Part shown: in pieces, positions 1 to 64,000 of the stretch | How positions within the stretch are numbered: the first letter of the stretch is position 1 | Layout: the number at the start of each line of letters is the position of its first letter | Source: Isurus oxyrinchus | Taxonomy: Eukaryota | Direction of reading: 5' to 3' | DNA: 64,000 nucleotides | NCBI GenBank assembly: GCA_026770705.1 | Contig: JANJGN010000005.1 | Coordinates: forward strand, 166,904,001 to 166,968,000 | Notes under the pieces: model-generated | What the model saw: the letters and a program-made list of their open reading frames with translations, nothing else | What the model was told of the DNA's origin: nothing | Database searches by the model: none | Made by a program: the position numbers and the translations under genes

Positions 1-554
1 GAAGAATATAATTTCCTAAGTATTATAAAATCATAGGTCACTCTGTGTTATGTGTGATGAGCTGTTTTTTTATGGTGGTATGAGCCAATTTATTTTAAAG
101 TAAGAAGTTGCTACAACCATGATAAATATTTGAATAACATCACTATATTAATTTTTAACTTTGCATTTAAACTAAACCTCCTTTGTATTGTTTGGATTTA
201 TGCTGCTGTCTAAGTTAAGCTTTAGAAAACATTCTGAAAATGTAATTTTAATTCAAATTCTGTCAAAAGCATAAGTGTACTTATCATAGTCCTTAAATAC
301 CTAAACCATATTTATATTGCAATCTTACTGCTAAAATATGGATTAGGTTATGGAGTACCTGTGTAAGCATTAAGGCAAAGCTTGGCTTGAACAGCATCCC
401 ATAAGCAAATTATTTCATTGCAACATAACATAGGTGTAAAGATTAGTCCTAATTGTTTTAGGGCATTTTCAAAAGATAATCAGAAATAATTACTGCAGTG
501 TGTTCACTTTACTAGTTTTTACTAAAGAACTCTACATAGGATTGACATTTTTAA

Positions 555-1192
555 AGTTATTTCTTGGGATTGGCATTACAATCAAGGCCAGCATTTTTTG
601 CTGACCTCAAGTTGCCCTTGAGAAGGTTCTGGCGGTGGGCCTTCTTCTGCCTACTGCAGTGCAACTGATGAATGTGCTAACACAATGTTGTTAAGAAGGG
701 TGTTCCAGGATTTGATACAGCCGCAATGAAGGAACAGTGATTTATGTCCAAGACAGGATTGTGTGTGTGACTTGGAAGGAAACATAAAGGTGGTGGTGTT
801 CCCATGCACCTGCTGCCCTTGTCCTGGAGGTGGCATGCTTGGGAGGTGCCAAAGGATTCATGGGTTGCAGCAATGCTTCCTGCAGATAGCACACACTGCA
901 GGCACAGTGTGCCAGTAATGGAGAGAACACATGTTTAAGCCAGTGAACGGAATCAAACAAGAAGACTGCTTTATCATGGATGCTGCTGAGCTTCTTGTGT
1001 TTTGTTGGAGCTGTAACTATCTAGGTTAAATGGGGAGTACTCCATTGCACTGCAGACTTGTGCTTTGTTGGTAGAAGAGAGACTTTGGGGGAATCAGGAG
1101 GGGCGCCACCCATTGCAGAATACTCTTTCTCTGGCTAGCTCTCGAAGCTATGACAGTTATACGGTTGGTCCAGTTTAGTTTCTGGTCAATGT
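555..1192 (-). mobile_element. CR1-clade LINE (family A), 3' fragment
   Basis: Homologous to the 3' end of the 7436-9895 element (ggccagcattt...gcccttgagaagg, ttccaggatt...cag, tggggagta.tccat); degenerate RT C-terminus. Confidence 0.75.
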
Positions 1193-1849
1193 GTATCAAG
1201 TAAGAGAGTAAATAATTTATCTTTTTCTCTCTTCAAATAGTCTGGACAATTGAAGGCCCAATCTGTCCGCTTCTCGCTCACATCTCATGCTGAGGAATAA
1301 GTTATTTATTCTCCACACATATTCCAACATTCACAAATGTGAAAACGCAAACTTATGATGTAGCTGTTTATCATCCAGTCAGCTTATTGCTGTTACAGTG
1401 GTGTTCAATTCACTCATCTGAAATCAGAGGGCAGAATTTAATGAAAAGAGCGAGATTCCTGACAGTGGAACCAGAAGTGGATGCCATTTCTGCACATATG
1501 TCGGGAGCTGTCGTGTATGCAGATATGATGCACATTATAAGTGTGTGCAGCAAGCCGGTGTACTGTGGGAAATTATGTGGCGGACTTCCTGTCTGCCCCC
1601 CTGTTGTCAGCTGACTCAATTGTATGTCGGGGCAGGCTATAAAATACCCACCTGTAAAAGCATCCAGCCACTGCAGGCAGCGAGAAGGAGGAGGAATCTG
1701 GGAACAAGGGCCACTGAAGCATTGTTTCCAATGCCCCCAGCCTCCATCCCTCATTTGCAGCTTACTACCATTAAGTCCCCATCACTTTCCCCTCGCCCAC
1801 AAAACAATCATTCTCTCATATCCCCATTGGCACCATGTTGGCTTGGGGG

Positions 1850-2890
1850 CAATGCGCAGCCCCATGTTTCAGTGATACCTTATGCAGGTTCTCCTCCAAG
1901 TCATCTGGGAATGATGAGAGGTACTCTTTCAAGTGATGGCATTGGAAAATCCTCCTTCGTGACCAGGGAGGCCTGGATGGGGATCACAGAGGAGGTGAGC
2001 AACCGTGAGGTCTACCAGCAGACCTGGGTGCAGTGCTACAACTGTGTCAATGACTTCCTCATCATCCACCTCCGTCAGCACAATTACACCCACACAGTCC
2101 GTTGACGTGTTACAGTTAGATTTGGAAGCACAATGTGGTGAGCACCACAGACACATCCCAGCAATTGAAGGAGGAAGTGACAGCCGGGTCCCCAGATAAT
2201 TGGAGGCCCCTGCTGAGCCTCAGACTGATGACAGACCAGTGGCCGCAGCCTTAGGAAGCCTGCTTGACAGGCAGCAGAGACTAGGGGAAAATATGGTGGA
2301 CTGCCAGGGATTATGCACAGCTTTGCATGGGGTGTGGAGTATTCCATGCACACCGTGAGTTCTGTCATGTCTCAGGCATTTGAACACATGCCTTCATCCA
2401 TGGAGAGGATGGCAACAGCAATGGAAAGCCAGGTCAAGAATTTGATCCATATCTGCTCTGACCTGCATTCTATTGCTCTACCTATGGGCTCAATGCGGAA
2501 GTGGCTGAGCAAGAGGGGGATGGGGCCCCTGAGCCTCCCTCCAGGAGCTGCTTCCCCTCAGGGAGACAGGGAGGTGCATTTGCACACCCAGATTGTGGAG
2601 GAGCATGTGCCAGCTGGCCTGGGGTCTTCATCTCAGGACACCCCAGTGTTAGTGATGTCTCCTTATCCCCTCCACCATTGACACCAACAGCTCCAGCAGG
2701 CAAGGCCAAGGAGGATGCCCCTGAACCAGTGCAGGAGATCGCCAGCGGGCTGGAGCCCTCAAGAGGATGATCGCCACAGTCATCCAAGGTAACAGGGCAT
2801 CTCACTGAGCAGAATCTCTCCACCTCAGCTGCTGAGATCGGGTCTACACTTAGACATAGTGCTAGCAAAAAAAAATGGAACAAAGTATGA
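1850..2890 (+). pseudogene. Harbinger-associated Myb/SANT-like DNA-binding protein, decayed
   Basis: W..I.EEV......TW.QC...VND motif followed by an amphipathic MERMATAME segment and a Pro-rich tail; frameshifted. Confidence 0.6.
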
Positions 2891-3635
2891 GCATTAAGGT
2901 AGCATGGGTGATTTTTTTCCATGTCTTTCTCACTTGTTAAAATAGGCACAATACAATTTGTTTTCTGTAAACATTCACAATTATTGAGAAATGTTGGGGC
3001 CTGTCATGGCCTCAGATGTAACATGGCCCACTCCATGTTTCTCACAAGGTGATGACTGGAGAAGAGATAGGGACACAGACATTAACCCTCAATGAGGTGT
3101 GTTGCATTTTTGTGCATTCCTTATTAAAAGTTCATGTAAATTGTTGTTTTTGTGGTGATCATTCTGTGGAACATGGCTTAAAAAGCAGACCCAGCTGCGT
3201 CCCCCGCCCACATCTAGGTACTCGAGAGGATTTTGGCCCTATTCAGTCTCAGGGATGTAAATGAGTCAGGTGTAGTTGCGTTCAAATTACTACAAAGATG
3301 GTGCTGGATCAGATTAATTGGGCAAGGCAGGCTGTTAAATGAATGTTCATGTGCTCCTAAGATGTACCCCCACTCAGTAAAGAGAGTGTGTGACGAAGCT
3401 CCACTCCCTTTTCTACTCTAGATGATAGAGGATGCAGGTTTATAGTTAATTTGGCAAGGGAGAATGGCAGGGCTAGGTCTACGCCCCAGGAAGGCGATGG
3501 AAGTCTGGCGATAGAGTGATGGTCATGCAGATGTGTTATTTTTGTGTGAACCTTGTGTAGGTCAGGTTGTTCCTGGCATTCCTTGCATGTCTCTCCATGG
3601 CCCTGGCATCCATGAAAGGGTCCATTGGATTTATG

Positions 3636-4295
3636 GGGCAGAATTTTGCCCTTGTCGGGCGGGGGTGGTGGCCGGGCCCGGGAGTGGTCACGAAGCCGAC
3701 TGCTGCCCGTGATTGGGTCCCGACATGGGTTTCACACTGGCTGGCCAATGAATGGTGTAACACGTGCTGCAGCGCTGCTGGGGTGGGGGTGGGGAGGAGC
3801 ATGAGTGCGGGATTGTGTGCATGCATGGGGGTGTGCACAGTAAAAGCTCCCTGAGGCACAGCGCTGTTTCAGGGAGCTGAAGAATTTTGAAAGTAAAAAA
3901 TAAAGAATTTAAAAATGTTAATAACAGGTCCCCTCATGTGACTCTGTCACATGAACAGGGATATGTTAGAAATTAGTTTGAAATTTTTTTATTTTTTTAA
4001 AATCACTGATCAAAACCTCACCCTGCCCGTAGGTGAGGTCTCCCCAAAAATCCAAAGGCTGCTTGGCCTTTTCACCTGCCTGCTAACAGTAAGGTTGGAC
4101 AGGCAGTGGAAAAATTCATTTAATTGGAACTTTAATGGCTTTAATAGGCCTGTTCATTGTTGGTGGGCGCGCTGCCGAATAAAATATTGTGCGAGTGTGC
4201 GACAATGTCGGGATGCTCGCCCGACATCATCGCGTGTCATTTTACGCTAGTTCAGGTGGGGCGCGTGGCTGCCTGGTGAGTGCAAAATTCTGTCC
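3636..4295 (+). mobile_element. Harbinger-like MITE family A, copy 1
   Basis: TIRs gggcagaatttt / aaaattctgtcc; 3-bp TSD ATG (3633-3635, 4296-4298); internal ccctgaggca...tcaggg hairpin. Strand is arbitrary family orientation. Confidence 0.9.
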
Positions 4296-6197
4296 ATGGT
4301 TCTCATCCATTTAACTAATTATTAAGGAGTCCCTTTAATCAGCCAGTTGTGAACAACATGAACTTCAACCACCCAAAACCGCTCTCCTCCCACTTCAAAA
4401 GATCAGAAAAGCTGCGCTTGAAAAGAGACATTAAAATTATGTGCGTGTGACTTATGAAACCTGATCCTATACCTTCTACTCTTTCCCTGTCATCTTCATG
4501 CTTGCCCCTATCACCCTTGACCCATCCAGCTTAACCTTTCCTCTCCACCCTGTTACCCTTGAATCTCCCACCTGTTACCCTGAACTCTTTTACCATTTCC
4601 CTGTACATGCCATCTCTTCACCCGGTGCTGACAGCTGTGACCATCCATGACCCTGAATCCTTCCAATATCCTCCTCCATGCTTTTGTTCACTCCTGTGAC
4701 CCACTCCATGAGACCTTTCAAAACCCAGCCATGACTCTGGACTTGCCGCCATACTGAGGAGAACTCCTCCCTTTGACTGGGGTTGTTCCCTCCACCACCC
4801 AGCATCCTTAATTCAACCCTCAGGACAACATAATTGATAGCACTGACCTCGCCTTATAGTACATTCATCTTTCTTTCAACCCCTTACAGGACCACCACAC
4901 TCATGATGCTAGGCCCTTCCCTCCATGGCACCTCCCTACACCCAAACACCAACCTCTGCCCACCCTCCCTTCCCTCCAGCACACTTCCCTGCACCCGAAC
5001 ACCAAACTTTCACTTTGTGCCACAGAGTTCAACATGGAGAATTCCTTACCTTCATCACAATTGTACAAAACCAACTGGTGCATGCGACCTTTAATCGATC
5101 ATGAACTGGGTGCCAGGAGATTCTCGTGTGCTGCTCACTTTATCCTGAGGGTAGGACTTTATTCAAAACTGTTTCATGTTAATGAGTATTCATGGAATGC
5201 AAATGTATTACAAGTATGAATGCGCCACAGGCCAGCGTAATGCTCATCACGTCACAAACACACCACTGACTTTATCCCTGCATCTAAACCCACCATTGGG
5301 AAATTGAAATTTCGCATTCTGCCTAATTAATCACCCTACATGACACATTTCCCTAAAATGCCCCCTCCAGTGTCAGTGACCCTCAACCTTCCATTTGTCA
5401 TCTTAGAGCCTCTCCAATCAGCCTCTAGCTGCCTACTGTCATTCTGGGGCCTCCTTCCATCATCTTTGACCTGCCCTCGGTATCCTCTGACTCTCCCCCA
5501 GAGACACGACCTTCTCTCCCTCAAGCTGGAACTGTTCTCTATCAATCTAGGTCTCCCCTCCTTGACTGTTGACCTGCTAGGCATGGTACAGCTACCTCAT
5601 TTGGACACACAGGACAAGAACCCAGAAACAATGGACCCCATCCGATAGGCCTGAGCCTGGCTCCATTTGGGCACCTCCTCCCACTCTGGTCCCAAACATG
5701 CCAGTGCCTTGCTGCACTGTCATGTGAGGCCCCGACGACAATGACCCTCTCAGCAGCCCACTAGCTGCGCAGTTTGAGGCCCCGACCACCAGTACTCATC
5801 TCACCTCCCTCCCTCTATGTTACCACTACTGGACCTTCCAGCTTCTGTTGCTCCCCTCCCCTGTGTCATTCAGTTAGAAAAAGACAAAACTTCAGCTCAG
5901 ATTCTAAGATTGAACAACCTCGCCTGGTGCACATCACCCTTAAGCTGTCACAGTCCAGGATGGCACAAGTTTCCTGCATGCCACTAGCTTAATCTTGAAG
6001 GTAACTCTTAATTTGAAAAAGTTTCCCTTCAATAAATATTCATGGCATGCAGAGGCAAGGAAAATAGGTTCCTGGCACTGGATGACATAATGCCTGCTCT
6101 GCCATTGAAACGCCACTGGCTTAATTTCAAAAAATGCAACCACATTGTCGGGAAACCAAAATTAAGTCAACCCACCCACCTCCCCCTCCCATAGGCT

Positions 6198-6520
6198 CCA
6201 TTAGAGTGATAGAGCGCAGAAGGAAGATGTTCAACCCATTGAGTCTGTGTCAACTCTTTGAAAAAACTAACAATTCCAATCCCCTGCTCTTTCCCCGGAG
6301 GCCTTCATATTTTTAACGTTCAAATGTTAATCCAATTTCCTTTTGAAGTTTATTTTGAATGACTTTCGCCAACATTGCAGACAGCGCATTTCAGATCATA
6401 ACAAGTTACGGTGCTCAAAAAAAGAAATCACATCTCGCCTTTGGTTATTTTGCTAATCACTTTAAATCTGTGTCCTCTGCTTCCCAATCCTTCTGCTACA
6501 GCAAAACGTTGCTCCACAAC
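6198..6520 (-). mobile_element. CR1-type LINE 3' tail fragment (old)
   Basis: Resembles the other CR1 3' tails in the window (gaaggaagatgttcaacccattgagtctg, gcatttcagatcataac). Confidence 0.5.
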
Positions 6521-7080
6521 ACTGTCCACACCCTAGATGAAAACGATTAGCATGGCAAATTTCCACTGTTGCACCCATTTGCCACCACTCGAGGAGATTC
6601 TAACAATTAAGCTCATTTTCATGCACCTAGGCACCAGAAGACATATTTTAAAAGTTGCTAAACATTAAAAAAATTAACTTACAAATAACTACAAGAGTGC
6701 TACAATGAAACCAGAAAAAATGATCAGTTTACTTTGACGTAATTCATTTCAGTGACATGCCCAATAAAGACATGACATGTTCATAACTTTAAACATGGAT
6801 TGTATTCGGTGTAGAATTTTCTGGAACTGCTTTCTCTTTTTAAAAATAGACATTAAAAGCTGTTTAGATGGCTGCCGAGGGTCGAGTGATGCTTGCAATT
6901 TTTGCAATATATCAATGATAATTTTGTAATGCAAAGAAAATAAAAGTTGCTTGCTATTGTGATGCCTGATTGTCCTGGTTCATGGGAGATTTTACGTAAG
7001 TGCTGATGCAACTTGTTTGGGCAGGAATTTGAACCGTAACTTCAATTTGGAAAATGAAGGTGATCACAAGTGCAATTTCT

Positions 7081-10000
7081 GAACATATGAACATACAAAA
7101 TAGGAGCAGAAGTAGGCCATTCAGCCTCTCGAGTCTGCTCCACCATTCATTAAGATCATGGCTGATCTTCTTGTGTTTTGATTTCCACATTCCCATCTAC
7201 TTCTGATAACCTTTGATTCCTTTGCCTAAATAGAATCTATCTACCTCTGCCCTAAAAATATTCAATGAACCTGCCTCCATGACCTTCTGAGGCAGAGAGT
7301 TCCAAAGTTGCACAGCCCTCTGAGAGAAAACAATTCTCCTCATCTCTGTCCTAAAACAGCGAACCCTAATTTTAAAACAGTGCCCTCTAGTTCAGGATTC
7401 ATCCACAAAAGGAAACATCCTTTCCAATGCTGTTCTTTTTTTAAATTAATTCATGGGATGTCAGTTTTGCTGTCTGGGCCAGCATTTATTGCCCATCCTT
7501 AGTTACCCATGAGAAGGTTGTGGTGAGTTGCCATCTTGAACTATTGCAGTTCATGTGGTGTAGGTACAGCCACAGTGCTTTTAGGGAGGGAGTTCCAGGA
7601 TTTTGACCCAGTGACAGCCAAGAAGCTGTGATATATTTCCAAGTCAGGATGGTGAGTGACTTGGAGGGGAACTTCCAGGTGGTGGTGCTCCCATCTATCT
7701 GCTACCCTTGCCCTTCTAGATGGTTGTGGGCATGCGTTTGGAAGGCGCTGTCTAAGGAGCCTTGGTGAATTCCTGCAGTGAACCTTGTAGATGGTACACG
7801 TTGCTGCTAATGTGCGGTGATGGTGGAGGGAGTGACTGTTTGTGGATGTGGTGCCAAACAAGTGGGCTGTTTTGTCCTGGATGGTGTCAAGCTTCTTGAG
7901 CGTTGTGGGAGCTGCACTCATCCAGGCAAATGGGGAGTATTCCATCACACTCCTTACTTATGCCTTGTAGATGATGAACAGGCTTTGGAGAGTCAGGAGG
8001 TGAGTTATTTGCTGCCGGATTCTGAGCCTATGACCAGCCCTTGTAGCCACAGTATTTATGTGGTTAGTCCAGTTCAGTTTCTGTTCAATGGTGTTGATAG
8101 TGGGGGATTCAGTGACAATAATGCCATTGAACATCAGAAGACGATGGTTAGAGGCTCTCTTGTTGGAGATGGTCATTGTCTGGCACTTGTGTTGTGTGCA
8201 TGTTACTTGCCACTTGTGAGCCCAAGCCTGGATATTGTCCAGGTCTTGCTGCATTTGGACATGGACTGCTTCAGTATCTGAGGAGTCGCGAATGATGCTG
8301 AACTTTATGCAAACATCAGTGAACATCCCCACTTCTGACTTTATGATGGAAGGAAAGTCACTGATGAAGCAGCTGAAGGTGGTTGGGCTGAGGACACTTC
8401 CCTAAGGAACTCCTGCAATGATATCCTGGAGCTGAGATGACTGACCCCCAACAGCCACAACCATCTTCCTTTCTCCTAGGTATGACTCCAACCTGTGTAG
8501 AACTTTGACTCCCATTGACTCCAGTGTTGCTAGGGTTACTTGATGCCTCACTTGGTCAAATGTGGCTGTGATGTCAAGGGCAGTCACTCTCACCTCACCT
8601 TGGGTGTTTAGCTCTTTTGTCCATTTTTGAACCAAGGATGTAATGAGGTCAGGAACTGAGTGGTTCTGGCAGAACCCAAACTGGGCATCAGCGAGCAAGC
8701 TATTGCTAAGCAAGTGCTGCTTGATAGCACCATTGATGAACCCTTCCATTACTTTACTGATGATGGAGAAGAGGCTGATGGGGAGGTAATTGGCCGGGTT
8801 GGATTTGTCCTGCTTTTTGTGTACGGGACATACCTGGGCAATTTTTTACATAGCTGGGTAGATGCCAGTGTTGTAGCTGTACTGGAACAGCCTTGCTAGG
8901 GGTGCGGCAAGTTCTGGAGCACAAGTCTTCAGTGCTATTGCCGGAATATGTCACGGCCCATAGTCTTCGCAGTATCCAGTGCCTTCAGCCGTTCCTTGAT
9001 ATCATGGGGAATAAATTGCATTGACCTGAAGACTTGCGTCTGTAATGCTGGGGACCTCCGGAGGAGGCTGAGATGGATCATCCACTTGGCACTTCTGGCT
9101 GAAGATTGTAGCAAATGCTTCAGTCTTATCTTTTGCACTGATGTGCTGGGCTTCCGCACCATTGTAAATGGGGGTATTTGTGGAGCCACCTCCTCCAGTG
9201 AGTTGTTTAATTGTCCACCACCATTCATGACTGGATATGGCAGGACTGCAGAACTTAGATCTGATCCGTTGGTTTTGGGATCACTTGCTCTGTCTATCAC
9301 TTGCTGCTTATGCTGTTTCGCACTTAAGGTAGTCCTGTGTTATAGCTTCATCAGGTTGACACCTCTTTTTAAGTATGCCTGGTGCTGCTCCTGGCATGCC
9401 CTCCTGCCCTGGCTTGATGGTAATGGTAGAGTGGGGGATATGACGGGCCATGAGGATATGCCTCATGGATGCCCATTCTTGAGTTGCTAGATCTGTTCAA
9501 AATCTCTCCCATTTAGCACAGTGGTTGTGCCACACAACACGATGGAGGGTCTCCTCAATGTGAAGGCATGACTTCATCTCCGCAACGACAGTGCATTGAT
9601 CACTCCTAGTGATACTGTCATGGACAGATGCATCTGCAGCAGGCAGGTTGGTGAAGATGAGGTTAAGTATGTTTTTCCCTCTTGTTGGTTCCCTCACCAC
9701 CTGCCACAAACACAGTCTAGCAGTTATGTCCTTTAGGACTCAGCAAGCTCGGTCAGTAGTGGTGCTACCAAGACACTCTTGGTGATGAACATTGAAGTCC
9801 CCCACCATTCTGTGCCCTTGCCACCCTCATTGCTTCCTCCAAGTGGCATTCAACATTGAGGAGAACTGATTCATGAGATGAGGGAGGGCAGTAGATATCA
9901 AGTCACCCCTCACTCTTCTAAACACCAGTGGAAACAAGCCCCGTCTGTCTAATATTCCTTCCTAAGACAACCCACTTATTCCAGTTATCAATCTAGTAAT

Positions 10001-13000
10001 CTTCCTCTGAACCCTCTCCAAAGCATTTACACCCTTCCTTAAAGAAGACCAAAACTGCACACAATATTTTAGATGTATTCTCAACAATGCCCTGAATAAC
10101 TAAAGCATAACATCTTTACATATATGTTCATTTCCTCTCATGATAAAGGATAGCAGCCCATTAGCGTTCTTAGTTACTTGCTGTACCTGCATACTACCTT
10201 TTTGTAACTCATACTAAAACACCTATGTCCCTCTGCACCTCAGAATTCTGCAGCCATTCTCCATTTAAGTAATTCTCTGCTTTTTTATTCTTCCTGCCAA
10301 AATGAACAACTTCACATTTTCCCACATTATGCTCCATCTGCTATGTTTTCCCGCTCACTCAACCTCTCTATTTCCATCTGCAAATTCCTTATGCCCTCCT
10401 CACTACATACTTTCCTACCTATCTTTGTGTCATCAGCAAATTTAGCTATCATGCCTTCACTACCCTCATCTGAGTCATTGATATAAATTGTAAAAAGTTG
10501 AGGACCGAGCACAGACTCCTTTGGGACTCTACTCATCACATCCTGCCAATCAGAAAAATACCCATTTATGCATACTCTCTTTTCTGCTAGCCATTCTAAA
10601 ATGTGACCCCCTACACCACGGGCTTTTATATTCTGCAATAATCTTCGATGTGGTAACTAGTCAAATGCCTTCTGAAAATACAAGTACAGTACGTCTACAG
10701 GCTCCCCTTTACCCACAGCACATTACTACTTCAAAGAACTCCAATAAATTGATTAAACATGATTTCCCTTTCATACAACCATGCTGACTCTACCTGATTA
10801 CCTTGATTTCCCTCAGTGCCCAGCTATAACCTCCTTAATGATCAATTCTAATTCCTTCCCCACAACAGATATCAAGCTAACTGCCTCCCTTCTTGAATAG
10901 AGGGATTATATTTGCTACTCTCCAGTCTGATGGAACCTTTCCAGAATTTAGCGAATTTTGGAAAATAAACATCAACACATCTACTACCTCATTAGCCACA
11001 TCTTTTAAGACCCAAGAGTGAAATCCATTAAGATCCAGAGACTTACCAGCCCGCAGCTCCATCAGTTTGCCCAGTACCGCTTCCCTAGTGATTATAATTT
11101 CACCAAGTTCCCCTCTCCCTTCCACCTCCTGATTTACAGCTATTCCTGGAATGTTTTTTGTCTTCTCTATGGCAAAATATTTCTTCATTTCATCCACCAT
11201 GTCCTTATTATCTATTATTAACTCCCCATTGTCATTCTCTAGAGGACCAACACTCACTTAACTTATTTATTCCTTTTGAAACAACACTTGCTATCCATTT
11301 TTACATTTCTAGCTAGCTTCCTCTCATACTCTAATTTCTTTCTCCCAGTTAACCTTTTAGCCAGTTTCTGCCATTCTTTATACTCTGACCAATCATCTGA
11401 CCTGCCACTTATCTTTGCGCATTTATATGCTTTTTCCTTAAGCTTGTTGCTTTCCCTAACTTCTTTAGTTAATCATGGATGTTGGGTCCTCCCATTAGAA
11501 ATTTTCTTTATCGTAGAAATATACTTATTCTGAGTATTTTGAAATATTCCCTTAAATGTCTCCCACTGCTACTCTACTGATCTATCCTCTCGCCTAGTAT
11601 CCCAGTTTATTTCAGCTAGCTCAGCTCTCATGCCCACATAGATGCCCTTATTTAAGTTTAAAATGCTCATCTTAGACCCACTCTGCTCCCTTTCAAACTG
11701 GGTGTAAAATTCAATCATGTTGTGGCCACTGTTACCTGGGGTGCCTTCACTCTGAGGTCATTAATTAATACTGTCACATTACACAATACCAAGCCTAATA
11801 TAACCTGCTCTCTGGTTGGTTCCAAAATGTGCTGCTCTAAGAAACTATCTCAAAAACATTCTATGAAATCCTCGTCCAGGTTATTACTGCCAATCTGATT
11901 TTTCCAGTTTATATGCCGATTAAAATCACCCATAATTATTGCTGTCCTTTTATCACAAGCACACAATTTTTCTTCTTGTATACTTTGCCCTAAATTGTGG
12001 TTATTGTTATGGGGCCTGTAGTGTTTCCCACTAGTGATTTCTTTCTCCGACTATTTCTTATCTCCACACAAGCTGATTTAATATCCTGATCTCCTGAACC
12101 AAGGTCATCTCTAACTATTGCACAAATGGCATCCTTGATCAACAGTGCTACCCCTCCACCTTTATCTAGCTTCCTATTCTTCTTGATGGTCATATACCCC
12201 TCAACATTTAGCACTCAATCTTTGTCATCCTGCAGCCATGTCTCCGTAATGGCTTTCAGATCATATTTATTGACTTCAATTTGCGCTATCAATTCATTTA
12301 CTTTGTTATGAATGCCACACACATTCAGATACAGAGCCTTTAGTTTTATCTTTTTGTTAACTTTTTAACATCTAGTCTTGACTACTGGTGCAATCTTAGG
12401 TTTTATCTCTCTGCCCCTTCCTGCCATTCTATGACCCTCAATTCCCATACTACTATTATGGTTTCCTGCCTTGAATCTACCCCTTGATTTGCCACATCTA
12501 CCCAAGTTTGATTGCTCAACTCCATTTTTTAGTTTAAAGCCCTCTTGATTTCCCTAGTTATGTGATTCACAAGAACATTCAATCCAGCATGTTTCAGGTA
12601 TAGACTGTCCCAATGGTATAGCCCCCACTTTCCCCAGTACTGGTGCTTGTGCCCACAAACTAAAACCCACTTCTCCTACACCAGCCTTTGAGCCATGCAT
12701 TCATCTCTCTAATCTTATTTGTCTTATGCCAGTTTGCCTGTGGCTCAGGTAATAATCCAAAGATAATTATCATTGAGGTTCTACTCCTTAATTTGGCACG
12801 TAGCTTCTCACACTGACTATAGAGAACCTCCTTCCTTGGTCCTGCCTTTGTCATTGGCACCTACAGGGACCACAACAACTGAAAACTACTCCTCCCACTG
12901 CAAGTTCCTCTCCAGCCCTGGGCAGAATTCTCAAACCCAGGCACGCAGCAGGCAATACAGTGTTCTGGACTCTTGCTCTTTGCTGCAGAGAACAGTGTAA

Positions 13001-13145
13001 ATCTCCCTCAATCTCCCCTACTACCACTACATTCCTGTTTGCTCCCCCTGCTTGAACGGCTTTCTGTTTACACTTTTTGGAAATATTTGTCCTTGATTGC
13101 CTTGGTGTCCAAAAGCTCCCACATTCCACAGCTGCAACAGAACAG
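7081..13145 (-). mobile_element. Near full-length CR1 LINE (family B): ORF1 plus ORF2 (APE and RT), decayed, interrupted by a family A LINE
   Basis: ORF1-like VVVVGE / IIIFGLLPEP...WLKGWCRRSGF (12660-13129); APE-like KGGGVALLIK (11990-12214); RT KVPSDWRVANIIPLFKKG and SVLGPQLFTIYIND...KFADDTKI (10327-11257); 3' tail gaacatatgaacata at 7081. Confidence 0.9.
7436..9895 (-). mobile_element. CR1-clade LINE (family A), 5'-truncated, nested in the family B LINE
   Basis: APE end (REPTRGKNILNLIFTN), RT (QFGF, ALDI..TFD, GVP), C-terminus MEYSPFAWMSAAPTTLKKLDTIQ; ends gggcaataaatgctggcc...A-rich tail at ~7436. The host LINE resumes near 9897. Confidence 0.9.
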
Positions 13146-13184
13146 CTGTCCTGCCATTGTTACTTATGTTATTTAGTTAACCTG

Positions 13185-14549
13185 GGGTGGAATTGTCCTA
13201 GATTTGCACTAAGTGCGGTAACGGGAGAAAAAAAGGACATTTTACCTGCCAGCTGCAATGGCGGCTTTTCATGCTATATCATCCCAATCCCACCTCATTA
13301 ATTATGCATTCCCAGGAAACACCCTGTTTCAATAGTGGGCGAGCGCTCATTTACCCACCACGCCTTCATCTCGCTGCTTCATCACACCGGACGTTGTACG
13401 TAAAGTGCAACCACGCACACAAACTCTCAGTTCTTCCAGCCCACAACTGATACGTGGAAGACATGGCCCTGAAAGACAAGAAGACTGCAGCCTCCTATTC
13501 AATGACATGTCCTTCGAGTGCATTTTGGATGCAGTGGAGGCCTGCTGTGATATCTTCTACTCCTGCTCTGGGTGAAGATCAGCAAGCAAGGTCACCAATC
13601 CAGCATGGGAGGTGGTGGCAGTTGTGGTCAGCGCCAATGTCCTTCAAAAGAGGACAGCCACCCAGTGCTACAAAAGGATGAATGACCTCATCCATTCTGA
13701 CGGGGTGAGTCACTCTTCTCATCACTCTCAACTCACACACTCACAAACCCATCACATCCACAGGGATTTCACACCTCAAAAGACAACACCACTAACTCTC
13801 ACACACACCCTCACATCTCCATCAGGCTCATATCCTCTGGTGCTGGCGTCCTCATCACGTCCATGTCTCCGCCCACCACACAAACATTCCATGCAGTGCC
13901 ATGTGTTCTGTTCATAGTCTTTCCATCTGTTTTCATGCAGGAGAAGCCTGCTCACAAGGGTAGGGAGAGGCTCCAGACTGGAGTAAGGCCCCTCACTCAC
14001 TTTGAGGACTGTGCCATCGCGCTGACTGATGAGGACATGAACTGTGCCTGTGGCGGTGGTGAAGACTGTCATGAGGATCCTGAAGCGCATCATCCCTCTC
14101 TCAATGCAAATGTGAGTGCTCTCTCTCCTGCCTTTGACTCTGCTGCCATGCACTAATTATCTCTACTTTGGTTCACAGGAAGCTCTGCCAAGCAAGCGAC
14201 ACACTCAGTGAGTCAGTCGCTCAGCTCCATCCACATCTCCACCTCCATCCAAGAGGACTCCTCCTCCATTGAAGAGCTGGAAATAGGCAGCCTGGAAGAC
14301 CTGTCACAGCAAATACCCATACTCTCTACCAGTGCAGAGATGCAAACCCCAGTGGGACCTAGATCTATAGCAGGCTCGGTTCACAACATAGTGTTCACCT
14401 CATGGATATGTGTCTGCCGGAGGAGGAGGCAGGTTCAACCGAGCTCCCTGGCACTCAGAGGACTGCTGGGGAAGAGGCATCTGTGGGGTCTAAGTCAGAA
14501 GATGACAATCTGGATTCAGCCTTCCAACTCGTCCTGGAGAGTCAGCAGA
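13185..14549 (+). mobile_element. Harbinger-type transposon left arm with 3-exon Myb/SANT pseudogene
   Basis: TIR-like gggtggaattg after aacCTG. ATG 13463 (MALKDKKTAA) to ATQCYKRMNDLIHSDG, donor gtgagt 13705; acceptors at 13940 and 14178. Homologous to 46764-48800; truncated by a CR1 tail. Confidence 0.8.
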
Positions 14550-14812
14550 ACATAAGAACTTAAGAACATAAGGACTAGGAACAGGAGTAGGCAATTCAGC
14601 CCCTTGAGCCTGCCCCGTCATTCATTACGATCATGGCTAATCTCATTTCTGTCTCAATTCCAATTTCCCAACCTCTCCCCATAACCTTTCAACCCATTAC
14701 TAATTACAAATCTCTCTATCTCCTCCTTAAATTTATTCAGCGTCCCAGCATCCACTGCACTCTGAGGTAGTGAATTCCACAGATTTACGACCCTTTGAGA
14801 AAACTAATTCCT
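14550..14812 (-). mobile_element. CR1 LINE 3' tail
   Basis: aacataagaac-type terminal repeat plus ggagtaggc.attcagccc...gatcatggct, as in the 7081 tail. Confidence 0.85.
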
Positions 14813-15089
14813 GCTTCCTGCTGCAGTAAATAACACAATTTGAACCAACTGCTTTCAGGTGATTGACAGATAGTTGCCCCTCCAGGCAGTTCTCCACTTA
14901 ATAAACTAACCTAACTTACCTGAAGGTTAGTGCTATGATAGATCTTGATTCTTAATCTATAGTTAAAACTTGAAAAGGAATTACCAGAACATACCATGTG
15001 AGCCTAATTCACTATTCAATCAGTCTCTGTCTCACTCCAGCATAATCACCTGTCTCCTCGTGCACCCAAATTTTTGATTGCAGCCAAAG

Positions 15090-15500
15090 TGAAAACTTTA
15101 CCCCATATATCTTTAGTTTTCAAAATGTGCACTTGATTTCCCCCTCATGGATATCTGTGCACAGTCCTTGATTCAATTTCCCCTGTGCCAAACTCCCTTT
15201 AAAATTGCTGAAATGAGGCCTACTCCCATTGTGTAATTTCTAATTAAATTGTTCCTGTCCTTTTCCATCACTGCTATAAACCTATTGATATTATGATCAC
15301 TGTTTCTCAAAGGCTCCTCCATGTGCTTCACTTTCCCCACTTCATTCCTGAGAATCAGACCCAGCACTGCTTCCTTCCTTATTGAACTGAAAACATACTA
15401 AACAAAGAAATTGTAATGTAAGTATTTAAGTAATTTCTCACCCAAAAACACTACTATTTTCCAAGTGTATATTAGGATATTTGAAGTCCCCTATTATTAC
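15090..15500 (-). mobile_element. CR1 LINE endonuclease fragment
   Basis: Minus-strand LGLILRNEVG...LRNSDHN and GDF-like APE motifs. Confidence 0.6.
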
Positions 15501-15519
15501 TTTATTATTTTATTACTTC

Positions 15520-16085
15520 AACAACAGCCCTTGTGTACTTCGTAGCTGAGTACTGTGCATTGGTATGGGCCAGAAGTAGCCACACTAGGCTGATCGATGC
15601 TCAACTGAACGCTACACTGAGATGCATCACTGGAACCCCAACACCCTGTTTGCCTTGCTAGCACATATCGCCACCTCCCCCCAACACCCATCTGCCATGA
15701 TGCAGTGACCTCCAAGAAGCTCAGCCAATCAAGGAAAACAAATGCGATCCCTTCCATCAGGACCTCACCAACATCCCTCACCTCCGCTTGAAGTCATGTA
15801 AGCCCTTTTGGACCCATCAACACAACCTCAGGCAATGCGATTTCAATCCTGAGGGAGCTTAGGAACATGAATGCTCCTCACAAGAAGTTGCGAACAAACA
15901 TCTCGTGAAAGACCCAACACAGAGGGTCCCTGGTTTTGACATCCCACGAAGCTCATGAGCTAAACCGCATCTGTACAAATGATGTCAGATGCGGAAAACT
16001 GATGTGCAAATGGAAAATGAAAAATTCTCCAGGTCACCCAGAACAGACCATGGAACACATAAGAACTCAATGCCCGACTCATAAA
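15520..16085 (+). mobile_element. Vingi/Ingi-like (I-group) non-LTR retrotransposon C-terminal fragment
   Basis: Translates to TALVYFVAEYCALVWARSSHTRLIDAQLNATLRCITGT and later PGFDIPRSS...LNRICTN..RCGKLMCKWKM, motifs I recognise from Vingi/Ingi RT C-termini. Confidence 0.65.
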
Positions 16086-16369
16086 TACAAGGAAGTACTA
16101 CAGTGAATACATACTGCCACTGCTGACATAATATCCTAGCTTGACCACCTTGATGTAAAATTATAGTTGTTGTTCTATACCCAGCCATACAAAAGAAGAA
16201 GACTCCTTTATAATCCTTTCTTTTCTCGAAATTTGAGTCCAAATTTTCTCCTCTATCTCATTCCCTCTATTTGGGGGCCTTTGGTTTGCATCCAGCATCT
16301 TAATCGCCTTTGCCTATTCCTTAATTCTAACCAAATGGATGCTGTCTTTGAACTCTTAAATATATGACC

Positions 16370-17545
16370 CCTTTCCAGGGCTGTCATTTTTCTCCTCCGT
16401 TCTTTCCTTCCCTATCTTTCCTGAACACTTTCTAGCAAGGACTATTAGTTTTCAATTCCCCCTTGTTTGAGCCAGTTCTACATTACTGCGGGTCTATCAT
16501 AATCTGAAATAGCAATTTGTGCCTGCAGCGTACAAATCTTATTGAACACACTCCATGCATTTATGTACATGCATTCTATATCCAGCCTAATCTTGTTTAC
16601 GTTTCCCCACTGTCTGATCCCTCATATTTCTGAACTACTCCTTAATTCTCATGTTGTTTTCTCCCTTACTCCCTTGTCTGCTTTATTTCTCCTCTTTAAC
16701 GCCTCATTGGTGCCTCTTGCCCCTGCCAAATTAGTTTAATCCCAGCTCCCTCAGGGCAGTAGTTGATGTGCAAACTGTCCATTTTGAATATGTCCCAGCT
16801 GCCCCAGAACTGCACCCCCCCCCCCCCCCCCCCCCACCCCAAGGACACTGAAGTGCTCTTTCTTTCACCATTTCTCCAGCTACACATTAACCTGTTTTGT
16901 CTTACTGCTCCATTGTTCACTAGCATGTGGCACTGGGAATGGTCCAATGAGGCCCTGATCTTTTCTTTCCCCTTAACCCCCAAAACTCTGACTGCTGGAC
17001 TTCAAACTTTTCCTTTTCTATGTTGTTGATTTCAACAGAGACCACAAATCCTGGCCATACCCTTTACTCCAAAGAATGCTCTTCCCCTGTTCCATGATGC
17101 TCTTTACGTTGGCACCAGAGAGGAAACACACAATGTGAAATTCACGTCAGTGGTTGCAGGAATGCCTGTTGATCCACCTGACTATCGAATCTCCTGTGAC
17201 CTTTGCATTTCCACAATTTTCAGTGACTGCCTGCGCAGTTCTTAATTCCACGGTACTCTGGACATGCTCCAGTCCTTTGAGATCTTTTCAACTTCATTGG
17301 AATTCAACACTAAAATCAAATGTCTTGTGTGTGTCACACCTGGAGAAATTCTGCTCTGTCTGCTTCTTCTTTCTGCCCTGCCAGTTGGCTACTCACTTAT
17401 TATGCTCCTTAACTCATTAGGCCGAGAGGGTGACCACTTCCTGGAATGTGTGCACCAGGAAATTCTTAGCCTCTGGCTTGCCCTGCAGTCACTCCAGCTA
17501 CTACACTGAGCTTAAGCTCGACCAGCCATAGGCACTTCCTACGTG
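16370..17545 (-). mobile_element. Old CR1 LINE ORF1-ORF2 junction fragment
   Basis: Degenerate APE start on the minus strand (16465-16570) and ORF1-like region upstream, collinear with 12200-13100. Confidence 0.55.
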
Positions 17546-17546
17546 C

Positions 17547-17695
17547 TTTTCTTTTTATTTGTTCATGGGATATGAGTGTTGCTGGCAAGGCCAGCATTTA
17601 GTGCTCATCTCCAACTGGTCTTGGGAAAAGATAGTAGTGAGCTGAACTGCTGCAGTCCATGTGGTGTAGGTACCTCTACAGTGCTGTTATGGACC
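17547..17695 (-). mobile_element. Family A LINE 3' end
   Basis: ttcatggga...gctggcaaggccagcattta...ctgcagtccatgtggtgtaggtac matches 7450-7570. Confidence 0.8.
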
Positions 17696-18037
17696 CCATA
17701 ACAGTGAAGGAATGGTTGAGGAACAGTACTCATCCAGGACAAGGAACAGTATTCTAAGCAGGCAGCTGGGAAGTCAGCACGATTGAATTTGACTACTCCA
17801 AATGAGCTCCAAAACAACTTTAAGTGAGGTTGCCCCCACACTAAATTGCCTTCGCCACCCCCGTACTGCGACATGCAGCCAATCAGCAGCACACTCAGCA
17901 CTGGGCTACACACCACAATCATGCAAATCAGCACACAGCATGAACTTTCCTTGCTGCCTCAATCACATTGAACAAGCACGAGGGTAATCCACTTTGCCAA
18001 CCATTGAAAAATATCAATATTAATTAGTGTGAATTTT

Positions 18038-18275
18038 AATGTGTGAATATTGACTATATAGATCTCAATATGTGAATATTAATTATATACAACTCAGTGT
18101 ATTCACAGATCACTGTGTAAGTATTGATTATGTGCAGTTCAATGTGTGAATGTTGACTGTTCACAACTCCCTACAAAATGTTGATGCTGACTACATGCAA
18201 CTCAATGTATGAATGTTGATTACCTACAGCTCAATGGAAGATTGTTGACTATATGCAGTTTAATGTATGAATGTT
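18038..18275. repeat. Degenerate ~29-bp minisatellite (aatgtgtgaatgttgactatatgcaactc)
   Basis: About 8 imperfect tandem units visible. Confidence 0.75.
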
Positions 18276-18749
18276 ATGTGCTCCATCTGATATTGGGCAA
18301 GCGTATAACAAACATATAACATGTACTTTTGCCCAAGACAAATTTCTATCCCTCGAAATGTCATTGTACTGGTGAAAAATCATTCATCTTCTGTACCACA
18401 GTTGTATTTCATTTTCACTGAACCCTCCCTATACATCATTCAATCTTTAGTGCCAAGTTAATTTCCCAGGTTATTGCCACTGTGCTTAAGGGACTGTAAA
18501 AATTCATTATCTTCCTTTCAACACTTTAGCAACAGCAAGAGTTATAGTGAGAAACAGGAACTCCAAAATCTGTATTTTGATGATATTATGACAATCAGAT
18601 ACATGGCCTAAGATCATAAGACAAAGGAGCAGGAATAGGCCATTCAGCCTACTCCTCAATAAGATCATGGCTGATCAGATTGTGGCCTAAACTCCACTTT
18701 CCCTGCTTGCCCTGACCACCCCAAGCCCCATCCCAACCCATAATGCTTG

Positions 18750-19037
18750 TATTATGTTTTTTCTGTCGGGTCGCTTTGCTCGTGAACACGGTTGTACGTC
18801 TATCTACAGGTGGATGAGTTGGCAAACAATGTACTGCAGATGCAGAGACCAGCATAAGATGGAGCACATGCTGTTTATTAATAACAGAGCACTAACGCAA
18901 TGTGTCCTTCTCAAACCAGACCCTATTCTAAACTACTGATTAACATTGTAGCCTGTGCTACACAACAATTGGATAATAGTCATGTGGTCAATCTGCTCAC
19001 ATTCTCTTAAAGGTGTATTGCACCTCAGATTACCCCA
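18750..19037 (-). mobile_element. Solo LTR (Gypsy, related to the LTR at 54447-54775)
   Basis: 5-bp TSD GCTTG (18745-18749, 19038-19042); shares gtagcctgtgcta, catgtggtc, cttaaaggt and attacc.ca with the 54447-54775 LTR; AATAAA on minus strand. Confidence 0.8.
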
Positions 19038-19079
19038 GCTTGACTCCTTTGTAGATCAAAAATCCATCCAGCTCACCTC

Positions 19080-19950
19080 TGTTAGAATCATCCCTCAATA
19101 CTGAATTTTTATTTAACAAAATGGAAGGACATGGCATGATCTGGACATTTGGATGTTAACCTGTTTTTGTTTAAAGAAGGTCATAAGTTCATCTTGGAAC
19201 TGTCAGCAAGCAGGCCTTTTCCAAAAAAATCACCTGACTATATGGTACTTGAGAAGGAGTTGTTTTGTTTGTATTGAGCTGCAAAGACCTTTTATTAATA
19301 GGAGACAAAAAAGTCAATCACATGGGAGAGAGAAAAAAAACTTAAATCGTGAACCTGCTTTTTTGAGGAGTCTTGTTGGAGAACAAGCTGAGAAAGGAAG
19401 GTTCCCTCTCTCCACCTTGTCTAAAATTATGTGTGGCTATCAGCCTGCAGCCAGAAAACCCTCATCTGAGTGTAACCAGAATGCATCTGGACCTGCAAAA
19501 ATAGACTCGTTGGTGAGAACATCCAGGCATTTACCAGGTCTGCACACGTGAGAACTCCAGTCGACAGCGTCGAGACCCTGCGGAGTTTATGTTTTATTTT
19601 ATAACATCATCCTCCAAAGCCTATCCCTGCAGAGATTTTATCTGTTTGTCTTTTGTTTGTCTGTGTGTGAGCTGGGGGAATTATTTAGGAAGAGGGAGGT
19701 AGTTATACTTACCGATTACAACTGTGTGTTTCAATACTAGCAACTTGTTAAAAGAAGTTTTGTTTTAAAAATAAATTAATCATTCTGTGTTTTTGAAAGA
19801 AGCCTTGCCAGAGTCTTTTTTTCTGAATACTAGAAGTATAGGTACCCAACTGGCCATTTTGGTGAGAAAATTAAATATTTAAAAAATGGTATGGCCTGTG
19901 GAGTAGTGGGGCTTGATAATTTGTGCACTCCTCCCATCCTGGTCGAAGCA
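19080..19950 (+). mobile_element. Probable solo LTR (second family)
   Basis: TG...CA termini (tgttag...ggtcgaagca), AATAAA near 19770, interrupts the CR1 tail; no clean TSD seen. Confidence 0.6.
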
Positions 19951-20602
19951 TGCTCTCTGGGGAAGAGAATTCCAAAGACTAATGACCTCTAAGAGAAGAA
20001 ATTCCTCCTCATCTCTGTCTTAAATGGGAGAACTCTTATTCTGAAACTGTACTCCCTAGTTCTAGATTGCCCCACAAGGGGCAGCATCCTCTCCACCCTG
20101 TCAAGTCCCCTCAGGATTGTATATGTTTCAGTAGACTACCTCTCATTCTTCTAAGCGCCAATGAGTATAGGTCCAACCTGCTCAAACTTTCTTCATAATA
20201 CAACCCTTCATCTCAGGAATCAGTCGAGCCAACCTTCTCTGAACTGCTTCCAATGCACATATATCCTTCCTTAAGTAAGAAGAGCAAAATTGTACACAAT
20301 ACCGTGGGTGAGGTCTCAGCAATGCCGCATACAGTTGAAGCAAGATTTCTTTACTTTTATACCTCAGCTCCCTTACTATAAAAACATTCCATTTGCCACT
20401 CTATAACTTGCTATACCCGCTTGCTAACATTTTGCGATTCAAGTTCATCTGCGCCATGGCATCCTGCAGTCTCGCGCCATTTAAATAATATTCTGCATTC
20501 CAATTCTTCCTGCCAAAGGACAAACTTGCGTTTTACCACATTATACACCATCTGCCAAATTTTTTCCCACTTACTTAACCTATCAATATTTGCAAAATCT
20601 TT

Positions 20603-21273
20603 TGGCAGAATATTGTGGAGGCAACAGGGGTATCAGCCTCTGGCTGGGGAGCTGGCAAGAGCCTCACATTGCCTTTTTTTTAAGGAAAACCTGCTAGTTC
20701 TTGTGCCACAAAGAAACTTGGCAGGCCAGTAGCAGGCCTTACCCCGAAATCAAGGACCCCGGGCACAGAAGTCCCATCCACTGAAAGTTGCTGAGCAATC
20801 AGAGGCCAGCAGCTCCATTGAATGCCAACACCGCCGTAGAGGCAATGATTGCTGCCACAGAACACCCACCCAAGGCCCAGTATCTTCACTGCATCCCAGG
20901 CCATAGGTGAGATGGCAGGAGGCAGATGTGAGGTGGCAGTCGCTGGGGAGGGTGGGGGAGGGATTTTTTGGTAGCAAGCCAGGGGTTGGCTCTCAGCTCT
21001 TCTCACCCCTTCTTATTGCTGGGGCCCTCAACCAGGCGCTGAGTGCCTTTGAACGAGGGTGCACCTCGGGAGGTCACGAGCAACGCACGGGTTTTATTGC
21101 CGTGGTCTCTAGGTGACAAACTCTCCACCCGCTGCTTGGTAAATGCCAGCTGCCATGGTCTTCATGGGGGTGGAGGCAGGTGGGTGCCAGTGTCCACCCC
21201 CACCACTTTCCTATCTGATTAAATGCCCCCAAGTCACCAAAATCACCATAGGGGATGGCACAAGATTCGGTCC
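20603..21273. mobile_element. Harbinger-like MITE family B
   Basis: Degenerate TIRs tggcagaatatt / aagattcggtcc; TSD TTT; CR1 RT continuous across it; related to 42545-43085. Confidence 0.7.
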
Positions 21274-21749
21274 TTTGTATCCTCTCAACAACTTGTTCCT
21301 GCATATTTTTGTGGTGTCAGCAAATTTGGTTGCAATAGTGTCAGTCCCAACTTCCAAATCATTAATATAGATCATAAATAGTTGAAGCTTCAGCACTGAT
21401 CCCTGTGGCATTCCAATAGCCACAGCTTGCCAGCCCAATAATGATCCATTTACCCTGACTCTCGGTTTCCTGATAGTTAGCCAATCCTCTCCCAGACTAC
21501 CATATCAACTCCAACACCATGATCTCTCATCTTGTATATTAACTTTTTGTGTGGCACCTTATAAATGCCTTTTGGAAATCCATTGGTTCCCCTTTATCTA
21601 CCCTGCTTGTTACATCCTCAAAAAACTCTAATGAATTTGTCAAACACAATTTCCCTTTCACAAAACCATTTTGACTCTACCCAATTGTGTTATGATTTTC
21701 TGAATGTCCTGTTACTCCTTCCTTAATCATGGATTCTAGCTTTTTCCCA

Positions 21750-22391
21750 GGGCAGAATTTTTCTCTCGTCAGGCGGGCGCATGCCCGACCTGAATGAGAG
21801 TAAAATAGTGCGCGATGACATTGGGCAAGCGTCCCAACGTCATTGCGCATTCTCACGATATTTCACCTGGCAGGCAGGCGGGAGAGGTGGCAGTGCGCCC
21901 ACCAATAATTAGGAGACCTATTAAGGCCCTTAATCGATTAATTAAATCAGACTTTTCATTGCCCTGTCCAACTGTTCGGTTGGCATTCGGGCGAAAAGGC
22001 CAAGCGGCCTTTGGATATTTTATGAAACCTCATCCAAGGGTGGGATGAAGTTTCCAACAGGAATTAAAAATAAAATAAAAACATTGAAATCTCACTTTTA
22101 ATGTGTCCCTGCTCATGAAGCAGAGTCACATGAGGGGACATATTTTTACCATTTTTAAATTCTTTATTTATGTTTTTAAAAATCTTCAGCTCCCTGAGGC
22201 AGCTCTGTGCCTTCAGGGAGCATTCAATGTGCACACCCACGCTCGCCCTGCTCCTACCCCCACCCTGGCAGCGCTCAGCATTGCAGTGCGCAATTCACAC
22301 TGACTGGCCGTTAATCGCCGGCGGCAGTCAGTTTTGTGACCACTCCGGGGCCAAACGGTCGTGCCCGTCTGACATGGTAAAAATCCTGACC
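21750..22391 (-). mobile_element. Harbinger-like MITE family A, copy 2
   Basis: TIRs gggcagaatttt / aaaatcctgacc; TSD CCA; inverted relative to copy 1. Confidence 0.9.
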
Positions 22392-22489
22392 CCAGTGACA
22401 GATGTTAGGCTAACTGACCAATAGTTTCCTGTTTTCTGTCCCCCTCCTTTACTGAGTAGCACTTGGACAAAAGTACAATATAAATTTAC

Positions 22490-24190
22490 ATTACCTCTCT
22501 GTTTAGATATTCTATTCTTCTAGAAATTACCCCAATACATTTTTGCACTCTTTATGGCCTTACCAGATTGTATTGCTGCTCTTAACAATTTACGTATCTG
22601 TATTCCCAGAACTCTTTGCTCTGCTACTCCATTTAATTTCTTACTCTACAATAAATGAGTGGCCTCTTTATTCTTACTCCCAAAAGGAAGCACCTCACTA
22701 TCATCTCACTTCACCTTTAGCATATTGAATTTAATTTCTCATTTACCACTCACAACCAACAAGCCTGTATATGTCTTGCTGTATTTTGGTGTGGTCCTCC
22801 ACATTTTTAACTAAACTCCTCACTTTAATGTCATCTGCCAAGTTGGACACCAGGGACATGATTTTTCAAGGAATAGCCAATTGATGGCCAGAGGGCATGC
22901 TCAAAATCCAATTAAGGATGGTGGGCAGGCTCCCAGTGCTGCAGGGCAAAGAGGAGGCCCTCCAGCATGAAGATAATGGCAGCCTGCCGATGCAAGGAAG
23001 GGAAAGATGGAGCTGCTTCTTGGAGCTATCAAAGGCTTAGGAAATAAAAATGGCCACGCCAGACCACCATGGTGGAGGGAAGTTGTAACCAATCTTCCTT
23101 CCCAGGCAGGCGTGGTGGGGAGCATGGAGCGGGGACTTTAAATCTTTAAATTACTCTGGAGCACTGCCCCATTCCCCCAGTCTGCTGCCTTTCAATTGTG
23201 GTGCTTTGACCATCACGGTGGGTCCGCTTGCTGACTGGAAAATTCCAGTTCTGGTATGAGAGAGGGACCTTAACAGGCTGAAATAGGCCCCATAATTGCT
23301 TCAATTAGCTAACCATTACTTTTGGGCAGGGAGCCATTGTGCTTCGACCTGGCCTCATTGAAAAAAGCCAGGAGGCAGAAGATGCTGGCAAAATAATGCA
23401 ATGTCCCCCCCGGAGGGATTTTTCTATTTGGACACCTCTGGTTCCACTTCTGCAGCAATTGGAAAACATGGACCTGCATATCCAATTTCTGAGCTCAAAT
23501 TATTCATATGTATGACGACCAACAATGGTCCCGGCAGAGATCTCTGCAGGACACCACTTCCTACTTTCTGCAAAACCTCCCCTAATTCTTTCCCTTTGTT
23601 TTCGGTGTTTTTTAGCTATCTTTCAATCCATTTTGTTTCTTGACTCCTGACTGCACAGGCAGCAAACTTTGCCTATGAGGCCCTTACTTGACACCTTCTA
23701 GGAGGTCTACTCTTTTGGTTACTTGTACAAATAATTTGAAAACACAAGTGAAACATAGGGAGGAATTTTATGGCCCCATCACAGTGGGGGCAGGGTCATA
23801 AAATGTGGCAAGATGTTCAAAAGCCCATTGATTTTGGCGGGACTGTAAAATCCTGCTGGCGTAAATCTCACCCAGGACCTTTCCTCCAGAAATTCATCAC
23901 CAGTCTTCAGATAATTTGTTACCTTTGTTTATAATGAAGATTCCCGTGCATTTCCTAACACTAATATTAAGCTGATTGGTCTTTACTTTCCTGGATTTCT
24001 TCTAGCTCCCTTTTAGAAGAGAGGGATTACATGTGCTGTTTGCCAGTATTTTGGCACTGTTCCTTTTCTGTTAATTGCTATATGTGGATACAAACACCTC
24101 AGCTTTCTTCTTGCTAGTTTCTTTAAATATCTGCAGGTGCAATACATCTGAATCCAGGGTATTATCATCCTTAAGTATAGGTGGTTAGCC
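22490..24190 (-). mobile_element. Old CR1 RT fragment with inserted MITE-like elements
   Basis: gtcatctgccaagtt and gatctctgcaggacaccact are minus-strand remnants of the ADD and GVP.G RT motifs; insertions at ~22854-23473 and ~23758-23875. Confidence 0.55.
22854..23473. mobile_element. MITE-like insertion (Harbinger-type, old)
   Basis: Imperfect TIRs ggacatgatttt / aaaacatggac; flanks CAG and CTG; interrupts the LINE. Confidence 0.45.
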
Positions 24191-24445
24191 TATTATTTCC
24201 TTCCTAACCATTTTAACTGCTGTAGTATCCCTTCGGAATTCTTGAAGTAATCTACTGATAATTATGTCATTAGCACTTCTAATTGTCAAATTAAATTACA
24301 AATGTAGCATTAACAAGTGGGAATAATTGCATGCAAATGTGGTAAATAACAAGGATACAAAGAGGGAAGGCCAATATAGTAAAAGGATTACATGCTTGTG
24401 CTAGATCATAACATACCAGTGATATCACTGAGAAAATACAAACTC

Positions 24446-24593
24446 AAAGAGCTTGGCCTAAATAGCCAAGTGGTTATGGTACTGGGCTTGTAATTCCAAA
24501 GTTTATCAAGAGTTCAAATCTCCCAATGACAAACTATGAAACAATGTAACTTCATCTGATAACAGATGGAAATGTGTTTGTACTTGAAAGAGT
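24446..24593 (+). mobile_element. tRNA-derived SINE with tRNA-Thr(TGT)-like head
   Basis: A box tagccaagtgg, anticodon-loop-like cttgtaa, B box gttcaaatc; flanked by 9-bp direct repeat tacaaactc (24437-24445, 24594-24602). Confidence 0.7.
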
Positions 24594-24858
24594 TACAAAC
24601 TCTGAACTTTGCATTAATCTGCACAAAGAAAATTTAATGAAGAAATTTATTTTTTTGTAAGATACTTTTTAAAGACCCCGGACTGTGTAAAAATGTAGCG
24701 AAAGCAGCTTTAAAAAAGCTGACACAGCTCCTCAAAAACTTTGAGGTCAAATTTTTTTCTGACTTAAATCTATGACACATGAAGATAAGTACCTATTATA
24801 TAAGCTCATTAGAGGGATTATTCCAATATAGATTAGAGTGCAATGAATATAGAACCAT

Positions 24859-26650
24859 GGCTGGGATTTACAGCTCCGGGCCTATGACCTATGGCGGGGA
24901 CAGGAATTCAGAGGGACTTCCGCCGCAGAGCCTAGTGGGAAAATGTGCCAAATCGCATGATGTTGGGCTGATTAATCATGCAGCTGGTGGTTTCCCAGGG
25001 AACCATGCGGTGGATCGGGCAGGAAGTTGACATCGTCATATCCGGGCGCCATATTTAAAAGGCATTCAGGCAGCTACTCACATTGCGCATTGGAGTTCGG
25101 AGCTGGACATGGCAGGCAGGTGTGCACAGACATCGGCCCCAAGATTCGGCCATGCTGGACACACTTCCTCAAGCAGTGGAGGACAGGAGCGAGGTCCTTT
25201 ATCCAAGGCATGGGAGGAGGAAGTTCAACTGTCTCACCACCCCTGCAACTCACCACTCAGGATGGCGAATGCCATTTCAACTCATAGGAGTGCTGCCCTG
25301 CAGTGCAGGAAAAGAATAAGTGACCTCATCTGCACTGCCAGGGTAAGTGACGCCTCCACACTCCAGACTCACCTCGCTAATTGGGAACTTGGACCTGGAC
25401 ATCAATGGCAAGGCCACCATCTGTGCTGCCCTTGCATAGAAGCCCTTTGCAAGGTGCTGGGGTGCTGCCTTATAATCCCTCGGCAGTCCATGTGGTCTGC
25501 TGGTAGGGAGGCAACTGCGGGTCACTGACCCAGCAACACTGAAGGCACAAATTTGGAGCAGGAGGGTGCTGGTTAGCATAGAGGGCAGACACTGCTACTG
25601 CTGCCATGTCTCTGTTGTCCTGTCCTACTAGCTACTGGGGCTTGTGGGTTTGGAGGGTGCTGCTGAAGTACCGATGCAACAGCACATCTTTCATATGGCA
25701 CACAATTGCCAATGGGTTGGTGATGGAGACTGGCAGGATGCCTACCCCATAACCCTGCAGCCCATCACTGTGATTGTTCACATGCTCTCCCTCCCCAATG
25801 AGCCCACCTCAGTCACAGTCCTCTTGCCCAGCCTAATCGTCCCCACCGCTAGGATTCATGGCCACCTCTGAGTCCCCTCCAAAAACCTTACCTGACCCTT
25901 CACCCGCCCAAAACAGACACCCATCCTCCCACCCTACCTCATCTCATAGACCTCTTTAGCTGTAACTGTTCCCTCCCACCTCTAGTACCTTTGGTTTGCT
26001 CTCAGGATTCAGCGATTGACACCACCAACCCCTCTCTCTTCCCCTGGATCTTTTTGCCCCTCAGGGTCCCCTGCTGTTTCTCCCCAAATCATGATCCCCT
26101 GCTGTCCAGTGGCCTTTACAATGCTCCCCGGTTCCTTCCCACCACCCCTAACCAACCCCTTCCGCAAGACGGCTCGCTTACACCCCACCCCCCCATTCTG
26201 ACATCTTCGCCTGCCCTCTCCTCCCCTCCCCATGCTCCATCAAACCCACTGCCCATCCTGGTTGCCGCACACCTTCCACCTGCCCCAGCCATCCACCTGT
26301 CCCAGCCATCCACCTGTCCCAGCCATCCTCTGCTCCAACTATCCAACTGCTCCAGCTATCCGCTTGCTCCAGCCTGCAATCCTGGTAAGTCTCGACATGT
26401 GCATGTTGGTCCAGTTGTGTTTCGGACTGGCATGCACTCTGCTGGTGGGGTGGATGATCGGGTGGTTGGGGGTGGCGAGGGGAAAGTTCCGGTTGGTAAT
26501 TTGAATCCCGCTAATGATATGTTAAACGGCTTCCCGATGGCCTTTGTTGGGATTAGCGACCAACCATTATCCTGCCACGACTGTTAGGCCTGCAAGTCCA
26601 CCCCCGCCTGACAAGAACCCTACTGCTGGCTGCAGGGGTCAATTCCAGCC
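24859..26650 (+). mobile_element. Internally deleted Harbinger-type element with Myb/SANT exon 1
   Basis: TIRs ggctgggattt / aattccagcc; flanks CAT and CAT; peptide APRF...MLDTLPQAVEDRSEVLYPRHGRR...QCRKRISDLICTAR with donor gtaagt at 25343. Confidence 0.75.
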
Positions 26651-26934
26651 CATTATTCAAAAAAGGAGAGAAGTTAAAACTGGGCAGTTATAACTTAGGC
26701 TGAGGAGGGTGAAGAGAGATCATGCACTATCATCTCAGTCACAGGTATGGTCATTTGCAACTTTAATTAGGGCCATTTCTTTGCCTGAGAGAAATTCAGA
26801 TGAGGTAGTTTCAAACATGAAGCTGTGGGAAAGATGGACAATGGTTTTGCAGACAACAACTGTAGTTTTAAAGGGACAGATTGATCATGTGTGTTTTTTT
26901 TTCCCAGAGGTGGGTGCAGGCAACAGTTTTGAAT

Positions 26935-27203
26935 AACAGGGGACAGTATCTGGGAACAGGGGACAATATCTGGGAACAGGGGACAGTATCTGGGGAACAG
27001 GGCACTGTAGCTGGGAACAGGGGACAATATCTGGGAACAGGGGACAGTATCTGGGAACAGGGGACAATATCTGGGAACAGGGGACAGTATCTGGGAACAG
27101 GGGACAATATCTGGGAACAGGGGACAGTATCTGGGGAACAGGGCACTGTATCTGGGAACAGGGGACAGTATCTGGGAACAGGGCACAGTATCTGGGAACA
27201 GGG
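26935..27203. repeat. 20-bp minisatellite (ggggacagtatctgggaaca) x ~13
   Basis: Near-perfect tandem units alternating cagta and caata. Confidence 0.95.
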
Positions 27204-27473
27204 AAGTGTTTGCAGTTTCAGCTAGCATAGGAGCCAAGAAAAAGGTCAGAATTTTAATGGGAATAGGGTTGAGAGTGCAGGAGGTGAGTCTCATGGGCTG
27301 GAGCTCGGAAAGAGCACGAGGTGAGATAGGAGATAAAGTGTGAGGGGGGTTCAGAGCTCGGACATGGGGAAACCTCAGGTGAAGCTTGACTTGGTGGTCT
27401 CGGGGAAGGGGAATGTGGCAGACACAGATGAATGGTTGTTCTCAATCTTAATGTCGAAGAAGTTTATGAGTTT

Positions 27474-27607
27474 ACGTAAAAGCAAAATACCGCAGTTGCT
27501 GGAATCTGAAATAAAATAGAAAATGCTGGAAAAACTCAGCCGGTCTGGCAGCATCTTTGAAGAGAGAAGCAGGATTGACGCTTTGAGTCCAATATGAAGC
27601 TTTTATA
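27474..27607 (-). mobile_element. Penelope-like terminal repeat fragment
   Basis: aaaagcaaaatac...gctggaaaaactcagc...ggcagcatc matches the reverse complement of 41730-41841; 9-bp flank repeat tatgagttt. Confidence 0.8.
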
Positions 27608-27896
27608 TATGAGTTTTTGCACTTGTTATTGGAGGTGAGGGTAGGAGGACAGGGCTGAGAAGTGTAAGGGAATGATTGGCAGTAGAGAAAATAAACCCAG
27701 GATTAGCCATCTACGTGTCTGTCCATCCATCAATCTGGCCAGAGTTTGCAGGCTCCCCCAGACCATTCCTACACTCTTGTTAATAATAGATGGAATTTAA
27801 TGCAGAAAGTGTGAGGTGGTGCATTTTGGTAGAAAGAATGAGAAAAGTCAATGAAAACTAAGTGGTATATTTTTAATGAGAGTACACAGAGACATG

Positions 27897-28337
27897 GGGA
27901 AAAATTTTACCCCCATTTGGGGGGTTGTGCGGGGGTGGGCGCGAACCCAATCGGCGCCTTCGATTGGGGACGTGCCGCCATTTTATGCAGGTGGGCCAAT
28001 TAAGGCCCGCCCATCGTGATGTGCACCCAGAAGTGCTGTGCGCTCCCTGTGCGGTTGGCGGGGGTTGGTGGGGGGGGGCGGGGAGGCGATTCCCTGAGTG
28101 GTTCCCTGCGCTCTTTTGCGCATACGCGCGAATGAGTGCAGAGACCTCTCCGAGGCACGGAGATCAGGATGGCAGCTCATTTAATTGAGTTAATGGCTAT
28201 TTAAATGGCCTTAATAGGCCTTTGACAGTCCGACGAGACAATCTAACTGACACGCGGTGACATTGGGATGCATGCCTGACATCACCATCCATCATTTTCC
28301 ACGTCGGTCCCCGCTCACCGACAGGAGAATTCTGCCC
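27897..28337 (+). mobile_element. Harbinger-like MITE family A, copy 3 (internally deleted)
   Basis: TIRs gggaaaaatttt / gaattctgccc; flanks ATG and CTG (one mismatch). Confidence 0.85.
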
Positions 28338-28729
28338 CTGGTGTTGTATGCAAACAAATTTTGAAGGTGCAAGGACAAGTGAGAAGGCTGTTAAAAAGGA
28401 ATACAGGATCCTTGGCTTTATAAATCGAGGTTGAAATTGCCAAAGCCAGAAAGTTATGCAAAATGTATATAAAACACTGGTTAGGACCCAGCTGGAGCAC
28501 CACACTTTAGGAAGGATCTCAAGGGCTTGGAGAGAGAACTGTCACTGCGAAGAATTCCTAGAATGGTCATATTTATGCAGGCCTTCAGTTTTGTAGAGAA
28601 ACGAGAAAAGTTAGGATTGTTTGGAAGGCTAAGGGAACATCTGAAAGAAGTCTTGAAAATCTAAAACATTTTAATAGAGTAAATAAGAAGAAACTATTTT
28701 CAGCGACAAGAGGGTCAGCAACCAAGGAA

Positions 28730-29068
28730 TATGGATGCACTGCAGGAACTCACCGCTTAGACAGCACCTTCCAAACTCATGGTCACTACCATTTAGAAGG
28801 ACAAGGGCAGCAAATACATGGGGCTGCCACCACCTAGATGTTCCCCTCCAAGCCACTCACTATCTTGACTTGGAAATATATCCTTCACTGTCTCCGGGTC
28901 AAAATCCTGGAACTTCCTCCCTAACAACACTGTGGATGTACCTAGACCACATAGACTGCAGCGGTTCAAGGAGGCAGCTCACTACCACCTTTTCAAGAGC
29001 CACTAGGGATGGGAAATAAATAATGGCCTAGCCAGTGATGTTCACAGACCTTAATTAAAAAAAAAACT
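28730..29068 (+). mobile_element. Family A LINE 3' end with poly(A)
   Basis: MHCRNSPLRQHLPN...WGCHHLDVPLQ matches 7541-7948; poly(A) at ~29057. Confidence 0.85.
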
Positions 29069-30221
29069 AAAGTAATTGGCAAAAGAACCAGAGGCAAAAT
29101 GAAGAACAAAATATTTATGTATCAAATTGTGATCTGGAATACAACCTGAAAGGTTCAATAGTAACATTCAAAAGGAAATTGGATAAGCACTTGAAGGGGT
29201 AAAATATTACAAAGCTATGTGGAAATAGAAGGCGAGTGACATGAACTGGATAGCCCTTTCAAAGAACTTGTACAGGAACAATGGGCTGAATGGCCTCCTT
29301 TTGTGTTGTGTCATTCTATGATTCTAAGAAGTGGGAATTTGTAAAAGTGTTAAACCTTAACCAATTAGCTTTTCCCTTCACATACAATGCTGTTCTGTAT
29401 TTTCAGTTTTGCCTCATTTTTATTTCAGGTTTCCTATTTGTGATGATGTTTATTTGCTTATTAAAGGAGCTGTAAAGTGACCTCTACAATACTAATGTGC
29501 GTTTCACCTCAGGGAGCAATGGAACTTCTAAATACAAGCTACTGAGTTCAGTAATGTTTGACAAGTCAATGTTAACTTAATATTGGAACTTGCTTGGCGA
29601 GCACCCCAATCTCAGTATTTCATGATGTAATTGGTACAAGATGAAAGAGGACATTGCTGCGACCTTTGAAATTCTTCAGTAAAAGTGGTAATAGAGTAAA
29701 TCCAATTTATTTCCCTGCAAGTGCTCTGTGAATGTGTGCTCAGTGTTTTTACCTGGTGATTTGTATTGGTAACAGTGTGTGTCGCGTGTGCTGTACATCC
29801 TAATATTGAACTTCACCCAGCTACTTCTTCAGGAGTGAGATGGCTGGCTGTTGGGTGTTTTGTGGAAGTACTCATGATTGTAATGACCCTCTGACTCCTT
29901 GTTCATCAACCATCCCTACAACTGCTTGCACCAAGACCAATGCCGTGGAAAGGGTTTGGATAGGAATTGTGTGACAGGGTCTTGAGAGATTACAGCCTCT
30001 TCAATGCCATCTCCGGCCATTCTAATGTAGCTTAATGGCACCTAAGGAGGCCTCTTGCCTCCATGGTTGCTCTTTGTCAGCATAATTCAAAACAAATTTC
30101 AATGTCCCTTTCTCTCAGCATTGCCTTATATCTTCTTTTGTTCAAATATTTAATCAATTTTCTGCTAACAGGTGCCTCAATCATTCTCTGTGCCAAAGTC
30201 TCCCTGATTCCAAAAACAAGG

Positions 30222-30570
30222 ATAAAACAAAACTTGCCTTTATATGGTGCCTTTCGGGATACCCCAAAGTGCTTCACAGCCAAAGTATGTTTGTTGTTGT
30301 ATAGGAAGTAAATTGGGTAACTAATTTGCACATAAGGACCCTACAATAGCAATAAGGTAAATGATAAATTAAAAATTCATTTTTGGAGTGTTGGTTGAAA
30401 AATAATTGCTGGTCATGGCAGCTCTTCTCCCTATAGTGTAATGCCAATCCCTGAACAGGCAGATGGGGCCTCAGTTTAATAACTCATCCAAAAATGTCAC
30501 CTCTGATAACACAATACTCCATCAGTGTTGCCCTGAAATGCCAACTTAGATTAACTGTTCAAGTCCTACA
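30222..30570 (-). mobile_element. DeuSINE (AmnSINE1/SacSINE1-like) fragment
   Basis: L2-like tail plus core gcagatggggcctcagtttaa...tcatcc...cacctctgataac...tactccatcagt; recognised from memory of the DeuSINE consensus. Confidence 0.6.
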
Positions 30571-31649
30571 TAGCAAAATTTCTTTTAACCTCACTCCTCA
30601 CCCTCCTCGTGACAATTTGTAATTGTATTTCCTAATTCCCTCACCCAAGCAAATAATCTTTTTGTATTCTCTTTGTTAGAGTCCTTCATAATTTTAAAAA
30701 GCCTCTGTTAAATTTCCACTAAGTCTTCCTTGTAGTATGGGAAATATTCCCAGTACCTCTAGCCATTTCTCATAACTGGAGTTTTCCATCTGGCATCATC
30801 GTGTCGTCATTGCTTTAGGGTTTCTAAAAATGTAAACAGCATTCAAATTGTGGCCTGAGCAACGTTTTGTCCAAAGTGACCTTTACTATTGTAATTTTTG
30901 CCATTGTGCTGAAGTTAACAAGTGACTTGATAATTTGCAATTATTGCTTGTTACCTTTAAATAGCATTGATAAAGGGTCCCACCAACCAAGTAGCAGTAA
31001 GAGTTGCTAGGTGAGTTTAGGACATGGAAAGTCTTTCACTGGAGGCTGCCAAAATTGGAGAAGGCCCCTCCATGAAGCGCTGGAACCTAACTTGAATAGG
31101 TTTACATTATTCTAAATAGTTCAGGCAGAAAGTCCACATTAGTGTGGGGAAAAGGCTGAGCCAATTTGGCAGGTGGCACACTTCTGAATCAAAATAAGTG
31201 TCAGATTCCTTCCAGCTATAATGTAGACTTAGATGCCAATTTATGGGCAAAAAGCAGGCATAGCATACCAAATTTCTGGACCCATTTGCTTTATTACTGC
31301 CCAGTTAACATCAATGAGACTTGTTGAATATGGTAACAAATCTCTTGAAAGGAGTGTGACAATTAACCTATCAAAACTAGAATGAAGAGCGGAATGTTGG
31401 GCCTTAGTCCCTGCCAGAATAGCGGGATCATTTCCACATCTGGAACTGTATTTCCTAATGGATGGACTTTGGTGAAGTTCTTTTCCAGAGCCATGGCATT
31501 TACATTCTACTTCAGGGCTCCCTGATTAATAAGGGAGGGTAGGTGGGATGATGCATTCATCTTGGCAAAGGAAGGATTTCTAATTAAAACGACCACAGCA
31601 TGGATTATAAGAGCTCATCAGCTTTTGACTTTTGAGGCTGCAGCAACCA

Positions 31650-32480
31650 CAGGAATGCAAAGGAGACCTAGGAAGGTTGTTCCCCAGGCCTCTCTCTCTT
31701 CCCTGGAGGTGCTGTTGCAGGGTCTGATGGATTGCAGTGAAGTGATCTCCCCCAAAGAAGGCAGGAAAAGGAAAACCTGTCCAAATGGATGGACATAGCC
31801 AAGGAAGTGAACAGCAGGAGTATATGATCCCTCTAAACTGGAGACAGTGCACCAAGGTGATCCAGGACCTCAGGAGGTCATGACAAGTGAGTGGTATGAC
31901 ACTTTCAGGTGCCAAGCCCCACACTCTGACTTGCCCAGCATTCTCCTACACAGCACCCCTCAGGACCACACACTTTGCAGCTCCACTCATTCTTCTCTCT
32001 CCCCAGGTAGCCCACATCCCCATCTCAACAGCTAACACTCACATTCACAACCTCAGACTAATGTCTTCCCGTAGCCATACCTCATAGTGAACCTTCCACA
32101 AAGGATGTCCTTTAGCCTTTCCACACAAGTCATAATTAAACACTCACAACTCTCTGCTTTCTCTCCTTGCAGGAGGAGAAAGCACACAACTTGGCCACAG
32201 GCAGAAAACCACAAGGGGACGGGGGTGTGGAGGAGGGGTGGCGAAGGGTGCTCGTAGCCCTCCAGCGACTTTGTCAGCAATGCATGCCAGCCTGGTCCAG
32301 AAAGTAGACCCTGTGCTGGGAATCTCAACATCTTCCACCTCGATCTTCATCCTCCCGAGCTATGGAAGGCCATATGGCTGAGCAAAGGTGAAGCTGATGC
32401 TGCTGCTGGTGTTGCTCCTCCTGCTGCTGCTAGAGCAGGTGGCAAGGATGTGGCATCTCTCTTGCCCCTCAGCAGAGGTG
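31650..32480 (+). mobile_element. Harbinger relic: Myb/SANT exons 1-2 (+) converging on a probable nuclease N-terminus (-)
   Basis: SLEVLLQGLMDCSEVISPKEGRKR and WMDIAKEVNSRS...WRQCTKVIQDL; donor gtgagt 31887, acceptor 32172; minus-strand FPAQG / PQHRVY-like and Gln-rich stretch at 32250-32440. Confidence 0.6.
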
Positions 32481-32494
32481 AAAGGTAGAAATAC

Positions 32495-32592
32495 CCAAAG
32501 AAGAGTCATATTCGACTTTAAATGTTAACCCTGCTCTCTCCATAGATGCTGACAGGCCTGCTGAGTATTTCCAGCACTTTCTGTTTTTATTG
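32495..32592 (+). mobile_element. Penelope-like terminal repeat fragment
   Basis: aagagtcatattcgact...agatgctgacaggcctgctgagtatttccagca. Confidence 0.75.
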
Positions 32593-32659
32593 CAAACACT
32601 CTGGTTCATCCTCAGAGTTGCCAGAGAGAGAGAGAGAGAGAGAGGTGTGGAGTTAGTAG

Positions 32660-32890
32660 TTAGGAAATGGAGCCTGTGACAGGGATAAAGATAGCTTTAG
32701 TCTTCCCAATATTTAACAGGAGGTTATTTTTTTTTTCTTCTCCAGTGCTGGATGTCAGACAAGCAGTCTGGAAATTTAGAGAAAGTGGAGGGGTCTGGAG
32801 AGGTGATAGTGATGTAGAGCGGTGGAAACTGACACTGTCTTTTTGGATGTTGTTTTCAGAGGGGCAGCATGTAGATGATAATAGACAGGT
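32660..32890 (-). mobile_element. L2-type RT fragment
   Basis: Minus-strand NNLLLNIGKTKAIF; preceded by (AG)n at ~32623-32644. Confidence 0.6.
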
Positions 32891-32949
32891 ATCCTCAGTA
32901 AAGCCAGTAATTAATGAACAGAATGACGCACTGCTGAGAGCTGCTGGCA

Positions 32950-33860
32950 GTTCCTTTGAACAATGGTATTCAGGGTCATGATGGTGGTAGTCTGAGCTTT
33001 CGTTGCAGCACTCAGACCTTTGATGGAAACTATTCATGCTGCAATGGGAGCTGTGACATCAGCCACCAAATTTTGCAGTTGGCAGGTTCTGGAGATGTGC
33101 TGATGGAAGTGATGGCCCATCTCATGTTAGAAAGGATGGGCTCCAGGTTCTGCACAAAGCTCTGTGCCAAACTGGTGCTGAACTCTTCCAGGCTTCTTGA
33201 CATTGAACACAAACTTACTGGTAGGTTTTCCAATGCACCAAGCATTACACCCATCAGCTTTTGACTACAGTGTGGCCCATTTTAGCTCTCTTCTGAGCTT
33301 GCTGCGACAGAAGATTTTGGACCCTCCAGCCCCCACCCCCTCCCCACCCTCACACTCAATGAGCTAGAACCTGTACTATGCTTCCCCCTACAGTTGTGTC
33401 TGGTGTTTCATCATGCATGGATCCCCCCCTCTATCTTAACCTCTAAAATACATTCATGTCGGTTTTAGCCAGTGGCTGTGAGTAAAGTGCACATGATGGT
33501 ATCTTCATCTTCCCGGATTTCTTCCCTTTCCTCAACTGACAGTGGAGGCTGCTGTTCTTGGGTATCAGAAATTAAAAAGGACATTGAGTTGTAGTGACAG
33601 GAGAAGAGAAAGTGCTTATACCATCTGTAGCTTCCAATCGGAAGAGATTGAGGGAAGAAGGAGAAGCCGGATTAGGCATGCTGATGTCCTCCCTACCAAT
33701 TGCTTCAGCCATGGCCTCAGTGATTCCCTTTCTGTGTTGCCAGCTCTGCCTCCTCCATTGAGGTTAACACACACAGGTGTGCTTATCCTCCTACTGTTCT
33801 TTGCTGTTGCCTGCTGTTAAATGCCACCAGAAAGATGGAAATGTGTCAGTGAATATCATG
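32950..33860 (-). pseudogene. Harbinger Myb/SANT partner gene, downstream exons (decayed)
   Basis: MLGALENLPVSLCSMSRSLEEFSTSLAQSF...ILSNM resembles the C-terminal block of the 2313-2681 and 48041-48415 copies. Confidence 0.5.
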
Positions 33861-34084
33861 GAATCATTTTGGGTGCTGTGGCCAACATTGATGAATAGCT
33901 GCCAGTTTGTGGGAGATATGAGTTGTGGGTTTGAGGTTTTCAGCAGAGCTGAGTATATGAGGGAGAAGTAAAGCATATGGATTTTTGGGTTGTTTACTGA
34001 TTGGTAGAGATTGTTGACAGATGGGTGATGAGGTTGTAGTGAATTAAACAGTAAGCGACACTAGTCATACATCTGGTAGGATGG

Positions 34085-37000
34085 CTTTTTACTTAAATAC
34101 ACATAGTATTTGGAACAAAATAAATAAATTAATGGCACAATTATAGGTTAATGGATATGATCATATAGCCATTACAGAGACATGGGGCTGAATTTTGCCA
34201 TCAGCAAGCAGGGGGTGGGGCCTGCTCGATGATGCACAAATGACACCCCATTTAAATCTTTAGGAAGCAGGGGCACAGCGAAATCAACTATGACAGGATA
34301 ATTAAAATAATTAAAGGACCTGCCCGTCCAACCTTAAGGCTGGCGGGCAGGCCAGGAACCTCGGTGGTCTTCTAAAAAAACACAAAATCTCATCCGCCGG
34401 CAGGATGAGATTTCATGTTGGGTTTAAAAGACTTTAATAAGGCTTTAGTGAAATTTATTAACATGTCCCATCTCGTGTGACATTGTCACATGAGGGGGAC
34501 ATGTGAAGGATATTTTTATTTTTCTACTTTTAATCTTTGTACAACTTTCAGCGATCTCCCTGAGGCAGCACTTAGCCTCAGGGAGATGTGTGCTCTTTTG
34601 TGTGCATGTGCGAAAGAGTGCACTCTCGCATTTGGGGAATACCTCTGCCCTCACAGGAAGCGCACAGCGCTTCCCACTGGATGTCACGCTGGGCGGGCCT
34701 TAATTGGTCTGCCTACTTAAAATGGCGGCGGGGCCCACTTCTCCAGTGAGGATCGGTTCCTCACCTGCCAGAGATTGGGTCAGGCCTGCCCGCCCACCTG
34801 GTAGGCATAAAATTCTGCCCATGGTTACAAGGAGATCAAAGCTGGGAACTAAATATTCAGAGGTATGTGACTTTTCAAAAGGACAGACAGGAAGGAAAGG
34901 GTGGGGAGGTAGCTTTATTGTACGAGATGCAATAAGTATGATAGCAGTAATGATCTTGGATCGGAAGATGTGAAATCCATATGGGTGGAGGTAAGAAATA
35001 ACAAGGGGAGGACGACACTGGCAGGAGTTGTCTATAGGCCCCCTAACAGCAGCTATACTGTTGGACAGAGGATAAATCAGGAAATAATGAGAGCATGTAA
35101 AAAAGGCAGTATATTAATCATGGGCGACTTTAATCTTCATGTAGATTGGGAAAATCAAATTGACAGAGGTAACCAATAGCAAGAATTCATAGACTGTATT
35201 TGGGACAGTCTCTTAGAACAATAAGTTGTGGACCCAACCAGGGATCAGGCTATATTGGATCTGGCAATGTGTAAGGAGGCACGTTTAATAAATGATCCCA
35301 AAGTAAAATATCCACTAGGAAATAGCGACCATTGTTTGGTGGAATTTAGCATTCAATTTGAGAGTGAGAAACTTAGTTTGGAAACAACTGTGCTAAACTT
35401 AAATAAGGGTAATTACAAAGGAATGAGGGCAGAGTTGCTTGGAGTGGACAGGGAAGCAGTTTAGCAGAAAAGATGGTCGATGAACAATGGTAGACATTTA
35501 AGAAAATAGTTCATGACTCACAACAAAGGTATATCCCAGTGAGGAAGTAAGATGTAGGAAGGTGATAAATCAACCATGGCTAATCAAGGAAGTTAAGGAT
35601 AGTATCAAAGTGAAAGAAAAAACATACAATGTGGCAAAGATTAGTGATAAGCCAGCGGATTGAAAAAATTTTAAAAACCAACAGAAGATGACCAAAAAAT
35701 AATAAGGGAGAAAATAAACTTTGAGGGTTAATTAGGAAGTAATATAAAAAGAGTAAGAGCTTCTTTAAATATATAGAAAGGAAGTGAGAGCCAAAGTCAA
35801 AATAGGCCCCTTAAATAATGAGACTGGGGAAATAATAAAGGGGAGCTAAGAAATGACAGACGAGTTGAATAAATACTTTGCATCAGTCTTCACGGCAGAC
35901 GATACTAATAGCATACCAAAAATACTAAATAATCATGGAGCAAAATGGGGTTGGGGGGGGGGGCGGGGGTGGGAGGAGGAAATAAATACAATAAGTATCA
36001 CTATAGAAAAAGTACTAGGGAAACTAATGGGGCTAATGGCTGATAAGTCTCCTGGGCTTGATGGGTTACATCCTAGGATATTAAAGGAAGTAGCAACACA
36101 AATAGTGGATGCACTTGCAGTAATCTTCCAAGAATCCTTAGAGCCTGGAAAAGTCCCAGAGGATTGAGAAACTGCCAATGTAACACCCTTATTCAAAAAG
36201 GGAAGGAGACAAAAAAGCAGGTAACTATAAGCCAGTTAGCTTAACATCTGTCATTGGGAAAGTGTTAGAATCTATTATAAAGGATGTAATAGCGAGCATT
36301 TAGCAATGCATAATATAACTAAGCAGAGTCAGCATGGCTTCATGAAGGGGAAATCATGCCTGACAAATGTATTAGAATTCTTTGAGGAGGTGACAAGCAG
36401 GATTGATAAAGGGGAACAGGTAGATGTAATATATTTGCATTTCCAAAAGGCGCTTCATAAGGTACTACACATAATCTTATTTAATAGGACGAGAGCTCAT
36501 GGTGTTGGGGACAGTATATCAGCATGGATAGAGGATTGGCTAACTATTAGAAGACAGAGTTGGGATACAGTGGCATTAATGACTTGGATGAGGGAAATGA
36601 ATGTACCATCACCATGTTTGCAGATGACACAAAAATAGGTGGGAAGGCAAGTGCTGGGGATGAAGCAAGGAGTCTACAGCAGGATTAATGACAGATTAAG
36701 TGAATGAGCAAAAACGGGGCAGATGGAATATAATGCGGGAAAATGCGAGGTTATGCACTTTGGCAGGAAGAATAAAGGAGCTGAATATTATTTAAATGCA
36801 GAAAGACTGAAGAAAGCTACAGCACAGAGGGATTTGGGCGTCCTCATCCAACAATTCCAAAAAGCTAACATACAAGTTCAGCAGGTAATAGGGAAGGCGA
36901 ATGGAATGTTGGCCTTTATTTCAAAGGGAATGGACTATAAAAAATAGGCAAGTCTTGCTAAAACTATAAAGGCACCAGTTGTACCACATCTAGAATACTG

Positions 37001-37556
37001 TGAACAGTTTTAGTCCCCTTATCTAAGGAAAGACAAACTGTCATTGGAGGCAGTCCAAAGAAGGTTCACTGGTTTGATCCCTGGAATGAAGGGATTTTCT
37101 TATGAGGAGAGGCTGAGTAGGTTGGGCCTGTACTCATTGGAGTTTAGAAGAATGAGAGATGACCTAATTGAAACATATAAGATTCTTAAAGGACTTAAAA
37201 GGGTAGATGCTGAGAGACTGTTTCCCCTTGTGGGTGAGTCTAGGATGAGGGACCATAATCTCAGAGTGAGGGGTCACCCATTTAAGGCAGAGATGAGGAG
37301 GAATTTCTTCTCTCAGAGGGTTGTTAATCTGTGGAATTCTTTACCACAGATGATTGTAAAGGCTGGGTTGTTAAGTATATTCATGGCTGAGACAGACAGG
37401 TTTATAATCAGTAAGGGAATCAAGGATTATGGGGTAAAGGCAGGAGAGTGGAGTTGAGGATTATCAGATCAGCCATGATCTCATTGAATGACGGAGCAGA
37501 CTTGATGGTCTGAATGGTCTGCTTCTGCTCCTACCTTTTATGGTCTTGTGGTCTTA
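34085..37556 (+). mobile_element. CR1 LINE (family B) essentially complete ORF2, decayed
   Basis: APE AITETW|LQG, VYRPPN, MGDFN, LGNSDH; RT KSPGLDGLHPRILKE, QHGFMKGKSCLTN; C-terminal NFFSQRVVNLWNSLP; tail tatggtctt. Confidence 0.92.
34185..34820 (-). mobile_element. Harbinger-like MITE family A, copy 4
   Basis: TIRs gggctgaatttt / aaaattctgccc; TSD ATG; splits the ETW codons of the CR1 endonuclease. Confidence 0.92.
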
Positions 37557-37849
37557 CCTTGCTGCAAGCTCTCTCCCATGTTCAGGCATTGTTCAGTGTA
37601 TCAGCGCACATTCAGTTTTCAAATGATTCACACCACATCTTGCAACCAAAATGCACCTCCCAATTATGAGGTTCGGGGTGCACTAACCACACATGATTCC
37701 AGGCCCCCTGCTGATGCATGCAGCCAATGAATACAGTGGGTAGTGCTGGCTGCACATAATAATCATATAAAAGAGCAGGCAGCAGCAATTGCCATGCTGC
37801 CTACAGCATGATGAGCAGGTGTATTTTCATCATTGACTCCAATCCCCAT

Positions 37850-38320
37850 CAACCAGAATGATACCAGGGAGGAGAGACTTCAGTTATGTGGAGGGACTGG
37901 AGAAGCTTGATTTGCTTTCATGAGAGCAGAAGATGTTAAGAGGAGATTTAATTGAGATGCTCAAAACGATGAAGGGTTTTGATTGAGTAGATAGGGAGAA
38001 ATTGTTTCCAATGGCAGGAGAGTCAGCAGCCAAAGGTAACAGATTAAAGATATTTGATGAACAACAATGAGGTGATGATAATGTATTTTAAACTTTCACA
38101 GTAAATGGTTATTATCTAGAAGGCACTGCTTGAAATGATGGTGGAGGCTGAATCATTTGTAACTTGTGAAAGGGAATTATATACTTGAAAAGGAAAAAGT
38201 GCAGAATCATAGGGAGAAAAAAGGGGAGTGAGACTAATTGGAAAACACTTTCAAAGAGACAGCACAGATGATGGGCCGAAAGGCTCCTGTCTTTCCATCT
38301 TTGCTGCATTCTATGATATC
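37850..38320 (+). mobile_element. CR1 LINE 3' fragment
   Basis: ttcagttatgtggagggactggagaagct...gggccgaaaggctcct...cattctatgat. Confidence 0.7.
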
Positions 38321-38323
38321 ATT

Positions 38324-39386
38324 AGCCAAAATCTTTTGATGAGCGGCAATCAACATCAGATTGCCACTCCCCTCCTACTTTTCTCTGCCAGGCTGGAGCT
38401 CCGTGTTTCTGGCTGGGACTTCCAATCCAGACGTCTCCAGGAATGCGGAGTGCACAGTCCCTCGAAGAGTTTCATCATAGCTGGAGCATCAAGGTGAGAC
38501 AACTCTTGCTCGATTTTATGGCACTAGCTGCTGTATCCTGGTAAGTAAGTTTAAATGTTCCAAAGCTTCTTTGAAAATCTACATAGAGAATGTAGGTGGG
38601 TAAGGGGGTATTATGCGTAAGGTAAGTGGCTAAAGGTAGATAAGGTAAGGGGCAGAGTGGGTAAGTGGATAGGGTGGGTAAGGTAGGTGGGTAAGGGGTT
38701 ATGGCGAGTGGGGTAAGTGGGTAGGGTCTCAAGTGGGGAAATGGCAGGTGGGTAGGGTGGCAGGTGGGCAAAGTGGTAACTGGGGTAGGGTGGTAGATGG
38801 GTATGATAGCAGGGTGGCAGGTGGGTGAGGTGTTAGAGTGGCAGCTGGATAGGGTCACAGGGTGGCAGGTGGGTAGGGTCATAGTTGGGTGAGATAGGTA
38901 GGTGATTGAGTTGGGTAGGGTGACACATGAATAATTGAGTAGGTGGGTTGAGGGTAGTCCGGATGGGCTGGGAGTGCTTGTCAAGTCTAGGGCTAGACAG
39001 GTCAAGCCAGGAGGCAGTTGGATGTTGGGGGATAATCAGGTCGAAATGCATCTTTTTTGTTGATTTGTTCAAAGAGGGACATAGAGTGGAATCTTGTGGA
39101 AGTGACAGGGGTCTCGGCCACCAGCTGGAAGCATTTAACAGGACAGTGTTGGACCTTCCCCAGGGATCAAGGTAACTAAGTTGAAACTGCCCGAAGTTTC
39201 TGGTTCTAACCCAGAATTGGAGACTTTTTCAGAGGATCCCGAGGAGCAGAGGAATTTCCCATTGAAAATTCAAACATCCTGGGCAATTCCCATGGGATCA
39301 GTGTGTAGGATTTCCGAAGGGCCTTGTGGCACATCTTCTGGGATTCATCTGGTCTCTCACTATCCGGAGACCAGAAGATCTGGACC
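38324..39386. mobile_element. Non-autonomous TIR element with G-rich low-complexity core
   Basis: Imperfect TIRs agccaaaatctt / aagatctggacc; flanks ATT and ATT; gggtaag/gggtggca repeats at 38590-38950. Confidence 0.55.
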
Positions 39387-41049
39387 ATTACCTTTTTGCT
39401 TATGGGCAACAGAAGGAATATTGTTGCTGAGACAGGAGGGAGCAGTGTTGGCAGAAATTCCAGTCCTGCAAATAAAGCTCAGATGGTAAAACCAGCAAAT
39501 GCATTACAAAGTATAGATTAATAATGTTATAAGTATCAGTGTATGCCATCTGGAAATTACCTTCAATATACTGCAAAAAAAGCTGCCAGTCTGCTACCGA
39601 GTGATTCCTTCTAAATGCCTTGGCAGCCTTTGTCATTTCAAAAGCAAGTTATTGTTAATTTAACCCCATTTTGGCCATTACTATGCCCTGTTTTATTTGG
39701 TGATAGCAATGCATTAAGAAAGAACAAACTAATAACCAAAGCAGCTGAAAAACTGCCTGAGAAACAAACCAAAATAGAACACTGTCACATAAGTCCAGTC
39801 ACAAGATTTGCTAGAGTATCACAGAACCAATTTGACGACGCAAGTGGAATGCTTGAAGTTTTGTCAAAATGCAAACTGGGTGTAATCTTTTAATTTTTTT
39901 TTATAAGTTAAAAAGTTTGCATGGTTGCAAGGTGTTGGAAAATCGAAGTCAATGTTTACCCCTCAACTTTCATTCACATGAGTTTCTTTACAACACATTT
40001 TGCAAAATACAATCTCAGGCAAATTTTTAATACTGAACACATATTGAAGGGGAGTACTAACAAAGGGTTCTCTGTGTTCTCATTATTCACAGAGGAGAGT
40101 CAGATAAAACTATAATCTTGTTATATTTTACTGCTGTAAAATATTGTGGCCTGAATCCTCAAAGGGATAAAATCAGTGTGTGAAGAAGTGCAACTGTCAG
40201 ATGCAAAGATGATTGTAAAAATAAACCAGGTTTTTCATATCTTTCTTCAATCCAGTCTTCTTGTCTTGGGAATAATGGATTTTTGAACAATAGTTTTTTT
40301 TTAACTAAGGAAGCTCTGAAGTGAGTGAAATTGTCATTCTTGGTTTTATAATTGTAATTTTTCTAAAATGTATTTTACTTTCAAGTTATTTTGTTTTATA
40401 TTTAAATTTCATAGCTTTTGGGTTAGGAATCCTAGTTTTCTTTTGTCAGTATACAGTCAGTGTAATTCCAGGTTTCTCCGTTCCATTTTCTGATCCCACT
40501 CTTAAATTCTATCAATAGATAAGAATGAGCTACACAGTTAATTGAATCAGGCCAATTTGGGTCAATTTGGATTTTTCAAAATTTGCTCAGCCAAGATCAC
40601 TTTGGACTTCAGTTATCTCTTTTGCTTCTTCAATAAGGTCATATGACTTAGTAATGTGACTTATATCACATGTGGGATGAAGTATTATAGACCTAATTGT
40701 CAGGTTGCAGAGGAAACACCCCTCTCTCCTGGACTCAGTAGATCATGAAGCCACAAAGATTACTAGAACAGATAAAATTGACCTCGTATATGAGGAAGAG
40801 GAAGATCATATAACCTGGAACACAAGGTCCAATTTGAATCCCCGACATCTTCCACACCAGCCTAAATTTTCTGATGCAATGTGGCATTGCACCCAATTAG
40901 TGCAAAGCTAAACCTACATTTAATTCAGCTTTCAGCTAATTAACATGTCTGGTTTTCCCTTGAAAGAAACTGGCAGAAGCCTTTGACAATAAATGATTTT
41001 GTTGGACGCTACGCAGGGAACAGACTGAATCAGGTACCATTTTTGGTGT

Positions 41050-41841
41050 TCCCTCAATTTAGTCTACTGCATTCGTTGCTCCCAATGTGGTTTCCTCTAC
41101 ATTGGAGAGACCAAACGCAGACTGGATGACCGCTTTGCAGAACACCTTCGGTCTGTCCGCAAGCATTACCCACACCTCCCTGTCGCTTGCCATTTCAACA
41201 CTCCACCCTGCTCTCATGCCCACATGTCCGTCCTTGGCTTACTGCATTGTTCCAGTGAAGCTCAACGCAAACTGAACGAACAGCATCTCATCTTCCGACT
41301 AGGCACTTTACAGCCTTCCGGACTGAATATTGAGTTCAACAATTTTAGATCATGAGCTCTCTCCTCCATCCCCACCCCCTTTCCGATCCCCCCCCCCTGT
41401 TTTTCCAATAACTTATATAGATTTTTCTTTTCCCATCTACTTCCATTATTTTTACATGTATTTCCATCCATTGTTTTATCTCTACCTTTTAGCCTTTTTT
41501 GATTCCTTCACCCGACTCTTGCTTGTCCTGCGTTCTACCCTTAATTAGCACATTCCTCAGATACTATCACCACCTTCAACAGCTCTTTGTCCTTTTGTCT
41601 GTGACATCTTTTGGTTATCTCCACCTATCACTGGCCCTCTATCCAGCTCTTCTTGTCCCACCCCCCGCTTAAACAAGCTTTTATTTCATCTCTCTTCTAT
41701 TTTTACTTAGTTCTGTTGAAGGATCATTCGGACTCGAAACGTTAACTGTGTTCTTCTCTGCAGATGCTGCCAGACCTGCTGAGTTTTTCCAGGTAGTTTT
41801 GTTTTTGTTTTGGATTTCCAGCATCCGCAGATTTTTGCTTT
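41050..41841 (+). mobile_element. Penelope-like element, 5'-truncated, with 3' terminal repeat
   Basis: GIY-YIG ORF end followed by terminal repeat; 15-bp flank duplication taccatttttggtgt (41035-41049, 41842-41856). Confidence 0.92.
41056..41355 (+). CDS. GIY-YIG endonuclease domain of a Penelope-like element (partial, no start codon)
   Basis: Uninterrupted frame NLVYCIRCSQCGFLYIGETKRRLDDRFAEHLRSVRKH...VACHFN...LIFRLGTLQPSGLNIEFNNFRS*; absent from the supplied ORF track. Confidence 0.85.
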   Translation, partial: NLVYCIRCSQCGFLYIGETKRRLDDRFAEHLRSVRKHYPHLPVACHFNTPPCSHAHMSVLGLLHCSSEAQRKLNEQHLIFRLGTLQPSGLNIEFNNFRS

Positions 41842-42409
41842 TACCATTTTTGGTGTGTCATTCTTTATTCACTGAGACCACCAAGCTCTCATTAGAACAG
41901 AGAATGTTGAGGTGATTTAATTGCAGTGCTCAAAGTGGCTTTGTGTGAATTACTTTTACACCTAAAATTTGCTCCCACCCCAAACAATGTCAGTAAAACC
42001 AATTGCCCAGATATCTTAAGAAATCTCAATTCAATATTTCAATTCAGAGATCCAATAACTTCGGAGTTTTAAATGTAAATTTAAAAATCTGCAGTGAGGC
42101 CAGCCTCTGACTTATGATTTACTGGGTCTAATAGTGGGAATATTATTACGGTTGTAACTAACATGCTGTGTTGCAACTTGATACCAAACAGGGCATCTGT
42201 GATTTTTTTGTTGATTATTCCCTTGTAGGCAATCTATGATAGAATCACTGCAATAATTTTTCTCTGATATTTCCTGGGAAGCCAATGTAAATCTTAAGTA
42301 CTCAACTTTTAATCTGATTCTTGGAATGATATGCTCCCACGTTGATCACAAATCTCATTGTAGATGTCACCATCTGTCTATGTAGCAAGAATGACTAAAG
42401 ATTCGGAAC

Positions 42410-43085
42410 ACAAATATTGCATCTTCATTTTTTTCATCTGTTTAAAGAGAGACGTAGCATGGAATCTTGTGGAAGTGACAGGGGTCTCGGCCACTGCCTG
42501 GAGGCATTTAACAGGCCAGCGTTAGCCCTTCCCATGGGATCTCGGAGACGGAAGCCCCACCAACCAAGAGCTGCTAGCCAATCAGAGGACAGCAGCTCTT
42601 GTGCACTCAGCAGTGCCACAAGGGAGATGGTGGTTGCTGCCAGTGCTATGCCCATCTGAGGCCAATGGATCATGGAAGGACCCAGGCAAAGGTGAGTGAT
42701 AGAGGGAAGGGGGTCATGGGGGTTGGCAGGAGAGGGGGGATAGGGTCAGCAGTAAGGGCAAAGGGGTAGCTATTAGTGGGCCACCACTACCCTCAATCAG
42801 ACACCGAGTGCCTTTGAAGGAGGGACTCCCAGAAGCCGCAAGCAAACATGCCAAGTTTTACTTGTTGTGATTCTTGCAATTGTGGGTTAATACCAGCAGT
42901 GGTAGGATGAGGCTCTTAAGTGGGCATTAATTGCCTCCATAAGGGCTGCAATTGGTGGCAGGGTGGAAGGCTACCACAAACTTAAACAGGGTGGAGGCAG
43001 CAAGGTAGCAAGGTCATCACCCACTGCCCTGTCACCTGATTAAAAGCACCAGCAAACTCACCAAGGGGAAGGGTTTCCACCCATT
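42410..43085. mobile_element. MITE family B-related element plus a module shared with 39045-39170
   Basis: caatcagagg.cagcagct, gagtgcctttgaa and ctgattaaa shared with 20603-21273. Confidence 0.55.
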
Positions 43086-44317
43086 TTTTGTGCTCCGAGT
43101 GCAAAGCTTTGCTTGTGAGGGCATGCCAAGAATTCAGTTTGTCTGTGACTAACAGGTACATGTTTTTCTGTCTGTTAAAATAAATTGAAATGGACCCTGA
43201 ATTTCGAAAGCCATTCTGACAGATCCCTGTTGGTAGAATAGCGGGAATTATGTTTGGTGCTAGATATGTCATGGAAGTTTCCAGTGGTCTGTTTGTTGGG
43301 GTGGAGACTCTGCCCGGTACACACCAGGCCCCTGATACAGAGTGAGTTGAGCCAAGGATGAGGCTGCCACATTTCTCCATGGAATATAGGCTTGTTTTTG
43401 CCTAGTTACAATGAATATACCTACCTGCCATGATGTGCACATTTAGGGGAGCTGCACGTATCTCACACTACTGTGTCACAAACTAGGAATATTAGAAACG
43501 TGGAATAAATATTTTGATTGCAATCTGCGAGTAACTGGCAAGTTCCCAGCTTGTGGAATTCCATACATGGGCATGACATTTTTTTTTGCAAAAGTCAATC
43601 CCTGTTAACAAATCAGATACAAAATTGAGGGAAAATACATCTTTCCAGCTGTGAGTTTTGAGAATGCAGTTCTGTTGACAGCAAAAAAAGCTATTAGCAA
43701 CCTATCACAACACACTTGCAATAATCCTGCTTTAATGCTTCTCGACCACTGAATATGTGACTTAAAATCAGTATGAATGGCACCTCTCCCACTGAAGTAG
43801 ACACAAGCAGATTCAGTAAAGCACTGTTGCCGAGGGAGGACAGGGTGAGGCACCAAGAATTAGTAAGGAAGAGCAGCAGTGGTTAATAAAGAGCCAGCTA
43901 GCAAAGGGCAGAAGTCCAACATGCTGAGTGCCCATGCTGAGTTGTATAGAAATACAGACCTTTGTGGGGTTACTTTGAAACACAGACTGGAGGTGGGTGA
44001 ATTATTAAGGAAAATTATAGAAATATTACTTCAAAGTAACAATAAAGGATATAGAGAAGAAAGAGCAGGAGAAGCATTCCCTTATCTCATTTATAAAAGT
44101 ATTTTTTTCTTTCTTGCATTCTTAGCACATGAAGTTGGAGCATAGTGAAATATGAAACAATCCAACATCCTGGTAACTTCTGCCATATTCCAATAGCTAA
44201 CGTAATTGGAACAGCAGTTGTTTACATGACTGACTGCCATTGAAGTAACATCACATGACAATGCCAGCAGCATTTGCTACTGAGTTCTCAATTGCACAGG
44301 TCACAGGTAATCTGATG

Positions 44318-44512
44318 AAAGAAAGAACAAATTTGCATTTATGAAGGGCCGTTCGCAACCTCCAGATATTCCAAATGACCTTACAGGCAGTGAAGTACTT
44401 TTGAAGTGTAGTTACTGTTGTAATGTAAGAAACAGCAGCTAATTTGCACACAGGAAGCTCTGACAAAGAGTAATGAGATAATGACCTCTTCTAATGATAT
44501 GATTTGAGATTT
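44318..44512 (-). mobile_element. DeuSINE/L2-tail fragment (continues at 46686-46763)
   Basis: aagaaagaacaaatttgcatttat...tgaagtacttttgaagtgtagt; resumes as cattggctaagacat...catgggatctttta after the CR1 insertion. Confidence 0.65.
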
Positions 44513-44514
44513 AA

Positions 44515-46685
44515 AAATAAATCCAAATTCCCTGGATTCCGGATAGATCCCACTGGGTTGGAAAATAGTGAATCTGACTGCTCTATATAAGAAAGGAGGG
44601 AGACAGAAAGAAGAGAACTACAGGCCAATTAGCTTAACATTAGTCATAATAAAATTCTGGAATCTATTATTAAGGAAGGCATTGAAAATCTCATCGCAAT
44701 CAGTCAGAGTCAACCTGGTTTTATGAAAGGGAATTCATGTTTGACTAATCTATTGGAGTTCTTTGAGGAAGTAACAAGCAATGTGGAAATAGGGGAACCT
44801 GTGGATATGATGTACCTAGATTTCCAGAAGGAAATTGACAAGGTGCCACATCAAAGGATGCTACTCAAAATAAGAGTTCATGGGCCAGGATTTCCCAGTT
44901 GGCGAGTTGGGGGGGGTGGGGGGCTGGTGGGGTGCGAGGTCCACTCACCGACACGTAAAATGACACGGGATGTCGTTGGGTCAAACTCCTGACGTCACCC
45001 TGCCTCATTTCAATTTTTAGGTCGGCTAGGTCTCAGCCGAATCAGCTGTGTGCCCACCGACCTGTCAACGGCCTATTGAGGCCATTGACAAAGTAATTAA
45101 AGTAATTAGTGGACCTGCCTGTCCAATCTTAATGTTGGCGGGCAGGCTGGGAGCCCTCGCGGGCATTGGAAAAATTTTGAAAACTCATCCACGGACAGGG
45201 TGAGATTTCAAGTGGGTTTTTAAAAATTTAATAAAAGTGTAACTCAAAGTGATGGACATGTTCCAACTGAGGGACATGTCAGGGAAATTTTTTTCTTCTG
45301 TTTTTAGCATTTTTTAACGTGGAGCTGATCTCCCTGAGGCAGCATTTAGCCTCAGGGAGATGAGTGCTCTCTTCTGTGCAAAAGAGAGCACTCTTGACTC
45401 AGGGAATCTCACCACCACCCCCTCCCCACCTGCACAGGGAGGCACTTCCCTGTGGACGTCATGCTGGACAGGCCTTAATTGGCCTGCCCACGTAAAATGG
45501 CGGTGCGCCCCCGATTGGGACGCCGATCGGAGGCACGCCCATTCCTGAAATTCCCCCCCACCGACAGGGGGAAAATTCTGCCCATGGTTTAGGGGTGAAA
45601 TATTAACATGGATAGAGGATTGGTTAGCTAACAGGAAATTGAGAGTCGACATAAATGGGTCATTTTCCAGTTGGCAAGATGTGACAAGTGGAGTGCCACA
45701 GGGATCAGTGTTGGGCCTCAACTATTTATAATAGATATCAATGACTCGGATGAAGGGACCAAATGCATGGTTGTTAAATTTTCTGAGAGGTAAGAAAGTA
45801 AGTTGTGGAGAGGATGTAAGGAATCTGTAAAGGTTTAGGTGAGTTGGCAAAAATTTGGCAGATGAAGTATAATGTGAGAAAATGTAAAATTATCTGCTTT
45901 GGTGGGAAAAATAGAAAAACAGCATTTTATTTAGGTGGAGAGAGATTATAGAATCCTGAAGTGTAGAAGGATTTGGGTGTCCTGGTACATGAAACACAAA
46001 AAGTTAGTATGTGGGTACAGCAAAGTGATTAGGAAGGCAAATGGAATGTTGTTTTCTGCAAGCGGAATGGAATATAGAAGTAGGGGTAATTCACTACAGT
46101 TGTATGGGCCGTTGGTGAGACCACATCTGGAGTACCGTGTATAGTTTTGGTCTACTTATTTAAGAAACAATATAAATGTGTTCGATGCAGCTCAGAGAAA
46201 TTTCACTCAATTGATAACTAGGATGGGGGTTTATCTTCTGAGGAAAGGTTGGACAGGTTGGGCTTTTACCCATTGGCGTTTAAAAGAATGAGAGGTGATC
46301 TTACTGAAATGTATAAGATCCTGAGGGGACTTGACTGGGTGGATGCTGAAAGGATATTCCGCTTGTGGAGGAGACTTTAACTATGGGATACAGTTTAAAA
46401 ATAAGGTGTCCCCCATTTAAGGCGGAGATGAGGAATTTTGTTTTTCTCTCAGAGGGTCGTGAACCTTTGGAACTTTCTTCCCCAGAAAGTGGGGGAGGCA
46501 GGGCCTTTGGATATTTTTAAGACAGAGGTATATAGATTCTTAACTAATAAGGGAGTCAAGGGTTATTGGGGGTAGGCAGGAATGTGGATTTGATGCCACA
46601 ATCAAATCAGCCATGATCTTGTGGAATGGAGGAGCAGGCTCAAGGGGCCAAGTATCCTATTCCTGATCCTAATTCGTATCTTTGT
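44515..46685 (+). mobile_element. CR1 LINE RT and 3' end
   Basis: MKGNSCLTNLLEFFEEVT...YLDFQK..DKVPH; GVPQGSVLG; LVRPHLEY. Confidence 0.9.
44883..45583 (-). mobile_element. Harbinger-like MITE family A, copy 5
   Basis: TIRs ggccaggattt / aaaattctgccc; TSD ATG; splits KIRVHG of the CR1 RT. Confidence 0.92.
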
Positions 46686-47292
46686 AACATTGGCTAAGAC
46701 ATCAAGTAGAACTTCAGTATTGTTCTTCAGAATAATCTCATGGGATCTTTTATTTCCTATTGAGGGGCGGTCAGGAATTGTTGCACATTTGCGCTTTGTG
46801 CAGTAGCAGGCAGGGAAAACAATGTTTTACCCGTCGGCCGCAATAGCAGCTTCTCATGCCGCATCATCCCAATACTGCCTCATTAATTGTTCATTCCTGG
46901 GAAACACTCTGCTTCTCTCATTCGCCCGCCACGCCATCACCTCGCCGCTTCATCACGCCGAGTGCCACGTTTAAAGTGCAGCCACACACACACCTCTCAG
47001 TGCTTCCAGACCATGGTTGCTGCAAAGAAGACATGACCCTTAAAGGCAAAAAGACTGCAGACCCCTGGTTTAGTGACACGTCCCTCAAGCGCCTTTTGGA
47101 TGCAGTGAACACCAGCCATGATGTCCTCTAACTCCGCTCTGGCTGCAGGATGAACAGCAGCATCACCAATCCAGCATGGGAGGTGGGGGCAGCAGTGGTC
47201 AGTGGCAATGCCCTACAAAAGAGAACAGCCACCCAGTGCTGTAACAGGGTGAATGGCCTCGTCTTTTCCACCAGGGTAAGTCACTCTTCTGA

Positions 47293-47441
47293 TAAAAGCA
47301 AAACACTGTGGGTGCTGGAAATCTGAAACAAAAACAAAAACAAAAACAAAAATTGCTGGAAAAACTCAGCAGATCCAACAGCATCCGCGGAGAGGAAGAC
47401 AGTCAACGTTTCGAGTCCAAAAGACTCTTCATCAGAACAGT
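47293..47441 (-). mobile_element. Penelope-like terminal repeat fragment in intron 1 of the Harbinger Myb gene
   Basis: Reverse complement of 41710-41841; absent from the paralogous 13705-13800 intron. Confidence 0.85.
47400..47440 (-). ncRNA. Candidate minimal hammerhead ribozyme motif
   Basis: Minus strand reads CTGATGA-A-GAGTC-ttttg-GACTC-GAAA-CGTT, with palindromic AACGTT in the helix III position. Confidence 0.55.
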
Positions 47442-50400
47442 TCAAGGGACAACACCACTAACTCACACACACCAGCACATCTTCCTCAAGCTCATATACT
47501 CTGGAGCTCACGGTCTCTTCCCATCCACGTTTTCGTTCACTACACAAACATTCCACACAGTGCCATGAGTCCTGGTCACACTCTCCATCTGTTTTCACGC
47601 ATGAGAAGCCTGCTGACAACAGCAGGCAGGAGTCCCAGACCAGAGATGGAATGGCCCACATTAGGCCCCTCACTCACTTTGAGGAGTGTGCCGTCGCACT
47701 GACTGGTGAGGACGTGGACCCTGCCTGCGGCGACAGTGAGGTCGGCGGTAAACACCCTGGAGAGGATCCTGCAGCACATCATCCCTTTCTCAGCGCAAAT
47801 GTTTATGTTCTCTGTCCTGCTTTTGATTGTGCTACCATACACTAATTATCTCTACTTTGGTTCACAGGGAGCTCTGCCAAGGGACCGACCCTCTCAGTGA
47901 GTCAATCCCTCAGCTCCATCCATGTCCTTAACTCAAGCCAAGAGGACACCTCCTCCATTGAAGAGCTGTAAACAAGCAGCCTGGAAGACCCATCACAGTG
48001 TCTACTCACACCCTGCACCAGTGCAGAGACACACATCTCGGTGGGATCCACTTGTAGAGCAGGCTTGGGTTCACAATTGTTCCCTGGCACTCTCAGGACT
48101 GCTGGGGAAGAAACATCTGTGAGGTCTGAGTCAGATGACGAACCTCTGGATTCGGCCTTCCAACTCAACCTGGAGAGTCAGCAGGAGACAGGGGAACATC
48201 ATGCAGAGCTGTTGGAAGCCCTCAACAGAATGATACGCAAGTTACAGCAGTGCGTCCACCTGCTCTCTGATGAAGTGGTGACTATATGTGCTCATATGGA
48301 AGTCTCCATGGGGAGGATGGCGGATGCCATGGAGACCCTCATCCATCAGAATGTGGAGATGTGCACAGAACCGCACTCCATTGTGGTAGCCATGGGTGAA
48401 TTCCTGCAGTGGTGACGTGAGAGGGAAACGGGGCATCTCAACGCCCCTTCAGGTGCTTCTACCCCTCAAGGGGTTAGGTGAAGCCCCTGGGCAATCGAAG
48501 GGCAGAGGAGTGGCAGCTGGATGCCCTTGCATCATCCACTCAAGAATCTAAGAGGCTGTCCATTCCCTCCAAGTTCCCTTTGCCTGTGACCCCACCTCCA
48601 CTTCCTCCTCTGTTACCACAGAAGGAGCAGCCGGCCCACAAGAGAACAACCAAAGCAAGTCAAACCAACCCCAAGGCCTCAGTTCTCCAGAGGATCAATG
48701 CAGAAGGCACCAGAGGCAATAGGGCCAACCATTACACAGACTGTCTCCATGCCTGCTATGGATGTCAGGGCAGCAACTAGAAGTTCAAAAGTTAAGAAAT
48801 TCTGATTACGCAGGTGAACACGTTTTGTCACTTAACAATCTGGAAGTATATTTACTTTCACTGAATAATATGAAATGCTGTCTTTCAGCTTCTTTGACAG
48901 GCTTCATGAGTCCTTCCACTGCATTTTGCCCCAACCGCCCCCCTCTCCCCGCCGAAACTAGCAATTTAAATGCACGCAGCTAGCCCACGAGTGATTCTGG
49001 AGGGAGAAGTGTGTGTGTGGCAGGGCCTTTCGGAGCCTCGTGCAAGCACTCTCCTACACACGCAGATCCTTCCCGTATCACACTGATTTCAATGTCCTCA
49101 GCATTTTCAATGCCGCTTGCTGGAGTTCGCTTTCAGTTGTCCAACTGAGCTGACCTTCAACTTCTCTGCCCACCCACTGACCACATTCCCGTGCAGCACC
49201 TGATCTTACGCACCACGACCCTCATTTCACTAGCATGATCACGTACTGTTTTTCTTTGCTCCCCCTCGACTTTCCCCTGCCCCAGTGACCCATTTCCTTT
49301 CCCCCAGAACTGTCAACCCCCCTGACATCACCTTCCACCTCCCCTCCATGACCTACCAGCCACAACCCTTTTCCTTCAGCGATGTCCAAGTGAATGAGCA
49401 TGTTCCATTCCTTCCTGAAAATCCCACCCCTATTCACATTAACTTCCTTGACCCCTTCCTTCCTACCCCCATGTGTCTGCCTCCAAGCCCCCACCAACCA
49501 CTCTCGCTGTCCCTTCTACCAATACACGAGCCCTATCCCTCCCACCCTACTGCCTCACTCTGCCCTCTATCATTTTCACCATATCCCTATACCACTCCCA
49601 CCCTCAGTTCACTCCCCAGGAGGCAGTCATGGGCTTGCATGTTCACCTGGACATCATTCACTCTGGACTCCTGACATAGGTCTGTGGCCATGTATTCACA
49701 TGTGCCTAGAATTAATAAACAAACCCACGATGTGTTCATCTAATGCTTATGAGCGATTGGTGTTTTTATGTTATTATAAAAATACAACACTATGATCAGT
49801 AGGTATTCTGAGCAGATTCTTTGGTTAATGTTATGCTTGGTGTAGGATAAGAGGCTAACTAAAACCAGTCAAGTGCTGCTAAAGGGAAGAGCAGTCAAAT
49901 TGGACTCAGTAGTATTATGAGGCCCATTAAGGATCCAGAAGGTGTCTGTAGCAAGTGTGCACGCTTCTAGTGCAAAGTACACCAGACACCAAAATGGTAA
50001 AGGGGATAGAATGCATAGACCTAATGTCCACCGGAAGTAAGCAGGGCAGGCAGATCATAATGTCAATCAGTGCTAAATGCTGATTTGATGCTAGTGCAGC
50101 TATTTTGGAACTCAAAGCATTTCATGTTGGATAGGCTGGGCTCCAGATTCTGCTAAATGCCCTATACGAAGTTGGCTCTGAACACGTCCATGCTTTATGA
50201 TGTAAAGCACAGGCTTTCTATCACTGTTTCCATTGCACTAAGCATTTGAGTGTGCACACCCATCAGCATTCTTCACTAGGCTACTGTATCAAAATCATCA
50301 CCTGGGTCATCTCTAGCAGGATTAGTATATGACCTTACCCTCCGTGAGCTGGCATCTGTGCTATCCTTTCCCCTGCACTTGTGGCAGTGTACTTGTGCCC

Positions 50401-50504
50401 GATGTCTCACCACATGCAGATCTCACCTCTATCCTATCCTCTAAATTACATATGGTGTCATAACCTGAGCTGGTGGCTGTGAGTGCCAAATCGAGCAGCG
50501 GTGG

Positions 50505-50715
50505 TCTCTTTACTTAAGGGGGGATATACTTGCATTGGCGGCAGTTCGGAGAAGATTCACTAGGTTGATTCCAGGGGTGGATGGGATGTCTTATGAGGAA
50601 AGGTTGAACAGGTTGGGTCTATACTCATTGGAGTTTCTAAGAATATGAGGAGATATTGAAACATATAGGGCAGAATTTTGCTCTTGGCGGGCAGGCTTGG
50701 GGGGCAGTGGGAAAG
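50505..50715 (+). mobile_element. CR1 fragment followed by a truncated MITE family A end (50668-50715)
   Basis: tatgaggaaaggttgaacaggttgggtct...gaaacatata then gggcagaattttg. Confidence 0.7.
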
Positions 50716-53700
50716 CTTCCTTCTACGTGTAGAATGTCTTGGCTCTACCACTTCAAATGCTTTGTCAGGAACCTCCTTTTCTGTTTCTTCAACTCTTGCA
50801 GGTACAACAGACACATCTGACACATCTGTACTATGTTGAATTCTCTCAACAGGAAATGTTGACTCAGTCGTGAACACTGGTGGCATAATTTCTTGGGGAT
50901 TTGTTTCTTTCTTCCTTAGATGATACACATGTCTTCACATGACTTGGCCTTCCACCTTCACATGGTAAGATAGAGGTCCAGCCGCTTTACTTATTTCACC
51001 CGGTAACCACTTTGGTCCTTCTCCAAAGTTCTTCACATACACCATCTCTCCTATGGTAAACTTCCTGTCATGACTATGCCAGTCATGTGTAGTTTTTTAA
51101 CTTCCCTGACTCCTTTCCACTTTCCCCCATAAATTCGGCATTATTAAGATCAATCTCGTCTTGAGACAGCGTTTCACCAATAATTCCGCAGGTGTGACAC
51201 CTGTTGTTGTGTGAGGGGTGATCTTATAATGGGAAAGAAAGCATGCTAGCTTGTTTGCTATGGAGTCTCCAGTTAATTTCTTCATGCCAGCCTTGAATGT
51301 TTGGCCCACCCTTTCAGCTAGTCCATTTGAGGAAAGGTGGTAGGGTGAAGTTGTTACATGAATGAAGCCGTTGAGGCTAATAAACTGCTGAAACTCAGCA
51401 CTCGTAAATGCCATGCCATTATCAAATATAACCACTTCTGGTTGTCTGTGAATGGCAAAACTTTGACATAGTTCTCAATTGTAGCAGAAGACATTGGTGA
51501 CTTCACCTCATATATGTCCATTCATTTTGAGTGGGCATCAACAATGAGCAGAAACATTGTTCCCAAGAAAGGTCCCACATAGTCAATATATAATCATACC
51601 CATGGCCTTCCTGGCCACTCTCAAGGGTGTAATGCCCATCGTTGTATTCTTGCTGAGGGTATGGGTGGTATAGCCTTGTACTCGCTGAGCAATCCTAGTA
51701 ATGGTTTATGGTCTGAAATGATAGTAAAATGGCGGCCACGTATGTGTTGGTGAAATAACTTGACACCAAAGAAGATCAACAAGCCGCCTTTTTCTATCTG
51801 TGAGTATCCCTTGTCCACTGTGGTAAGCGTTCTTGAGACACATCCTATAGGCCATTCTGTGCCATCATCCATTCAATGGGAGAGCACAGCTCTCACTACA
51901 CCACTCCACCAGTTCTTTCCTCTGGTCATAATGTTGGACGAGTGCAACAATTTTTTTTCACCTTTATGAAAACTTCTTTCTGTAGTGCCTCCCAAGATCA
52001 ATATTGGTTCTTCTTGAGTATATAATACAGGGGTGCCAGTTCTGTAGACAAATTGGGTAAGAAACGCCCATAATAAGTGATCATCCATAAGAATGATTTG
52101 AGCTCGAAGGTGTTCTTTGGTGAAGGTGCCTCTCTTATGGCTCTCACTTTTTCATCAACTAGCTGGAGGCCCTGTGAATTTACCCAGTGACCCAAATAGA
52201 TTACCTCCTTTGCTTGGAATGTGCACTTGAGAGTGGCCAGGAAGGCCATGGGTATGATTATATATTGACTATGTGGGACCTTTCTTGGGAACAATGTTTC
52301 TGCTCATTGTTGATGCCCACTCAAAATGAATGGACATATATGAGGTGAATTCACCAACGTCTTCTGCTACAATTGAGAACTATGTCAAAGTTTTGCCATT
52401 CAGCCTGCAAGAAATGTTTTAAGACGACTTCTAAGCTTGTCAAATGCTCCTTTTCAGTGAGTCCTGTCAGAAGAACGTCATCTAAATAAATTACAACATG
52501 GGGCAGCCCCTGCAATAAACTTTCATTGTTCTCTGGAATATGGCGCAAGCTGAGGAGACTCCAAAAGGCAACAGGTATATTGGTACAACCCTTTGTGTGT
52601 ATTCATTGTGACAAATTTCTGGGAGATCTTCTCTAACTCTAATTGTTGATAAGCATGACTCATATCAAACTTCATGTAGGTGGTTCCACCTGCCAGCTTA
52701 GCATACAGGTTTTCAATTTTTGGTATGTGGTGTTTGTCCAGCTAAGCCACTTTATGAACTGTGAATTTGTGGTCTCCACAAATTTGAATGCTTTGATCGG
52801 GTTTAAGGACTATTGGTGCTGCCTATTCTGAGACCTGCACAGGTTGTATAATGCCCTTTTTCTCTAATATGTCCAGTTTGGCATCGATCTTTTCCTTCAT
52901 TGTATACGGAACTGGTCTTGCCTTCATGAATCAGGGGGTTGCCTCTGGTTCCACATAAATTTTTGCTTGCAGCCCCTGGATCTTCCCTAGTTCACCCTTG
53001 AAGACTGAGGCAAATTTTTGTAGTAGCTCTGGTAGCCCACTTGCTCTCAGCTGAAAAATTTCAGCCCATTCTAACTTAATCCCCTTTAGCCAGTTTTGTC
53101 CAAGGAGGCTTGGCCCCTCACCTGCTGCCACCATCGAAGGTGGTTCTACCGATTGGCTGCCGTAATGGACAGCAACTCTGCTATGTCTTTGACTTGGATG
53201 TCTTCACCCGTGTAAGTTTTTAATTTGGCATCAGTTTCTTCCAAATTTAATTTATGTTCACCGCAATTCAGATATTTGAAGGTGTGTTCATCAATGACTG
53301 CAGTGGAAGCTCCTGTGTCCACTTCCATTCTAATAGGTCTGCCATTTACCTTCACTGTTACATGTATTAATTCTGTTTTTCCAACCTTCAAATTAAATAA
53401 TGAATAAATATCTTAATTTGTTGCTTTAGGCTCTTCTACAATTAAGATCTCATGGGTTTTTTCCTTTTATTTGGAAGTCTACCTGATTCTTTCCTTGCAC
53501 TGTCTCATTAGGTTTTCCTTTCAATGGCAATAAAAACATTCGATTTTTTTTTAAACTGCCAATCATTATAAAGTTGTCTGTTTCCACCTCTGTTCCAATT
53601 ATTCCTTGTTTTTGCTGCTAAATCATTTATTTTTAATTTTCTGCTAGTGCTGTTTCCTGTTTTTCGATAGAATCTTGCAATTTCGCGCCCTTTTCAGCTG

Positions 53701-54775
53701 GGGCTTCCCGCTCAGTGTGGAGGATGGCACCATTTTGCACTTCCTGTATGGCTTTTGAATCCCTTACTGTGCTTCCCATGGCCAGTGTTATCTCTAGCAC
53801 CTTCTTAAAATGCAGATTTGTTTCAGACAGTAATCTGTTCTGAATCATGTCGTCATTCATACCGCACACTAACTGATCTCTGAGTATGTCATTTAAAGAT
53901 GTGACAAACTCGCAATGTCCTGTTAACTGTTTCAAACTTGCCACATAGCAAGCAAGTGTCTTCCCCGGGGCTCTACTTCTTGAGTTAAATTTTAAGCATT
54001 GCATCATTACTGAGGGCTTTGGCTGGTAATGACCCTTTACGAGGGCCACCAAGTCATCAAAACATTTCGAACCTGGTGCACTGCGTGCCGTCAAACCTTG
54101 AACAAAGCCATAGGCTTTACTCCCTCATGTGGATAAGAGGACCGTTTACTTCTTCTCTTACCCCGCAATGTGGCTCGCTTGAAAAAAAAATGTGAGGCAT
54201 TCAATGTAATGAGACCAGTCGTCCATGGCTGGATCAAAAGGATCATTTCTTCCGAATTGCGGCATCCTGTGAGGGGATTGCTTCGACAATTAGGTTGGCA
54301 ATTCTACTTACAGTTACCATGCGAGGTACAGCCCAATTTCATTTCTCTTGATTTCTTTCGTTAACTTGTTTTAGTCTCGAAGCCAGTCTATTGTATCTTT
54401 GGTTTTTTTTCCCACTTTTTTCTTGGTTTTTTCCTCATCGCCAGTTTGTTGGATCCCAGTCACAGTTTGTTGGGACTTATGAATCCGGGTTGCACGCTTG
54501 TTGTGGGTTGGCCAAGTTGGTACAATGGACAGAATTGATTAGCAGACAGTTCTTGGGTGAAACACATTCTGTTTATTTACAAAGGTACTCAGCAGCTACA
54601 CTTGTGTGCTTTCAATTCAAACCCTGTCTCCATACTTCTGCCTACTAACTCAGACTACTGACTACAGAGGTAGCCTGTGCTACTCCTCTATAGGTTACAT
54701 AGGATCATGTGGTCTTCCTTTATAACATCCTTCTTAAAGGTATACTACATATTATATAAAGGCATAATTACCACA
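50716..54775 (-). mobile_element. Ty3/Gypsy LTR retrotransposon 1 (gag-PR-RT-RNH-IN), decayed, 3' LTR missing
   Basis: 5' LTR ~54447-54775; PBS tggcgatgagg (tRNA-Ser-like); gag LRDQLVCGM; PR MEVDTGAS; RT YLDD; RNH YSQIEK..SDHKPL; IN DNG..F and PYHLSSNGLAER. Confidence 0.92.
51449..52402. repeat. 177-bp inverted repeat (arms 51449-51625 and 52226-52402)
   Basis: Arms are reverse complements with about 2 mismatches found by eye; 600-bp spacer. Confidence 0.92.
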
Positions 54776-56034
54776 GCAGCACAGAAGGAGGAACACGGAA
54801 GGAGGCCATACAATCCATCAAATCTGAACTAGTTCTTTCAAAAATAGATCAATTAGTCCTACAGGATCCCTTGGTAATGCTGTAGATTCATGAGCAACAC
54901 TCCGGCTCCTCCTGGTTTCAGACCAAAAATTTTTTTTAAAATTATTGTTTATTGGCTTATCTTCTAATGGCCACTTGCTAGGTCACATTGATGCCAATAC
55001 AACCTGAGTGGAGCAAGTTCAATGTCTCTCTCTGGAAAGCATATTTCCTGATGGGTCCAAAAAGAGTTGTGCGGTAAATTATTAGCACGCGAAAGTCCCT
55101 TAACTCTCACTTTAAATGTGCTTGTCCAAAATGCCTGAAATCTGGCCAGACTCAAGGTTGGCCTCACATCTTTCAGGCATCTTTCGGACATGGGATCCTG
55201 GTTCTCAACATTGGTAAAATGTACGCCCATTTCCAACCAAGGTCAGAATGAGATCCAATTTTGTGGCTATGTGTTTAAAGACTTATTTTTGATCCTTAGA
55301 CTTTCTTGGTTATGCTGCTGACTTGTGTTTGTACTCAGTAATTGACTAAACATCCCAGGCTCCATGAGATAGAACACACTTTGTAAGAAATGAAAGAGAA
55401 AAACCATTCTTCAGTTATGTAGGAAATTAACAGGCAGAAATTGTCACTGTGCCCCCTTGATATGTTGGTGTGAAGTCTTGATGTCAGAAAGTATTGAATA
55501 AATGAAAAACAAACAAAAATGTGCACTTCAAGCACAAGGGGTAGCTTGGAGACTTTAAACTTTGAAATACTGAGGGAGCTATATCAATTATGGCTTGGTA
55601 CAATTATTAAAAAATTCAGGTTTCCCACTAGATCATAGAAACATTGAGATCAATGAACCATCAGCCTGAGAACTATGAGTGCAATCAAACTCCAGGGATG
55701 ATTTCTTTTTTCTTTCTTATCATTTAAATGAAAATAGCCAAAAAATTAGCTACAGCAATGATTATTTGCTACTTGGACTAAAACACCAATTAGTTCACCT
55801 CAATTTGAAATACCAAAATTGCTGACAGCCTGGAGAGCATCTCAATAGACCACAAAACCTGGGAGGTGTCATGTGTTCCAAGCAAAATGGTGCTGTATAT
55901 TTTTAACCCTACCATACAATGATACATTATGACTTTTTTTGTTTTTGTCTATCAAGTTTGCCCTTAGAATATTGGAGGGCAGCTTTGACATTATGGCCTC
56001 AAACTTCAATTGCACTCTGCTTGCTTTACTAGCA

Positions 56035-56158
56035 CTAAGGTCACAACCTAAATATTAACTCTGAGCTCTCTCCACAGATGCTGCCAGATCTGTTGACTAT
56101 TTTCAGCAGTTTCTGTGTACATTTCAAATTTCCACCATCTGTGGTATTTTGCTTTTGT
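56035..56158 (+). mobile_element. Penelope-like terminal repeat fragment
   Basis: ttaactctgagctctctccacagatgctgccaga...ttttgctttt. Confidence 0.7.
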
Positions 56159-56299
56159 CTTGGTATCTTCCCTTGATTTGTGCTGCAATTTATTTCTGTG
56201 TTACTCCTCCACCCACTTCACCACTCTCACTTGCTCCCTCCGGAGCAGGTGGTGAAAGACTATCCCCCTTCCCCTCACTGATAACCCGTTTCCCTCTAT

Positions 56300-56480
56300 C
56301 GCTTCCCGACATCAAAATCCTGGAACTCCCTCCCTAACAGCACTGCAGGTGTACCTACACCACATGGACTGCAGTGGTTCAAGGAGGCAGCTCACCACCA
56401 CCTTTCCAAGGGCAACTAGGGCGGATAAATGCTGGCCCAGTCAGTGACGCCCGCACCCCATGAATGAATTAAAAAAAATA
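56300..56480 (+). mobile_element. Family A LINE 3' end
   Basis: tcaaaatcctggaactccctccctaacagc...ataaatgctggcc...tgaatgaattaaaaaaa. Confidence 0.85.
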
Positions 56481-56880
56481 TATGCTTCTACCTTCTTTAT
56501 CTTTTCTTTCAAAGGCCATTGTTACCTCTCAAAATTCAACTTGTTTTAAAAAATAAATGAGGAAAGAAACTGTTTGAAATTAGGTTTTGTGATTTATTTG
56601 TCACCGTGCAAGCAGAAACTTCGATTAACGTTTTAAAGTGAAGGATCCATGACCTTTCCCTGGCTGCACACCTCAAGTGGGACTCCATGTGCCCTTCCAG
56701 AGGCTGGTGTCGTGTTTGATTCATGAACCAAGTTCCGGTTTAATACTGGTCCTTTATGGGTAAAGGAAATGAAAGATTTCAGTGTAGTGGGACCTGCTGG
56801 GTACCCTGACCTCAATCTATCCACATTCCTCCACCCTCCCCACCCAACCTGCCTCTGATCCAGCTGCCCTTGTAAGGGGA

Positions 56881-57107
56881 TGTTATAGAGTTGATCTTCA
56901 GACAACTTTTCTTAATGGAAACATTTAACTCTTTGTACAAGCAGTTACAACTACCCGTGTGCATTAAACTCCATAACTAAAAAAAAACTCTCTCTGTAGA
57001 GATTCTCCGCACTGCTAACACATTGGTTTACACAGGTCATGTTATCTTACAGCACAGGATTATTCTCAAAGCTACAGCCTAACATGTCCCAGACTATAAT
57101 TACTACA
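56881..57107 (-). repeat. 3' LTR of Gypsy element 2
   Basis: TG...CA termini; PPT adjacent at 57108-57121; homologous to 59661-59851. Confidence 0.9.
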
Positions 57108-57721
57108 TTCCTGCCCCTTTTAACTCTTCTGTACATTTTGCATTTACAAGGGTATTTACTTCATGACATTATAATATTTACAAAGGTCCTGAAATTACAA
57201 TTCAGTCTTTCAGTTCATTTCCTGATCCGTGTGGAACGTTACAACTCCACGACTTCAGATTCTTTTGTAGGAAACACACTCTTTGGAACCACATTAACAT
57301 CAGGTACCTCATTAGGCACATACAGTTCAGTGTCTTCCACTCCGATAGAGACATCAGGCATGTCTGCCCTTGGCTGAGACTCTTCAACAGGAACCACTGG
57401 TTCAGTAATGGTTGCAGGTAGAATGGTATCTTGTTGTGGTATCTCTCTTTTTCTTAAATGATCCACATGCTTATGGATGATCTGGCCCTCCACTTCCACA
57501 TGGTATGACAATGGTCACTGTCACTGAGTGGTCACTGAGCTTGGTCCTCCACCAAAATTCTTTACATATACTGCTTCTCCAACAGTACATTGTCACTCAT
57601 GACGACGCAAACCATGAGTCACTTTTTGGTTCCCTTGACTTTTCTCCACCTTCCCCTCCAAATTGGGAAGTATTAGGCTCAGTCTTGTCCAAAGACTGCG
57701 CCTCATTAATAATTCTGCATC

Positions 57722-58285
57722 TTCTTTCTGCGTTTTATATCTTCTTTTTAACCACATAATTTAATCTCGGCCATCTTTTTGACTTCACTGTCAGCCAGAT
57801 TTCTCTCAGATGCAATCTCAGCTTGTTTTAGTTTAGTAGCTGAGTCACCCAAGGCTTCGTTATCTGTTTACCTCTTGGAAAGTTCTATAACTTTTGCTTT
57901 CAAAGCCTCTTTAGCTTAATTTAGCTGATTCTTCAGCTCTTCGTCTCTTCCTTGTATCTGTTGGCTTCCTCCCGGAAACTTGAACATTGCTGCATCTTCT
58001 CTGCCAACTGGTTCTTCAGTTTGTTCAGAGAGATGTCAGCTTCTTCCTGTTTTTCTTTGTACTTTTCCAGGCACACAAATTTTGACCTGAAGGAATCTTG
58101 TAGTGTGTGAAGGTCTTTCAACAGGTTTTCCTTTTCTTTGTGAAGGCTACTCACTTTGTCTTGAACTCTGTCATTCAGCAAAGTCTCCTTGAGTTTCTTC
58201 TGCTGTTCTTCCATGTTGTTGTTTAAGAAAGTCTTCATTTCTTCAGGTTGTTGAATCCTTACACACACCTTTTTCATCCTGTGGT
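57722..58285 (-). pseudogene. Captured host-like coiled-coil coding fragment, UACA/RAI14/ANKRD24-family-like
   Basis: QDKVSSLHKEKENLLKDLHTLQDSFRSKFVCLEKYKEKQEEADISLNKLKNQLAEKMQQCSSFREEANRYKEE. Not Gypsy-like; resembles the UACA coiled coil as I recall it; needs BLAST. Confidence 0.65.
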
Positions 58286-59660
58286 GGTCCTTGGACCCTC
58301 CAAGCTCTTTCTGAAATACCTTGCCTTGTTCCTTTTTCAAGACAGGAACTCTTCCAGCTTCCTTTTGAAATCTCACTGGCCAATCAAGGTTGATTTCCCT
58401 TAACCAATTTTGACCTAGCAGGCTTGGTCCTCTGCCTTTCAATACTATCACTGGTAGATATACTGATTCGGGTCTATAATGGACATTTGCTCTGATGATG
58501 CTTTTACTTGGATTTCTTTGCCTGTGAACATTTTCAAATTGGCAGATGTTTGTTCCAAATTTAATTGTTGATCACCTTTATTTAAATATCTGAAAGCGTG
58601 TTCTCCTATTATAGTGGTGCAAGCACCCATGTCTACCTCCAATTTTAATGGTTTACAGTTCATTTACACTGTAACAAATATTGGCTCTGTCTTCCCAACT
58701 TTCATGTTGAATAGTGAATAAATGTTAAAACTTGTTGTTTCAGGCTCATCTACACTATAGACTTCTTTGGACTTTGTTTGTTGTTTGGAAGCCTGTTTAA
58801 ATCTCTCTTTGTACTGTCTCATTATGTGTCCACTTCTGTGACAAAAATAGCAGACTACTTTTTTATATGCCAATCGCTAGAATTGGCATGTTGCTGAAAG
58901 TTATTTTTCAATTTTGTTGCTAAGCTGTTTCCCCTTGTTTTTCAGTTAGCTGGGGCTGTTTCCCATTCACGGTGGAGTCCCAGCTTTTTGTGCCACTTTC
59001 AGCTGATGTTCCCACCTTATTTGGAGCACAGCACCATTTTGCACCCCTTGAATTATTTGTGAATTCCTTACAGTGCTTTCCATTGCCAGCACTATTTCTA
59101 ATGCTTTCTTAAAATTGAGATTCACTTTAGCCAGCAATCTTCACTGAATAGTGTCTTCCTGCACACCACATATTAAACAATCTCTGAACATGTCATTCAG
59201 GGTTTCACCAAAATCACAATATTCCATTAGTTGCTTTAATTTCGCCATGTAGGTAGCAATGGTCTATCATTGGGCTTGATTCCATGTATTGAATCTGAAC
59301 CTCTGCATTGTGACTGAGGGCTTGGGTTGAAAATGTCCCTTAACGAGGTCTACTAATTCAGTGAAAGTTTTCAAATCTGGGGCATTGGAGGCCATCAAGC
59401 TTCAAATTAAACTATAGGTCTTGCTTCCACAAGTACTCTGGAAAATTGCTCTTCTCTTTTCCTCCCCCATTATTTTGTCTGCTTGAAAGAAGAACGCAAC
59501 ATGTTTTATATATTGAGGCCAATCATCTGTGGCTGGCTCAAAGAGATCAATTCTGCGGAAATGTGGCATTTTGGATGAGTACATCTTTTATTTTTAACGA
59601 ACTTAGATACTCACAATCTCTGATCAAGGCACCAAATCTGATGTATCTTCATCGCCAGTT

Positions 59661-59851
59661 TGTTAGAGTTGATCTTTAGACAACTTTTCTTAGTGGGGAC
59701 ATTTCACCAAACTTCATAACTAAAGAAATGCTCTCTCTGTCAAGATTCCCCGCGCTGCTAACACATTGATTTACACAGGTCATGTAACATCACAGCATGG
59801 GATTATTCTTAAAGCTGCAGTCCAACATTTCCCAAAACCTTAATTATGGTA
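59661..59851 (-). repeat. 5' LTR of Gypsy element 2
   Basis: Adjacent to the PBS (59645-59657); diverged from the 3' LTR with a ~35-bp indel. Confidence 0.88.
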
Positions 59852-60517
59852 GGGGACATGGAGGCTTTGTGCCTCATAAGCCTGAGCAGGACTCAGTATA
59901 CTTAGGTGTTAGCCTTTTTCAAGTTGTTTCACCACAGTAACTGAAGCTATAGCAGGAATGTAAGGGAAGAACTGAGGAAATTTAATCCATATATTGAAAC
60001 TTCAGCATCACTACATTTAAATTTATTACATATATATCTATCAAAAATGTAGAAAACTAAAACATCACTGTTTCCTATTTTAATCAAAATTACTATTCTT
60101 GCCATTAGTATAATTTATCTTAACTTAAAGAAAAAAATCCTAATTCATAAATACAACAGTAAATGTTTAATTGTATACACCAAAGCACCTCAAAATGCTT
60201 AACTCAATATCGGAGTACTGGGCTTGTGTAATAAATACTGCAAAGCAGTCTATCAGCCTTATTTAGTGCAGAACATCAGACAGAATATATTAATGATATA
60301 ATATCAAAGCTGATGGACCTTAAAGGGACCAGAGATGCAAATGGTTTGTCTTACTCTTTCATCAGTGCTTTCATTAGTCATGTGAGAAATTGGGAATCCA
60401 GATACATGGCAAAAGGCATATTTGACTAGTAAATGACATATTTGTCAATGGCAAATAAGACATTTGACAAGTAGGCAGCACTGTTGGGCATATGGTCTCA
60501 ACACTCATATTTACATG

Positions 60518-61148
60518 GGCCAGGATTTTTCTTATGGCGGGTGGGCATGGAGCCGATCACCGCTCGCGATTGGCCCCACGCTGCCATTTTACGCGGGCGG
60601 GCCAATTAAGGCCCACCCGGCATAATAGGCGACCAGTAGTGTTCAGCGTGACCTGTGCGAGCAGGGGGAAAGAGTACAGCAATTTCCCTGAGACACAGAG
60701 CTGCCTCAGTGAGATTGAATGGATATTAAAACTATTAAATAAATGGTTTAAAAAATTTATATAAGCACATCTCCTCATGTGACTGTATCACATGAGTTGG
60801 GACATGTTTTTAAATTTATGAAAGTTTATTTATATACTTGATAAAAGCTTCAGGAAACCTCATCCCCCTCGTGGATCAGGTTTCCTGAAAAACGTGATGG
60901 TTGCTTAGACTTTTTGCAGCCCGCCAATCTTAAGGTTGGGATGGGCAGCGTTCGCAAGTGCCTCAGTTAATTTCTTAATAGCCTTAATCGGATGTTTATA
61001 TTTCGGCGAGCATGCAACCGACTCCGGTGCGTGCCTGCCAAATGAAACATTGCGATGGTGTCAGGACGCATGCCTGACGTCATAGTGCATCATTTTACGT
61101 GTTAGCTTGTCGGGCCTGCCCCCGCAGGCCGATGGAAAAGTCCTGTCC
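60518..61148 (+). mobile_element. Harbinger-like MITE family A, copy 6
   Basis: TIRs ggccaggatttt / aaaagtcctgtcc; TSD ATG. Confidence 0.9.
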
Positions 61149-61296
61149 ATGGTATAGGCATGCGAATTTTAACTGTTTTGTGCATTTACTGGCAACTTGG
61201 TAAAGCAAAAAGCAGAGCATGCAAGTGTTTTTTGATTGTTGCAGATACTTTAGCTCCTTGGTTACTGAATGCTTTTTAAGTAAGTATACACATATG

Positions 61297-61971
61297 GAAC
61301 AGGATTTTGCCCTTGGCGAGGGTGCTCAGCGGGGGTGGGAGGGGGCAGTCGGGAAGCCGATCTGCACTGCACCACGATTTTACGTGGGTGGGAGAATTAA
61401 GGCACTCCCAGCATGGAACGTGAGCGGCAGCGCTCAGTGCTGCCTAAGCGGGCGGGGGAGGAGGATGGTGAGCAGGCCTAGCGTGTACTTCACACATGCA
61501 CGCAAAAGAGCATTTCGATCACCCTGAGGCACAGAGCTGCCTCAGGGAGATGAAGCACTCTTTTAAAAAACTTAATGAGCAAAATAAAAATGTCATAAAA
61601 CATGTCCCCTGTAGGGACGTGTTTTAATTCAAGTATGAAATTTTTATTTTATATTTATTTGCTTCAGGAGACCTCATCTCACCCATGGATGAGGGTTCCT
61701 AAAAAGTGCATAAGCTGCTTGGCATTTTTGCCTGCCTGCCAACTGTTAGGTTGGATGGGCAGCTTAAATTTGACATTAATTACCTCTTTAATGGCCTTAA
61801 TAGGCCTTTTAATTGTCAGCGGGCATGCTACCGACTCTGGCACGCACCCACCGAATGAAATATCGTGGGACTACGTAATGATGTCGGGACGCTCACCCTA
61901 CGTCATCGCACATCATTTTACACTCGGCTGGGCCGGGCATGCTTCCACCTGCCGAGCTCAATATTCTGCCC
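61297..61971 (+). mobile_element. Harbinger-like MITE family A, copy 7
   Basis: TIRs gaacaggatttt / aatattctgccc; TSD ATG. Confidence 0.9.
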
Positions 61972-63624
61972 ATGAAGTACATTTACTTGCGTTTGCATTT
62001 AAGGTATTTCCTATTGAACTGAGGGCTTATTACTAAAACCATGCCACCTAAACCATGCCCGCGGCTGGTCAGCAATTTCTACTTGCTAACACCGCTTTAA
62101 AGGCCAAATTCAAATAAATTGTTACTTACAGATTATTTTTTGTTATGATTGCATATAAAATATTTATAAGTAACAGTAAATGTACAAAAATAAAACATGC
62201 AAATAGTTTATGTTGTGCTAAATCATACTGATTATTTTTTACTTCCCATTAATTCTATTCACTGGTTATGATTTTTCTTGCAAAGGTGTGTCCCAGATTT
62301 GAAGTACAACACTGAAATATTAATTTTCTATGCTTTTACAGACCTTTTACATTTCTAAATAGATTCAGTCTGAAACTCCTAGACTTGCAAGGGTGCCCCA
62401 GAGATGCGAGCTGGGTGAAAGGGGAAAGGCCACAAGAAACCAGCTCCACCAGGCCTTTGGACAATTTTTCGACACATGAGGAATTCCAATGTGAGCATGG
62501 GTGCTTCTTCTGTCTGCTCTAATCTACCCACCGACACACATATTGATGCCAGAGGACAACATGGAAATGGCAGGATGAAATTCAACCAGTTCCATCTCCG
62601 TTGTATTGAGCACAAAGAACAGCTGCATGATGCATTCTGCTGGTGGAAATGCAGTGGTGAAACCAGGTCTGGCTGAAAGTTGGAGGTAGTGTGCGTTTGT
62701 GGGATGGGGGTATTCTAACTTACCATTTGATAGACTTGGCAGGGCGTGGATCAAGCTGTGAAGTGGGGAATGCCAATGTACCTATGCTGAAGGCTGAGCC
62801 AGGAACTGCACAAGCTTTCAGGCCATCTCTGGAGGTTGAAGATGGGAACAGAAGTCCCTGAAAGCAAAATATATGTGAGCCTCCAAACCCATGTTAGCAG
62901 CCCTCAAAATGATTGTGCTTGGGAGCCATAACCAACGCCCCCTCTAAATTCTGTTTGCTGTGAACAGCTGGCTGTTTGTACTGCATGGTCTTTCAAAGCT
63001 GAAAATGTATTGAACTTTGAGGGAACATTGGTCATAACCCTGTCCCTGTCCCCACCCCGCAAAGATCCCACACTGGCTCTGCCACTGGAGTACAATGCAA
63101 GTCTTGTTGCTCTCCCTCTGGACACATGACCTGAAGCCCATGATTTGGAATGTGGTCTGCTGTGGATCAGGCCTCCAAGAAATTCAAACTCATTACTTAA
63201 AACCTTGGAATAATGTTTAACTTTGTCATGAATGGAAAATTGGCACTAGTGGATCAGCCAACTATCATATACCCTTCCAACTATCCTTTCCATCGAGGTG
63301 TTTCTTCACTAGAGCAGGATACTGGTGCTGATGTACATTGTTCATATGACCAACAATAGAAAAAGTCAAGAAGGTAGTCAGAAATTTTTACTGTAATAAT
63401 TTGGTGGTCATATTGTTCATCCTTTGATGGCAAAGAAAACAGTGAGAATACCATCTCATTTTTTGCAGTGATATCTTTGATGACAATTGGCAATTACCAG
63501 CTGCTGATAGAGCAGTAGATCCTCGAAATGCCAGGTTGTAAATCATGATTTTTCAAGTAAGCCTTCCTCAGCTGTTATTTACAATCAGCAGCATAATAGC
63601 AAGTGCCATCATTGATGTTTTGTT

Positions 63625-63990
63625 TTTGCTATGCTTTCTTATCGTGAGCAAGATGTTCCCAATTATTGACGTCAGTTTGGCTCTGCTTCATAGTAGCTTT
63701 TAAGCAGTCCTTTGTTGACCACCGCAAAATCACTTCTCTATTGCCAATGTGCTGGTAGTGACAGACAAATGATAAATTATCATCTTCAACACTTCAGGAT
63801 TACATTATTCAGAAATCAGCTACGTGTCTGTGACATGAGCCAATACATATTTATGGTTATGACCCAAGGTGGAGTTTGTTCTTATACATACCTTGGTACC
63901 CATTAGTATTCTGTTATAAATAAATCTTTGAACGTTGAATCCTTTCTGCAAAATCAATGCTCTTCACATGGGAACATTTAGTACATCAAG
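63625..63990 (-). mobile_element. Ancient RTE-clade LINE C-terminal remnant
   Basis: Minus-strand KDCLKATMKQSQTDVNNWEHLAHDKKA* resembles the RTE C-terminal KD.LK..LK...I....WE.LA.DR..W motif. Confidence 0.55.
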
Positions 63991-64000
63991 CTAGTTTGAT

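Follow-up and report, generated by a model that had tools for sequence, protein, structure and literature searches.

Acutely transforming retroviruses are vertebrate LTR elements in which captured host mRNA replaces a coding domain, and host-mRNA capture by LTR elements is known mostly from young, low-copy cases. In the LTR-mediated retrocopies of animals described by Tan et al. 2016 (PMC5131818), partial host mRNA takes the place of the internal ORFs. Crocodilian ERVs carrying KIT-ligand or nectin3 (Chong et al. 2014, PMC4299795) are presented as vertebrate LTR elements that were amplified after capture of a host mRNA and gave up a coding domain for it. The maize LTR element Bs1 (PMC13317346) is reported to hold several host gene segments in one hybrid frame. 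The TR-GAG plant elements, as characterised in PMC8704663, keep gag without RT and integrase and have an autonomous partner.

Here we describe an element with features of all of these in the shark Isurus oxyrinchus. It occupies 59851-56881, on the minus strand, of a 64,000-nucleotide window (contig JANJGN010000005.1, positions 166,904,001 to 166,968,000), the window being the whole stretch of DNA that was analysed. We consider it probable that this copy, now decayed, belongs to a multi-copy family, F1, whose core was replaced by part of the host gene UACA obtained second-hand from another LTR family, F2, and that the UACA part travelled as a passenger in an open frame.

Like the retrocopies of PMC5131818, the shark case has more than one parent gene, a bias to sense and in-frame capture, and secondary mobilisation; the short common sequence that those retrocopies have at their switch points may be present at the shark junctions too. 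However, the retrocopies in that account are young and have one or few insertion sites, whereas the shark case is old, has thousands of copies and adds a relay into a second, unrelated LTR lineage. The likeness to Bs1 (PMC13317346) lies in several host segments in one hybrid frame of an LTR element, but Bs1 is portrayed there as a retained chimeric gene of a plant, while the shark copies examined are broken and their cargo is drifting. Like the crocodilian ERVs (PMC4299795), F1 amplified after host mRNA capture and lost a coding domain; those are described as few-copy retroviruses with a cargo under purifying selection, in contrast to F1, which is Gypsy-like, has lost the pol core and has a neutral cargo. 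F1 shares with TR-GAG (PMC8704663) a kept gag, the lack of RT and integrase and an autonomous partner, but it also kept the protease and has host sequence fused in frame, gag not being its sole domain. The mechanism is a known one; new, and unusual, are the passing of cargo between unrelated lineages, its two coiled coils, the scale reached and the survival of the whole series. A literature search, with subscription journals, Repbase and Dfam outside its scope, found no paper with UACA, retrotransposon and shark together, and no mention of 'nucleoprotein TPR' among the papers listed.

The window copy has the ends of an LTR retrotransposon. TCCCC (GGGGA on the plus strand) abuts the element on either side (59852..59856 upstream, 56876..56880 downstream), and these matching flanks form a 5-bp TSD. 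When aligned with each other, the 5' LTR (59661..59851) and 3' LTR (56881..57107) are identical at 157/190 positions, with 35 nt missing from the 5' LTR by an internal deletion. The primer-binding site at 59657-59645 corresponds, decay aside, to the 3' end of tRNA-Ser(GCT) from this genome, and a polypurine tract (57108..57123) precedes the 3' LTR. Between them lie a broken gag (58721..59569), delimited by alignment to another element in the window (element 1, below), and a broken aspartic protease with the beginning of the PR-RT link (58285..58720), recognised by a Pfam protease match on sister copy L012. The gag has stops at 59404, 59269, 59266, 59143 and 58944, frameshifts near 59007, 58966 and 58868, and a weak zinc-knuckle match near 58855-58813; the protease has a stop at 58666 and a frameshift near 58502. 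The coding span as a whole holds nine in-frame stops and several frameshifts. An ORF at 57933-58571 (212 aa, stop to stop) runs from the protease end into a coiled coil, and the window ORFs gave no more than weak coiled-coil and zinc-knuckle matches in Pfam. There is no RT, RNase H or integrase core, and about 560 nt stand in their place. The integrase C-terminal tail, in another frame, and the 3' untranslated part follow (57124..57721). Apart from the TSD, all these parts are on the minus strand.

The 560 nt had been taken by the first-pass annotation for one sense-strand coiled-coil insert resembling UACA. Its origin and orientation were borne out: a natural sister copy of the insert, used as query, matched six shark UACA proteins (E 2e-34 to 1e-24), and alignment to the host exon gave the sense orientation. 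The 117-aa window piece used alone in the homologue search found no match. The insert is also not continuous; the UACA match falls into two pieces about 150 residues apart, followed by a linker. Piece A (57929..58277) is 73% identical to host L061:6695-7047 and piece B (57826..57937) is 71% identical to host L061:7489-7600. The two overlap in the 9-nt repeat GCTGAAGAA (57929..57937), a family marker; in the host exon they are 450 nt apart, and these 450 nt (150 codons) are gone here. Downstream of piece B, about 105 nt (57722..57825) are non-UACA linker, absent from host UACA and common to F2. In the host exon (G000:C25) a frame of 911 residues is free of stops and 98.8% identical to its counterpart in Carcharodon UACA, which makes this shark a close relative of Carcharodon. 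Since the captured UACA comes from this single exon, it cannot by itself show an RNA route.

A DNA search gave 4,813 first-look candidates, and the 39 scored besides the window were 85-89% identical. The insert sits between the protease and the integrase tail in all other fetched loci (29/29). A 29-letter pattern over the internal join, with up to three mismatches allowed, matched 2,560 genomic places (control 0), which puts the copy number at 2,560 at least; the same pattern matched 30/30 F1 loci found by DNA and 0/30 donor-type loci. TSDs were compared in 15 flank pairs, from all five solo LTRs (5/5) and from 10 of the 21 full-length copies, the other 11 being left out because their LTR ends were not both cleanly placed. 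The 15 flanks were all different, and the mean agreement within pairs was 3.9/5 compared with 1.7 after shuffling. The same structure at many loci with different TSDs identifies an independently inserted family, and F1 is thereby confirmed as a non-autonomous LTR retrotransposon family without RT, RNase H and integrase core. The mobilised non-autonomous family suggested earlier therefore exists, and its junction is not a single-copy rearrangement. In one place, G000:C9:5919871-5948940, at least five F1 insert matches lie within 30 kb, which suggests that one copy forms a tandem array there.

A search with the F1 LTR found 29 other loci, seven with RT/integrase core, seven with the UACA insert, eight with gag only within the flank, two with the tail only and five that were solo LTRs. 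Fetched parent copies run from gag through integrase between the same LTRs, so this full-pol partner (7/29 LTR-found loci) has F1's LTR and primer site and the UACA segment is not an ordinary part of it. That the segment replaces the RT/RNase H/integrase core, as first proposed, agrees with the RT/IN sequence kept at these seven loci. In gag, PR and the tail, F1 has diverged from the parent at about 4% of sites. Its PR-RT link (window 58300-58400) is much farther from the parent than gag and protease are, and is now Lys/Glu-rich. By its gene order PR-RT-RNase H-integrase, as read from element 1, the parent would be of Gypsy type. Parent copies match the pol region of element 1 (window 50700-54775, minus strand), a decayed full-pol Gypsy-like element with an LTR different from F1's. 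Element 1 has Pfam matches to protease, RT, RNase H and integrase, those to RT and integrase being below the curated cut-off because the copy is broken. The window copy of F1 aligns to it over gag-PR (66%) and the integrase tail (67%), with nothing between, and element 1 was rejected as F1's parent, being only a distant relative with another LTR. A parent search by the element 1 motif pattern was likewise rejected, as it returned relatives of 58-69% only; the true parent was found via the LTR. Within element 1 there is a 177-nt inverted repeat (window 51449-51625 and 52226-52402, 99% complementary). This is an inverted integrase-region copy within RT, which either arose long after the element itself or comes from the assembly.

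When the UACA part missing from F1 was used as query, the host exon and many dispersed copies were found. Eighteen dispersed copies were fetched, and none (0/18) matched F1 outside the insert. They belong to F2, a second LTR-bounded family of about 4.3 kb whose LTR and primer site differ from F1's (2,523 first-look candidates; loci L063-L080 and L143-L202, for example L074:1755-5918). F2 gave no protease match and has only a remnant that we take to be gag-like. It contains host UACA 6050-7640 (about 1.55 kb) with various deletions and, downstream of it, a part of TPR (Pfam PF25481, E 7.5e-18). The TPR part consists of consecutive host TPR exons (C16) joined exactly at six AG/GT boundaries, and these six exact splice junctions without introns are direct evidence of mRNA capture by F2; for its UACA piece we infer an RNA route. 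In F2 one phase stays open across about 850 codon columns; two of these are stop columns, of CpG type, as against 76-88 in the other phases (11/39 copies). At the join of gag remnant and coiled coil the frame offsets are divided 12/8/5 among 25 copies, and two copies read through in one frame. A PDB sequence search with an F2 piece gave no match, and the F2 linker, searched against 1.84 billion proteins, found only four catshark hypothetical proteins that are themselves element copies. Two further coiled-coil-like stretches, after and before UACA (L074:4290-4630 and L074:2900-3155), for which no host gene was found, are possibly further captured genes or decayed gag.

The UACA sequence ends at the same point in F1 and F2, and the same linker follows in both. 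Linker similarity between the families gave z 3.6-9.7 in 27/27 comparisons, while the linker against the host gave z <1. A basking shark gene model (P0015) has the 450-nt join together with an F2-type linker. All 30 loci found with P0015 (30/30) had the 450-nt join in F2 flanks and had no F1 gag or protease, the protein query by which these donor loci were chosen favouring open frames; the TPR exon set tested was matched by only 1/30 of them. In a nucleotide tree of 14+14+9 hand-picked copies, F1 (bootstrap 100) is nested in the F2 subfamily with the 450-nt join (bootstrap 100), and in a protein tree F1 and F2 form one clade (97). Between the F1 insert and the donor copies sampled, divergence is 16%. 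About 5-6 decayed nt are common to parent and donor at each outer junction, where decay makes the exact switch points approximate, and the internal join has 9 nt of exact shared sequence. The same 450-nt join, the same linker and the nesting in F2 indicate that F1's UACA came from F2 and not from host mRNA, and the fragment was likely handed from one transposon family to the other. The capture from host mRNA by this very element, put forward in the first-pass annotation, is thus replaced by a relay; mRNA capture as such holds for the donor with its spliced TPR, but in F1 the UACA likely arrived second-hand.

The capture appears to be old. F1 and F2 have none of the residues specific to Carcharodon and this genome (0/9), and they branch, with modest support, near the lamniform-carcharhiniform split. 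Gene models of the catshark Scyliorhinus torazame contain the F2 linker, one of them with UACA piece B ahead; with F2 cargo there, the capture likely predates that split. F1-type pieces occur in Carcharodon and Cetorhinus gene models. LTR pairs gave K 0.11-0.20 (12/21 copies with clean ends). Contigs of a second organism, from three runs, bridge the 5' junction of the window insertion, and the flanks differ by 2-3%. Compared with this flank difference, the LTR divergence makes the insertion several times older than the split from that organism, a ratio that CpG decay inflates. Assuming shark divergence dates from general knowledge, we put the age at roughly 100-200 million years, so by this rough estimate a host gene fragment has been spreading for more than 100 million years.

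Column counting over 28 copies gives a single frame of 620 codon columns that takes in gag, protease, UACA and linker; its one stop column is a CpG-decay site, as are 76 other columns. The single gag-PR-coiled-coil frame proposed earlier is therefore a property of the family, and one natural copy reads unbroken for 253 residues, starting in gag and passing the protease to reach the coiled coil; an intact fusion ORF is another matter, as 0/28 copies are stop-free. With no intact copy among the 28, translation and trans-mobilisation are inferred. At the 5' junction from pol to UACA (58278..58300), which has a short common sequence, the net frame is preserved across the family despite an offset from the parent. 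This offset is family-wide, and the 1-bp deletion near 58300, suspected earlier of having created the frame join, is not peculiar to the window copy.

Shared non-CpG variants and singletons were compared for their N:S ratios. These were 44:45 against 379:111 in gag (P 2e-7) and 20:22 against 216:65 in PR (P 3e-4), but 45:19 against 258:86 in UACA plus linker (P 0.44), and the contrast between gag/PR and UACA plus linker gave P 0.006. As far as variant counts can tell, gag and PR show purifying selection and the UACA piece appears neutral in amino acids. The signal in gag and PR could come from recombination with the parent (4% as against 16% divergence); the test on the integrase tail gave P 0.31. 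F1 is therefore like transducing retroviruses of the gag-onc type in structure and mechanism, but the conserved captured function expected by analogy with them did not survive the neutral ratio.

The history that we favour would begin with an ancestral Gypsy-like F2 that acquired the UACA coiled-coil exon of about 1.55 kb and TPR cDNA. Repeat-guided deletions would have trimmed this cargo, one of them taking the 450 nt, as is seen in the F2 subfamily. Two switches at short common sequences would then have carried the 560 nt over to a full-pol family, one whose LTR and primer site are not those of F2, at the expense of everything from RT to the integrase core; the junctions are present, and template switching of co-packaged RNAs would account for them. 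F1, whose examined copies are all broken now, likely encoded its own Gag and protease in one long frame and likely relied for RT and integrase on the parent, whose LTR and primer site are the same. The UACA piece likely travelled as a passenger that needed an open frame but could vary freely in sequence. A long 3' untranslated region can expose RNA to decay, and translation further along the RNA would most likely have protected F1 RNA from it.

A passenger with an open frame is close to two other readings of the same history. If the insert were pure neutral filler, the open frame would be due to chance and ascertainment. The neutral N:S fits this, the loci were picked as best matches, and the repeats of the exon are mostly in frame; as 85% of its 9-nt repeats are in frame anyway, in-frame deletions were rejected as proof of selection. 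However, there is no stop among the 72-80 changes fixed on the F1 stem in copies found by DNA (P 0.007), whereas singletons carry 6-7% stops, and none over both steps (0/106, P 0.0008). Piece A has one shared indel, of 3 nt, with no family-wide frameshift, and the frame was held at the 5' junction though offset from the parent. We regard mere filler as improbable. More weight, though still well short of an even chance, goes to selection of the coiled coil as a protein module, either a dimeriser behind the protease, in the place of RT, or a Gag-tethered UACA/TPR rod in F2. Both known captures are long coiled coils, sense and in frame, the F2 phase is open over its ~850 codon columns, and the lack of fixed stops suits this reading too. 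Between host and F2 no change to proline was fixed, as against 40 among singletons; the same counts have a synonymous excess, which may belong to the host lineage. In HIV-1, RT-RT contact is reported to help protease activation (PMC11998509). On the other side, the insert is neutral on the F1 stem (N:S 52:20, P 0.65), where polar residues replaced 7/14 of the hydrophobic ones that changed and one proline went to fixation; repeated deletions removed most of what had been captured; and F2 gave no protease match and has only its gag remnant.

It is doubtful, to a similar degree, that coiled coils, UACA and then the TPR nuclear-basket rod, were recruited by shark Gypsy lineages as a functional Gag-fused module, stayed in frame despite many deletions and were traded between unrelated lineages because they helped. 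Such a module might stand in for RT as a sequence-tolerant dimeriser, or act as a decoy for the control of RNA at the nuclear pore, TPR being a protein that helps to retain unspliced RNA. If true, it would be a host-derived accessory gene tradable among vertebrate retrotransposons. That this element took UACA straight and independently from host mRNA is very improbable, and the linker common to F2 already goes most of the way to refuting it. The 73% nucleotide identity to the host exon and the short common sequence at the 5' junction would fit the host as well, but the 450-nt join and the exit point, like the non-host linker, are common to F2, 31 columns have F1 equal to F2 and unlike the host as against 7 where only F2 differs, and F1 falls within F2 in both trees. 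The passenger obtained from F2 thus remains the preferred reading.

One genome preserves the full series of host exon, two-gene first carrier, deletion intermediates, full-pol parent and relay product, and it shows co-packaging-type recombination of unrelated LTR lineages in the vertebrate germline. The copies are a large natural data set in which open-frame selection can be separated from selection on protein sequence, and insertions held in common are old phylogenetic markers. The families also explain spurious UACA/TPR-like shark gene models, six in three other sharks. An MHC class I-like gene model of Carcharodon (P0009, LOC121291255) contains an F1 gag piece and the joined UACA insert, which is either exonisation or an annotation artefact. 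Contigs of other, diverged copies occur in four presumed-RNA runs, some of them spanning the PR-UACA junction; coming from diverged copies, they show no active element. Elsewhere in the window, 26891-27212 is a tandem repeat with a 20-nt period.
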